NCBI GenBank assembly: GCA_946497925.1
Contig: CAMMMG010000004.1
Coordinates: 1-46,976 of the forward strand
Direction: 5' to 3'
DNA length: 46,976 bases
Source: an uncultured Mycoplasmatota bacterium
Lineage (GTDB): Bacteria; Bacillota_I; Bacilli_A; RF39; UBA660
In this document: in pieces, positions 1 to 46,976 of the stretch
How positions within the stretch are numbered: the first letter of the stretch is position 1
Layout: every line of letters starts with the position of its first letter
The notes under the pieces: generated by a model
Seen by the model: the letters and a program-made list of their open reading frames with translations, nothing else
Database searches by the model: none
What the model was told of the DNA's origin: nothing
Made by a program: the position numbers and the translations under genes

Positions 1-53
1 AAATATCATAAAAAAGGAATTTCGTCAGAAATTCTTATGAAAAATATTTATTT

Positions 54-413
54 TTAATTTTTCTTGTTAATACCAATAACTGCTCCAACACTAGAAGTTA
101 ATAAAATAATAAGACTATAAATAAGTGTTCTAATATCAAAAGGACTATTAGTAATTAGTTTGATTATAATCATAACAAATAAAAATATTGCTCCTAACTT
201 TAAACCTTCAACTATTCCATATTTGTTAGAGTTTTTACCAAGTAATAAAGAATTAATAAATAAAGAACCTATAACAATAATCATCTTCATAATATTATAA
301 ATGTTGTTACTTATAATATCAAAATAATAAAATATAGTTAAAACAAAGCTTAACGCTATAATACTGATAAAAGTAGTTAATAAAAATTTACCTATTTTTT
401 TCAAATAATTCAT
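54..413 (-). CDS. 4-TM membrane protein, TIGR04086/YrzE-like
   Basis: Four hydrophobic helices and a GxxxGLKLG motif. AGGTG at 420-424 looks like the RBS, so ATG at 413 is the likelier start than GTG at 422. Confidence 0.6.
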   Translation of the reverse strand: MNYLKKIGKFLLTTFISIIALSFVLTIFYYFDIISNNIYNIMKMIIVIGSLFINSLLLGKNSNKYGIVEGLKLGAIFLFVMIIIKLITNSPFDIRTLIYSLIILLTSSVGAVIGINKKN

Positions 414-429
414 ATTATTCACCTAATAA

Positions 430-457
430 AATGTATGAGAAAAAAACATATTTATGA
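430..457 (-). promoter_or_regulatory. putative sigma-E-type promoter
   Basis: Minus strand reads TCATA-N15-CATACATT upstream of the membrane protein gene, matching the Bacillus sigma-E consensus; sigE is in the window. Confidence 0.45.
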
Positions 458-543
458 TAGTTTACAGAACTTTTACTAACTACTATATGTTTTGATAGTT
501 TTTTTTAAAAATATGATTTATAATATAAGATAAGAGAGGGTGT

Positions 544-2100
544 GTGAAGATGATAACAAACAAAAAAGGATTTACTTTAATTGAACTACTTGTAACAATA
601 GTAATACTTGGCTTATTAGTAACATTAGGATATGTAAGTGTAAGAGCAATACTTGATAGAGGTAAGGAAAGTTATTATAGGACACAAGAAGATATGCTTA
701 TTTTGGCAGGAAGGGATTATTTTGCAGATTATAGAAGTAAACTTCCTAAAGAAATAGGGGAAACTAGTTTTGTTACATTAAAAACTTTAATTGAAGAAAA
801 GTATATAGATCCGATAAAAGATGAAAATGAAAATGATTGTGATGTTAATGAAAGTAAGGTTACAGTTGAAAAGGTAACGGAGAAAGAGTACCAATATTAT
901 GCTTCATTAGTATGTGATGCGAGTACGATAATAAATAGTGATGAAACTCCTCCACTAATAAAATTCACACCAAATAAAAAAAGTTCGCGAGATAAAATAT
1001 CTGTTACAATGAAAGTAACTGATAATGAAGCTGTATCTAAATATAGATATGTAATAACAAAGGATGGAGAAGAGTATCAAGATAGTGGATATAGTGAATA
1101 TAATAAGGAAGTAGTTATAAATTTGACAGAGCAAGGTATATATAGAATTGTAGGATATGCAATAGACAATAGTAATAATTCATCATCTAAAAAATCTGGA
1201 GAATATTTAATATCTGATGCAGTAGATTGCTCTTCAGTTTCGGTTTCAAGTGAATTTGTGGAAGATACTTGGTATAATAAGGATATTACATTAAATATAA
1301 AAGTCCCAGAAAATACATTTAGATATGAAACAAGTATAGAAAGTAGTAATGGTGAAAGAGAACTAATTAATACATATAATGGTTCTGCACCTTCTACAGT
1401 TACATTAAAAAAAGAAGGTATTTATAATGTTAAAGTAGAATTATTTGATAAATATGGGAATTCTTGTGTTTCAACATCAGAACCTTATAAAATAGATAGA
1501 ACACCACCGAGTTGTTCAACTGTAACTGGTGCTAGTACTACATGGACTAATCAGGATAGGTATATTTCTGTATTATGTAAAGATGAAATAGGAGAATGCG
1601 CAAGTAATAGTTATAATAAGACTTTTTCTAAAGAGGGAAAAACAGGTAGTATTGATATATATGATAAAGCTGGAAATACTACTTCTTGTACAGTTGATAA
1701 GTATATAGATAAAACATTACCAAAAGTTATTTCTAATAATCAATATACTAGTGGAGGGTTTTCTTACTTTGGATGGATAATTATGGATGATGTTTCCGGC
1801 ATTAACAAATATTCGTCGTTTTGGGAATATTGTTATACAGGGCATAATTATGATACTTGTGGAGCTACATGTAGTGTACCTAATCAATATTCTCATTATC
1901 CAAGTTCTATATTTGGTGATAAGTACAAGTATTATTATCAATATACTCAGTATCCTAGTGTTGACTCTGGGGTGCAAGCTTTTGCTTTAGCACATGTAAA
2001 TGCAAATTGTATAAGGGGACATAGTGTTAGAACTAATTTTAGATTATGTGATTATGCGGGTAATTGCCTATATAATCAAAATATGCTATTTAATTTTTGA
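544..2100 (+). CDS. large type IV prepilin-like protein with Ig-like/Cys-rich repeats
   Basis: N-terminal KKG|FTLIELLVTIVI class III signal; D-x-T-P-P repeats, DxAGN turns and a Cys-rich C-terminus; ends in TGA. Confidence 0.8.
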   Translation: MKMITNKKGFTLIELLVTIVILGLLVTLGYVSVRAILDRGKESYYRTQEDMLILAGRDYFADYRSKLPKEIGETSFVTLKTLIEEKYIDPIKDENENDCDVNESKVTVEKVTEKEYQYYASLVCDASTIINSDETPPLIKFTPNKKSSRDKISVTMKVTDNEAVSKYRYVITKDGEEYQDSGYSEYNKEVVINLTEQGIYRIVGYAIDNSNNSSSKKSGEYLISDAVDCSSVSVSSEFVEDTWYNKDITLNIKVPENTFRYETSIESSNGERELINTYNGSAPSTVTLKKEGIYNVKVELFDKYGNSCVSTSEPYKIDRTPPSCSTVTGASTTWTNQDRYISVLCKDEIGECASNSYNKTFSKEGKTGSIDIYDKAGNTTSCTVDKYIDKTLPKVISNNQYTSGGFSYFGWIIMDDVSGINKYSSFWEYCYTGHNYDTCGATCSVPNQYSHYPSSIFGDKYKYYYQYTQYPSVDSGVQAFALAHVNANCIRGHSVRTNFRLCDYAGNCLYNQNMLFNF

Positions 2101-2108
2101 AAGAGTAG

Positions 2109-2546
2109 GTGGAAAATATGAGAGAAAAAAAATTTATAATTATAATTATTATATCTATTATTATGATAATATTGGGTGTTATAATTTATTTTATATTTAA
2201 TAATAATACTACTAATAATGATAATAACAATAGGTATAATGGAGTAGTTGAAAAAGAAGTTTGTTTGGATAACCTATGTGCTGAAAAGGTAGAGATAAAC
2301 TTTAATAATAATTCTGGAATGATTAATTTCCAAATAAAAAATAAAGGCGATATATCTATTCAAGATGGTTATTTTAAAATAGTTTTTAATAATAACAAAA
2401 GTTATATAACTAGGCATGGTACAATAGAACCTAATAATACAGAAGATGTTGAAATTGAACTCTATAATGAAAAAGTTTTTTCTATTAATAATTATGAATT
2501 ACAATATTTATCAGATGAGGAGTTAATAATGATTAATAGTAATTAA
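2109..2546 (+). CDS. membrane-anchored hypothetical protein
   Basis: N-terminal TM helix followed by a beta-rich domain; lies 8 nt after the pilin-like gene. Confidence 0.65.
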   Translation: MENMREKKFIIIIIISIIMIILGVIIYFIFNNNTTNNDNNNRYNGVVEKEVCLDNLCAEKVEINFNNNSGMINFQIKNKGDISIQDGYFKIVFNNNKSYITRHGTIEPNNTEDVEIELYNEKVFSINNYELQYLSDEELIMINSN

Positions 2547-2855
2547 ATTTGATAACAATCGTTATTAGTTAATATTATAGGAAAAGAATGAATGATATTT
2601 GATATGTAGCATATTTGAAATAAAGGTATATTACAAGATCTTCTATGGATTTCTAGAATAATATTTTAACTATATAGATATAGGCAAAAAATGTAATAAT
2701 TTATTATAGTATTTAACAAATTATTAGTATATAATATTTTTAATCTGTATGTTTATTGAAATTAGAAGAATGTATAGAAATTTTAATTTTTTTTAGTGAA
2801 GATAACTAAATACAAAAGTTACCCTGTGTAATTTTATACGGGCTTAAGGAAAGGA

Positions 2856-3935
2856 ATGAAGATTGAGATGAAAGAAGAATTTATAGCAAATAAGAGAATT
2901 ATTTTAACTGGAGATAGACCTACTGGTAATTTGCATTTAGGACACTATGTAGGATCCCTAAAAAACAGAGTAGAATTACAAAACCAGGGAGATTATGATG
3001 AGATGTATGTATTTATCGCTGATGTCCAGGCTTTAACAGATAATTTTAATAATCCTAGAAAAGTTAGAGATAATATTAAAGAAGTTGCTATAGATTACCT
3101 ATCAGTTGGTCTTGATCCTGCTAAAGTAACAATTTTTGTTCAAAGTATGATACCAGAGCTAGCTGAACTTACAGTGTATTATATGAATTTAGTGACACTA
3201 GCAAGACTTGAGAGAAATCCAACGGTTAAAAGTGAAATAAAGCAAAAGGATTTTGGAAATAGTATTCCTGTTGGCTTTTTAAATTATCCTATTAGCCAAG
3301 CAGCAGATATAACAGCTTTCCAATCTACGATAATTCCAGTAGGGGATGATCAATTACCTATGATAGAGCAAACTAGGGAGATAGTTAGAAGTTTTAATAA
3401 TATATATGGAGATACCCTTGTTGAGCCAAATGCTTTGATATCCGATAATAAAGTATGTAGAAGATTACCTGGTACTGATGGTAAAGCTAAGATGAGTAAG
3501 TCATTAGGTAATTGTATTTATTTAAAGGATGATAGTGAAACTGTTAAAAAGAAAGTTATGAGTATGTATACAGATCCTAATCATATAAGAGTAGAAGATC
3601 CTGGAGATACCAAGAATAATGCAGTATTTATATATTTAGAAGCATTAGCAACTGATGAACATTTTGAAAAGTATTTGCCTCTTTATAAAAACTTAGATGA
3701 GTTAAAAGCTCACTATGAAAAAGGTGGCTTAGGAGATGTTAAAGTAAAAGGGTTTTTATATGATGTTATAGAAGACATATTAACTCCAATAAGGGAAAAA
3801 AGAAAATATTATGAAGAAAACATCGATTTAGTTTATGACATCTTAAAAGATGGAACAAAAAAAGCTGAAAAGAAGGCTAGTGAAACTTTAAAGGAAGTAA
3901 AAAAAGCTATGTTAATAGATTATTTTGAAGAATAA
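2856..3935 (+). CDS. trpS: tryptophanyl-tRNA synthetase
   Basis: TGDRPTG, HLGH (HIGH motif), YPISQAADI, VGDDQ and KMSKS motifs. Confidence 0.97.
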   Translation: MKIEMKEEFIANKRIILTGDRPTGNLHLGHYVGSLKNRVELQNQGDYDEMYVFIADVQALTDNFNNPRKVRDNIKEVAIDYLSVGLDPAKVTIFVQSMIPELAELTVYYMNLVTLARLERNPTVKSEIKQKDFGNSIPVGFLNYPISQAADITAFQSTIIPVGDDQLPMIEQTREIVRSFNNIYGDTLVEPNALISDNKVCRRLPGTDGKAKMSKSLGNCIYLKDDSETVKKKVMSMYTDPNHIRVEDPGDTKNNAVFIYLEALATDEHFEKYLPLYKNLDELKAHYEKGGLGDVKVKGFLYDVIEDILTPIREKRKYYEENIDLVYDILKDGTKKAEKKASETLKEVKKAMLIDYFEE

Positions 3936-4007
3936 GATACTTATAAATATCTTTAATAATAAAGTGTTTTATGCTATTGTTCTTTATATAATAGGGAGGT
4001 TGAACTT

Positions 4008-5837
4008 ATGAAGTATATATTTAGAGATTATATAAAAAAAGATATATCAAAACTATATATTTTGGGAGTGGCTTTAATATGCTTGTTACTTATAGGAGGA
4101 TATTTTTCCTATGCTATATTTACAGTCAGTAAAGAGAAAGATAATGCTATAAGTATAATAACAGGAAATCTCACATATGAGTTATTAGTAGATGGAACAA
4201 AAAGTAATACATTAAGTATACCTGCAAATACTACAAAAGAGTTTACTATAACTTTAAATAATCTAAATAATAGAACAGCATGATTTAATTTTTATTATGT
4301 AGGAAGTCTTGCAAGTAATGTAACAGCAGGTTATATTACTGGTGATGGAATTAATACTCCTCCAGAAGCGACAGGCATTAATTTAGAAAAAGCAACCACA
4401 AGTGGTTCTAGTAATACTTATAAGATTAAAGTTAGTAATAATACAAGTAGTAGAAAAACAATAACTCTAGGAGTTGGGGTGGGACTAGACTATAATGATT
4501 TAACACTACCAAGCGATGGACATTTATTTGAAGAATCAAAACTAGAAGGACCAATATCAGATATAGTGTTAGATAATCCAGGTCCTAACGGAAGTACCTA
4601 TTATGATGGAGAAGATACCTTTATAACAGGAGAAGATCCAAATAATTATATCTGGTATAGTGGAAAGTTATGGAGAGCAGTTAGTGTTAATAATGATGCA
4701 AAGACAACTAAACTAATAACACAATGGTCTATTAGTTCAACCGCTTATGATGATAGTAGTAGCGCCTTTGAAGGAAGTCATATGCAACAATGGTTAAATG
4801 ATACTACAGAAGATGGATTTCTTGGTAATTTAAGAGATTATCAGAATTTTATTGTAACTGATTATGAATGGAATGCAACTCAAACTACCTCAACAAGCAA
4901 ACCACCTAAAACAACTATGGTAGAATCTGCAGTAGGTCTATTAAATAATTATGAATATGAAACAGCTAAAAATAGTAGTTTCAGCAGTTATTTAGATATT
5001 AGTCATTGGTGGTGGTTTTTAACTCCATATAATGCGACCGAAGTTTATTATGTAACAGAATTTGGTGTGGTTTTTAATATCAATGTAAAAGATTCTTGGA
5101 ATGCTATTCGACCAGCAATAAATCTAAAATCTAGTGTAGAAATAGTAAGTGGAGATGGAACTGTAAGTAATCCTTATCGTATAGCAGGCGATAATGATAC
5201 TAATCTATCTGGAACAAAATTAAATACAAGATATAGTGGGGAATATATAACTTTTGGAACAGGGGAAAATACCTTATATAGAATAGTTAGTCATGAGGTA
5301 AGTGGATTAACAAAGATAACTAGTGCAGAACTATTAAAAAACTCTGGAAGTTTTGTAACATCAGCTTTTGGTAGTAATGAAAATTATTCATCCACTAACA
5401 CCATTGGTTCATTCTTGAATGGTGAGTATCTAACAGATTATGTAGGAAGTAATTATAGTGATATGATTGAGGATAATACAACCTGGTATTTAGGTAGAGT
5501 GCCTAAAGGAGCAAATTATAAATTAGCAAAATATACCAATGAGACTGATAACATTTTAACATCATCAACTGCAACAGCAAAAGTTGGCTTATTAAGATAT
5601 GGAGAATTAATGGCAGGGCAATTTGATATTAATGAGAATAATATAAGCTATTGGACTTTGACACCATATACTTCTGGTTTTGTTCTTAATATTGAACATA
5701 TTGCAGTTGCCCTTAATGCTTCCGTTTCTAAAACTGCAACAGGAATTAAACCTTCTATGAATCTTAAATCAAATGTTGTTATAACTGGAGGAACAGGTAC
5801 TAAAGAAAATCCATTTACTGTTGAATTAGGCAGCTAA
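4008..5837 (+). CDS. membrane-anchored surface protein with two DUF6273-like domains; one in-frame TGA at 4281-4283 (read-through or pseudogene)
   Basis: ORFs 4008-4283 and 4479-5837 share a frame and the interval between them is stop-free apart from the TGA. There is an RBS (GGGAGG), an N-terminal TM, and two W-x-LTP...(R/K)P-x-x-NLKS...G-x-GT-x-x-NP domains. Confidence 0.7.
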
Positions 5838-5851
5838 AAAATGTCAATTTC

Positions 5852-5881
5852 TTGACATTTTTTCTTTTCTTCTTCTATAAT
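5852..5881 (+). promoter_or_regulatory. sigma-A promoter of nfo, overlapping an inverted repeat or terminator
   Basis: TTGACA-N18-TATAAT; the -35 lies in the right arm of AAAAAATGTCAA/TTGACATTTTTT. Confidence 0.7.
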
Positions 5882-5897
5882 TATTATAGAAAGAAGG

Positions 5898-6755
5898 ATG
5901 CGTATGTTAATAATTGGTTCTCATGTAGGATATAAAAAAGATAGTGGCCTAGTAGGTAGTGTTAAGGAAGCCTTAAGTTATAATGCTAATACATTTATGT
6001 TTTATACTGGTGCCCCTCAAAATACTGTTAGAAGTAGTATAGATTTAGACAATGTTAAAGAAGCCTATAAACTTATGGAAGAAAACAATATAAATAAAGA
6101 TAACGTAATAGTTCATGCTCCATATATCATTAATTTAGCAAATAGTGATGAAAGTAAATTTAACTTCTCCTGTAACTTTTTAAGTGAAGAATTAAAACGT
6201 GTTAATACATTTGGAATGAAATATCTTGTCTTACATCCAGGTTCTCATGTGGGATTAGGGGTAGATGAGGGTATTTCTAATATTGTTAAAGCACTTAATC
6301 TTGTTTTATCAAAAGATGATAGTAATGTTATGATTCTATTAGAAACTATGGCAGGTAAGGGTAGTGAAGTAGGTAGAACTTTTGAGGAGTTAAAAAGAAT
6401 TATAGATGGAGTTTCTAAAAAAGAAAGAATTGGTATTTGTCTAGATACCTGTCATTTAAATGATGCTGGATATGATTTAAATAACTTTGATGATGTACTT
6501 GATGAATTTGATAAACTTATTGGAATAGATAAAATTAAATGTATACATATAAATGATAGTAAAAATACTTTATCATCTCATAAAGATAGGCATGAAAATA
6601 TAGGTAAAGGTACAATAGGTCTAGATACTTTAATAAAAGTTATAAATAATCCTATATTAAAAGATGTTCCTAAAATACTAGAAACACCATATATAGATGG
6701 AGTTGCTCCATATAAAGAAGAAATAGCTTTGATTAAAAAGAACACTCATATTTAA
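5898..6755 (+). CDS. nfo: endonuclease IV
   Basis: IGSHV, VHAPYIINL, LHPGSH, LETMAGKG, DTCH, HINDS, DRHEN and ILETP motifs. Confidence 0.97.
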   Translation: MRMLIIGSHVGYKKDSGLVGSVKEALSYNANTFMFYTGAPQNTVRSSIDLDNVKEAYKLMEENNINKDNVIVHAPYIINLANSDESKFNFSCNFLSEELKRVNTFGMKYLVLHPGSHVGLGVDEGISNIVKALNLVLSKDDSNVMILLETMAGKGSEVGRTFEELKRIIDGVSKKERIGICLDTCHLNDAGYDLNNFDDVLDEFDKLIGIDKIKCIHINDSKNTLSSHKDRHENIGKGTIGLDTLIKVINNPILKDVPKILETPYIDGVAPYKEEIALIKKNTHI

Positions 6756-6829
6756 TGATTTGTTCTTAAATAAATATTATTTATACTAAAAGGAATAAGC
6801 TTTTACTTATTCCTTTTTGGGTTATATAA

Positions 6830-8098
6830 TTAATTTCCATAGTATATATGAAGATAAAGCGTATCACTAAGGTTTCCAACATTATCACGATATCTAAGAT
6901 AATATTCAGCAGAAGAACAATGAGATATTCCATAATTTCCCCAAGCATTTGTATTCCATTGACCCCAAGGGAATGTTCCAGGACTACTAGGATTTCTACA
7001 AGAAGGACCATAAGCTTGAAAGTATGAAAGTTCAGCATTAATACCACTGCCGTTTTTATCATCATGATTAAAATGCTGAGAGAAACCTATAGGAGGATCA
7101 TAAGCATAAAGTGTACAATGTATAGGTCCATAAACACCAGCTTTCATTTCTTCAAAAGTATGATCACAAACCATAGGAGCTCTTTCATTTGTTACTTTAA
7201 GAATATAAGGAGTTGCAACACTCCTGTCAATCCGTACAGTTTGATCAGACGGACAAGTTGTTGTATTACCAACATTATCTGTTATAACTCCTGGTGATTG
7301 TTTTAAATATTCACCTTCAGAATCATAAAGTTTACTAACAGAAGGAGTTTGACAGCCACTTTGAGAGTCTGTACAAGTTCCTAATATTGTAACAGAATTT
7401 CTAGTCCAATTATCACTGCCACCACTATTAGAGCATACAGGAGGCGTTTTATCTATATAAACATCTACAGGACAGCTAGTAGTATTATTATTACCATCCT
7501 TAATATCTATATAACCAATTTTTGTAGTAGAATCAAATGTTTTTGTTACACTTTCACAACCGCTTCTATCATCACTACAATTAATGGTAATTGTCCTATC
7601 ATCTTTGGTCCATTCTGTACTGTCCCCTGTTACTTCCCCACAAGTTGGAGGGGTCTTATCATCTGTATCGATAACAGAACAAGCTTTATTATCTATTTCT
7701 TTATGAACGTACACAACTTCATTAGTAGTAGTATCAGTACAAGTCATATCATAATTATAACTACTAGATTTTTTGCTTTTAGTATATCTAACAGTAGCAT
7801 TGCTACAATCAATATTTTCATCACTAAAAGGTTTAATTAAATCAGAATCTAAAAGATCTTGATAAGTAATATCTACACAACCAATAAAATTTTTGGCTCC
7901 AATCGAATTAATATCTTCTCCTTCCTTATCAACAAATATTTTAGCAGCTTCTATTAAACTATCAGCATAATACTCATAAGGTTTATCTTTATTATTATTT
8001 TGTAGAGCTGTTATAGATGGTACAACCATAATAAGAATTAAAGCCATAATTACAATCGTTACAAGTAATTCAATTAAAGTAAACCCTTTTTTATTCAT
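6830..8098 (-). CDS. large type IV prepilin-like protein with Cys-rich repeats
   Basis: MNKKG|FTLIELLVTIVI; two DKTPPxC...WT...C-x-D...GC repeats homologous to the one in 544-2100. Confidence 0.8.
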   Translation of the reverse strand: MNKKGFTLIELLVTIVIMALILIMVVPSITALQNNNKDKPYEYYADSLIEAAKIFVDKEGEDINSIGAKNFIGCVDITYQDLLDSDLIKPFSDENIDCSNATVRYTKSKKSSSYNYDMTCTDTTTNEVVYVHKEIDNKACSVIDTDDKTPPTCGEVTGDSTEWTKDDRTITINCSDDRSGCESVTKTFDSTTKIGYIDIKDGNNNTTSCPVDVYIDKTPPVCSNSGGSDNWTRNSVTILGTCTDSQSGCQTPSVSKLYDSEGEYLKQSPGVITDNVGNTTTCPSDQTVRIDRSVATPYILKVTNERAPMVCDHTFEEMKAGVYGPIHCTLYAYDPPIGFSQHFNHDDKNGSGINAELSYFQAYGPSCRNPSSPGTFPWGQWNTNAWGNYGISHCSSAEYYLRYRDNVGNLSDTLYLHIYYGN

Positions 8099-8141
8099 AT
8101 CCTATCACTCCTATGATAGGATTATATCATATTTTCATTCA

Positions 8142-8390
8142 TTAAAGATAGGTATTCTTTAAATTTAATATAGTTTTTGACACTTCATTATATATATCAT
8201 CTCTAATGTTTCCTTTTAAATTGAATAGAATACTACTGTCTTTTAATAAAATATTATAGTTTTCCTTTAAAAAATTACAGATAACAATCGCTTCATCTTC
8301 TGTTGGATAAATATTTTTGCTTTCTAAGTATCCCATTACTAAATGAGGATTTAATATTTTAATATTATTTTTAATTATTCTTTCTATCAT
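8142..8390 (-). CDS. small protein, DUF2624/YqfT-like
   Basis: 82-aa helical ORF with an AAGGAG RBS and a sigma-E-like CATA-N15-CATATAAA upstream; its position near nfo matches Bacillus yqfT. Confidence 0.55.
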   Translation of the reverse strand: MIERIIKNNIKILNPHLVMGYLESKNIYPTEDEAIVICNFLKENYNILLKDSSILFNLKGNIRDDIYNEVSKTILNLKNTYL

Positions 8391-8469
8391 TTTTTTCTCC
8401 TTTATTTAATTTATATGTAGTAAAACTAAAATTATGTGATAAACTAGTAAGGAAAGAAGGTGTTGTAGT

Positions 8470-10551
8470 TTGAGAATAAAACAGAAAGTTAATAAGAAAA
8501 ATATTAATAGAAGAGAAAGGAAATATACTGTTAATAATTCAACATATAAGAAAAGATTTATTTTTCTAGGTGGTATTTTAGTAGTTTTATTTTTAGTAAT
8601 TACCCTTCGTCTTTATGAGGTTATGTTAAGAAAAGAAGCATATTATGAAGAAGAACTTACAACACTTGCTACTCAAACTGTTGAAGGACCTAGTTCTCCT
8701 AGAGGTAGAATACTTGATCGTAATGGAAAAGTAATAGTAGATAATAAAGCTGTTAAGACTATTTATTATAATAAAGATAAGAGTAGAGGAACTAAAGAAG
8801 AAATAGAACTTGCCTATATTGTTTCTAAACATCTTAGTCTAGATTATGATAAAGTAACTGATAGAAATAAAAGAGAATTCTTTGTCGCTAAAAATAGTGA
8901 TGATATGGATGAGAGAATAACAGATGAAGAATGGGAGAAGTATGAACAAAGAAAATTAGATAGTAATGATATATATGAACTTAAAATAGAAAGAGTGACT
9001 GATGAAGAGTTAAATACCTTTACTGAAGAAGATAATAAGGCTAGCTACTTATATTATTTGATGAATAAAGGATATTCTTATGATGATAAAGTTATTAAAA
9101 ATGAAGATGTAACAGATGAAGAATATGCTTATATAGCAGAGAATAATGAGGATTTGCCGGGATTTAATACAAAGCTAGATTGGGAGAGAGTCTATAACTA
9201 TGGAGATACTTTTAGGACTATTTTAGGTAATGTTGGTACTATTCCTAGTGAAGAGAAAGATGAATATCTTGCTAAAGGATATTCTTTAAATGATATAGTT
9301 GGTACTAGTTATTTAGAAGAACAATATGAAGAGTATTTGAAAGGCAAGAAAGCTATTTATAAGACAATTAATTCTCATGAGTTAGAACTTGTTTCCGAAG
9401 GAAAAAGAGGTAATGATATAGTACTTACTATTGATATAGAGTTACAACAACAATTAGAAGCGATATTAAATGAAGAAATACTTGCTACTAAAGGACAACC
9501 TAATACAGAGTATTATGATAGGAGTTATGCTGTTATTGGGGATCCAAATACAGGAGAGATACTTGCCATGGCAGGACGGGAAGTAATTAGTGATGGAAAT
9601 GGAGGATATAAAACTATAGACTGTACTACAGGTATTATGACTGATCCTATGACAAGTGGTTCTGTTGTTAAGGGGGCAAGTATGTTAGTAGGATATAATC
9701 AAGGAGCGATAAAACCAGGAGATTATCAAGTTGATGAATGTGTTAAAATAGCAGGTACTCCACAGAAATGTTCTTGGAGAACACTAGGTAGAATTAATGA
9801 TATAGATGCGCTAGCTTTATCTAGTAATGTTTATCAGTTTAAAACAGCGATGAAAGTAGCAGGGGCAACTTATCAATATAATAAGCCATTAGTAATTAAT
9901 GAAGAAGCATTTGATATTTATAGAAATACTTTTAAAGAGTTTGGACTTGGTGTTGAAACAGAAATAGACTTACCAGTAGAATCTTTAGGATATACTAGTA
10001 GTAATAAAGCTCCAGGACTATTACTTGACTTTGTAATGGGACAGTATGATACATATACTGCTATCCAGTTATCACAGTATATTTCAACTTTTGCAAACGG
10101 TGGTAGTAGATTACAACCTCATCTATTAAAAGAAGTTCATGCTTCTACTGATGATGAAAGTTTGGGAGATGTAATATATACTTTTGATGTTAACGTCTTA
10201 AATACAGTTAATACAACTCCTGAATATTTAAATAGAGTTAAAGAAGGTTTTTATGCTGTTATGAATAAAAGTTATGGACTAGGAGTAGGTTATATAGATG
10301 ATTCTCATGATCCATCAGGTAAAACAGGAACAAGTCAAAGTGCTAAAGATACAGATGGTGATAGAGTTAATGATACTGATACAGTTTCAACTGCCTTTGT
10401 AGGTTATGCTCCAACAAATAGTCCTAAAATGTCTATAACAGTAACAAGTCCTCATTCAACTTGGGAAAATCCTAGAAACAGTTATTCAACTCTAGTTACT
10501 AGAAGAATTAGTAAAAGAGCAAGTGATGCTTATTTTGCTCTATATCCTTAG
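8470..10551 (+). CDS. pbpA: class B penicillin-binding protein (PbpA/PBP2a-like)
   Basis: TM anchor, PRGRILDRNG, SVVK (SxxK), SSN and KTGT motifs. Confidence 0.85.
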   Translation: MRIKQKVNKKNINRRERKYTVNNSTYKKRFIFLGGILVVLFLVITLRLYEVMLRKEAYYEEELTTLATQTVEGPSSPRGRILDRNGKVIVDNKAVKTIYYNKDKSRGTKEEIELAYIVSKHLSLDYDKVTDRNKREFFVAKNSDDMDERITDEEWEKYEQRKLDSNDIYELKIERVTDEELNTFTEEDNKASYLYYLMNKGYSYDDKVIKNEDVTDEEYAYIAENNEDLPGFNTKLDWERVYNYGDTFRTILGNVGTIPSEEKDEYLAKGYSLNDIVGTSYLEEQYEEYLKGKKAIYKTINSHELELVSEGKRGNDIVLTIDIELQQQLEAILNEEILATKGQPNTEYYDRSYAVIGDPNTGEILAMAGREVISDGNGGYKTIDCTTGIMTDPMTSGSVVKGASMLVGYNQGAIKPGDYQVDECVKIAGTPQKCSWRTLGRINDIDALALSSNVYQFKTAMKVAGATYQYNKPLVINEEAFDIYRNTFKEFGLGVETEIDLPVESLGYTSSNKAPGLLLDFVMGQYDTYTAIQLSQYISTFANGGSRLQPHLLKEVHASTDDESLGDVIYTFDVNVLNTVNTTPEYLNRVKEGFYAVMNKSYGLGVGYIDDSHDPSGKTGTSQSAKDTDGDRVNDTDTVSTAFVGYAPTNSPKMSITVTSPHSTWENPRNSYSTLVTRRISKRASDAYFALYP

Positions 10552-10588
10552 AATAATTTATCTTCATCTATAATAAAATTTTATAGAG

Positions 10589-11458
10589 GTGGTTCTTATT
10601 AAAAAGGTTATAGAAGTGATATTTGTCATATTACTTGTTCTTTTTTCTTTTTATTATACAGAGAAAGCGATTATTTTATTAGAGTCTAACGATCCCATTA
10701 TGAAAGAGATAAAAGATAAGGGAAAGAGTAGGGAGGAAGATGCGATTAATGCTAAAGTAGAAGGAGATTACTTAATACCTGGATATAATGGTCTTATTAT
10801 AGATTTAGAGACTAGTTTTAATAAGATGAAAGGTTATGGTAGTTATAATGAGGCTCTATTAGTGTTTGAAGAAGTAGAACCTACTATATCGATAGATGAT
10901 TATTATGACAAATACATAAGTAGTGGTAATGGAATTAGTACTAACATAGCATTAGTCTTTACAGTCGATGATAGTAGTTATACTGATAATTTATTGGATA
11001 TTTTAAAAGAAATGAATGCAGTGGGAACATTTTTTATAGATGGTAAATTTACTGATAATAATACATCGTTTGTAAGCCAAGCTATGGGAAATGGCAATGA
11101 AGTAGAAGTACTCAGTTATGATAAAACATATGATGAACTTTTATTTAAAGCATCTATTGATAAGATAAAAACACTTACTAGTACTACACCTAAATATTGT
11201 TATGCAACCTATGATAATGAAGAGGTATTAAATCTATGTAGTAAGTTATCTATGCATACTATTATACCTACTTTAAGACTTGATAGTAATATTTATAGTG
11301 ATGCTAAAGGTAATCTTAGAAGTGGTAGTATTATAAGTGTTAAATTAACAGAAGAAAATGTAAAAGAGTTAAAAGTGTTAATTAATTATATTAAACAAAG
11401 GGGTTTTACTTTAGTAACACTTGATACATTACTTAATGAAGCAAGAACTGAAAAGTAG
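10589..11458 (+). CDS. polysaccharide deacetylase-like sporulation protein (YlxY/SwsB-like), catalytic motifs degenerate
   Basis: N-terminal TM, IPGYNG, IALVFTVD in place of TFDDG, GTFFIDG, NEVEVLSY in place of HEIGNHSY, and GSII. Confidence 0.7.
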   Translation: MVLIKKVIEVIFVILLVLFSFYYTEKAIILLESNDPIMKEIKDKGKSREEDAINAKVEGDYLIPGYNGLIIDLETSFNKMKGYGSYNEALLVFEEVEPTISIDDYYDKYISSGNGISTNIALVFTVDDSSYTDNLLDILKEMNAVGTFFIDGKFTDNNTSFVSQAMGNGNEVEVLSYDKTYDELLFKASIDKIKTLTSTTPKYCYATYDNEEVLNLCSKLSMHTIIPTLRLDSNIYSDAKGNLRSGSIISVKLTEENVKELKVLINYIKQRGFTLVTLDTLLNEARTEK

Positions 11459-11533
11459 AGGATAGTTTTCTTACCAATCCTTAAAAATATTCTAATAACT
11501 CATACAAGATAAATGAAGTTAAAATAATAAGAA

Positions 11534-11566
11534 ACGACAAATTATTCGTTTTCTTTTTTATATACT
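11534..11566 (+). promoter_or_regulatory. spoIIG-type promoter (over-spaced sigma-A promoter with a Spo0A-box-like -35)
   Basis: ACGACA-N21-TATACT upstream of spoIIGA resembles the over-spaced, Spo0A-dependent spoIIG promoter of B. subtilis. Confidence 0.4.
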
Positions 11567-11573
11567 TAAAACG

Positions 11574-12371
11574 GTGGTAGGAATGAAAGTGTATTTAGAT
11601 CTAATATTCTTTATTAATTTCATGTTTGATTTACTCCTTTTAATGACAGTTAGTATAGAGTGTAAAATCTTTTCTAAAAAAATAAGATTACTTATTTCTT
11701 CCTTATTGGGAAGTCTTAGCACATTTCTTTTATTCCTACCCTTAAATAATTTTTCTTTATTTCTTTTTAAAGTAGTAATAAGTATTATTATGATCTTTGT
11801 AGGCTTTAAAATAACATCTAAAGAACTACTTTTTACTCTTTTAAAGAGTCTTTATGGAAATAGTATTATTTTAGGGGGACTTATTTATTTTTTAAATAAT
11901 CAATTTAGTTATAAACAAAAAGGTTTTATCTTTATTCATGATGGAACAAGTTTAAATTTAATAATTATTTTAATTAGTAGTCCTATTATCTTTTACTTAT
12001 ATCATAAAATGATAGTAGAAGAGAAGAGGAAAAGAGAATTACTACATAGAGTATCTATTAAATGTAAGAAAGGTTCTATTGATACGTTAGGATATTTAGA
12101 TACAGGTAATAATATTAAAGACCCTTATAAAAGACGTGGAATTATTATAATAAATTCTAGTGAAATAAATCTCAGTTTAGAAGAATCTATTTTAGTACCA
12201 TTTAAAACTGTAGATTCTAATAGTTTACTTAGATGTATAGAAATAGAGGAGTTAATAATAGATGATAATTTAATTAAAAAAAAGTACTTATTAGGAGTTA
12301 GCCCTAAAAATATAGAGATTAAGGGAGCTAGTTGTATACTTCCTAATATAATAGAGGAGGAATTAAAATGA
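11574..12371 (+). CDS. spoIIGA: sigma-E processing aspartic peptidase SpoIIGA
   Basis: VYLDLIFFINFMFD N-terminus, multiple TM helices and LDTGN catalytic motif; ATGA overlap with sigE. The start may be ATG 11583. Confidence 0.92.
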   Translation: MVGMKVYLDLIFFINFMFDLLLLMTVSIECKIFSKKIRLLISSLLGSLSTFLLFLPLNNFSLFLFKVVISIIMIFVGFKITSKELLFTLLKSLYGNSIILGGLIYFLNNQFSYKQKGFIFIHDGTSLNLIIILISSPIIFYLYHKMIVEEKRKRELLHRVSIKCKKGSIDTLGYLDTGNNIKDPYKRRGIIIINSSEINLSLEESILVPFKTVDSNSLLRCIEIEELIIDDNLIKKKYLLGVSPKNIEIKGASCILPNIIEEELK

Positions 12372-13060
12372 TTAGTTTACTTTATTTAGTAGCATTTTTG
12401 CTTGATAAGTCTTGCGAAATATTTTATGTAGGTAGTAGTGATATCTTACCAGAACCATTATCTAGAGAAGATGAAGAAGCCTATCTTGTTATGGCTATGG
12501 ATGGAGATATTCATGCTAGAGATGTTTTAATTGAACATAATTTAAGATTAGTAGTATTTCTTGCTAAGAAGTATGAAAATACAAAAGTTGATTTAGAAGA
12601 TTTAGTTAGTATTGGTACAATTGGTCTTATAAAGGGAATAAATACTTTTAAACCTGATAAAAATATAAAACTTGCAACTTATGCATCACGTTGTATAGAT
12701 AATGAGATACTTATGTATTTAAGAAAAATTAAAAAATCAAAGACAGAAGTTAGTATAGATGCATCGTTGAGCTTTGATGCAGAAGGAAATGAATTACATC
12801 TTGAAGATATTTTAGGAACTGATGCTGATATTGTAACAAAAGGAATTGAAGAAGAAACTGATAAAAAATTAATGTTAGATGAAGTTATGCGACTTAATCC
12901 AAGAGATAGAGATATTATTATACTAAGATATGGTCTTATGGGACACAATGAACTAACTCAAAAAGAAGTAGCAGAACTACTTGGTATTAGTCAGTCTTAT
13001 ATATCAAGAATTGAAAAGAAAGTAATTAGGAGGTTAAAGAATATAGTTAAGTATTCGTAA
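12368..13060 (+). CDS. sigE: sporulation sigma factor pro-sigma-E
   Basis: Pro-sequence then FYVGSSDILPEPL, HNLRLVV, DLVSIGTIGLIK, KLATYASRCIDNEILM and ISQSYISRIEK; directly follows spoIIGA. Confidence 0.95.
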   Translation: MISLLYLVAFLLDKSCEIFYVGSSDILPEPLSREDEEAYLVMAMDGDIHARDVLIEHNLRLVVFLAKKYENTKVDLEDLVSIGTIGLIKGINTFKPDKNIKLATYASRCIDNEILMYLRKIKKSKTEVSIDASLSFDAEGNELHLEDILGTDADIVTKGIEEETDKKLMLDEVMRLNPRDRDIIILRYGLMGHNELTQKEVAELLGISQSYISRIEKKVIRRLKNIVKYS

Positions 13061-13064
13061 TATT

Positions 13065-13220
13065 ATGAAAAGTGAAAAAGAAGCGTTGATGAGGCTTAGA
13101 TATTTATATAAAATAAAAAAGAGTAAAGAATTAGGCCTTGTTAATAATGATATTGATTTTAAGAATAAATATTTTAAAGACTTAGAAGAGTTTAAAAGAA
13201 AATATATAGGAATTAAATAG
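13065..13220 (+). CDS. small basic hypothetical protein (51 aa)
   Basis: Open frame ATG...TAG starting 4 nt after the sigE stop; no clear RBS. Confidence 0.35.
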   Translation: MKSEKEALMRLRYLYKIKKSKELGLVNNDIDFKNKYFKDLEEFKRKYIGIK

Positions 13221-13240
13221 TAATATTTAGTTCTTTTTCG

Positions 13241-13289
13241 TTGACTTAAGGATTTAATTTTATTACAATTTAATTGATAATAATTATTA
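13241..13289 (+). promoter_or_regulatory. sigma-A promoter with a Fur/Per box
   Basis: TTGACT-N17-TACAAT, then TGATAAT-A-ATTATTA (13275-13289), one mismatch from the 7-1-7 Fur box TGATAATnATTATCA. Confidence 0.7.
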
Positions 13290-13302
13290 ATAAGGTATAG
13301 AT

Positions 13303-13671
13303 ATGAAAAGAAATACAATACAAAGATAAGAGATAATAGAAGTGTTGAAGAATAACTATATAAAAAGTTGTGTGACCTATTAAAGGATAAAAATATAGGA
13401 CAAGCGACTATATAGAATAGTTAAGAGTCTAGTTAGTGATGATATAATTAAAAGAGTAGAACATCCTGATGGCATTCGCTATAATTATAGAAAAGACCAT
13501 TATCACTTTTACTGTCTTAAGTGTAATAAAATTACTGATGTACTTCTAGATAAAACCATAATTGATAATATGTTATCAGCTTCTAATTTAAAAGATGTTA
13601 GAACAATTAACTTAGTATTTGAAGGCATATATGATAGTTGTAAAGGAAAGAGTAGTTATGGAATTAAGTAA
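13303..13671 (+). pseudogene. Fur/PerR-family regulator pseudogene
   Basis: MKRNTIQR* (TAA at 13327), then fragments ...NIGQATI / RIVKSLV...HYHFYCLKCNKITDV...FEGIYDSC across frameshifts; the last CxxC is reduced to YxxC. Confidence 0.85.
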
Positions 13672-14962
13672 GGCAGTTAGGATTGATGAAGATAATTCTA
13701 GTATTAAAAGAGTTAAAGAAAGATGTATTGATTGTGGTAGATGTAAGACTATCTGTAGAGATGTTGTAGGAATTAGCTATGATGAAAAATGTAAGGAAGC
13801 AGTGTGTATAAACTGTGGGCAGTGTATTTTAAATTGTCCTGTTGGGGCCTTAGTTCCTAAATATGATTATAAGAGGGTCTTAGATTATTTGCATGACACT
13901 GAAAAACTAGTAACTATATCAGTAGCACCTGCAGTTAGAACATCAATCGGTGAAGGTTTTGGACTAGAACCAGGTATATTTCTTGAAAAAGAGTTAGTTG
14001 GAGCCTTAAAAGAAGTAGGTTTTGACTATGTCTTTGATGTAACCTTCGGTGCAGATATGACGGTTATGGAAGAAGCGTATGAGTTAGTTGATAGACTAAA
14101 AAATAAGAAAACTTTACCTATATTTACCTCATGTTGTCCATCATGGGTTAAATATTTAGAAATATATCATCCTGATAAATTAAGTCATCTATCTACTGTT
14201 AAGAGTCCTATAGGGATACAAAGTTCTGTTATTAATACTTACTTTTTAAAAATGATGAATATACCAAAAGAAAAAATAGTTAATGTTGTAGTAGCACCTT
14301 GCACTGCAAAAAAATATGAAATAAAAAGAACAGAACTGGGTATGGATATATGTCTTACAACTAGCGAATTAGTCTTACTTTTAAAAGAATCAAATATTGA
14401 TATAAAAAAGGTAAAACCTAAAGAGTTTGATTCTCTTTTATCAAAAGGAAGTGGAGCAGGACTTATCTTTGGTAGAAGTGGGGGAGTATTAGAGTCAGTT
14501 CTTAGATGCGCTAACTATATAATAACAGGAAAAGATAAAATTATAGATTCTTTAGCTCTTGAAGAAAATAAAAAATGTGGTACAATAAATAAGGCAATGA
14601 TTAATATTGGAACATATAAATTAAGAGTTGCAAGTATCCAAGGTATGAAGAGTGTTGAAGAAGTACTTAAAGACTTAGATAGTTATGACTTTATAGAAGT
14701 TATGAATTGTCCTTTAGGATGTGTATCAGGTGGAGGACAAGTACTAAATACTATTAGTAAGATGGATGAAATAAATAAAAAAAGGGCCGAATCTTTAGAA
14801 GAAGATGATAAAAATAATAGTATTAGGTTTTGTTATAAAAATCCTGATGTTATAAATATTTATAAAACATATTTAGATTATCCTAATAGTCCTAAAGCAC
14901 TTAAGCTTATTCATACTAAGTTTAAAGATAGAAGTAGTATATTAAGAGATTTATCTCTTTAA
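13658..14962 (+). CDS. monomeric [FeFe]-hydrogenase with a 2x[4Fe-4S] domain
   Basis: CIDCGRC and CINCGQCILNCP ferredoxin motifs; H-cluster motifs TSCCPSW, APCTAKKYE and EVMNCPLGCVSGGG. ATG 13658 after GGAAAGAG is the likely start. Confidence 0.93.
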   Translation: MELSKAVRIDEDNSSIKRVKERCIDCGRCKTICRDVVGISYDEKCKEAVCINCGQCILNCPVGALVPKYDYKRVLDYLHDTEKLVTISVAPAVRTSIGEGFGLEPGIFLEKELVGALKEVGFDYVFDVTFGADMTVMEEAYELVDRLKNKKTLPIFTSCCPSWVKYLEIYHPDKLSHLSTVKSPIGIQSSVINTYFLKMMNIPKEKIVNVVVAPCTAKKYEIKRTELGMDICLTTSELVLLLKESNIDIKKVKPKEFDSLLSKGSGAGLIFGRSGGVLESVLRCANYIITGKDKIIDSLALEENKKCGTINKAMINIGTYKLRVASIQGMKSVEEVLKDLDSYDFIEVMNCPLGCVSGGGQVLNTISKMDEINKKRAESLEEDDKNNSIRFCYKNPDVINIYKTYLDYPNSPKALKLIHTKFKDRSSILRDLSL

Positions 14963-14994
14963 TATAAATAAATTATAGAAGGAAGGTATTAAAT

Positions 14995-15537
14995 ATGGAA
15001 TTAAAAGGTTCAAAAACTGAACAAAACTTAATGACAGCTTTTGCTGGAGAAAGTCAAGCTCGTAATAAATATACATATTACGCAAGTAAAGCTCGTAAAG
15101 ATGGTTATGAACAAATAGCAGCTATTTTTGAAGAAACTGCTAATAATGAAAAGGAACATGCTAAACTATGGTTTAAAGAATTACATGGTGGAGATATTCC
15201 TGATACTATGATTAACTTAGAAGACGCTGCTGCTGGTGAAAACTATGAGTGGACTGATATGTATAAAGGCTTTGCTGAGACTGCTAGAGAAGAAGGATTT
15301 GATCGTTTAGCATTCCTATTTGAGAGTGTAGCAAAGATTGAGAAAGAACATGAAGAAAGATACTTAACACTTCTTAAGAATGTTAAAGATAATAGAGTAT
15401 TCCATAAAGATGGAGACAAGATTTGGATTTGTCGTAATTGTGGACATGTATATGTTGGTAAAGATGCTCTTGATGTATGTCCAGTATGTAACCATCCACA
15501 AAGTTTTATGGAAGTTAAAGCAGATAACTATGAATAA
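14995..15537 (+). CDS. rbr: rubrerythrin
   Basis: [17 protein letters not shown] and EKEHE diiron motifs; C-terminal CRNCG...CPVC rubredoxin domain. Confidence 0.96.
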
Positions 15538-15562
15538 AAGAGCTTGTCTAAGTTCTTTTTTT
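15536..15562 (+). terminator. intrinsic terminator after rbr
   Basis: AAAAGAGCTT-gtct-AAGTTCTTTT followed by a T-run. Confidence 0.65.
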
Positions 15563-15666
15563 GTATGATAGGAAAGTTTCGTAACATATAATAAATAAAA
15601 TCATATTTTCGCTTGACGTTTAAGCTAATTTTTTCTATCATATAGTATGTAGATAGGAGATTATAT

Positions 15667-16203
15667 ATGGAGATTAAAAAGATAGTAACAGGGGCATTAG
15701 AAGAGAATTGTTATGTATTAAGTAAAGATGGAACATGCTTAATTGTAGATCCTGGTAGTGATAGTAAAGCTATTAAAGAATTAGTTGGTGAAGATAAAAT
15801 TATAGGAGTTTTAGTTACTCATGCTCATTTTGATCATATTGGAGCGTTGAGAGATTTCTTGAATTCTAATAGAAGATTAAAAATATTTAAGAAAAGTAAT
15901 CTTAATGATATGAAAGAAGTTGAAGTTGGAACATTTAAATTTATTCCTATAATGACTCCAGGTCATAGTAGTGATTCAGTAACATTTTACTTTAAAGATG
16001 ATAATGCAATGTTTGTAGGAGATTTTATCTTTAGAGATACTGTTGGTAGATGTGACCTTCCTACAGGAAGTAGTGAAGAGATGGACAAATCTATTGAAAA
16101 AATTAAAACTTATGATGATTCCATTGCTCTATATCCAGGTCATGGAGATGAAACTACTTTGGGTAGAGAAAAACAGTATAATTTATATTTTATGGAAAAA
16201 TAA
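15667..16203 (+). CDS. MBL-fold metallo-hydrolase (glyoxalase II-like)
   Basis: THAHFDH, TPGH, GD and PGHG motifs; promoter TTGACG-N17-TATCAT at 15613-15641. Confidence 0.9.
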   Translation: MEIKKIVTGALEENCYVLSKDGTCLIVDPGSDSKAIKELVGEDKIIGVLVTHAHFDHIGALRDFLNSNRRLKIFKKSNLNDMKEVEVGTFKFIPIMTPGHSSDSVTFYFKDDNAMFVGDFIFRDTVGRCDLPTGSSEEMDKSIEKIKTYDDSIALYPGHGDETTLGREKQYNLYFMEK

Positions 16204-16209
16204 GGAGTT

Positions 16210-16530
16210 GTGGTTATGTATATTGATTTAGTGGTATTAGTTGTTTTAATATTAGTAGTAATAATGTATTTTAGGAGATTTTCCAGTTTTGTTTATTTTA
16301 TAGGAATTGTAGATATCTTTTTAAGAATATTAACATTTATTAAAAATAATATTGGGCTTCCTGACCTTTCTGCAGTTATTGATAATTATATTCCTGAAAG
16401 TATTTTAGCGATTGTATCTAATTATACAGATGGAATTCTTTATACGATTATCGCTTGGGCATACATTGTGATAATGGCTATATTCTTATTTTATAATACT
16501 AAGTTCTTTATTAAGAAGAAAAAGATATAG
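16210..16530 (+). CDS. small membrane protein
   Basis: AAGGAG RBS; about three TM helices with a basic tail. Confidence 0.7.
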   Translation: MVMYIDLVVLVVLILVVIMYFRRFSSFVYFIGIVDIFLRILTFIKNNIGLPDLSAVIDNYIPESILAIVSNYTDGILYTIIAWAYIVIMAIFLFYNTKFFIKKKKI

Positions 16531-16541
16531 GAGGGATTATT

Positions 16542-17198
16542 TTGAAGAAAAATAACACTTGGATAAAAGTTGTAATTATAATTATTGTTATAGAAATATT
16601 AATTGGTGCAGGTATTTTAGCATATAAAAAAATAGGACTAAAAGATGGTAATAGTATTTCTGTTAAAGATAAAGAAGTTAAAGCTTTATATGAAAAGATT
16701 GCCTATAATGATATTGATTCCTTAGATGTTCTAAGTCCTAAAATTATGTTATATTATGGTTATAAAAATATGGAAGTGAATGAGTCTATTAACTGTGATG
16801 TAGTTAATACTACTGATGATACTAATGGTTATAGTTGTGAAGGAATTGTTGACTTTGTTCCTAGTAAGGAAATAGAGAAGTCAGTTAAAGATATATATGG
16901 ACCTAATATTACAATAACATCAACATCATTTGAGACAGATGCTAATCATTATGCTTTTTATGATGAGGAGATGGATGGTTATGCTATATATACTAAAGAT
17001 GAAGAAGTTAGTGTAGATCCAATTAATATGAAATTGAGTGACGCTACTTTAGATGATGATGAAAATATTACTCTAACAGTAGAAGTTCTAGATGGAGTAT
17101 TTGGAACAGTTAAAGATACTTATAATTTTACATTTACTAAAGATGGTGATAATTATTATCTAACAGGAAAAGAAATAGTTACAAGTAAGGAGGACTAG
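16542..17198 (+). CDS. membrane-anchored acidic hypothetical protein
   Basis: GGAGG RBS, TTG start and N-terminal TM. Confidence 0.7.
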   Translation: MKKNNTWIKVVIIIIVIEILIGAGILAYKKIGLKDGNSISVKDKEVKALYEKIAYNDIDSLDVLSPKIMLYYGYKNMEVNESINCDVVNTTDDTNGYSCEGIVDFVPSKEIEKSVKDIYGPNITITSTSFETDANHYAFYDEEMDGYAIYTKDEEVSVDPINMKLSDATLDDDENITLTVEVLDGVFGTVKDTYNFTFTKDGDNYYLTGKEIVTSKED

Positions 17199-17201
17199 TT
17201 T

Positions 17202-17639
17202 ATGTTTGATAAAATTAAAAGTGATATGGTAAAAGCGATGAAAGAGCAAGATAAGTTTAAACTTTCTGTTATTAGAATGATTAAGGGTTCTATTGATAAA
17301 GAACGTATTGATAAGAAAATAGAAATAACAGATGAAGTAGTTATAGATGTTCTTGCGAAAGAGTTAAAAACAAGAGAAGAATCTAGATTAGAGTTTAGTA
17401 GGGCAGGTAGAACTGATTTAGTAGAAGGTTTAGATAAAGAAATCGCTATTATTAAAGAATATCTGCCAGAACCATTAACAGAGGAAGAAGTAGATAAAAT
17501 AATAGATAAGGCCTTTAAAGAGACAGAAGCATCTTCTATAAAAGATATGGGTAAAGTAATGAAAGTAGTTACTCCTAAAGTAAAAGGAAGATGTGATATG
17601 AAGGAAGTATCTAGTAAAATAAAAGCGAAATTAAGTTAA
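17202..17639 (+). CDS. yqeY: GatB/YqeY domain protein
   Basis: AMK...LSVIRM, AGRTDL, YLPEPL and DMGKVMK motifs. Confidence 0.9.
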   Translation: MFDKIKSDMVKAMKEQDKFKLSVIRMIKGSIDKERIDKKIEITDEVVIDVLAKELKTREESRLEFSRAGRTDLVEGLDKEIAIIKEYLPEPLTEEEVDKIIDKAFKETEASSIKDMGKVMKVVTPKVKGRCDMKEVSSKIKAKLS

Positions 17640-17676
17640 AAAAACTATCCTTTCTACATATTCTATAGAAGAAAGG

Positions 17677-18393
17677 ATGGTTTTTATTATGAAGATTATC
17701 GCTCATAAAAGTAATTTGTATAATAATAAAACCTTTATTGAGTCTGTTAATAGTTTAGAAGGTTTGACTGGTGTTATGTTAGATATAGTTATGACTAGGG
17801 ATAAGCAAGTATTGGTATTTTCTCCTGTAACTACAAATAAAATAACTATTAATACAATACAAAATAGTAATTTGGAAGAATTAACTTATTATGATATTTT
17901 AACATTAGATGACGCTCTTAATATGTTAAATAACTTTAAAGGGAAAATTATTATTAATTTATTACCTTTAAATGAAGCGTTACTTATAGAAGATTATCAA
18001 AAAATAGTTTCTAATAATTTAAGTTATACAGAAGAGGTAAAGAAAGTAACAGATAGATTTCCTAATTTAGATATTTATGTATGTAGTAGTAGTTATAATC
18101 TTTTATATCAAATTATTAGAGTGTTTACTAATAGAAAAAATGGGGTAGTACTAAGTGAAGATAGTGGTAGTTATATAGATGTAGATTTTTATATCTTTAT
18201 ACCTAGTATGTTAAATGAGAAGATAATGGCAGAACAGTTAAGTATAGGTAAAGAAGTAATGGTAAAGATGGAAGATGCTGATGATATATCTATAGTAATA
18301 AGTTTTTTAGAGAAAAATAGAAAAAATAAAGAAAATTATCAATATATTACAAATCATGCGAAAATATTTTATTATAGTGTAAATAATATATAG
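17677..18393 (+). CDS. degenerate glycerophosphodiester phosphodiesterase-fold protein
   Basis: IIAHK, MLDIVMTRDKQVLVF and ILTLDDAL resemble GDPD motifs (AHRG, ExD..TKD..V.HD, IPTL.E) but lack the catalytic residues. Confidence 0.5.
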   Translation: MVFIMKIIAHKSNLYNNKTFIESVNSLEGLTGVMLDIVMTRDKQVLVFSPVTTNKITINTIQNSNLEELTYYDILTLDDALNMLNNFKGKIIINLLPLNEALLIEDYQKIVSNNLSYTEEVKKVTDRFPNLDIYVCSSSYNLLYQIIRVFTNRKNGVVLSEDSGSYIDVDFYIFIPSMLNEKIMAEQLSIGKEVMVKMEDADDISIVISFLEKNRKNKENYQYITNHAKIFYYSVNNI

Positions 18394-18423
18394 GGATAGG
18401 AATTATAGTAAAGGATGTAGTTT

Positions 18424-19401
18424 ATGAATAAGTTAGAGATATTTAAAGAGCTAGAAAAATTAGATTTACCTAAAGATAAGTATATAGTAATTAGTGGAGC
18501 GAGTTTAGTAGTTCAAGATATTATAGAAGAAATAGATGATATAGGCTTAACTTGTTCTAAAGAGTTTTATGATGAGTTAGATTGGCCTACTAGAATAGGA
18601 GCTTTTGGTGTAGAAATAAAATATAAAGATTGTTTTGAGATAAGTGATAATTTATATGAATATCAAGATATAGTTTTAATTAATAGTTATAGATTCTTAT
18701 CATTAGAAGAGTGTTTAGAAATAAAGAAAAGATTAAATAGACCTAAAGATAAAAAGTTAATAAAAGACTTAGAACTAAAAGTATGTCTTAAAGATAATTA
18801 TTATTTTGAAAGAAAATTAAGAAAAGAAGGAATAAACTTTATCGCTGGGGTTGATGAAGTAGGAAGAGGTCCTTTAGTAGGTCCTGTTGTCGCCGCTTGT
18901 GTTGTTTTACCAGAACAATTTAATTTAGATGGCTTAACTGATTCTAAAAAACTTAGTGAAAAGAAAAGAGAGTATTTTTATGATGAGATTATGAAGCAAG
19001 CTTTAGGAGTAGGTGTTGGTATTATAAGCGAGAGAAAAATAGATGAAGTTAATATTTATGAAGCGACAAAGATGGCAATGAAGGAAGCGATTAATAATTG
19101 TTCTTGTAAGATAGAACATGTCTTAATAGATGCGATGAGGCTAGATATAGATATTCCAAGTACTTCTATTATTAAAGGAGATTTAAAGAGTATTACAATA
19201 TCTGCTGCTTCCGTAATTGCTAAAGTAACAAGAGATAGAATGTTAGATGAACTAGATAGTAAATACCCTATGTATGACTTTAAAAATAATAAAGGTTATC
19301 CTACTAAGAAACACATAGAAGCCATTAAAAAATATGGAATAATAGATGAACATAGAAGAAGTTACGGACCTGTTAGTGAATATTTAGAGTTGACAAAGTA
19401 A
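18424..19401 (+). CDS. rnhB: ribonuclease HII with an extra ~120-aa N-terminal domain
   Basis: [38 protein letters not shown] and HRRSY motifs in the C-terminal ~200 aa. Confidence 0.92.
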
Positions 19402-19418
19402 TGATTCTCATGTATAAA
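19390..19418 (+). promoter_or_regulatory. sigma-A promoter of topA
   Basis: TTGACA-N17-TATAAA. Confidence 0.6.
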
Positions 19419-19440
19419 TTTGTATGAAAGAAGGGATTAG

Positions 19441-21465
19441 ATGTCTAAAAACTTAGTTATAGTGGAAAGTCCTAGTAAAAGTAAAACTATTGAAAAATAC
19501 TTAGGTAATGATTATAAAGTAGTAGCAAGCCAAGGACATATTAGAGATTTAGCAACTACAGGACATTTAGGTCTTGGTGTTGATATAGAAAATGGTTTTA
19601 AGCCTAATTATATACCATTAAAGGGAAAGAAAAAGATAATTACCGAGTTAAAAAAGTGCGTTAAAGATGCTAGCCATGTTATACTTGCAACCGACCCTGA
19701 TCGTGAGGGAGAAGCGATTTCTTGGCATTTAAAAGAAGCTTTAAATATTAAAGATAAAGATTATGATAGAGTATTATTTCATGAAATAACTAAAGATAAA
19801 GTACTTGATGCGATTAAACATCCTACTAAAATAGATGATAACTTAGTTAAGAGTCAAGAGACTAGAAGAATACTTGATAGAATAATTGGTTTTAGATTAT
19901 CTAAGTTATTACAGTCTAAAATAAAAGCGAAAAGTGCAGGACGTGTGCAAAGTGTTGCTTTAAAACTTATTGTTGATAGAGAACGTGAAATAGAAGCTTT
20001 TGTTCCAGAAGAGTACTTTACAATAACTGCTATCATCGAAGATACAGAAGCGAATCTTTTTAAATATAAAGATGAAGATATTAAACTTCATAATGAAGTT
20101 GATGCTAATAAGGTATTAGAGTCTTTAGGAGATGATTATAACTTAAGTAGTATAGAAAAAAAGAAAAGAAAAAAAGCTAGTCGTGCTCCTTTTATAACTT
20201 CAACTCTACAGCAAGAAGCATCTACTAAGTTAGGCTTTACGGCTAAAAAGACTATGTCTATCGCTCAAAAGTTATATGAAGGAATTGACTTAGGAGATGA
20301 GATAGTTGGTCTTATTACTTATATGAGAACTGACTCTATTAGACTTTCTGATGAGTTTGTAGGTAGTGCATTTCATTATATAGAAGAGAACTTTGGTAAA
20401 AAGTATATTGGTTATACTAAACATGCTAAGAAAACAGATAATGTTCAAGATGCTCATGAAGGTATTAGACCTACTAGTATATTAAGAGAACCTTTAAAAG
20501 TAAAACAATATCTATCTAATGATGAGTTTAAACTATATAGTTTAATCTATAAAAGAGCCTTAGCATCTCTTATGGCTGATGCTATTATGGATCAAACAAC
20601 ATTGATATTTAATAACAATGATTATAAGTTTAAAGCAACTGGAAGTATCTTAAACTTTGATGGTTATTTAAAAGTATATAGTGACTATGAGAAGAATGAA
20701 GATAAAATTATTCCTGAACTTATAGAAGGGAAAGATTATAAAGCTAGTGACATTTTATCTGAACAACACTTTACTAAACCACCTGCAAGATATACAGAAG
20801 CTAAGCTTATTAAAGAAATGGAAGACTTAGGAATAGGACGTCCTTCTACTTATGCTAAGACTATTGATACTATTAAAGAACGAGGTTATGTAAAAGTAGA
20901 AGATAAAAAGTTTGTACCAACTGAAATTGGAATAGAGACAACTGATAAACTGCAAGAGTTCTTTAGTGATATAATAAATGTAGAATACACTAAAAATATG
21001 GAAGAAGAACTTGATAAAATTGCCGATGGTAATTTAGTTTGGAATGAAGTCTTAAAAGAGTTTTATGATATCTTTGAACCTCGGGTTAAGAAAGCATTTA
21101 GTGATATGGAGAAAAAGGAAGCGGAAGAGACAGGAGAAATGTGTCCAGAGTGTGGTAGTCCTTTAGTTAAAAGAACTGGTCGTTATGGAGAGTTTGTCGC
21201 TTGTTCTAATTATCCAGAATGTAAATACATAAAAAAGGAAGAGAAACAAGTGGTTGAAGTATGCAATTGTCTTAAATGTGATGGTAAAATCTTAGAAAGA
21301 AAAACAAGACGTGGTAAAATATTCTATGGTTGTAGTAACTTTCCTAAATGTAAAGAAGCTTATTGGGATAAGCCTACTGGAGAAAAATGTCCAAACTGTG
21401 GGGAAATGTTGATAGAAAAAGATAATAAAATAAAATGCAGTAAATGTGATTATGAGAAAGCCTAA
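19441..21465 (+). CDS. topA: DNA topoisomerase I
   Basis: IVESPSK, DPDREGE, SAGRVQS, ITYMRTD, QDAHE and GIGRPST motifs; C-terminal zinc ribbons. Confidence 0.98.
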   Translation: MSKNLVIVESPSKSKTIEKYLGNDYKVVASQGHIRDLATTGHLGLGVDIENGFKPNYIPLKGKKKIITELKKCVKDASHVILATDPDREGEAISWHLKEALNIKDKDYDRVLFHEITKDKVLDAIKHPTKIDDNLVKSQETRRILDRIIGFRLSKLLQSKIKAKSAGRVQSVALKLIVDREREIEAFVPEEYFTITAIIEDTEANLFKYKDEDIKLHNEVDANKVLESLGDDYNLSSIEKKKRKKASRAPFITSTLQQEASTKLGFTAKKTMSIAQKLYEGIDLGDEIVGLITYMRTDSIRLSDEFVGSAFHYIEENFGKKYIGYTKHAKKTDNVQDAHEGIRPTSILREPLKVKQYLSNDEFKLYSLIYKRALASLMADAIMDQTTLIFNNNDYKFKATGSILNFDGYLKVYSDYEKNEDKIIPELIEGKDYKASDILSEQHFTKPPARYTEAKLIKEMEDLGIGRPSTYAKTIDTIKERGYVKVEDKKFVPTEIGIETTDKLQEFFSDIINVEYTKNMEEELDKIADGNLVWNEVLKEFYDIFEPRVKKAFSDMEKKEAEETGEMCPECGSPLVKRTGRYGEFVACSNYPECKYIKKEEKQVVEVCNCLKCDGKILERKTRRGKIFYGCSNFPKCKEAYWDKPTGEKCPNCGEMLIEKDNKIKCSKCDYEKA

Positions 21466-21478
21466 AAGGGCTTTTTTT
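21457..21478 (+). terminator. intrinsic terminator after topA
   Basis: AAAGCC-N6-GGCTTT followed by a T-run. Confidence 0.6.
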
Positions 21479-21516
21479 CTAATCTTTTTTGGTATATAAT
21501 TGATTAAGGTGATGAT

Positions 21517-22371
21517 ATGGAGTCCAGAGTAGTTTATCAACAAAATAAAAGAAGAAAGAAAAAACTTAGATTTAGAAAATGGGTTATTGTTGTATTTCTT
21601 ATTTTCTTCCTTAGTATTTTTTCATTTTCAGCATATGAAGTATATTCTTGGTATAACGACAATAAAGAAGTAGATAATATATCTGATGATGTATTAAAAA
21701 ATACTAAAGTAAAAGAAAAAAAAGATAATAATAATACAGAAAATGTTAATCCACCAGAAGATATTTCTAATGATTATTGGGATTATATAAAAATTAATCT
21801 TTTAGAAGTTGATTTTAATGAACTGCTTAAGAAAAATCCTGATACAGTAGGTTGGATAGAGGTAAAGGGAACAAACATTAATTATCCTATAGTGCAAACT
21901 ACTGATAATAGTTATTATTTAACTCATGCTTTTGATAAAACTAAAAATGAAGCAGGATGGGTTTTTATGGACTATCGAAATGATGCGGTTAATTTTAATC
22001 AAAATACTATTCTTTATGCCCATAGTAGATTGACAGGATCTATGTTTGGAAGTTTAAAAAATATTTTAGAAAGCTCCTGGTATACAAATAAAAACAATCA
22101 TATTATAAGACTTTCTACTCCTACAGAAAACACTATGTGGCAAGTATTTAGTGTTTATACAATTCCTAAAGAAAGTTATTATATAACTCCTAGTTTTAAT
22201 AGTACTGAAGCTTATGGGGAGTTTCTAAATACTATGAAAATTAGAAGTGAAGTAGAGTTTTCTGCAGAAGTTAATACAAATGATAAAATATTAACTCTAT
22301 CGACATGTAAAGATAATTTTGGAAATAGAGTAGTTATGCATGCTAAATTAATTAAGAAAGAGTCGAGATAA
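21517..22371 (+). CDS. srtB: class B sortase
   Basis: NPDTVGWI, INYPIVQ, DNSYYL, YAH and TLSTC...R motifs. Confidence 0.92.
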   Translation: MESRVVYQQNKRRKKKLRFRKWVIVVFLIFFLSIFSFSAYEVYSWYNDNKEVDNISDDVLKNTKVKEKKDNNNTENVNPPEDISNDYWDYIKINLLEVDFNELLKKNPDTVGWIEVKGTNINYPIVQTTDNSYYLTHAFDKTKNEAGWVFMDYRNDAVNFNQNTILYAHSRLTGSMFGSLKNILESSWYTNKNNHIIRLSTPTENTMWQVFSVYTIPKESYYITPSFNSTEAYGEFLNTMKIRSEVEFSAEVNTNDKILTLSTCKDNFGNRVVMHAKLIKKESR

Positions 22372-22479
22372 GTAGAAAAATATATCTTTTTTGATATTGA
22401 CCTAACACTAAATATCTAGTATGCTTATAGTGAAGATAGGGTAAATAGCTATCTATCAAATAAGGAAGGAGAGAAAGAA

Positions 22480-23454
22480 GTGAAAAACTTAAAGAAAGGT
22501 TTATTTACATTATCATTTACATTTGTTATGGTAATGGCACTTGGAGTAGTCAACGTTAACGCTCAAGAATATAACTTAATGGACGAAATGTCTAATCTTA
22601 TGGCAGGTAATCCATTAGAAATAAACGTTGGTGATACTTTAACTTATGGTGATGAAGAATGGGTTGGTCGTAATGGACGTCTAAATGTTACATCAGGTAC
22701 TTTAACTATTACTTATAATGATGGTGGCACTCCTGGAATGACTGTTATTACTGATGATATGGTTAACTTTACAGTAGATGGAATTACCGTTGTTAATCCT
22801 GATAAAAGATTCATTGTTCAAGCTGATCTTTCATCAGTATATCCTGATGTTATAATTCCAATTAATTTAACCGTAAATGAAGGTGCACAATTATATGTTA
22901 ATGGAAGACTAGCGATGCCAAGTGGTGCTAATAGTGTATTAGTTAATAATGGTACTGTAAATGTTAGTGAAGCAGGAACTATGGAATTACGTGACCGTGC
23001 AAATATTTATCAAGGAGATGGTGAATTACTAGTATTTGGTAAATTAGCAATGTACGGAAATAGTGGTTCTAATATTAATGATCATACAATTAAACTATAT
23101 GCTCCAGGTGTTGTTTATTCAGCATTTGATATAGTTGATAACATTGTTGTAGGTAATATGAGTTCAGAATATATTCAATTCTCATTAATAGAAGCTGAAG
23201 ATAAGAGTTATGAATCTACATCAGATAATGTTGGTTTACAAGAGTTTTCTTATGCTTATACAGTTATAAGTGAACAAATTAAAGACTTCCCAGAAGTTCC
23301 TGTAACACCAGAAGAAGATACTACTACTGAAGAAGGTACATCTACTGAAAATGTAGAAAATCCAGAAACTAGTGATGGAATCGCTTTATTCTTAGGATTA
23401 ACTATTGTTGGTTTTGCAGGTGTTGCATTAACTTACAGAAGACTTCATAATTAA
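22480..23454 (+). CDS. cell-wall-anchored surface protein, probable sortase B substrate
   Basis: Signal peptide (VNA|QE), beta-rich body, E/T-rich stalk, NPETSD motif, TM helix and RRLHN tail. Confidence 0.8.
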   Translation: MKNLKKGLFTLSFTFVMVMALGVVNVNAQEYNLMDEMSNLMAGNPLEINVGDTLTYGDEEWVGRNGRLNVTSGTLTITYNDGGTPGMTVITDDMVNFTVDGITVVNPDKRFIVQADLSSVYPDVIIPINLTVNEGAQLYVNGRLAMPSGANSVLVNNGTVNVSEAGTMELRDRANIYQGDGELLVFGKLAMYGNSGSNINDHTIKLYAPGVVYSAFDIVDNIVVGNMSSEYIQFSLIEAEDKSYESTSDNVGLQEFSYAYTVISEQIKDFPEVPVTPEEDTTTEEGTSTENVENPETSDGIALFLGLTIVGFAGVALTYRRLHN

Positions 23455-23462
23455 TAATATTT

Positions 23463-23487
23463 AAGCATTGTTTAGGCAATGCTTTTT
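23463..23487 (+). terminator. intrinsic terminator
   Basis: AAGCATTG-N6-CAATGCTT followed by a T-run. Confidence 0.75.
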
Positions 23488-23554
23488 CTTTTCTAACAAA
23501 AATGTAATGAAATAAGCTTTAATATTATGCTATTATCTAGATAGGTGATAGATA

Positions 23555-23722
23555 ATGAAGCAAAGACTAAAAGATATTATATTTTTAATAATAGGGGTTA
23601 GTTTAACAATTATTTTCTATACAATAGTTATACCTTTTCTTGTAATTGTTGGTTTAATTAAAGCAAATTCCATGATTAAGCACTTTAAAACGAGACATAA
23701 ATATGCTAAAATTAATTCGTAA
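23555..23722 (+). CDS. small membrane protein (55 aa), absent from the ORF track
   Basis: AGGTGA RBS; MKQRLKDIIFLIIGVSLTIIFYTIVIPFLVIVGLIK...; ends in TAA. Confidence 0.6.
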   Translation: MKQRLKDIIFLIIGVSLTIIFYTIVIPFLVIVGLIKANSMIKHFKTRHKYAKINS

Positions 23723-23734
23723 GGTTGTGATAAT

Positions 23735-24352
23735 ATGGAATATTTAGATTATTATGATGAAGATGGAAATTATTTAGGATATAAAAGTAGGGATGAAGTT
23801 CATAAAGAAGGACTTTGACATAATACTGTTCATTGTTGGTTATATGAGATGGATGGTAGTGTTTACTTTCAAATAAGAAGTAGTAGTCATAAATTTTATA
23901 CGACAGCATCAGGACATGTTTTAAAAGGTGAGACTATTAAAGATGCCTTTAGAAGAGAAATAAATGAGGAGATAGGTCTTGATATAGATAGTAGTGATGC
24001 AACACTTGTAGATATTGTTCCATGGCGTATGGATAAAATGAAAAATGGTACTCTTATTAAAGATAGAGCGAAAGCGAATGTTTATGTTGATTTGTTTGAA
24101 GGAGATTTAGATAGTTTTAAATTTGATCCTAATGAAGTATTAGGTGTTGTTAAAGTAAATGCAAAAGATGCTTTAGATCTCTTTAAAAATGGTAAAGGAG
24201 AAATAGAAGCTGAAATAATTACTACTAAAGATAATAAAAATGTAAAGGAAAGTAAACTGGTTAGTATATATGATTTCTTAGTTCAAAAACACGAGAATGC
24301 CTACGATAAGTATAAAGATGTGTTAAATAAAGTAATAGAAATTACTAAATAA
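23735..24352 (+). CDS. Nudix hydrolase (IDI/YfcD-like) with an in-frame TGA at 23816-23818
   Basis: MEYLDYYDEDG...EVHKEGL*HNTVHCW continues in frame into ORF 23849; Nudix box GHVLKGE...RREINEEIGL. Confidence 0.85.
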
Positions 24353-24409
24353 GTAGTAATTTCTATTTCTTTTTGGTACAATACTTTCTAAGATAGGAGA
24401 TAGATAAAA

Positions 24410-27010
24410 TTGAAAGATGCTTATACTAAAAGTAGTAATGATATTTTAGAAGAGTTAAGTAGTAAAAAAGATGGATTAAATGAAAAAGAAGTAACTAAAA
24501 GATTAGATGAGTATGGTTTTAATGAAATAGAAGCTAAGAAGCCTAAAACTATATTAGAAATGGTTATAGATGGGCTTAAAGATAAGATGATTTTAATACT
24601 TTTACTGGCATCAATTCTTTCTTTTATACTAGGAGAATTAGCAGAAGGGGTAGTTATATTAACAATTATCTTTATAAATTCTTTAATTAGTATAATTCAA
24701 GAGAAGAAAGCAATGAATGCTATTATTGCTTTAAGAAATTTGAATGCTCCTCATACTACAGTTATAAGAGATGGTAAGAAGAAAAATATTTTAACTAAAG
24801 AGGTAGTTATTGGAGATATTGTTTATCTAGAAGATGGTAATATTGTACCTGCAGATATTAGATTAATAGAAGAGAATGGTTTAAAAGTAGATGAATCATC
24901 TCTTACAGGAGAAAGTGTTCCTGTAGAAAAAGATGCTAGTTTAATATTAGATAAGAATACTACTTTAGCAGATAGAGTTAATATGGTTTATTCATCAACT
25001 ATTATTTCTTATGGTACTGCTATTGGAGTTGTAGTTGGAACATCTTCTAATACAGAAGTAGGTTCTATTGCAACAATGTTAGAAGATACTGATAGTCTAG
25101 ATACTCCATTAAAAAGAAAACTTAATAAAGTAGGAGAAGTTTTAAGTATTATTGGTATTTTAGTCGCTATTCTTATATTTATAATAGGGCTTATTTATGG
25201 TAAAGACTTTATCTCTTTATTAATGGTTTCTATATCTTTAGCAATCTCTGTAATACCAGAAGGATTACCTGCTACTGCAACTATTGTAATGGCTTTAGGT
25301 GTATCTCGTATGGCTAAGAAAAATGCTTTAGTAAAGAAACTTCCTGCTGTTGAAGCTTTAGGTAGTGCTACTGTTATTTGTTCTGATAAGACTGGTACTC
25401 TTACTTTAAATAAAATGACAGTTGTAAAAAGTACTTTATATAGTGATATTATTAATAAAAATGATCTTAATACTTTTAATGATGACTTAATAAAGTGTGC
25501 TTGTTTATGTAATAATGCTTATATTGATAAGGATAAAGTAATAGGTGACCCTACAGAAGGATGCTTATTAACTTATGCTAAAAATAATGGTTATGATATT
25601 AAAGATATAAAAAGTAATGAAGTTTTATATGAACAAGCCTTTGACTCTGTTAGAAAAAGAATGAGTGCTGTCATTAAAGATGAAAAGGGATATTTAGTTT
25701 ATTGTAAAGGTGCTCCTGAAGAGTTAATAGATGTATGTAGTTATGCTAGTATTGATGATAAGTTAGTTAAACTTACTAGTGAAGATAAGGATAAAATTAA
25801 AGAGTACTGTGTCACTATGTCTAGTAAGGGGTTAAGATTATTAGGTTTTGCTATGAAAGATATTAATAATCTTCCTAAAGAAGGAGATGTGATTGAAGAA
25901 GATTTAACTTTTATTGGTATCATGGGTATTATTGATCCACCAAGAGAAGAAGTTAAACATGCTATTAATACTTGTCATGAAGCAGGTATTAGAGTAATTA
26001 TGATTACAGGAGATCATAAATTAACTGCAAGGGCTATCGCTGAAGACCTTGGTATTTATAAAAAAGGTGATTTAGTAGTAGATGGGGAAACTTTAAGTAA
26101 AATGAGTGATTTAAAACTTCGTAATACAATTAAAGATATTTCTGTCTTTGCAAGAGTTACACCACAAGATAAACTTAGAATTGTTAATGCCTTAAAGAAA
26201 AATAAAGAAATAGTTGCGATGACAGGTGATGGTGTTAATGATGCTCCTGCTTTAAAGAAAGCTGATATTGGTGTTGCCATGGGTATTACTGGTACTGATG
26301 TTGCAAAAGATGCCGCTGCTATGATTTTATTAGATGATAACTTTACAACTATTGAAGCAGCAGTTAAAGAAGGTAGAAGAGTATATCGTAATATTCAAAA
26401 AGTAATACAATACTTATTAGCAGGTAATATTGCAGAAGTATTAACTATATTTGTATCTATGTTATTTAACTTACCTAGTCCTTTACTTGCAGTTCATATT
26501 TTATTTATTAATCTTGTAACTGATACTCTTCCATCTCTTGCTCTTGGAATAGATCCAGCAAGTCCTAATGTTATGAAACATAAACCAGTTAAAGAGGGTA
26601 GTCTATTTGAGCGTGGTCTTGTTTTTAGAATAGGTTTCTATGGAGTATTCCTTGCTATCATTACTTTAGTTGCATACTTTATAGGGCAGGATGATAGTTA
26701 TAATGTAGGTATGACAATGGCCTTTACAGTTTTATGCCTATCACAAATATTCCATTCTCTAAATCAAAGTTCAAGTATAACATCTCTATTTAGTAAAGAC
26801 TATCCAAGAAATAAAATGTTATTCCTTTCTATGGTAGGATCAATTATTTTTCTTTTAATTGTTTTATTTGTAATACCTATAAGAGAATTCTTCTCACTTA
26901 GTGTATTAAGTGGAAATGAATGGTTAATAGTTATATTACTATCTTTATCACCAATTCTTATAGTAGAAATATTTAAAGCGATAAAAAGAAGCATAGGAAT
27001 GGATAGCTAG
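24410..27010 (+). CDS. P-type cation (Ca2+-type) transporting ATPase
   Basis: TGES, PEGL, DKTGT, KGAPE, MITGD and TGDGVND motifs; about ten TM helices. Confidence 0.95.
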
Positions 27011-27014
27011 TATT

Positions 27015-28232
27015 ATGGTAGTAAATAAGAAGAGAATAGTCTTAAGTAATAAAATCTATCCTTTATTTGCAGGACTTTCAAGTGACCTTATCTTCTTTCT
27101 TGCTATCAATACTTTATTTTTAACTGAAGTAAAAGGATTCAGTACTTTAGAAATTAGTTCTTTTACAACAATTAGTATATTAGTAATGATTATATTAAAT
27201 CCTCTAGTTATGAAAACAATTAATAAAATAGGTGCTTTAAACTCTGTAAAATTAGGGGTGATTTTTCTATTATTGGGAGCCTTCTTAATAACTTTTGGTG
27301 TAAATTATATAACTACTTTATTAGGATATATATTCTATGAAGCATTTTATTACTTTAAAAAGATGGATACAGTTTTACTAAGAAAAAATTTATTATTCTT
27401 ACACGAAGAAGAAAAACAATTAGAAATAGAGAGTTATCATTCTTTAATTTATGGTGTAGTTACAATGTTTACAACTTTTGTATCAGGAATTCTTTTTAAT
27501 TTGAATAATTATTTACCTATGATATGTTGTTTAATCTTTTGTTTTATAAATATTATTTTGGTTAATTTTCTATATGAAGTAAAAACTCCTAATAATAAGG
27601 TAATTAAGAAAGATAAGAGAAAAATTAAAATAACTCATCTTGTGTTCTTAATTTTACTTCTTTTTGCAGTATGCTATGCAATTATAGATTTAGGACAAAC
27701 TAATAGTAAGTTATTTATTCAATATAGACTAGATAGTTTCTTATCTTTAGAAAATGTCTCTATCATATTAACTTTAATAGTTAGTGCTTCACGAATTGTT
27801 AGAGTAGTTGCAAATTATTTCTTTATTACAATCTATGAAAAGTATAAAAGTAAGATATTATCTATTATAGGTTATAGTCTTCTTATATCATTTGTACTTA
27901 TCTTAATAGGTAACTTTATACCATTTAAAGTCTTTGGTATTATCTTAATGAGTATAGGCTTTTGTTTATTCCTTGCTATAAGAGATCCATTTGATAATTA
28001 TATTAAAGAGTTATTACTTAATAATACTAAACAAGAAGACCACGAGATTATGATAAATAAGTTAAACTTTACAAGAAAGTTAGGTAAGTTAATAATTAGT
28101 AGTTTAATTACTTTAATACTTTTAAAAGATATTCTTACTTATGTAATGATATTTTTATTAGGACTTTCTTGTTTTAGCTTAGTAATAGTTTATGAAATAT
28201 ATAAAATATTAAAGAAAAAGAAATATGCTTAA
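27015..28232 (+). CDS. MFS-like transporter
   Basis: 405 aa with about 12 hydrophobic helices in two halves. Confidence 0.75.
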   Translation: MVVNKKRIVLSNKIYPLFAGLSSDLIFFLAINTLFLTEVKGFSTLEISSFTTISILVMIILNPLVMKTINKIGALNSVKLGVIFLLLGAFLITFGVNYITTLLGYIFYEAFYYFKKMDTVLLRKNLLFLHEEEKQLEIESYHSLIYGVVTMFTTFVSGILFNLNNYLPMICCLIFCFINIILVNFLYEVKTPNNKVIKKDKRKIKITHLVFLILLLFAVCYAIIDLGQTNSKLFIQYRLDSFLSLENVSIILTLIVSASRIVRVVANYFFITIYEKYKSKILSIIGYSLLISFVLILIGNFIPFKVFGIILMSIGFCLFLAIRDPFDNYIKELLLNNTKQEDHEIMINKLNFTRKLGKLIISSLITLILLKDILTYVMIFLLGLSCFSLVIVYEIYKILKKKKYA

Positions 28233-28400
28233 AATATCTTGAAATATAGATATTTTTTGTTTTATAGTCTATGCTAATTTTTATGCACAAAATATAATAA
28301 ATTAGTGCATAAAAATTAGTTTTTGACCATAAAGTTATACATTATTGCTTTATGTTGCAAAAAAACTAAAAAAATATAAAAAATGCGAGGAAAATCAACA
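27403..28400 (+). repeat. direct repeat copy 1 (MFS 3' two-thirds plus downstream non-coding DNA)
   Basis: Aligns to 31506-32570 at an offset of 4103 in the coding part; near-identical over ~27561-28226. Confidence 0.92.
28274..28319. repeat. 15-bp perfect inverted repeat
   Basis: CTAATTTTTATGCAC-N16-GTGCATAAAAATTAG. Confidence 0.9.
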
Positions 28401-28428
28401 TATATATAAGGTTTTATGAAAAATTAAG

Positions 28429-28476
28429 AGTTATTGACACTAAAATACCAAAAAAGTCAAATTGGTGTCGATAACT
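28429..28476. promoter_or_regulatory. inverted repeat containing TTGACA, candidate operator
   Basis: AGTTATTGACAC-N24-GTGTCGATAACT (1 mismatch), just upstream of the ATPase gene. Confidence 0.55.
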
Positions 28477-28518
28477 TCTTCTTTTTATGATAAAATTTAG
28501 TAAAAGGAGAAGAAAATT

Positions 28519-29754
28519 ATGGAACAAATATATAAAAGGGAAACTTATTTAAAAAAAATTAGAGGTTTTTATAATGATAATGAAACTATAAAAGTAATTA
28601 CTGGTATTAGAAGATGTGGTAAATCTTTTCTTTTAAAGTCAATAATCGAAGAATTAAAAGATAATGGAATATTAGATAAAGATATAGTCTATATTAGATT
28701 AGATGTTCCACCATTTAATACTATAAAAGAATCTAAAGAATTAGAAGATTTAATAAAGAATTCTTTAAAAGATGATAATTTTAAATATTTATTTATTGAT
28801 GAAGTTCAAAATGTAGAGGATTTTGAAGAAGTAATTGACGGCTATAGAGCAATAGGAAACATGTCAATATTTATAACTGGTTCAAATTCTTATCTTTTAT
28901 CAGGAGAGCTTGTTACAAAACTAACTGGTAGAAAAATAGAAATAGAAATGCTACCACTTAATTTCTATGAATATATAGAGATGAAGAAAATGTTTAATAA
29001 AGAAATAAATACTAATATATATTTAGAATTTGAAAATTATGTTAGAAACGGAGGATTTCCTGGTTCTATTAAATATGATAATGAGGAAGACAGAAAAAGA
29101 TATACTGAAAATGTCTTAGATGATATCTTTAATAAAGATATTAAAGTTAATGAAAAAATAAAAAGCACAGATACTTTTAAGAATATACAAACATTTATTA
29201 TAAATAATTTTGGTACTATGATTTCTGCTAATAGTATAAAAAAGTATTATAAAAGTAAAAATATTAATATAGATATACGAACTATTAATAGATATATTAA
29301 TATCTTAGAAAATGCTAAAATAATTTATCCTTGTAATACCTTTGATATAAAATCTAAAAGAGTTTTAAATGGAGAAAGAAAATATTATTTAGCAGATACT
29401 AGTATTTATTTTACCTTTAATACTGATAATAGAATTAATTATGGACCAGTACTTGAAAATATATTACATAATTATCTGGTTAGTAAAGATTATCATCTAA
29501 GTGTTGGTAAAATAGGCAAATTAGAATGTGATTTTATTGCAAGAAAGGGAAATGATAATTATTATTATATTCAAGTGTCTAAAAATATTGAAGATGATAA
29601 GACAAGTATAAGAGAATATAGACCATTCTATGAAATTAGAGATATGTATCCACGTTATTTATTCTTACTTGATATGATATTTAAAAAGAATGTAGAGGGT
29701 ATTAACAATGTTAATATTGTAGATTTTATTTATAATAATGAAGATTTAAAATAA
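28519..29754 (+). CDS. AAA+ ATPase (AAA_14) with DUF4143 C-terminal domain
   Basis: GIRRCGKS Walker A, LFIDEVQ Walker B, TGSNS, GGFP, KYYLAD, LEN and ECDF...YIQV motifs. Confidence 0.9.
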   Translation: MEQIYKRETYLKKIRGFYNDNETIKVITGIRRCGKSFLLKSIIEELKDNGILDKDIVYIRLDVPPFNTIKESKELEDLIKNSLKDDNFKYLFIDEVQNVEDFEEVIDGYRAIGNMSIFITGSNSYLLSGELVTKLTGRKIEIEMLPLNFYEYIEMKKMFNKEINTNIYLEFENYVRNGGFPGSIKYDNEEDRKRYTENVLDDIFNKDIKVNEKIKSTDTFKNIQTFIINNFGTMISANSIKKYYKSKNINIDIRTINRYINILENAKIIYPCNTFDIKSKRVLNGERKYYLADTSIYFTFNTDNRINYGPVLENILHNYLVSKDYHLSVGKIGKLECDFIARKGNDNYYYIQVSKNIEDDKTSIREYRPFYEIRDMYPRYLFLLDMIFKKNVEGINNVNIVDFIYNNEDLK

Positions 29755-29820
29755 TAATGAATTTATCTATATGATAAGTTCTTTTTCTATGATATTATAT
29801 TGTCAAAGGAGAAATATATT

Positions 29821-30774
29821 ATGAAACAAAAACTTGATATTAAATATAATATACCAAATATTAAAGCTTTTTTAAGTGTATTTAATTTAAATTTAGAAGT
29901 TTATAACGACCTATCTATAAAAGATGAGATAAAGATTTTAGATAAAGAGAAAGAAGTAGGTAGGGTCCTATTTAATGAAGATAAAATAGAAATAACATCT
30001 AAAAGTATTTATGGAGATTTGAAAACTAGTACAGATTATGCTAGTGCATTCACTTTAACTGATGTAGAATCTTTTGATACTATTGGGACATTTGGTCTTT
30101 TTGCAAGTTTTAGTAATACATTTAAATTTACTTTAGGAGACAAATTAACAGGAGATTTAAACTTTGCAATAAAATTAGATAATAAGTTTGGTAATAGAGC
30201 TAATTTACATGCTATATTGAACTATCAAGATGATAATAAAAAATATATTATTAAGTTTCAAGAAGCAGGATTTCCTTTATATTATTTAGAAGAAGGTAAA
30301 GATTATCAGGAAAAAATTATTTATAATTTATTTGATTCATATGATTATCCTTATATTCATCACTCTTTAACTGAGAAAATAATAGATAATAATATAGTAA
30401 AAAGCTATTATGAAAGTTCCTTTATAGGAAAGGGTTACTATAATAAAAAAAATAATACTGCAGTTAATGTTAAAAAAATAAATAACGAATTAGTTGATAA
30501 AAAATATTTAGAATTTCCTAAAAAGGGCTTAGATGATGAAGAAGTTGAAGTAATAAATAAAGGAGAAGTATTTGCATCTATTAGTCCTAATACTCAAGTT
30601 AAAATTAAGAGCCTAATAGAGGAGTTTCCATTTTTAGAAAAGATCTTTATTTATTCCTTTAATAATTTTAGTAATAAGGAAATACATGCTTTGTTTGGAC
30701 TTAATAAAGATAAATACACTTTAGATGATTTTTACTTTGATAAAGGGAAGTTTTTAGTTAAAAATATGTTTTAA
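29821..30774 (+). CDS. hypothetical protein
   Basis: Long ORF; AAGGAG RBS precedes ATG 29821; no motif recognised. Confidence 0.7.
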   Translation: MKQKLDIKYNIPNIKAFLSVFNLNLEVYNDLSIKDEIKILDKEKEVGRVLFNEDKIEITSKSIYGDLKTSTDYASAFTLTDVESFDTIGTFGLFASFSNTFKFTLGDKLTGDLNFAIKLDNKFGNRANLHAILNYQDDNKKYIIKFQEAGFPLYYLEEGKDYQEKIIYNLFDSYDYPYIHHSLTEKIIDNNIVKSYYESSFIGKGYYNKKNNTAVNVKKINNELVDKKYLEFPKKGLDDEEVEVINKGEVFASISPNTQVKIKSLIEEFPFLEKIFIYSFNNFSNKEIHALFGLNKDKYTLDDFYFDKGKFLVKNMF

Positions 30775-30785
30775 GGAGAAGTATT

Positions 30786-31505
30786 ATGCTAGTAAAAGAT
30801 TTAAGAAAGACATTAGAAAAATATGATAAAAAAGAAATGACTGATATAGTAGTAGAACTATATAAGAGACTTCCTAAAAAGGTTAAAGAAGATTATGATA
30901 TTGATAAGTTTATAGAAGATAGTAATAATAAAACTAAAAAAGAAGAAAAGAAAGTTAGTTTCGATGATTTATGTAGTGAAATGAGATATTTTCTTGATTG
31001 TGCTAAAGCGGGATTTTACTCTTCCCCTAATAAAGTTGTTCCTAAAAAAGAAAGAAGTAATTGGAGATTTAAAGCAAAAAGATACTATAAAGAATTAATT
31101 AAAACTATTCCTACTACTGATATAGGAGTTAAAAGTACTAAACTATTAATAGAGTTATATGAATTAGTTAGTAGAGGTACTAATACTTTAGTTTTTACTA
31201 ATTGGGATACTTTTAGAGCTTTAGGAGTAAGTCAAACTGAATACTTTGATATGCTTCTTAAAAGAGTTTTATCTACAGGAGAATCTATTAATAATATAAA
31301 GGTATGTATAGATTTATTAGATAACTGTAAAGATCCTGATGTACTAGATGAATTCCTAATAAATATCTTTATAGATAATTTAAGAACAGAAGAATCTAAG
31401 TTAACAGCAATTAATTTGTTAGATGAGAAGGTTGTTGAAGTAAAAGAGAAAATAAGAAGTTTAGGAAAAAAATATAATCATTATGATATGTACTATTTAG
31501 AATAA
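30786..31505 (+). CDS. helical hypothetical protein, probably 3'-truncated
   Basis: AAGGAG RBS; the stop falls exactly where homology to the internal MFS segment begins (31506). Confidence 0.65.
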   Translation: MLVKDLRKTLEKYDKKEMTDIVVELYKRLPKKVKEDYDIDKFIEDSNNKTKKEEKKVSFDDLCSEMRYFLDCAKAGFYSSPNKVVPKKERSNWRFKAKRYYKELIKTIPTTDIGVKSTKLLIELYELVSRGTNTLVFTNWDTFRALGVSQTEYFDMLLKRVLSTGESINNIKVCIDLLDNCKDPDVLDEFLINIFIDNLRTEESKLTAINLLDEKVVEVKEKIRSLGKKYNHYDMYYLE

Positions 31506-32344
31506 AAGAAGAAGATAAACATTTAGAATATGAAAGCAAAGGTTCCTTAATTTATGCAATAGTTACAATGTTTACTTCCTTTGTATCTGGTTTTCTTTTT
31601 AATTTAAATAACTATTTACCTATGATATGTTGTCTAATTTTTTGTCTCATAAATCTTTTCTTAGTTAATTTTCTATATGAAGTTAAAACTCCTAATAATA
31701 AGTTAATTAAGAAAGATAAGAGAAAAATTAAAATAACTCATCTTGTGTTTTTAATTTTACTTCTTTTTGCAGTATGCTATGCAATTATAGATTTAGGACA
31801 AAATAATAGTAAGTTATTTATTCAATATAAATTAGATAGTTTCTTATCTTTAGAAAATGTCTCTATCATATTAACTTTAATAGTTAGTGCTTCACGAATT
31901 GTTAGAGTAGTTGCAAATTATTTCTTTATTACAATCTATGAAAAGTATAAAAGTAAGATATTATCTATTATAGGTTATAGTCTTCTTATATCATTTGTAC
32001 TTATCTTAATAGGTAACTTTATACCATTTAAAGTCTTTGGTATTATCTTAATGAGTATAGGCTTTTGTTTATTCCTTGCTATAAGAGATCCATTTGATAA
32101 TTATATTAAAGAATTATTACTTAATAATACTAAACAGGAAGACCATGAGATTATGATAAATAAGTTAAACTTTACAAGAAAATTAGGTAAGTTAATAATT
32201 AGTAGTTTAATTACTTTAATACTTTTAAAAGATAATCTTACTTATGTAATGGTGTTCTTATTAGGACTTTCTTGTTTTAGTTTAGTAATTGTTTATGAAA
32301 TATATAAAATATTAAAGAAAAAGAAATATAGCAAATTAAACTAA
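31506..32344 (+). pseudogene. 5'-truncated second MFS copy
   Basis: EEDKHLEYESKGSLIYAIVTMFTSF aligns with EEEKQLEIESYHSLIYGVVTMFTTF of 27015-28232; the first ~130 codons are absent. Confidence 0.85.
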
Positions 32345-32385
32345 AAACACACACAAGTCAATGTTTGTGTGTGTTTTTAGTTTAA
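32336..32385. repeat. 21-bp perfect inverted repeat inside a 69-bp insertion
   Basis: TTAAACTAAAAACACACACAA-N8-TTGTGTGTGTTTTTAGTTTAA; a degenerate copy lies at ~32585-32630. Confidence 0.9.
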
Positions 32386-32445
32386 AATGGTTGTATATGC
32401 TCAGTATATCTTGAAATATAGATGTTTTTTGTTTTATTATTTTTT

Positions 32446-32491
32446 CTAATTTTTATGCACAAAATAAAATAAATTTGTGCATAAAAATTAG
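32446..32491. repeat. 18-bp perfect inverted repeat (copy of 28274-28319)
   Basis: CTAATTTTTATGCACAAA-N10-TTTGTGCATAAAAATTAG. Confidence 0.9.
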
Positions 32492-32663
32492 TTATTGACT
32501 ATAAAGTTATATATTATTGATTCATGTTGTAAAAAAACGCAAAAAATATAAAAAGTGTGAGTAAAAGCAACAAAAGTTATTTACGTAAAAACACACACGA
32601 GTTAATATTGTTGTATGCTTTTACTTTAAAATATTTTATTCTATAAGAAATATAGGTGCTTTA

Positions 32664-32705
32664 CGCATTTATGCATATTTTTTTTGTTTTTTGTGCATAA
32701 ACGCG
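32664..32705. promoter_or_regulatory. imperfect inverted repeat upstream of the abiEi promoter, candidate operator
   Basis: CGCATTTATGCATA-N14-TGTGCATAAACGCG, sharing the TTTATGCA core with the repeats above; an extended -10 TGcTACAAT follows. Confidence 0.5.
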
Positions 32706-32765
32706 AAAAAATACCTTTACCTTAATATAATACATATGCTACAATAATGATGTAGGTGGGATATC

Positions 32766-33359
32766 ATGGGAAAAAAAGAAAAAATTTTAAATGTTGTAAA
32801 TAGAAATGGTGGTTATATCACAACGAAAGAGTTGACTAAATATAATATAAACAGGCGTTTTTTAACATCTTTAGTTAAAGAAAAAAAACTTATTAGAGCA
32901 TCTAGAGGTTACTATATTTTTCCAAATGTTTTTTCTGATGATTTCTATATTATTCTTTCAAAATGTAAGAAAGCTGTTTTTTCGGATGCTACCGCTCTAT
33001 ATCTTCATAATCTTTCTGATAGAATACCTTTAGTGTATGATATTACTTTGCCTTATGGGTATGGTAATTGTTATAAAGATATGTCTAATGTATCTCTTCA
33101 TTATGTAAAAAAAGAGCTTATCGATTTAGGTATGATAGAAATAGAGTCTCCTTTTGGTATGAAAATTAAAACTTATGATATAGAAAGAACTATTTGTGAT
33201 ATTATAAAAAATAAAAATAAAATGGATATTGAAGTTTTTACCAAAGCTTTAAAAGAATATTCAGGATTAAAAAATAAAGATTTACTTAAATTAATGAAAT
33301 ATGCAAAAAAATTAAATGTAGAAAAGAAAGTAAGAGAATATATGGAGGTGTTGTTATAA
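32766..33359 (+). CDS. abiEi: type IV toxin-antitoxin antitoxin, AbiEi family
   Basis: N-terminal wHTH (NGGYITT...RGYY), S..TALYLHNL and YDIERTICD; coupled to abiEii. Confidence 0.9.
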   Translation: MGKKEKILNVVNRNGGYITTKELTKYNINRRFLTSLVKEKKLIRASRGYYIFPNVFSDDFYIILSKCKKAVFSDATALYLHNLSDRIPLVYDITLPYGYGNCYKDMSNVSLHYVKKELIDLGMIEIESPFGMKIKTYDIERTICDIIKNKNKMDIEVFTKALKEYSGLKNKDLLKLMKYAKKLNVEKKVREYMEVLL

Positions 33360-34210
33360 TTAATCAAGACAAATTAAAAAGTTTAGTTGCCAAAAAAGCA
33401 TTAGGTAGCACATATAAATCACAAATTTACTTTCAATTATTTTATTTTGAAAGATTATTAGAAAGAATTTCTAAAAGTAAATATAAAAACTATATTATAT
33501 TAAAAGGTGGATTAGTTTTAACTTCAATTATTGGTAGTGATGATAGAACTACTAAAGATATGGATGCAACGGTAAAAGGTATTCCTCTTTCTGAAAATAT
33601 AATTAAAGAAATATTTAAGGAAATATTTAGCATTGATTTGGATGATAGTGTTACTTTTGAACTTATTAGTATTAAAGATATTAGGTTAGAAGATAAGTAT
33701 GGTGGTTTTAGACTAAATATTTTATCAAAATTAGGCAATAATAAAACCTATATTACAGTTGAACTAACAACTGGTGATGAAATAACTCCTAGAGAGATAA
33801 AATTTAGTTATAATTCAATTTTTGAAGATAAAAAAATACCTATTATGGCATATAACATTGAAACGATATTAGCTGAAAAGTTTCATTCTATTATTTCAAG
33901 AGGTATTTTAAATACTCGTTTAAAAGACTTTTACGATGTTTATATGTTATTTAATTTTAAAGAAGATATTATAGATAAAAAATTATTGGTAAAAGCAATC
34001 GAGAACACTTTTAAAAAGAGAGATACTTTAATAGATATAGATGAATTTGTTAATCTTATAGACGATTTATACAATAATGATTCTCTTAAAAAGCTATGGA
34101 GTGAATATCAAAATAAAAATACATATGCTAAAGGTATAGATTTTGTTGATGTAATAGATTCTGTTAAAATAATAGTTAATATACTAGAAGAAACATTAAT
34201 TACTGTTTAA
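33356..34210 (+). CDS. abiEii: AbiEii-family nucleotidyltransferase toxin with a non-canonical start
   Basis: Frame open from ATA 33356 (or ATT 33359) after a GGAGGTG RBS; includes ERLLERIS, LKGG, RTTKDMD, ETILAEK and RLKDFYD. Confidence 0.9.
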   Translation: MINQDKLKSLVAKKALGSTYKSQIYFQLFYFERLLERISKSKYKNYIILKGGLVLTSIIGSDDRTTKDMDATVKGIPLSENIIKEIFKEIFSIDLDDSVTFELISIKDIRLEDKYGGFRLNILSKLGNNKTYITVELTTGDEITPREIKFSYNSIFEDKKIPIMAYNIETILAEKFHSIISRGILNTRLKDFYDVYMLFNFKEDIIDKKLLVKAIENTFKKRDTLIDIDEFVNLIDDLYNNDSLKKLWSEYQNKNTYAKGIDFVDVIDSVKIIVNILEETLITV

Positions 34211-34292
34211 AGAGTTTTGATAAAAATGAGCTTAAATAATAAATAATATTTTAAAAACATAAACTTACTACTGGAAAGGTAGTGAGTTTTTT

Positions 34293-36200
34293 ATGTTTAC
34301 AAGAGGAATAGATAAGAGAATGAAAATAATTCTTTTAATATTTAGTAGTATTTTGTTAGTAATAGTCTTAAGAGTGTTTTATGTACAGGTAGTAGATTAT
34401 AAAAAACTATCAACACTTGCTAGTGACTTATGGAGTAGGAATTTACCTATTGAAGCATCTCGTGGTAGGATTCTTGATAGAAATGGAGTAGTTCTTGCTG
34501 ATAATATTACAACAACATCTTTAGTTTTAATACCTAATCAGATTAAGAATAAAAAAGAAGTTACGACAAAACTTGCAGAGATTTTAGGAGTATGTTTTGA
34601 TGAGATGAAAGAACACGTTTATAAAGAAACATCTATTGAAAGGGTTCATCCTGAAGGAAGAAGACTATCTTATGAAGTTGCCGATAAAATAGAAGCCTTA
34701 AACTTTGATGGGGTTTATTTAGTTAAAGAGTCTAAAAGATATTATCCTTATGAAGAAATGTTATCCCATGTTCTAGGATATGTCGGAATAGATAATCAAG
34801 GTTTATCTGGAATAGAGTTACAGTATGATGATTATTTAATGGGTGAAAATGGTGCGATTAAATATTTTAGTGATGCTAAGGGAAATAAACTAGAACTAAC
34901 TGATTTATATATAGAGCCCCAAGATGGTATGGATTTACAACTTACTATTGATATAAATATTCAAAAGTCTATTGAAAGAGAACTTGATAATGTTGTCGAT
35001 ATGTTTAATCCTGATATGGCTCTTGCCGTTGTTATGGATCCTAAAACAGGAGAGATACTGGCGATGAGTTCTAGACCTAATTTTGATCCTAATAATTACG
35101 GGAATTACTCTCAAGAAGAATTATCTCGTAATCTTCCTATATGGGCTAGTTATGAACCTGGTTCTACCCAAAAGATAGTAACAACGGCTGCGGCAGTAGA
35201 AGAAGGGGTAGTAGATTTATTTAAAGATGAGTTTACTGATACTGGTTCTGTACAAGTTGATACTGCAAGGATTAAATGTTGGAAAGCAGGAGGACATGGA
35301 CACCAGACATTTCTTCAGGTACTTCAAAATTCATGTAACCCTGGATTTGTTAAGATGGGACAATTACTAGGCAAAGAGAGATTATTTCACTATTTAGATT
35401 TATTTGGTTTTGGTTCTAAGACAGGTATAGATCTAAATGGTGAAGGAGAAGGAATTATCTTTCCTCTTGAAAATGTTGGGAACATAGAACTTGCTACTAC
35501 TGCCTTTGGCCAAGGTATTAGTGTCACACCAATTCAACAGATAACAGCGATATCGGCAGTTATTAATGGGGGAGACTTATTAAAGCCTTTTGTCTTAAAA
35601 AATATCTTAGAGCCAGAAACTGGTAATGTAATGGAACATAATAGTAAGACTAAAATAAGGAAAGTAATAAGTGAAAAGACTAGTGAAATTATGAGATATG
35701 CCCTAGAAACAGTAGTTGCCTTAGGTGGTGGTAAATCTGCTTATATAGATGGTTATAGAATAGGTGGTAAGACAGGTACTGCTCAGAAAGCTGTTAATGG
35801 TGCTTATCTTGCGAATAACTACATAATGTCCTTTGTTGGGATAGTACCTTCAAATGATCCAGAAGCAGTTTTATATATTGCAATAGATAATCCGAAAGAT
35901 ACAGCATTATTATCAAGTTATACCACAACTCCTATCGCAAGAAGAATCCTTCTAGATATAATTGATGCTTTAGATATAGAAAAGCAAGAGGGAGGAGTAG
36001 AAAAAGACTATGAATGGACTGATAAAGTCTATTATGAGGTAGCAGATGTAGTAGGTAAAACACCTGAAGAAGCGAAAAAGTTCCTTGAACATTTTTCTAT
36101 AGAATATTCTGGTAGTGGTGATGTGATAATAAGCCAATCTCCAGAAGCAGGAACAAGGCTTGAAGATGGAAGCACAGTTAAATTAATGTTAGGTGAATAG
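34293..36200 (+). CDS. spoVD: stage V sporulation PBP SpoVD with a PASTA domain
   Basis: RGRILDRNG, YEPGSTQK, SCN and KTGTAQK motifs; C-terminal PASTA; sigma-E-like CATAAACT upstream; precedes mraY. Confidence 0.88.
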   Translation: MFTRGIDKRMKIILLIFSSILLVIVLRVFYVQVVDYKKLSTLASDLWSRNLPIEASRGRILDRNGVVLADNITTTSLVLIPNQIKNKKEVTTKLAEILGVCFDEMKEHVYKETSIERVHPEGRRLSYEVADKIEALNFDGVYLVKESKRYYPYEEMLSHVLGYVGIDNQGLSGIELQYDDYLMGENGAIKYFSDAKGNKLELTDLYIEPQDGMDLQLTIDINIQKSIERELDNVVDMFNPDMALAVVMDPKTGEILAMSSRPNFDPNNYGNYSQEELSRNLPIWASYEPGSTQKIVTTAAAVEEGVVDLFKDEFTDTGSVQVDTARIKCWKAGGHGHQTFLQVLQNSCNPGFVKMGQLLGKERLFHYLDLFGFGSKTGIDLNGEGEGIIFPLENVGNIELATTAFGQGISVTPIQQITAISAVINGGDLLKPFVLKNILEPETGNVMEHNSKTKIRKVISEKTSEIMRYALETVVALGGGKSAYIDGYRIGGKTGTAQKAVNGAYLANNYIMSFVGIVPSNDPEAVLYIAIDNPKDTALLSSYTTTPIARRILLDIIDALDIEKQEGGVEKDYEWTDKVYYEVADVVGKTPEEAKKFLEHFSIEYSGSGDVIISQSPEAGTRLEDGSTVKLMLGE

Positions 36201-36319
36201 TCTAAATTTAAAATTTAATCATAAAATTTAATGACAAGAGAAAGTCAAATGAAAAAATATATATAGAATAACAAAAATACTTATGCTATAATACTTAAAG
36301 AAACGAGAGGCGATAAGAC

Positions 36320-37300
36320 ATGTTATTACTTACAAAAGCAGTATTTGCAATTATGATTGGATTTTTATTTAGTGTAGTTTTAGGTCTTGTGCTTTTACCC
36401 CTTTTAAGAAAGTTAAAGGTAGGTCAAAGAATAAGTAGTTATGTAGGATACTCTCATAGGCAGAAAGAAGGTACTCCTACAATGGGAGGATTAATCTTTA
36501 TTATTCCTACTATTATAATTACTTTGGGACTATTAATTACCGATAAGATACCTTATTCTGATAATATAGCGATAGTCTTAGTTGTCTTTTTAGGATTTGC
36601 TATTATTGGATTTTTAGATGATTTTTTATCTTTAAAAAAGCATAATAATGAAGGGCTTACTACATATCAAAAATTACTAGGGCAAGTAATTATTTCTACA
36701 ATATTTTTCTATATCTATATGAAAAATGGAGGACAGACTTCTTTTGTTGTTGGTACTCTTGGTATTGATATAGAACTTACTTGGTTATATGGACTATTTA
36801 TATTATTTATCTTGATAGGAGCATCTAATGCAGTTAATTTAACAGATGGTCTTGATGGCCTTGCAGGAAGTTTGTCTGCAGTTGCTTTCATTGCCTTTGC
36901 TCTTATTTCCTTTGTGGTAGGCTTTGAAGATATTGGTATATTTTGTTTAGTATTAGTAGGTTCTTTGATTGGTTTCTTAGTGTATAATACTCATCCTGCT
37001 AAAGTATTTATGGGTGATACGGGATCCCTTGCCTTAGGTGGTGTTATGGGTGCCGTTGCCATACTAACTCATAGAGAACTTACTTTACTTGTAGTAGCAG
37101 GAGTCTTCGTAATAGAAACGTTATCAGTTATTTTACAAGTATTTTGGTTAAGATTTTTTCATAAAAAGTTATTCTTAATGACACCTTTACATCATCATTT
37201 TGAAAAACTTGGTTGGCAAGAAACTGATATTGTTAAATTATTTGTAGTCTTTGGACTATTACTTGCCATGGGTGGAATTATATTTGGAGTATGGTTATAG
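36320..37300 (+). CDS. mraY: phospho-N-acetylmuramoyl-pentapeptide transferase
   Basis: KEGTPTMGG, GFLDD, NAVNLTDGLDGL, FMGDTGS and PLHHHFE motifs. Confidence 0.97.
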   Translation: MLLLTKAVFAIMIGFLFSVVLGLVLLPLLRKLKVGQRISSYVGYSHRQKEGTPTMGGLIFIIPTIIITLGLLITDKIPYSDNIAIVLVVFLGFAIIGFLDDFLSLKKHNNEGLTTYQKLLGQVIISTIFFYIYMKNGGQTSFVVGTLGIDIELTWLYGLFILFILIGASNAVNLTDGLDGLAGSLSAVAFIAFALISFVVGFEDIGIFCLVLVGSLIGFLVYNTHPAKVFMGDTGSLALGGVMGAVAILTHRELTLLVVAGVFVIETLSVILQVFWLRFFHKKLFLMTPLHHHFEKLGWQETDIVKLFVVFGLLLAMGGIIFGVWL

Positions 37301-37314
37301 AAAAGAGTGATTAG

Positions 37315-38409
37315 ATGAATAAGAAAGGTTATGGTTTGCCTTTATTAGTCACAGTAATACTCTTAGTAACATTTGGACTTATAATGATATATTCAGCTTC
37401 CAGTATTTGGGCAGAATATAAGTTTCACGATAGTTTTCACTATGTGAAACAACAAGCATTATTTACAGTAATAGGATTTATAATAATGTATATAGTTAGT
37501 AAAATAGATTATAATATCTATTTTAAGAAGGCAAATATCATTTTAGGTATTTGCTTTTTATTATTAATTTTAGTTTTAATACCAGGAATAGGTAGTATTA
37601 GAAATGGTAGTCGTAGTTGGTTTGGAATAGGACCATTTGGAGTACAACCTAGTGAATTTATAAAACTAGCATTAATAATATTTACAAGTAAATACTTAGT
37701 TAATAGTAATAAGTTTTTAAAAAGTTATAAGAAAGGAGTTATTCCAATATTAGGGATTGCAACTCTTGCTTTTGGTCTTATTATGTTACAACCAGATTTA
37801 GGTACTGGTTTAGTCTTAATGGTCTCAATTATTGCTATGCTTTTTATTGCAGGAGTTAATATGAAATTCTTTTATATCTTAGGTGTAATAGGAGTAATTG
37901 GTGTAGTAATTCTAATAGCCATTGCCCCTTATCGAATGGATAGAATAACATCATTTCTTGATCCGTGGTCTGATCCTTTAGGAACAGGCTTTCAAATAAT
38001 ACAGTCTTTATATGCAATAGGACCAGGAGGACTACTTGGAACGGGTTTTCTTAATTCAAGACAAAAACATTTCTACTTACCAGAACCTCAAACAGATTTT
38101 ATTTTTTCTATTATCTGTGAAGAATTTGGGGTGGTAGGAGCGATATTTATTGCACTTCTTTTCTTTTTACTCCTATACTTCGGTGTAAAAATAGCATTAA
38201 AGTCAAATGACTTATTTGCCAAGTACTTAGCTTTCGGACTTATCTTTCAAATGATTTTTCAAGCATTAATGAATCTTGCGGTCGTTATAGGTTTAATACC
38301 TGTAACAGGGGTCACTTTACCTTTCTTATCTTATGGAGGAAGTTCTTTATTAATAAGTTTATTAAGTATTGGAATTCTTCTTAATATTGCGAAAAAAAAT
38401 AATCAGTAA
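37315..38409 (+). CDS. spoVE: SEDS glycosyltransferase SpoVE/FtsW
   Basis: QPSEFIK, QPDLGT, LPEPQTDFIF and GVTLPFLSYGGSS motifs; clustered with spoVD. Confidence 0.88.
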   Translation: MNKKGYGLPLLVTVILLVTFGLIMIYSASSIWAEYKFHDSFHYVKQQALFTVIGFIIMYIVSKIDYNIYFKKANIILGICFLLLILVLIPGIGSIRNGSRSWFGIGPFGVQPSEFIKLALIIFTSKYLVNSNKFLKSYKKGVIPILGIATLAFGLIMLQPDLGTGLVLMVSIIAMLFIAGVNMKFFYILGVIGVIGVVILIAIAPYRMDRITSFLDPWSDPLGTGFQIIQSLYAIGPGGLLGTGFLNSRQKHFYLPEPQTDFIFSIICEEFGVVGAIFIALLFFLLLYFGVKIALKSNDLFAKYLAFGLIFQMIFQALMNLAVVIGLIPVTGVTLPFLSYGGSSLLISLLSIGILLNIAKKNNQ

Positions 38410-38452
38410 CGGTATATTATATTAATAGAGATATTTATTTCATTTTTTAGAA

Positions 38453-38481
38453 TTTTGCGGTCCCAACTTGGGACTGCAAAA
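38453..38481. repeat. palindrome variant A (upstream of the ORF6N gene)
   Basis: TTTTGCGGTCCCAA-C-TTGGGACTGCAAAA (14-bp arms, 1 mismatch). Confidence 0.9.
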
Positions 38482-38529
38482 GGTAATGGAATAGGTATTT
38501 AAGATAAGATATAGAAGGAGGTTATAGTT

Positions 38530-39378
38530 ATAAACAATTTAATAGAAATAAAAGATATAAAAATAGAAAATATGATTTATGAAATAAGAGACAAACAAGT
38601 GATGCTAGATAGTGATTTAGCTAAACTATATCATGTTGAAACAAAGAGGATTAATGAAGCAGTTAAGAATAATATGGAGAAATTTCCAGAAAGGTTTAGT
38701 TTTGTTTTAACTAATGAAGAAGCAATAAACTTGAGGTCGAAAATTTCGACCTCAAGATTAAATAATCATGGTGGTAATAGATACGCTCCTAGAGTTTTTA
38801 CAGAACAAGGAGTAGCCATGCTTGCAACAATACTAAAATCTAAAGTTGCTACACAAGTAAGTATAAGGATAATGGATGCTTTTGTAGCCATGAGAAAATA
38901 TATTTCAAGTGATTTAATTGAACATAGTAAAATGCTAATTAATCATGAGAATAGACTTTCTTTATTAGAGAACACTTTCGATAGTTTTAAAGATAAAAAT
39001 AATCATATATTTTATGAAGGACAGATTTATGATGCTTATTCTCTTATGATGAAGATATTTGAAAAAGCTGAAAGTAATATCATTATAATAGATAATTATA
39101 TTGATAAGAATATTTTAGACATATTATCTAAGACTAATAAACAAGTAACGTTAATTACTAATAAATACAAAATACAAGACTATGAAAAGTATAAAGAACA
39201 ATATAATAATGTTACTTTAGTAGTTAATAACTCTTTTCATGATAGATTTATCATTTTAGATAAGAAAGATTTATATCACTCGGGAGCAAGTTTTAAAGAT
39301 TTAGGTAAGAAGTGTTTTGCAATTACTAAGATAGAAAGTAAAGAAATTTTAGATAGTTTGTTAGATAAGTTAGAATAA
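38530..39378 (+). CDS. ORF6N-domain DNA-binding protein with a C-terminal PLD-like domain
   Basis: IYEIR..QVMLDSDLA.LY, FPERF.F.L and FTEQGVAML (ORF6N); IIIDNY...HDRFIILD...YHSGAS.KD (PLD-like). The AAGGAGG RBS points to in-frame ATA 38530; the first ATG is 38572. Confidence 0.88.
   Translation: MNNLIEIKDIKIENMIYEIRDKQVMLDSDLAKLYHVETKRINEAVKNNMEKFPERFSFVLTNEEAINLRSKISTSRLNNHGGNRYAPRVFTEQGVAMLATILKSKVATQVSIRIMDAFVAMRKYISSDLIEHSKMLINHENRLSLLENTFDSFKDKNNHIFYEGQIYDAYSLMMKIFEKAESNIIIIDNYIDKNILDILSKTNKQVTLITNKYKIQDYEKYKEQYNNVTLVVNNSFHDRFIILDKKDLYHSGASFKDLGKKCFAITKIESKEILDSLLDKLE
38730..38756. repeat. palindrome variant B (inside the ORF6N coding sequence)
   Basis: CTTGAGGTCGAAA-A-TTTCGACCTCAAG, perfect 13-bp arms, encoding LRSKISTS. 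Confidence 0.95.
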
Positions 39379-39402
39379 TAACATTAATAGAAATTATTGG
39401 AT

Positions 39403-39417
39403 ATCACAATTTGTGAT
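39403..39417. repeat. palindrome variant C (downstream of the ORF6N gene)
   Basis: ATCACAA-T-TTGTGAT; in the same register it reads W-I-S-Q-F-V-I. Confidence 0.65.
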
Positions 39418-39506
39418 TATGTTAAATAGAAGAGATTAGTCTATTCTTTTTCTTTACATTTTTATAGATATTATGGTAATCTATAACTCGTGAAAAGAGG
39501 GATTAT

Positions 39507-39968
39507 ATGATTAAATTTTATTATGTTTCTATTACTGATAGAAATTTATATATAGATGATATTAATCTTTTAGAGTATCTTAAAAACTATTTTCCTAATA
39601 ATTATACATATTATAAAGATATGGTTAAGAAAAGTGATATAGTTAATTTTGATAAATATAAAGAATCTAGAATGTTTTTTAATAGAAAACTTGAAGAAGA
39701 AGGATTATCTCCTTATTTACTAATAAGAAAAAAAGAGGGAGAGCTTAGAGAAATAAATACTAATAGCCCTTTAGTTGGATCTAATATTAAGAAACCTAAA
39801 TTAAAAGAATTAACTAGAGAAGAGTTAGAGACTTTATATACGGATGATTATATAAAAAGAACTAATAAGTATATTTACTATTCATCAGCTTTAGACAATA
39901 ATCCTATATTTGATTTGGATTATGAAGAAGAAAAAGAAAAATTTAAAATCATAAAGAAAACAAACTAG
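39507..39968 (+). CDS. hypothetical protein
   Basis: GAGG RBS; 153-aa ORF; no motif recognised. Confidence 0.65.
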   Translation: MIKFYYVSITDRNLYIDDINLLEYLKNYFPNNYTYYKDMVKKSDIVNFDKYKESRMFFNRKLEEEGLSPYLLIRKKEGELREINTNSPLVGSNIKKPKLKELTREELETLYTDDYIKRTNKYIYYSSALDNNPIFDLDYEEEKEKFKIIKKTN

Positions 39969-40441
39969 TCTTGCTTACTTAGTTTGTTTTTAAATAAATT
40001 AAATATAGATCTTACTATTGGCCCTGCATAAAATAATTGAAAACACATAGCCATAGGAAAACTTAGGACCATAGATTGCAACCAACTAGATATAAATATA
40101 TCAAGACTAGGTTTATTTATAAGAATAGTGGCAATTAAACTCATAATAGGGCACATAAAAGTAACTATTATAATAGATATACCATAACTTATAATAATAT
40201 TAGGTGTTTTCTTAGGATTAAGTGCTTTAAAAGTTAATTTGTGAGCGATCTTGCCTATTAAGAAAAACTCTAAAATAATAGCGATAGGCCACATATATAT
40301 TAATTCATTAAAAGCTTCTAGAAATACAAAGTTATTTAATCCTCCAGTATGAATAGCAATATTATAACAAATCATAACATATACCATTAAAAAAGCCATT
40401 ATTAAAGTATAAATAAAGTCTTGAAACTTAGTTTCAGGCAT
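39965..40441 (-). CDS. DUF2798-family membrane protein
   Basis: MPETKFQ..I, MVYVMICYN, MCPIMS and FQLFYAGPIVR motifs; four TM helices; GGAGG RBS. Confidence 0.8.
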   Translation of the reverse strand: MPETKFQDFIYTLIMAFLMVYVMICYNIAIHTGGLNNFVFLEAFNELIYMWPIAIILEFFLIGKIAHKLTFKALNPKKTPNIIISYGISIIIVTFMCPIMSLIATILINKPSLDIFISSWLQSMVLSFPMAMCFQLFYAGPIVRSIFNLFKNKLSKQD

Positions 40442-40648
40442 ATACTTAACCTCCTTCCTTGCAATATAAAAACAGCACTGTTTATGTGTTGTTCGTTAGC
40501 ATCTTTTAGATGTTGCGTTTCCAATTTAACCATTAAACCTGTTTCCTTAAAGATTTTAGCATAATCTAAAAAAATATGTAAGAAAAAGTTTATTTTTGTA
40601 GTATTTTTTCTAAATTTATAGTATATTTTTATCAAGGGAGGAAGTATT

Positions 40649-41074
40649 ATGACACTTTTTTGGTTAGTTTTATTTGTAGTATTAGCATTGTTTGAACTTG
40701 TAACAGTAAACTTAGTATCTATTTGGTTTTCACTTGGAGCTTTAATTACAACTTTTGTATCTTTAGTAACTGATAACTTAATGATACATCTAGCAGTTTT
40801 TACTATCAGTTCTATTCTCTTATTACTTTTAACAAAACCTTTTGTTAAAAAGATGAAGAAAAGAGAAGAAGTGCCTACTAATTTAGATATGGTTGTAGGT
40901 AAGACTGGAGTTGTTACAGAAAAAATAGAAAAAGATGGAATAGGTGAAGTTAAAGTTCTAGGTAAGAAGTGGAGTGCATATAGTGATAAAGAAGTAGAAG
41001 AGAATTCTAAAGTAAAAGTATTATCTATTAATGGAGTAAAACTTAAAGTAGAAGAAATAAAGGAGAGTGATTAA
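40649..41074 (+). CDS. NfeD-family protein
   Basis: Three TM helices plus an OB-like VGKTGVV...GEVKV.GKKWSA; directly upstream of an SPFH gene. Confidence 0.9.
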   Translation: MTLFWLVLFVVLALFELVTVNLVSIWFSLGALITTFVSLVTDNLMIHLAVFTISSILLLLLTKPFVKKMKKREEVPTNLDMVVGKTGVVTEKIEKDGIGEVKVLGKKWSAYSDKEVEENSKVKVLSINGVKLKVEEIKESD

Positions 41075-41960
41075 TATGTTTTGGGTTATATTAATAGTAA
41101 TTATTGTTATTATAGTATTAGGAGTAAAAGTTATTCCTCAATCACAAGCGAAAGTAATAGAAAGATTAGGTTCTTATTATAAGACTCTTGGTACAGGACC
41201 TCATTATGTTGTACCATTTATTGATAGAGTAGCATCTACTGTATCTCTAAAAGAAATAGTTAAAGACTTTGCACCACAACCTGTTATTACTAAAGATAAT
41301 GTTACTATGCAAATAGATACAGTTGTTTATTTTCAAATAACTGATCCTAAGCTTTATACTTATGGAGTAGAAAATCCTATTAATGCAATTGAAAATTTAA
41401 CGGCAACTACACTTCGTAATATTATAGGTGAGTTAGAACTAGATCAAACCTTAACATCAAGAGATATCATTAATTCTAAAATGAGATCAATTCTAGATGA
41501 AGCGACTGATCCTTGGGGTATTAAAGTAAATAGAGTAGAAGTTAAAAACATCATACCACCTCGTGATATTCAAGATGCTATGGAAAAACAAATGCGTGCA
41601 GAACGTGAAAGACGTGAGAAGATATTACAAGCGGAAGGTGAGAAGAAAGCTGCTGTATTAATCGCTGAAGGAGAAAAAGAAAGTACAGTCTTAAGAGCAG
41701 AAGCAGCGAAAGAAGCAGCTATTAAGAAAGCAGAAGGTGAAGCAGAGGCAATTATTAAAATCAAAAATGCTGAAGCTGAAGGTATCAAACTATTAAAAGA
41801 AGCTAAAGCAGATGCTTCGGTCTTAAAACTTAAAAGTTATGATGCTATGGTTAAAGTTGCAAATGGACAGTCTACTAAGATAATAGTTCCTAGTGAGTTA
41901 CAGAATTTAGTAACAGCAGGAACAGTATTAAGTGAAACATTTAAAGAAGGAAAGAAATAA
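41067..41960 (+). CDS. SPFH/band 7 (stomatin/QmcA-like) protein
   Basis: VITKDNV, TTLRNIIG, DEATDPWG and AMEKQMRAERE motifs; the start may be ATG 41076. Confidence 0.95.
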   Translation: MINMFWVILIVIIVIIVLGVKVIPQSQAKVIERLGSYYKTLGTGPHYVVPFIDRVASTVSLKEIVKDFAPQPVITKDNVTMQIDTVVYFQITDPKLYTYGVENPINAIENLTATTLRNIIGELELDQTLTSRDIINSKMRSILDEATDPWGIKVNRVEVKNIIPPRDIQDAMEKQMRAERERREKILQAEGEKKAAVLIAEGEKESTVLRAEAAKEAAIKKAEGEAEAIIKIKNAEAEGIKLLKEAKADASVLKLKSYDAMVKVANGQSTKIIVPSELQNLVTAGTVLSETFKEGKK

Positions 41961-42113
41961 TTGAAATTTCTTTTTTTCTTTGATATAATATGCCTCTAGA
42001 GAAAAGATGTATTTATATGAATTCTCTAAATAATAGAAAAGTAATCAAAGAAAAAATAACTGTATAATTCTAATAAATCAAAAAAATTAAAGACAATTAG
42101 ATAGGAGATAAAC

Positions 42114-42884
42114 ATGATGTTTGGCAGTAAAAAAATAGAAAAATTATTAGATTATAGTGAAGACTATTTCATTAATAAACTTGGTATAAGTAAATGGGAA
42201 TATTTAAATCTTTATAGTGATTATCTTATAGAACGTAATGGTGAATATTACTTTAGCAAGAAAATAGATAATGAATTTTTATATAATGAAATAATTGGTA
42301 GATACTTATGTAGTAAAGTTAACCTTGATACTACAGATTTAATCGTTGAACATAAAGGAATATTTAAAAGTAAAATATTGACACCTAACTATCACGATAA
42401 AGATTATATAAATTTTAGACCAGAAGATAATTTTGAATATGGAATGAGAACTAGAGGTTTTGATGATAGTTATTTTGAATGTTTAGATGAAAGTTTACAA
42501 CAGGATTTATTCAAATTAATAGCAATCGATTTGATGATGGAACAGGTTGATAGATATGCTAGGAATATAGAAGTGTTTGCCTATGATGGCACCTTAAGAT
42601 TAGCACCTATTATAGATTTTGAACTTGCTTTTTATAATCAAAGAAGCTTTACTTACTTTAATCCTTATATTTTAATAAGAAAAAATGTAAGAACTTTAGA
42701 TTCATTTTATGATAAGTATCCAGAAGGCTATGATTATTTTGTTAAAATTTTTGAGACTGGTACTAATGAATTAATATATCATGTTAAGGATGAATATAAT
42801 CTGGAAACAAAGAGATTAGTTAAGAAGGATATAAGACGTACAGTGAGAAGAAATCAAAAGATACTTAAAGAACTAAAAGGTTAA
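42114..42884 (+). CDS. HipA/PI3K-like kinase-fold protein
   Basis: YFSK, NEIIG, DLMMEQVDRYARN (cf. DRHxxN) and LAPIIDFE (cf. LAPxYD/DFG). Confidence 0.6.
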   Translation: MMFGSKKIEKLLDYSEDYFINKLGISKWEYLNLYSDYLIERNGEYYFSKKIDNEFLYNEIIGRYLCSKVNLDTTDLIVEHKGIFKSKILTPNYHDKDYINFRPEDNFEYGMRTRGFDDSYFECLDESLQQDLFKLIAIDLMMEQVDRYARNIEVFAYDGTLRLAPIIDFELAFYNQRSFTYFNPYILIRKNVRTLDSFYDKYPEGYDYFVKIFETGTNELIYHVKDEYNLETKRLVKKDIRRTVRRNQKILKELKG

Positions 42885-42957
42885 ATAATAGTTCTTTTCT
42901 TTTGCAAAAAACTCTATATTTTTCTTCTTTCTAATAGTATAATGTAATCATAAGAGG

Positions 42958-43668
42958 GTGATACTTGTGTCTTATATTAGTGTTAAGAACTTAACTAAAA
43001 TTTATAAAATGGGTGAAGTTACTATTAAGGCTTTAGACAATGTTTCTTTTGATATTGATGAAGGAGAACTTACTGTTGTTTTAGGACCATCAGGAGCAGG
43101 GAAGACAACGATATTAAATATCTTAGGGGGAATGGATAAAGCTAGTAGTGGTAAAGTTATTATCGATAATAATGATATCGCTAAATACAGTAATAAAAAA
43201 TTAACTGATTATAGACGTTATGATATAGGTTTTGTCTTTCAATTCTATAACCTTGTAGGGAATTTAACTGCTATAGAAAATGTTTCTCTTGCTAGTCAAA
43301 TATGTAAAAAACCAATGGACTCTAGTGAAGCGTTAAAAAGAGTAGGTTTGTTAGATAGAAGAGATCACTTTCCTGCTCAACTTTCAGGAGGAGAACAACA
43401 ACGTGTTTCAATCGCGCGTGCTATTGCTAAAAATCCTAAACTATTACTTTGTGATGAACCAACTGGTGCACTTGATTCTAAAACTGGTAAAAAGATAATA
43501 GAACTATTACAAGATACTTGTCATAAGACTAAAACTACAACCATTATTATTACTCATAATGCTATTATCGCTGATATTGCTGATAAGGTTATTAAAGTAA
43601 AAAACGGTAAAATAGAAAGTATTACTGTTAATAAGAAACCTAAACTAGTTAAGGAGATTGATTGGTAA
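42958..43668 (+). CDS. ABC transporter ATP-binding protein (LolD/MacB-like)
   Basis: [23 protein letters not shown] and DEPTGALD motifs. Confidence 0.96.
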
Positions 43669-46600
43669 TGTTAATCTTTAAGAATAGTTTTAGGAAAATA
43701 TGGAAGTCTAAAGGAAGATTCTTATCTTTAATCCTTATTGTAATATTAGGTACTTCTTTCTTTGCAGGTGTTAGAGAAACTGCTAGTGATATGATTAAGA
43801 CTTTAGATAATTATTATGATGAGACTAATCTCTATGACTTTAAGATAGTTAGTACTATGGGGCTTACAGATGATGATATTAAATCATTAGAGGAGATAGA
43901 TGGTATAGAAAGAATAGAAGGAACATATTCCTTTGATACTTTAATAGATGGTAAAGCTGTTAAAGTAAGTGCTCTAACAGATATTAGTAAAGTAACATTA
44001 GTTGATGGTAGAATGCCTAAAAGTAATAATGAGTGCCTTGGTGAAGAAAATGAATTTAAAATAGGAGATACTATTACAATAGAAGATGATACATATCTTA
44101 ATAATAATACTTGTAAAGTAGTAGGAACTGTTAATAGTAGTAGTTATATTTATGAAAATAAAGGAATATCTACAGTAGGTGATGGTAAACTTGATAGTTT
44201 GTTATACGTTACTAAAGATAACTTTAAATTAGATTATTATACAGAGATTTATTTGTTAGCAGATGGTACTAAAGAAGAATTATCTTATAGTGATAGTTAT
44301 GATGATATTATAAGTAAAGTAAATAAAAAATTACAAAAGTTAAAGCCTTTAAGGGAAACAGCAAGGTATGAACAAATATTAAAAGAAGCGATGGATAAAG
44401 TTGCTGAAAGAGAGAATGAACTTAATAGAGTAAAGAGTGAAAATGAAATTAAGTTTAATGATGCTTTAACTGAGTTAAATTCTAATAAAATAAAACTTGA
44501 TGAAGGATTAGAAGAGTATAATAGTAATTTATATACTTTAAATAAGACTAAAGAATCTACTGAAACAGAACTTAATAATGGTTTTAGTGCTTTAGAAAAT
44601 GCTAAGACAGAGTTTAATAATGCTTTAAGTAGTGCTGGACTTACAGTTGATAGCTTGCAGCCTACATTAGATACAATAAATACTAATATTAAAGAGATAG
44701 AAAAACAGTTAGAAGGACTTGATCCTAGTGATAGTTTATATGAAACATTAAAAGCTAGACTTAATGAACTTAAAAATAATAGGACTAATATAGAAACATT
44801 AATTGGTACTAATAAAACTTTAACTGAACAAGAAAATACTTTAAATAGTTCTTTAAGTACTTGGAATAGAGAATATAGTAAAGCTTTAAAAGAATTAAAT
44901 AGTGCTAAAAGAGAAATAGATAATGGCTATATTGAATTAGAAAAAGGTTATGAAGAATATACTACTAACTATAATCTATATTTAGAAGAAGTTTCTAACT
45001 ATGAAAATAAGATAAATGATGCTAAAAATGAGATAAATAATATAGAGAAACCTGTTTGGTATTTATTAACTAGGGAAGACTTAACGGGATATACATCTTT
45101 TTATGAAAGTGCTACTAAAGTAGATTCTATCGCTACGGTCTTTCCAATATTTTTTATTCTAATAGCATTCCTTATGGCATTTAATACTATGAATAGAATG
45201 ATAGAAGAAGAACGAAGTGAGATAGGGGCCTTTATATCTTTAGGTATTAGAAAGTCAACTATTGCTTTTAGTTATCTATTATATGTTTTTATCGCTTGTG
45301 TTTTAGGTCTTGTTATAGGATTAAGTGTTGGTTATACTTTAATACCAAGAATACTTTATACAGTATATGCAGCATCCTTTACAATACCAGAACTATCTAC
45401 TTATGCTAATCCATATGCTTGTTTAATTATTGTCTTAACGACAATTATCTTAATGAGCTTAGTAGTATTTATTACTCTTGTTAAAGACTTTAAACTTGCT
45501 CCTGCTATTATTTTAAGACCAGAAGCTCCTAAGAATGGTAAAAAGATATTATTAGAGAGAATTAAACCATTCTGGAGACATTTATCATTTTCTTGGAAAA
45601 TAACCTTACGTAATTTATTTAGATACAAAAAGAGAATCTTTATGACAGTTTTAGGTATTGCAGGATGTACGGCACTACTTCTTACAGGTTTTGGTATAAA
45701 AGATAGTCTAAGTGATTTAATTGATATTCAGTATGGAGAAATAACTCATTATGATGCAACTTTAGTTTTAAATGATGATGTTAATAAAGATGATGTTATT
45801 AAATCTTTAAATGATAATAATATAACTAATTATATAAATACTAATATATCTAGTTTTACTTTTAAAGCGAATAATAAGAATTTAGACTTTACTTTAATCG
45901 CATTTATGGGCGATGAAAAAATTAAGGATTATGTCACTTTAAAATCTCCAGACGGAAGTGATTTAAATTTAAGTGATGATGGTGTTATTATTACAGAAAA
46001 GATGGCTGATTTATTAAATGCTAAAGTAGGCGAGAATATTAGTATTAGAAATAGTGATAACGAATTATTTATAGTTAAAGTTTCTGGAATATGTGAAAAC
46101 TATATAAGTAATTTTATGTATATGAATAGTACTTATTATGAAGAGATATTTAATGATGATAGTTACAATAGTTATCTTGTTAATCTAAAAGATTCTACTA
46201 ATAAAGAAAAACTATCTAATAATCTATTAGATACTGGATACTTTGGAGCGATACAGTATACTGATGATAATATGGAAATGTTTAATGATATTATCGCTGG
46301 TATGAATAATATAGTCTATCTAATAATAACATTTTCTAGTTTTCTTGCTATAACAGTTTTATATAATCTTACAATTATTAATATTAACGAAAGAAAAAGA
46401 GAGATAGCGACTCTAAAGGTCTTAGGTTTTAGAGATAAAGAAGTATCTAGTTATGTATATAGAGAAACTATTATTTTAACTATAGTAGGAATAATAGTAG
46501 GTATATTCTTAGGCTTTTCTTTAAATACCTTTATCTTAATGATAGCAGAGACTGATGAGATATTATTTATTAAGACAATTAAACCATTAAGTTATGTTCT

Positions 46601-46703
46601 ATCATTTATAATTATTATAGTATTTAGTGTTATAGTTCAAGTAATAACATATTTTATCTTAAGAAGAATAGATATGATAGATTCATTAAAATCAGTAGAG
46701 TAA
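43662..46703 (+). CDS. FtsX-like ABC permease with a coiled-coil extracellular domain
   Basis: Two FtsX domains (EERSEIG..SLG; ERKREIATLKVLG) and a long coiled coil. Confidence 0.93.
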   Translation: MVMLIFKNSFRKIWKSKGRFLSLILIVILGTSFFAGVRETASDMIKTLDNYYDETNLYDFKIVSTMGLTDDDIKSLEEIDGIERIEGTYSFDTLIDGKAVKVSALTDISKVTLVDGRMPKSNNECLGEENEFKIGDTITIEDDTYLNNNTCKVVGTVNSSSYIYENKGISTVGDGKLDSLLYVTKDNFKLDYYTEIYLLADGTKEELSYSDSYDDIISKVNKKLQKLKPLRETARYEQILKEAMDKVAERENELNRVKSENEIKFNDALTELNSNKIKLDEGLEEYNSNLYTLNKTKESTETELNNGFSALENAKTEFNNALSSAGLTVDSLQPTLDTINTNIKEIEKQLEGLDPSDSLYETLKARLNELKNNRTNIETLIGTNKTLTEQENTLNSSLSTWNREYSKALKELNSAKREIDNGYIELEKGYEEYTTNYNLYLEEVSNYENKINDAKNEINNIEKPVWYLLTREDLTGYTSFYESATKVDSIATVFPIFFILIAFLMAFNTMNRMIEEERSEIGAFISLGIRKSTIAFSYLLYVFIACVLGLVIGLSVGYTLIPRILYTVYAASFTIPELSTYANPYACLIIVLTTIILMSLVVFITLVKDFKLAPAIILRPEAPKNGKKILLERIKPFWRHLSFSWKITLRNLFRYKKRIFMTVLGIAGCTALLLTGFGIKDSLSDLIDIQYGEITHYDATLVLNDDVNKDDVIKSLNDNNITNYINTNISSFTFKANNKNLDFTLIAFMGDEKIKDYVTLKSPDGSDLNLSDDGVIITEKMADLLNAKVGENISIRNSDNELFIVKVSGICENYISNFMYMNSTYYEEIFNDDSYNSYLVNLKDSTNKEKLSNNLLDTGYFGAIQYTDDNMEMFNDIIAGMNNIVYLIITFSSFLAITVLYNLTIININERKREIATLKVLGFRDKEVSSYVYRETIILTIVGIIVGIFLGFSLNTFILMIAETDEILFIKTIKPLSYVLSFIIIIVFSVIVQVITYFILRRIDMIDSLKSVE

Positions 46704-46734
46704 ATAGTTAAATTAACTTAATTAGTTATAATAA

Positions 46735-46767
46735 TCTTCGGTATCCCGTGTGGACCGAAGACTTTTT
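46735..46767 (+). terminator. intrinsic terminator after the ABC operon
   Basis: TCTTCGGT-N11-ACCGAAGA followed by CTTTTT. Confidence 0.7.
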
Positions 46768-46771
46768 GTTG

Positions 46772-46866
46772 AAAAAGAAAAAAGGACTTGATACTCCTTT
46801 CAACCTAACTGAAGTGATTTAATATCATCATCAGTTATAGACCTAACAAAGTTTTTAACTTTCGGT
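46772..46866 (-). ncRNA. candidate ~95-nt small RNA
   Basis: Minus-strand extended -10 TGtTATACT (46873-46881), two hairpins and an AAAGGA/TCCTTT terminator with a U-tract; no convincing ORF. Confidence 0.4.
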
Positions 46867-46976
46867 ATAAATAGTATAACATATATTTTTACTATTTTTG
46901 TGTAATTATATTTTAAGTTGTTAGGTTAAAGCCCTTTCCTGGGTTTCTATCTAGAATAGAATAAAGGGAAGGGAGA

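What the first reader, a model, noticed from the sequence alone, without database searches (positions are those of the whole stretch)
38453..39417. ORF6N-PLD gene whose DNA-binding domain is partly encoded by a palindrome, flanked by two co-varying variants of that palindrome
Seen in sequence: there are three palindromes of one design, TC-NN-AA-n-TT-NN-GA with a 1-nt centre. They are upstream TTTTGCGGTCCCAA-C-TTGGGACTGCAAAA (38453-38481), in-gene CTTGAGGTCGAAA-A-TTTCGACCTCAAG (38730-38756) and downstream ATCACAA-T-TTGTGAT (39403-39417). In the same register they read LRSQLGTAK, LRSKISTSR and WISQFVI. The inner variable bases change symmetrically (CC/GG, GA/TC, AC/GT), so dyad symmetry is kept even inside the coding region, and the flanks are not otherwise homologous. 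From family knowledge: ORF6N is a predicted DNA-binding domain, and I recall this segment as a variable LRSQ-x-x-T-like motif; the C-terminal HDRF...GAS motif is PLD-nuclease-like. Inference, three options: (a) the flanking copies are silent donors or remnants that diversify this peptide; (b) the protein binds or cuts a site that also encodes its own recognition segment; (c) the palindromes mark the ends of a small self-mobilising module, by analogy with REP/RAYT. The module sits directly after spoVE, where murG lies in Bacillus.
Basis: partly seen in the sequence, partly recalled or inferred. Interest (0 to 1): 0.85.

Follow-up and report, generated by a model that had tools for sequence, protein, structure and literature searches.

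The report
Conserved DNA palindrome inside ORF6N genes
A 27-base perfect DNA palindrome sits inside this gene's DNA-binding domain, and the same palindrome is kept at the same spot in related genes across many bacterial groups, so it looks like a working DNA signal hidden in coding sequence.

Summary
The in-gene palindrome (38730-38756, 13+1+13, perfect) is real and far beyond chance. It is a family-wide feature. In 77 of 80 ORF6N loci from many phyla, 12 or more of 16 positions pair at the same codons. Synonymous-codon shuffles almost never reproduce it. 11 of 13 pairs co-vary, and the palindrome is read in all three frames in different paralogues. It is therefore a DNA-level element, not a coding by-product.

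The upstream palindrome (38453-38481) belongs to the same family. It is present in 6 of 6 same-genus loci with an ORF6N gene after ftsW and in 0 of 5 without one. The downstream 7-bp-arm palindrome is no better than chance.

Non-coding arrays of such palindromes flank ORF6N genes elsewhere. The protein is a predicted dimeric winged-HTH, coiled coil and PLD-fold protein. Its architecture resembles TrmB/TrmBL2, it has H-D-R instead of H-x-K, and it matches PADLOC candidate defence family PDC-S05.

Best reading (about 0.4): the palindrome is the ORF6N dimer's own DNA site. Binding is untested. Rivals are a recombination hairpin, an RNA hairpin and a self-perpetuating quasipalindrome. I found no support for silent donors or REP/RAYT-like mobility.

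The parts
38426..38453 (+). Promoter-like site TAGAGA-16-TAGAAT that ends where palindrome A starts
   Evidence: Consensus scan only. The flanking sequence is conserved in 6 same-genus loci after ftsW. Function not shown.
38453..38481 (.). Palindrome A: non-coding family member, 14-nt arms with 1 mismatch, 1-nt centre, 43 nt after the ftsW stop and about 45-60 nt before the ORF6N start region
   Evidence: Orthologous copies in 6 of 6 same-genus loci with ORF6N after ftsW, with symmetric sequence differences (CC/GG against AC/GT) and 1-2 mismatches each. Absent in 5 of 5 same-genus genomes without ORF6N after ftsW.
38516..38532 (+). GGAGG ribosome-binding site, then ATA codons at 38524 and 38530 where homologues have their start (MVINDLIE / MNDLIE)
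   Evidence: The frame is open from 38515 (287 codons). The first ATG is at 38572.
38572..39378 (+). ORF6N plus PLD-fold gene (268 aa from the first ATG; homologues are 282-285 aa)
   Evidence: Pfam ORF6N, 113.3 bits against a cut-off of 27.8, residues 2-87. PADLOC PDC-S05 model PDLC04869, E 1.8e-95, residues 1-267.
38575..38925 (+). ORF6N winged-HTH domain and first long helix, the predicted dimer interface (residues 36-42 and 77-111)
38730..38756 (.). Palindrome B: perfect 13+1+13, encoding (N)LRSKISTSR. These are residues 54-62, at the end of helix 48-54 and the start of the low-confidence loop 55-73.
   Evidence: Family-wide conservation.
39001..39375 (+). C-terminal PLD-fold domain with invariant H223-D224-R225, D230, G238, S240 (H223 = 39238-39240)
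39403..39417 (.). Palindrome C: 7-nt arms. Doubtful, probably chance or a weak hairpin.
39507..39968 (+). 153-aa ORF with no family match; a possible companion of the module
   Evidence: No Pfam, NCBIfam, PADLOC or PHROG hit. Found in 4 of 24 relatives. In G006 and G015 its place lies about 130 nt beyond the end of an ORF6N gene placed.

Best explanation
Palindrome B is one copy of a DNA-level, dyad-symmetric element that is built into the ORF6N domain family. It is about 27 bp long, with consensus YTTGAGGTC-N-M-AA / N / TT-K-N-GACCTCAAR. It occupies the codons of the wing loop that follows the helix-turn-helix.

Most likely it is the cognate duplex site of the ORF6N dimer. The protein would bind the palindrome inside its own gene, and stand-alone copies such as A in its promoter or leader region. 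Binding at the start site and about 260-300 bp downstream could repress or anchor the gene. The DNA-binding module would then carry its own site wherever it is shuffled.

In the window, this module is fused through a coiled coil to a PLD-fold domain. That domain could be an effector nuclease or a ligand sensor. The gene belongs to a family listed as candidate phage defence (PDC-S05).

The perfect symmetry at positions that vary freely is probably kept by selection on the dyad, helped by hairpin-templated (template-switch) correction between the arms.

Shown here: the element, its conservation, its co-variation, its strand neutrality, its co-location with ORF6N genes, the fold, and model support for a dimer. 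Inferred: that the protein binds it, and what binding does.
For: (1) Family-wide presence. 77 of 80 genome loci, which include Bacilli, Clostridia, Bacteroidota, Campylobacterota, Acidobacteriota, Fibrobacter, a Desulfohalobiaceae genome and Melainabacteria, have 12 or more of 16 complementary positions. 61 of the 80 have the palindrome at the same offset. Of 1081 control windows in the same loci, 28 reach 13 or more. All 16 distinct viral versions have 10-13 of 13.

(2) Not explained by the peptide. For the 39 distinct genes with perfect arms of 12 or more, at most 1 of 2000 uniform and at most 7 of 2000 usage-weighted synonymous shuffles reach the observed arm. Codon choice is bent to the palindrome: Arg AGG 56 of 66 against 14% in the rest of the same ORFs, Leu TTG 72 of 99 against 16%, Thr ACC 75 of 95 against 15%.

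(3) Co-variation. 96.0% of 1287 cells pair, against 79.0 +/- 0.6 in shuffles (0 of 500 reach it). 11 of 13 pairs change on both sides, and slid controls give 24-51%. One pair shows all four Watson-Crick types with 3 of 99 unpaired.

(4) DNA rather than peptide. The centre lies at codon position 1 in 23 in-genus sites, position 2 in 5 and position 3 in 2, out of 30. The core GGTCGAAAWTTTCGACC encodes RSKIST in one case and VEIFDQ in another.

(5) Duplex DNA rather than RNA. Only 14 of 66 non-Watson-Crick cells are G/T, against 25 that are A/C. Complementarity runs up to the single central base, and pairs 1 and 2 each show one compensating change: pair 2 as G-C in one in-gene site, pair 1 as G-C in the stand-alone site at L006:416.

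(6) Stand-alone non-coding copies occur only next to ORF6N genes. The own genome has 4 hits, all at ORF6N genes or relics. The 246 kb of ORF6N flanks hold 18 true stand-alone sites. Many lie 25-110 nt before the start codon, in Bacilli, Acidobacteriota and viral contigs. In one subfamily the right arm supplies a TTGAAA -35-like hexamer about 16-17 nt (my count) before a TATAAT-like box.

(7) The protein fits a dyad site. It has HTH 13-33 and a long helix. The homodimer model scores ipSAE 0.59 against a best control of 0.00. That mark was reached by 20 of 30 proteins solved as pairs and by 1 of 23 solved as single chains. The runs agree in at least 45% of contacts, and partner pLDDT is at least 67. 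The best whole-chain fold matches are TrmBL2 and TrmB, which are DNA-binding regulators with a winged helix, a coiled coil and a PLD-like domain.
Against: No binding data exist, and I could not model a protein-DNA complex.

Neighbouring stand-alone sites differ from each other and from the adjacent in-gene site at pairs 3-5 and 8-10. Paralogues with near-identical HTH helices carry different cores, TTTC against TCCC. If one protein binds all of these, those positions are not read. Their strict complementarity then needs another cause, such as hairpin pairing or template-switch correction.

A 13-bp half-site is long for one HTH. Upstream copies are present in only a minority of loci, and the orthologous A copies carry 1-2 mismatches each.

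The PDC-S05 representative reported to protect E. coli against T7, T5 and T4 carries a RhuM domain, not this architecture (bioRxiv 10.1101/2024.09.26.614923, passages read). Defence activity of this gene is therefore not shown.
Confidence: 0.4

Rival explanations
1. The palindrome works as an intrastrand DNA hairpin or cruciform. It would be a structure-specific break or recombination point that lets ORF6N genes in either orientation exchange their halves in frame, or be truncated. Neighbouring arrays of variant palindromes might act as partners.
For: Free co-variation at positions that no single protein is likely to read. Two relic genes begin exactly at the left edge of the palindrome, with unrelated DNA upstream: C14:401-431 beside RNase J and G016:C1. 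Contigs from two other samples start their match at 38735. The central base flips A to T between otherwise identical palindromes (L014/L015, L056/L060, L127/L149), as expected if the loop is copied around a hairpin. The family is multi-copy, tandem and fragment-rich in the genus. ORF6N is listed among 'domain-swapping Bro network proteins' (PMC10111431, passage read).
Against: There are only two truncation cases, and they may lie at one orthologous locus upstream of mraZ. The one clear mosaic (P0005 against P0083) spans about 30 residues, so it does not break at the palindrome. A hairpin cannot close over a 1-nt loop, yet pairs 1 and 2 stay complementary. No recombinase or structure-specific nuclease is linked to the element. 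The stand-alone copies share no flanking homology with the genes.
Confidence: 0.2
2. The symmetry has no function of its own. An ancestral quasipalindrome in a conserved motif perpetuates itself, because hairpin-templated replication errors copy one arm onto the other faster than point mutations accumulate. Stand-alone copies are the last surviving pieces of decayed paralogues.
For: Palindromes stay perfect in pseudogene relics (C14, L198) and in non-coding DNA. The centre composition is strand-symmetric: A 52, T 36, C 6, G 5. There is co-variation without wobble intermediates. The genus has many decaying copies.
Against: 77 of 80 loci across phyla have 12 or more of 16 positions paired. With no selection, decay would be an absorbing state over that span. 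Rare codons are kept even in high-GC hosts (L087, L097). The non-coding arrays are ordered, with repeated units of about 60-120 bp, which does not look like debris. Upstream copies sit at a recurring distance from start codons. The flanks of A and C show no residual gene homology.
Confidence: 0.15
3. The element acts as an RNA hairpin. It would be a 5' leader or internal stem that controls mRNA stability, processing or translation, or that terminates antisense transcription.
For: Palindrome A would lie at the very 5' end of a transcript from the TAGAGA-16-TAGAAT site. The consensus scan calls B terminator-like on the minus strand. In L061 three copies lie between the stop codon and a terminator-like hairpin. 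A's single mismatch is a G/T, which would be a G-U wobble in sense RNA.
Against: There is no excess of G/T over A/C mismatches, 14 against 25, so neither strand is favoured. Pairing continues to a 1-nt centre. In many copies the arms end in a T-run on the 5' side and an A-run on the 3' side on both strands, the reverse of a terminator. No Rfam family matches.
Confidence: 0.1
4. The gene and its flanking palindromes form a small self-mobilising module analogous to REP/RAYT, with the PLD-fold domain as the strand-transfer enzyme.
For: The single-gene module lies between housekeeping genes at different places in different genomes: after ftsW, upstream of mraZ, and after a gene I read as RNase HIII from its sequence. 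Palindromes lie on both sides of some genes. From recall, PLD nucleases use a covalent phosphohistidine intermediate.
Against: There are only 4 sites per genome and no dispersal. C is not a family member. No target duplication or empty site was found, because the DNA after ftsW differs completely in 5 of 5 genomes without the gene. The universal copy is the in-gene one, including in ORF6N genes that lack a PLD domain.
Confidence: 0.04

Closest known systems
parS site inside the parB/spo0J gene
   Same: A palindromic site for an HTH protein lies inside the coding sequence of the gene for that protein and is conserved across distant bacteria.
   Different: parS is 16 bp with an even centre. Its binding has been shown by experiment, and it serves chromosome partition. 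Here the site is 27 bp with a single central base, sits at one fixed codon window of the DNA-binding domain in the whole domain family, varies by co-variation, and its binding is untested.
TrmB / TrmBL2 archaeal regulators (PDB 5box, 3qph)
   Same: Best whole-chain fold matches (E 1e-7 to 1e-5). From recall, they share the architecture of an N-terminal winged helix, a coiled coil and a C-terminal PLD-like domain without a canonical HKD motif, and TrmB binds palindromic sites as a dimer.
   Different: No sequence-family match. TM-score is only 0.33-0.35 over the whole chain. The N-terminal domain here is ORF6N.
PADLOC candidate defence family PDC-S05
   Same: Full-length match to model PDLC04869 (E 1.8e-95). 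The family is multi-copy and fast-turning in the genus.
   Different: PDC-S05 is a candidate family defined by gene neighbourhood. The representative reported to protect E. coli carries a RhuM domain (10.1101/2024.09.26.614923, passages). In the 12 papers that mention ORF6N and the 5 that mention PDC-S05 I found nothing on a palindrome, going by the listings and the three passages I read.
PLD-superfamily nucleases (Nuc 1byr, NucT 6ehi, Zucchini 4ggj; BfiI recalled)
   Same: The C-terminal domain has the PLD fold (TM-score to target 0.51-0.59). It keeps an invariant H...D...G-x-S constellation.
   Different: The motif is H-D-R-x4-D-x7-G-A-S, not H-x-K-x4-D-x6-G-S-x-N. There is no Pfam PLD hit, and catalysis is untested.
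REP elements with RAYT transposases; Rickettsia palindromic elements in coding genes (both recalled)
   Same: Short palindromes that keep their stem through compensating changes. REPs flank their RAYT gene, and RPEs are translated in frame.
   Different: REPs are dispersed in tens to hundreds of copies and pair with an HUH enzyme. RPEs are 100-150 bp insertions in unrelated genes. Here there are about 4 copies per genome, all at one gene family, and the in-gene copy sits at a homologous position without adding length.
Quasipalindrome template-switch mutation (recalled)
   Same: It would explain concerted change of both arms and flips of the central base.
   Different: It is a mutational process, not a function. 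It does not explain why the element is retained in nearly all members of the family.

Membership tests
ORF6N domain (Pfam PF10543) | Profile match above the curated cut-off | tested here: met
   113.3 bits against 27.8, residues 2-87 of 268, profile positions 3-86 of 86. Also found by genome search.
PLD superfamily (HKD enzymes) | PLD fold | tested here: met
   Foldseek hits: NucT 6ehi E 2e-6, TM-score to target 0.56; Nuc 1byr 0.59; Zucchini 4ggj 0.51. The model pLDDT in this domain is 94-97.
PLD superfamily (HKD enzymes) | Catalytic motif H-x-K-x4-D-x6-G-(S/T)-x-N | tested here: not met
   In 61 aligned homologues H223, D224, R225, D230, G238 and S240 are invariant. K is replaced by R, and the spacing to G is 7. 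No Pfam PLD family hit at E <= 0.01.
PLD superfamily (HKD enzymes) | Phosphodiesterase or nuclease activity | not testable with these tools
   Needs an enzyme assay.
PADLOC PDC-S05 (candidate phage defence) | Match to a family model | tested here: met
   PDLC04869, E 1.8e-95, residues 1-267 against 20-300 of 306.
PADLOC PDC-S05 (candidate phage defence) | Protection against phage | not testable with these tools
   Reported for one RhuM-domain representative in E. coli (passages). Not for this architecture.
TrmB-family regulators | Sequence-family membership | tested here: not met
   No Pfam or NCBIfam TrmB hit. No PDB sequence hit at E <= 1. The likeness is in fold and architecture only.
Self-site operator (a protein binding a palindrome in or near its own gene) | Symmetric oligomer | tested here: inconclusive
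   The model supports a homodimer: 0.59 against a best control of 0.00. The mark was reached by 20 of 30 proteins solved as pairs and 1 of 23 solved as single chains. Runs agree in at least 45% of contacts, and pLDDT is at least 67. This is a prediction, not a measurement.
Self-site operator (a protein binding a palindrome in or near its own gene) | Specific binding of the protein to the palindrome | not testable with these tools
   No protein-DNA modelling or assay was available.
REP/RAYT-type mobile palindromes | HUH (Y1) transposase gene flanked by REPs, with many dispersed copies | tested here: not met
   No HUH domain. There are 4 sites in 1.21 Mb, all at ORF6N genes.
Intrinsic terminator | GC-rich stem with a loop of 3 or more nt, followed by a T-run | tested here: not met
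   The sense strand of B is followed by ATTAAATAAT. Only the minus strand is flagged by the consensus scan. A is followed by AAAAGG. Many family copies have A-runs 3' of the stem on both strands.
Known RNA families (Rfam 15) | Covariance-model match | tested here: not met
   There are no matches in 38400-39500. The only two hits in 36000-42000 are weak chance-level ones at 41868-41979.

The most novel reading that the evidence does not exclude
ORF6N would be a self-referential DNA-binding module. The dimer binds the very palindrome that encodes its own wing loop, so a symmetric change of the palindrome alters the site and the reading loop together. The arrays of variant palindromes beside some genes (six different ones in G340:C19, four in L073) would be partner sites or donors. 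Together these would give this defence-linked family a built-in way to diversify site and reader in step.
Probability: 0.1. Interest if true: 0.95.

Novelty: new variant of a known kind. Interest (0 to 1): 0.8.

Why it matters
Cis-elements hidden in coding DNA are known only as isolated cases. Here a whole, very large domain family keeps a 27-bp perfect palindrome at one fixed codon window across phyla. The family has 26,340 clusters at 50% identity with E <= 0.001. The palindrome overrides codon usage, and in some paralogues it overrides the reading frame.

If the palindrome is the domain's own binding site, ORF6N is a portable regulator that carries its operator inside itself. That would explain how the 'Bro network' of phage and defence proteins can shuffle this module freely. 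It would also give a direct, testable handle on the function of an uncharacterised candidate defence family (PDC-S05).

There are two practical lessons. Conserved peptide motifs such as LRSQ-x-x-TS may be partly shaped by DNA-level constraint. Synonymous recoding of such genes for expression may also destroy a functional element.

Tried and rejected
Chance: rejected for B and A, not for C.

Coding by-product: rejected by the synonymous shuffles, the codon-usage contrast and the three reading frames.

Recent lateral transfer of one sequence: rejected. There are 99 distinct 37-mers with compensating changes, in hosts of very different GC content.

Relics: I looked for leftover gene homology beside A and C. 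Observed local scores lie inside the shuffle range (59-200 of 200 shuffles reach them), so nothing shows they are gene relics. The test has little power on sequences of 24-89 nt.

Empty site: the five same-genus genomes without ORF6N after ftsW each have unrelated DNA directly after the ftsW stop. No insertion boundaries could be defined.

Silent-donor exchange: no contig or genome showed A or C in place of B.

Reads: read laying gave only Logan contigs, which cannot show RNA ends, strand or rare variants. Two RNA-library contigs match 38689-38923 (X16) and 38338-38552 (X18) exactly, but DNA carry-over is not excluded. The rest of the gene had no cover in the two RNA runs, which proves nothing. 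The contigs also show tandem-copy and internal-deletion forms like those in G006.

Rfam: no family match. PDB by sequence: no hit.

Phage collection: only 5 unannotated 'Bacteriophage sp.' records, and no studied phage.

Literature:
- 'ORF6N' gave 12 papers (listing). I read single passages of two, and neither mentions a palindrome.
- Six 10-mers of the palindrome gave 20 papers. Judged only from titles and abstract openings, none concerns this element, and I opened none.
- 'PDC-S05' gave 5 papers, and I read passages of one.
Supplementary Data 4 of 10.1101/2024.09.26.614923 may define the tested PDC-S05 protein.

Pattern GGTCNNAANTTNNGACC in 401 genomes of the phylum: 19 genomes hit, no more than its reversed control. 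Most of the listed sites nevertheless have complementary NN, and one genome has 9, at least 6 of them on one contig.

Not done:
- protein-DNA modelling;
- a census of all PF10543 members (I sampled 80 of 596 confirmed genome hits and 80 of 120 viral hits, the best-scoring ones);
- a phylogeny-corrected test of co-variation between protein residues and site bases.

Rows dropped or missed:
- L099 was left out of the 99-site set, because its best 'palindrome' is at another offset and is not the family element.
- 15 of 160 loci were not located by my regular expression, and duplicates were printed once.
- In some searches the centre was chosen as the best-pairing position in a 160-nt window. This favours pairing slightly, but 61 of 80 fall at one offset.
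Full report
**What is in the window.** The finding lies directly after a gene of the FtsW/RodA/SpoVE family (37315-38409; Pfam PF01098, E 2e-118). It consists of one gene (38572-39378 from the first ATG, 268 aa) with an ORF6N domain at residues 2-87 (113.3 bits against a cut-off of 27.8). All three palindromes are present as described.
- B (38730-38756) has perfect 13-nt arms around one central base.
- A (38453-38481) has 14-nt arms with one G/T mismatch.
- C (39403-39417) has 7-nt arms.

**Chance.** The genome is 1.21 Mb in 102 contigs with 27% GC. It holds only four perfect palindromes with a 1-nt centre and arms of 13 or more, against 170 with 7-nt arms. So B is exceptional and C is not.

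**The paralogue that changed the question.** A search of the genome with the protein found further copies. One, on contig C14, begins exactly at a palindrome and has unrelated DNA from the RNase J locus upstream of it. That palindrome shares the 17-nt core GGTCGAAAWTTTCGACC with B. Its outer arms differ from B's but are complementary to each other.
A third copy, on C23, encodes ILKSQIATS through TTGAAGTCGCAA-A-TTGCGACCTCAA. Relative to B, an A-to-C change in the left arm is matched by a T-to-G change in the right arm.

**Within the genus.** 18 of 23 same-genus genomes have 1-8 matches. These are often tandem, and many are fragments or carry stop codons.
- In the loci fetched, my scan found 30 in-gene palindromes (arms 12-21 nt with at most one mismatch, always a 1-nt centre) lying 14-19 codons before the conserved FTEQG motif.
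- A further locus, L011, has the palindrome (13 perfect pairs), but my peptide regular expression did not place it in a frame.
- Two loci first missed by that scan have 12 of 13 (L018) and 10 of 13 (L021, a pseudogene) complementary positions.
- The central base lies at codon position 1 in 23 sites (LRSKISTS, LRSQVGT, LRFQFETLE, LKSQFGTSS), at position 2 in 5 (FLVEIFDQK) and at position 3 in 2.
- The same DNA core is therefore translated into unrelated peptides. Two database proteins, P0005 and P0083, are otherwise nearly identical and differ in just this patch.

**Across phyla.** With an alignment of 14 in-genus domains I fetched 80 genome loci (the best of 596 confirmed) and 80 viral loci (the best of 120).
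- In 77 of 80 genome loci, 12 or more of 16 positions around the best centre are complementary (67 of 80 have 13 or more), and 61 of 80 share one offset. Of 1081 control windows of equal size elsewhere in the same loci, 28 reach 13 or more, and some of those are extra family copies.
- The hosts named in the record titles include Flavobacteriia, Sulfurovaceae, Lachnospiraceae, Atopobium, Acidobacteriota, Fibrobacter, Desulfohalobiaceae, Campylobacteraceae, Alistipes and Melainabacteria.
- The 16 distinct viral versions have 10-13 of 13.
- L099 has no family palindrome. I left it out of later counts.

**Is it forced by the peptide?** No.
- For the 39 distinct genes with perfect arms of 12 or more, at most 1 of 2000 uniform and at most 7 of 2000 usage-weighted synonymous shuffles reach the observed arm. 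15 of the 160 loci were not located by my script.
- Codon choice inside the palindrome departs sharply from the rest of the same ORFs: Arg AGG 56 of 66 against 14%, Leu TTG 72 of 99 against 16%, Thr ACC 75 of 95 against 15%, Ser AGT 1 of 136 against 34%.

**Co-variation.** On 99 distinct 37-mers aligned without gaps, 96.0% of 1287 cells pair, against 79.0 +/- 0.6 in shuffles (0 of 500 reach it).
- 11 of 13 pairs show changes on both sides (216 cells). The co-variation score is 0.472 against 0.154. Sliding the partner by 1-3 columns gives 24-51%.
- Pair 4 from the centre has GC 42, CG 28, AT 19, TA 7 and only 3 unpaired. Pair 3 has CG 73, AT 26 and none unpaired.
- Pairing holds for 13 positions, fades at 14-16 and is gone at 17-18.
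- One caveat applies. The sequences are related, and the centre was chosen as the best-pairing position.

**DNA or RNA?** Of 66 non-Watson-Crick cells, 14 are G/T and 25 are A/C. Wobble pairs are not favoured, and neither strand is privileged. Complementarity runs right up to the single central base, which no hairpin loop could allow. Pairs 1 and 2 each show one compensating change, pair 2 in an in-gene site and pair 1 in a stand-alone one. The centre is A 52, T 36, C 6, G 5, and it flips between A and T in otherwise identical palindromes. In the usual frame it is the first base of an NTT codon, so all four bases give a hydrophobic residue. No Rfam family matches.

**Stand-alone copies.**
- A matrix built from the 99 sites finds four places in the whole genome: B, the C23 in-gene site, the C14 relic and A.
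- In 246 kb of ORF6N flanks from other genomes it finds 71 in-gene sites and 23 others. Five of the 23 are in-gene sites that my filter missed, which leaves 18 truly stand-alone sites. Three more occur in 120 kb of viral flanks.
- Many lie 25-110 nt before an ORF6N start codon.
- Some form arrays. L073 has four sites 112-122 nt apart, in repeated units upstream of the gene. L061 has three sites 75 nt apart after the stop codon. In G340:C19 six different sites lie within 390 bp, in the intergenic region after an ORF6N plus PLD-type gene.
- All of these are flanked by stop codons in every frame, so they are not coding.

**Palindrome A.** The sequence between ftsW and the ORF6N start is conserved in six same-genus loci. 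All six carry a palindrome at the same place, but with different, symmetrically changed cores (GCGGTCCCAA..TTGGGACTGC, GAGGTCACAA..ATGTTACCTC, TAGGTCACAT..TTGTGACCTC) and 1-2 mismatches each. Five of five same-genus genomes that lack ORF6N after ftsW lack the palindrome, and they have unrelated DNA from the ftsW stop onward. A therefore belongs to the ORF6N module and is not an ftsW terminator. It starts where a promoter-like TAGAGA-16-TAGAAT site ends. In a sister subfamily the right arm of the upstream palindrome supplies a TTGAAA hexamer about 16-17 nt (my count) before a TATAAT-like box.

**Palindrome C.** In the closest orthologue it reads ATCACATTTGTGAT. The single-base centre is lost.

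**The locus in the nearest relative.** G006 has ftsW, then A', then a deletion-derivative ORF6N gene, then a GGTTTCAA-type palindrome, then a 99% identical orthologue. The window lacks one 707-bp unit of this arrangement. Contigs from other samples show the same tandem and deleted forms.

**The protein.** The AlphaFold model (mean pLDDT 86.9, 61-row alignment) has these parts:
- two short strands, then helices 13-20 and 24-33, which I read as a helix-turn-helix;
- a strand, then helix 48-54;
- a low-confidence loop at 55-73;
- strand 74-76, helix 78-88 and a long helix 91-118;
- a flexible linker, and a compact C-terminal domain from about residue 144.

Palindrome B encodes residues 54-62, which are the end of helix 48-54 and the start of the loop. 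I read this loop as a wing by inference. Its low confidence fits the tolerance to frame changes.

The best whole-chain fold matches are TrmBL2 and TrmB. The C-terminal domain alone matches the PLD nucleases NucT, Nuc and Zucchini. In 61 homologues H223, D224, R225, D230, G238 and S240 are invariant, so the motif is H-D-R rather than H-x-K.

The homodimer model scores 0.59 against a best control of 0.00. The mark was reached by 20 of 30 proteins solved as pairs and by 1 of 23 solved as single chains. The runs agree in at least 45% of contacts, and partner pLDDT is at least 67. The interface covers residues 36-42 and 77-111. This supports dimerisation but does not show it.

**Family labels.**
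- PADLOC: full-length match to PDC-S05 (E 1.8e-95).
- PHROGs: the N-terminal domain matches 'anti-repressor' families.
- A preprint reports that one PDC-S05 representative, described as carrying a RhuM domain, lowered plating of T7 and T5 about 1000-fold and of T4 about 10-fold in E. coli (10.1101/2024.09.26.614923, passages read). That is not this architecture.
- ORF6N is listed among 'domain-swapping Bro network proteins' (PMC10111431, passage).

**Reading.** The element is a DNA-level dyad tied to the ORF6N module.
- I rank first (0.4) that it is the duplex site of the ORF6N dimer, giving a module that carries its own operator. The upstream copies would form a promoter-plus-internal pair, as known for other repressors (recalled: gal OE/OI, and parS within parB).
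- The weak point is that neighbouring sites differ at positions that stay strictly complementary. A reading protein does not explain this, so I add hairpin-templated correction between the arms as an inferred helper.
- The rivals are a recombination or break hairpin (0.2), supported by two relics that start exactly at the palindrome; a self-perpetuating quasipalindrome without function (0.15); an RNA hairpin (0.1); and a REP/RAYT-like mobile module (0.04).

**Novelty.** The gene is a new member of known families (ORF6N, PDC-S05). I did not find the family-wide embedded palindrome described in the papers I could search.

Noticed in passing
window 38515-38574: Homologues are 282-285 aa and start MVINDLIE or MNDLIE. 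In the window the matching codons are ATA (38524 and 38530), after GGAGG at 38516-38520, and the first ATG is 14-16 codons later at 38572. Either a non-standard ATA start is used, or the start was lost and translation begins at 38572 without a visible ribosome-binding site.
   Followed up: partly
G000 contig C14:1-431 and C63:3996-4268: A 5'-truncated ORF6N plus PLD-fold copy, 82-88% identical to the window gene. It starts at a perfect 15-nt-arm palindrome right after the RNase J gene and continues on another contig upstream of mraZ. An ATG directly after the palindrome could still give an N-terminally shortened protein (METRGGRY...).
   Followed up: partly
G000 contig C23:4200-5600 (L002): A short ORF6N gene (172 codons, no PLD domain) is followed by a gene that I read as RhuM-like from its sequence. 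Upstream lie two inverted copies of a different palindrome with an even centre (TTACGAAAATTCGTAA type) before a TTGACT-17-TATAGA promoter-like site. One copy of this palindrome and the promoter-like site are also seen upstream of MNEVV-type paralogues in L014, L027, L029 and L030.
   Followed up: partly
window 39507-39968: A 153-aa ORF without any family match. It is found in only 4 of 24 relatives searched. In G006 and G015 its coordinates lie about 130 nt beyond the end of an ORF6N gene. It may belong to the same module.
   Followed up: partly
L208 = G340:C19:5500-10500, positions 2099-2484: Six different perfect or near-perfect family palindromes lie within 390 bp of non-coding DNA, between a gene I read as RNase HIII and the 3' end of an ORF6N plus PLD-type gene. 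Spacings are 64, 108, 60, 94 and 59 nt. This is the densest array seen.
   Followed up: partly
L004 (G006:C10), L006 (G016:C5), L198 (G016:C1): Recurrent deletion derivatives of the gene, in which residues about 1-120 are joined to about 218-268. There are tandem arrays of 2-3 copies in relatives. A contig from another sample shows the same 317-nt skip.
   Followed up: partly
proteins P0121, P0123, P0125-P0128: Homologues of about 400-470 aa match the query in two stretches, with the full match starting at residue 120-140. They probably carry a second N-terminal ORF6N-like domain.
   Followed up: no
window 37315-38409 and relatives: The DNA after ftsW differs in every same-genus genome examined, and murG is not there. 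The end of the cell-division gene cluster seems to be a variable spot in this genus.
   Followed up: partly
window 38300-39600: Near-identical sequence (0.85-0.98 of the sampled words) is held by 13 public runs, most of them labelled chicken gut metagenome. One run may be the source sample and is not independent.
   Followed up: no
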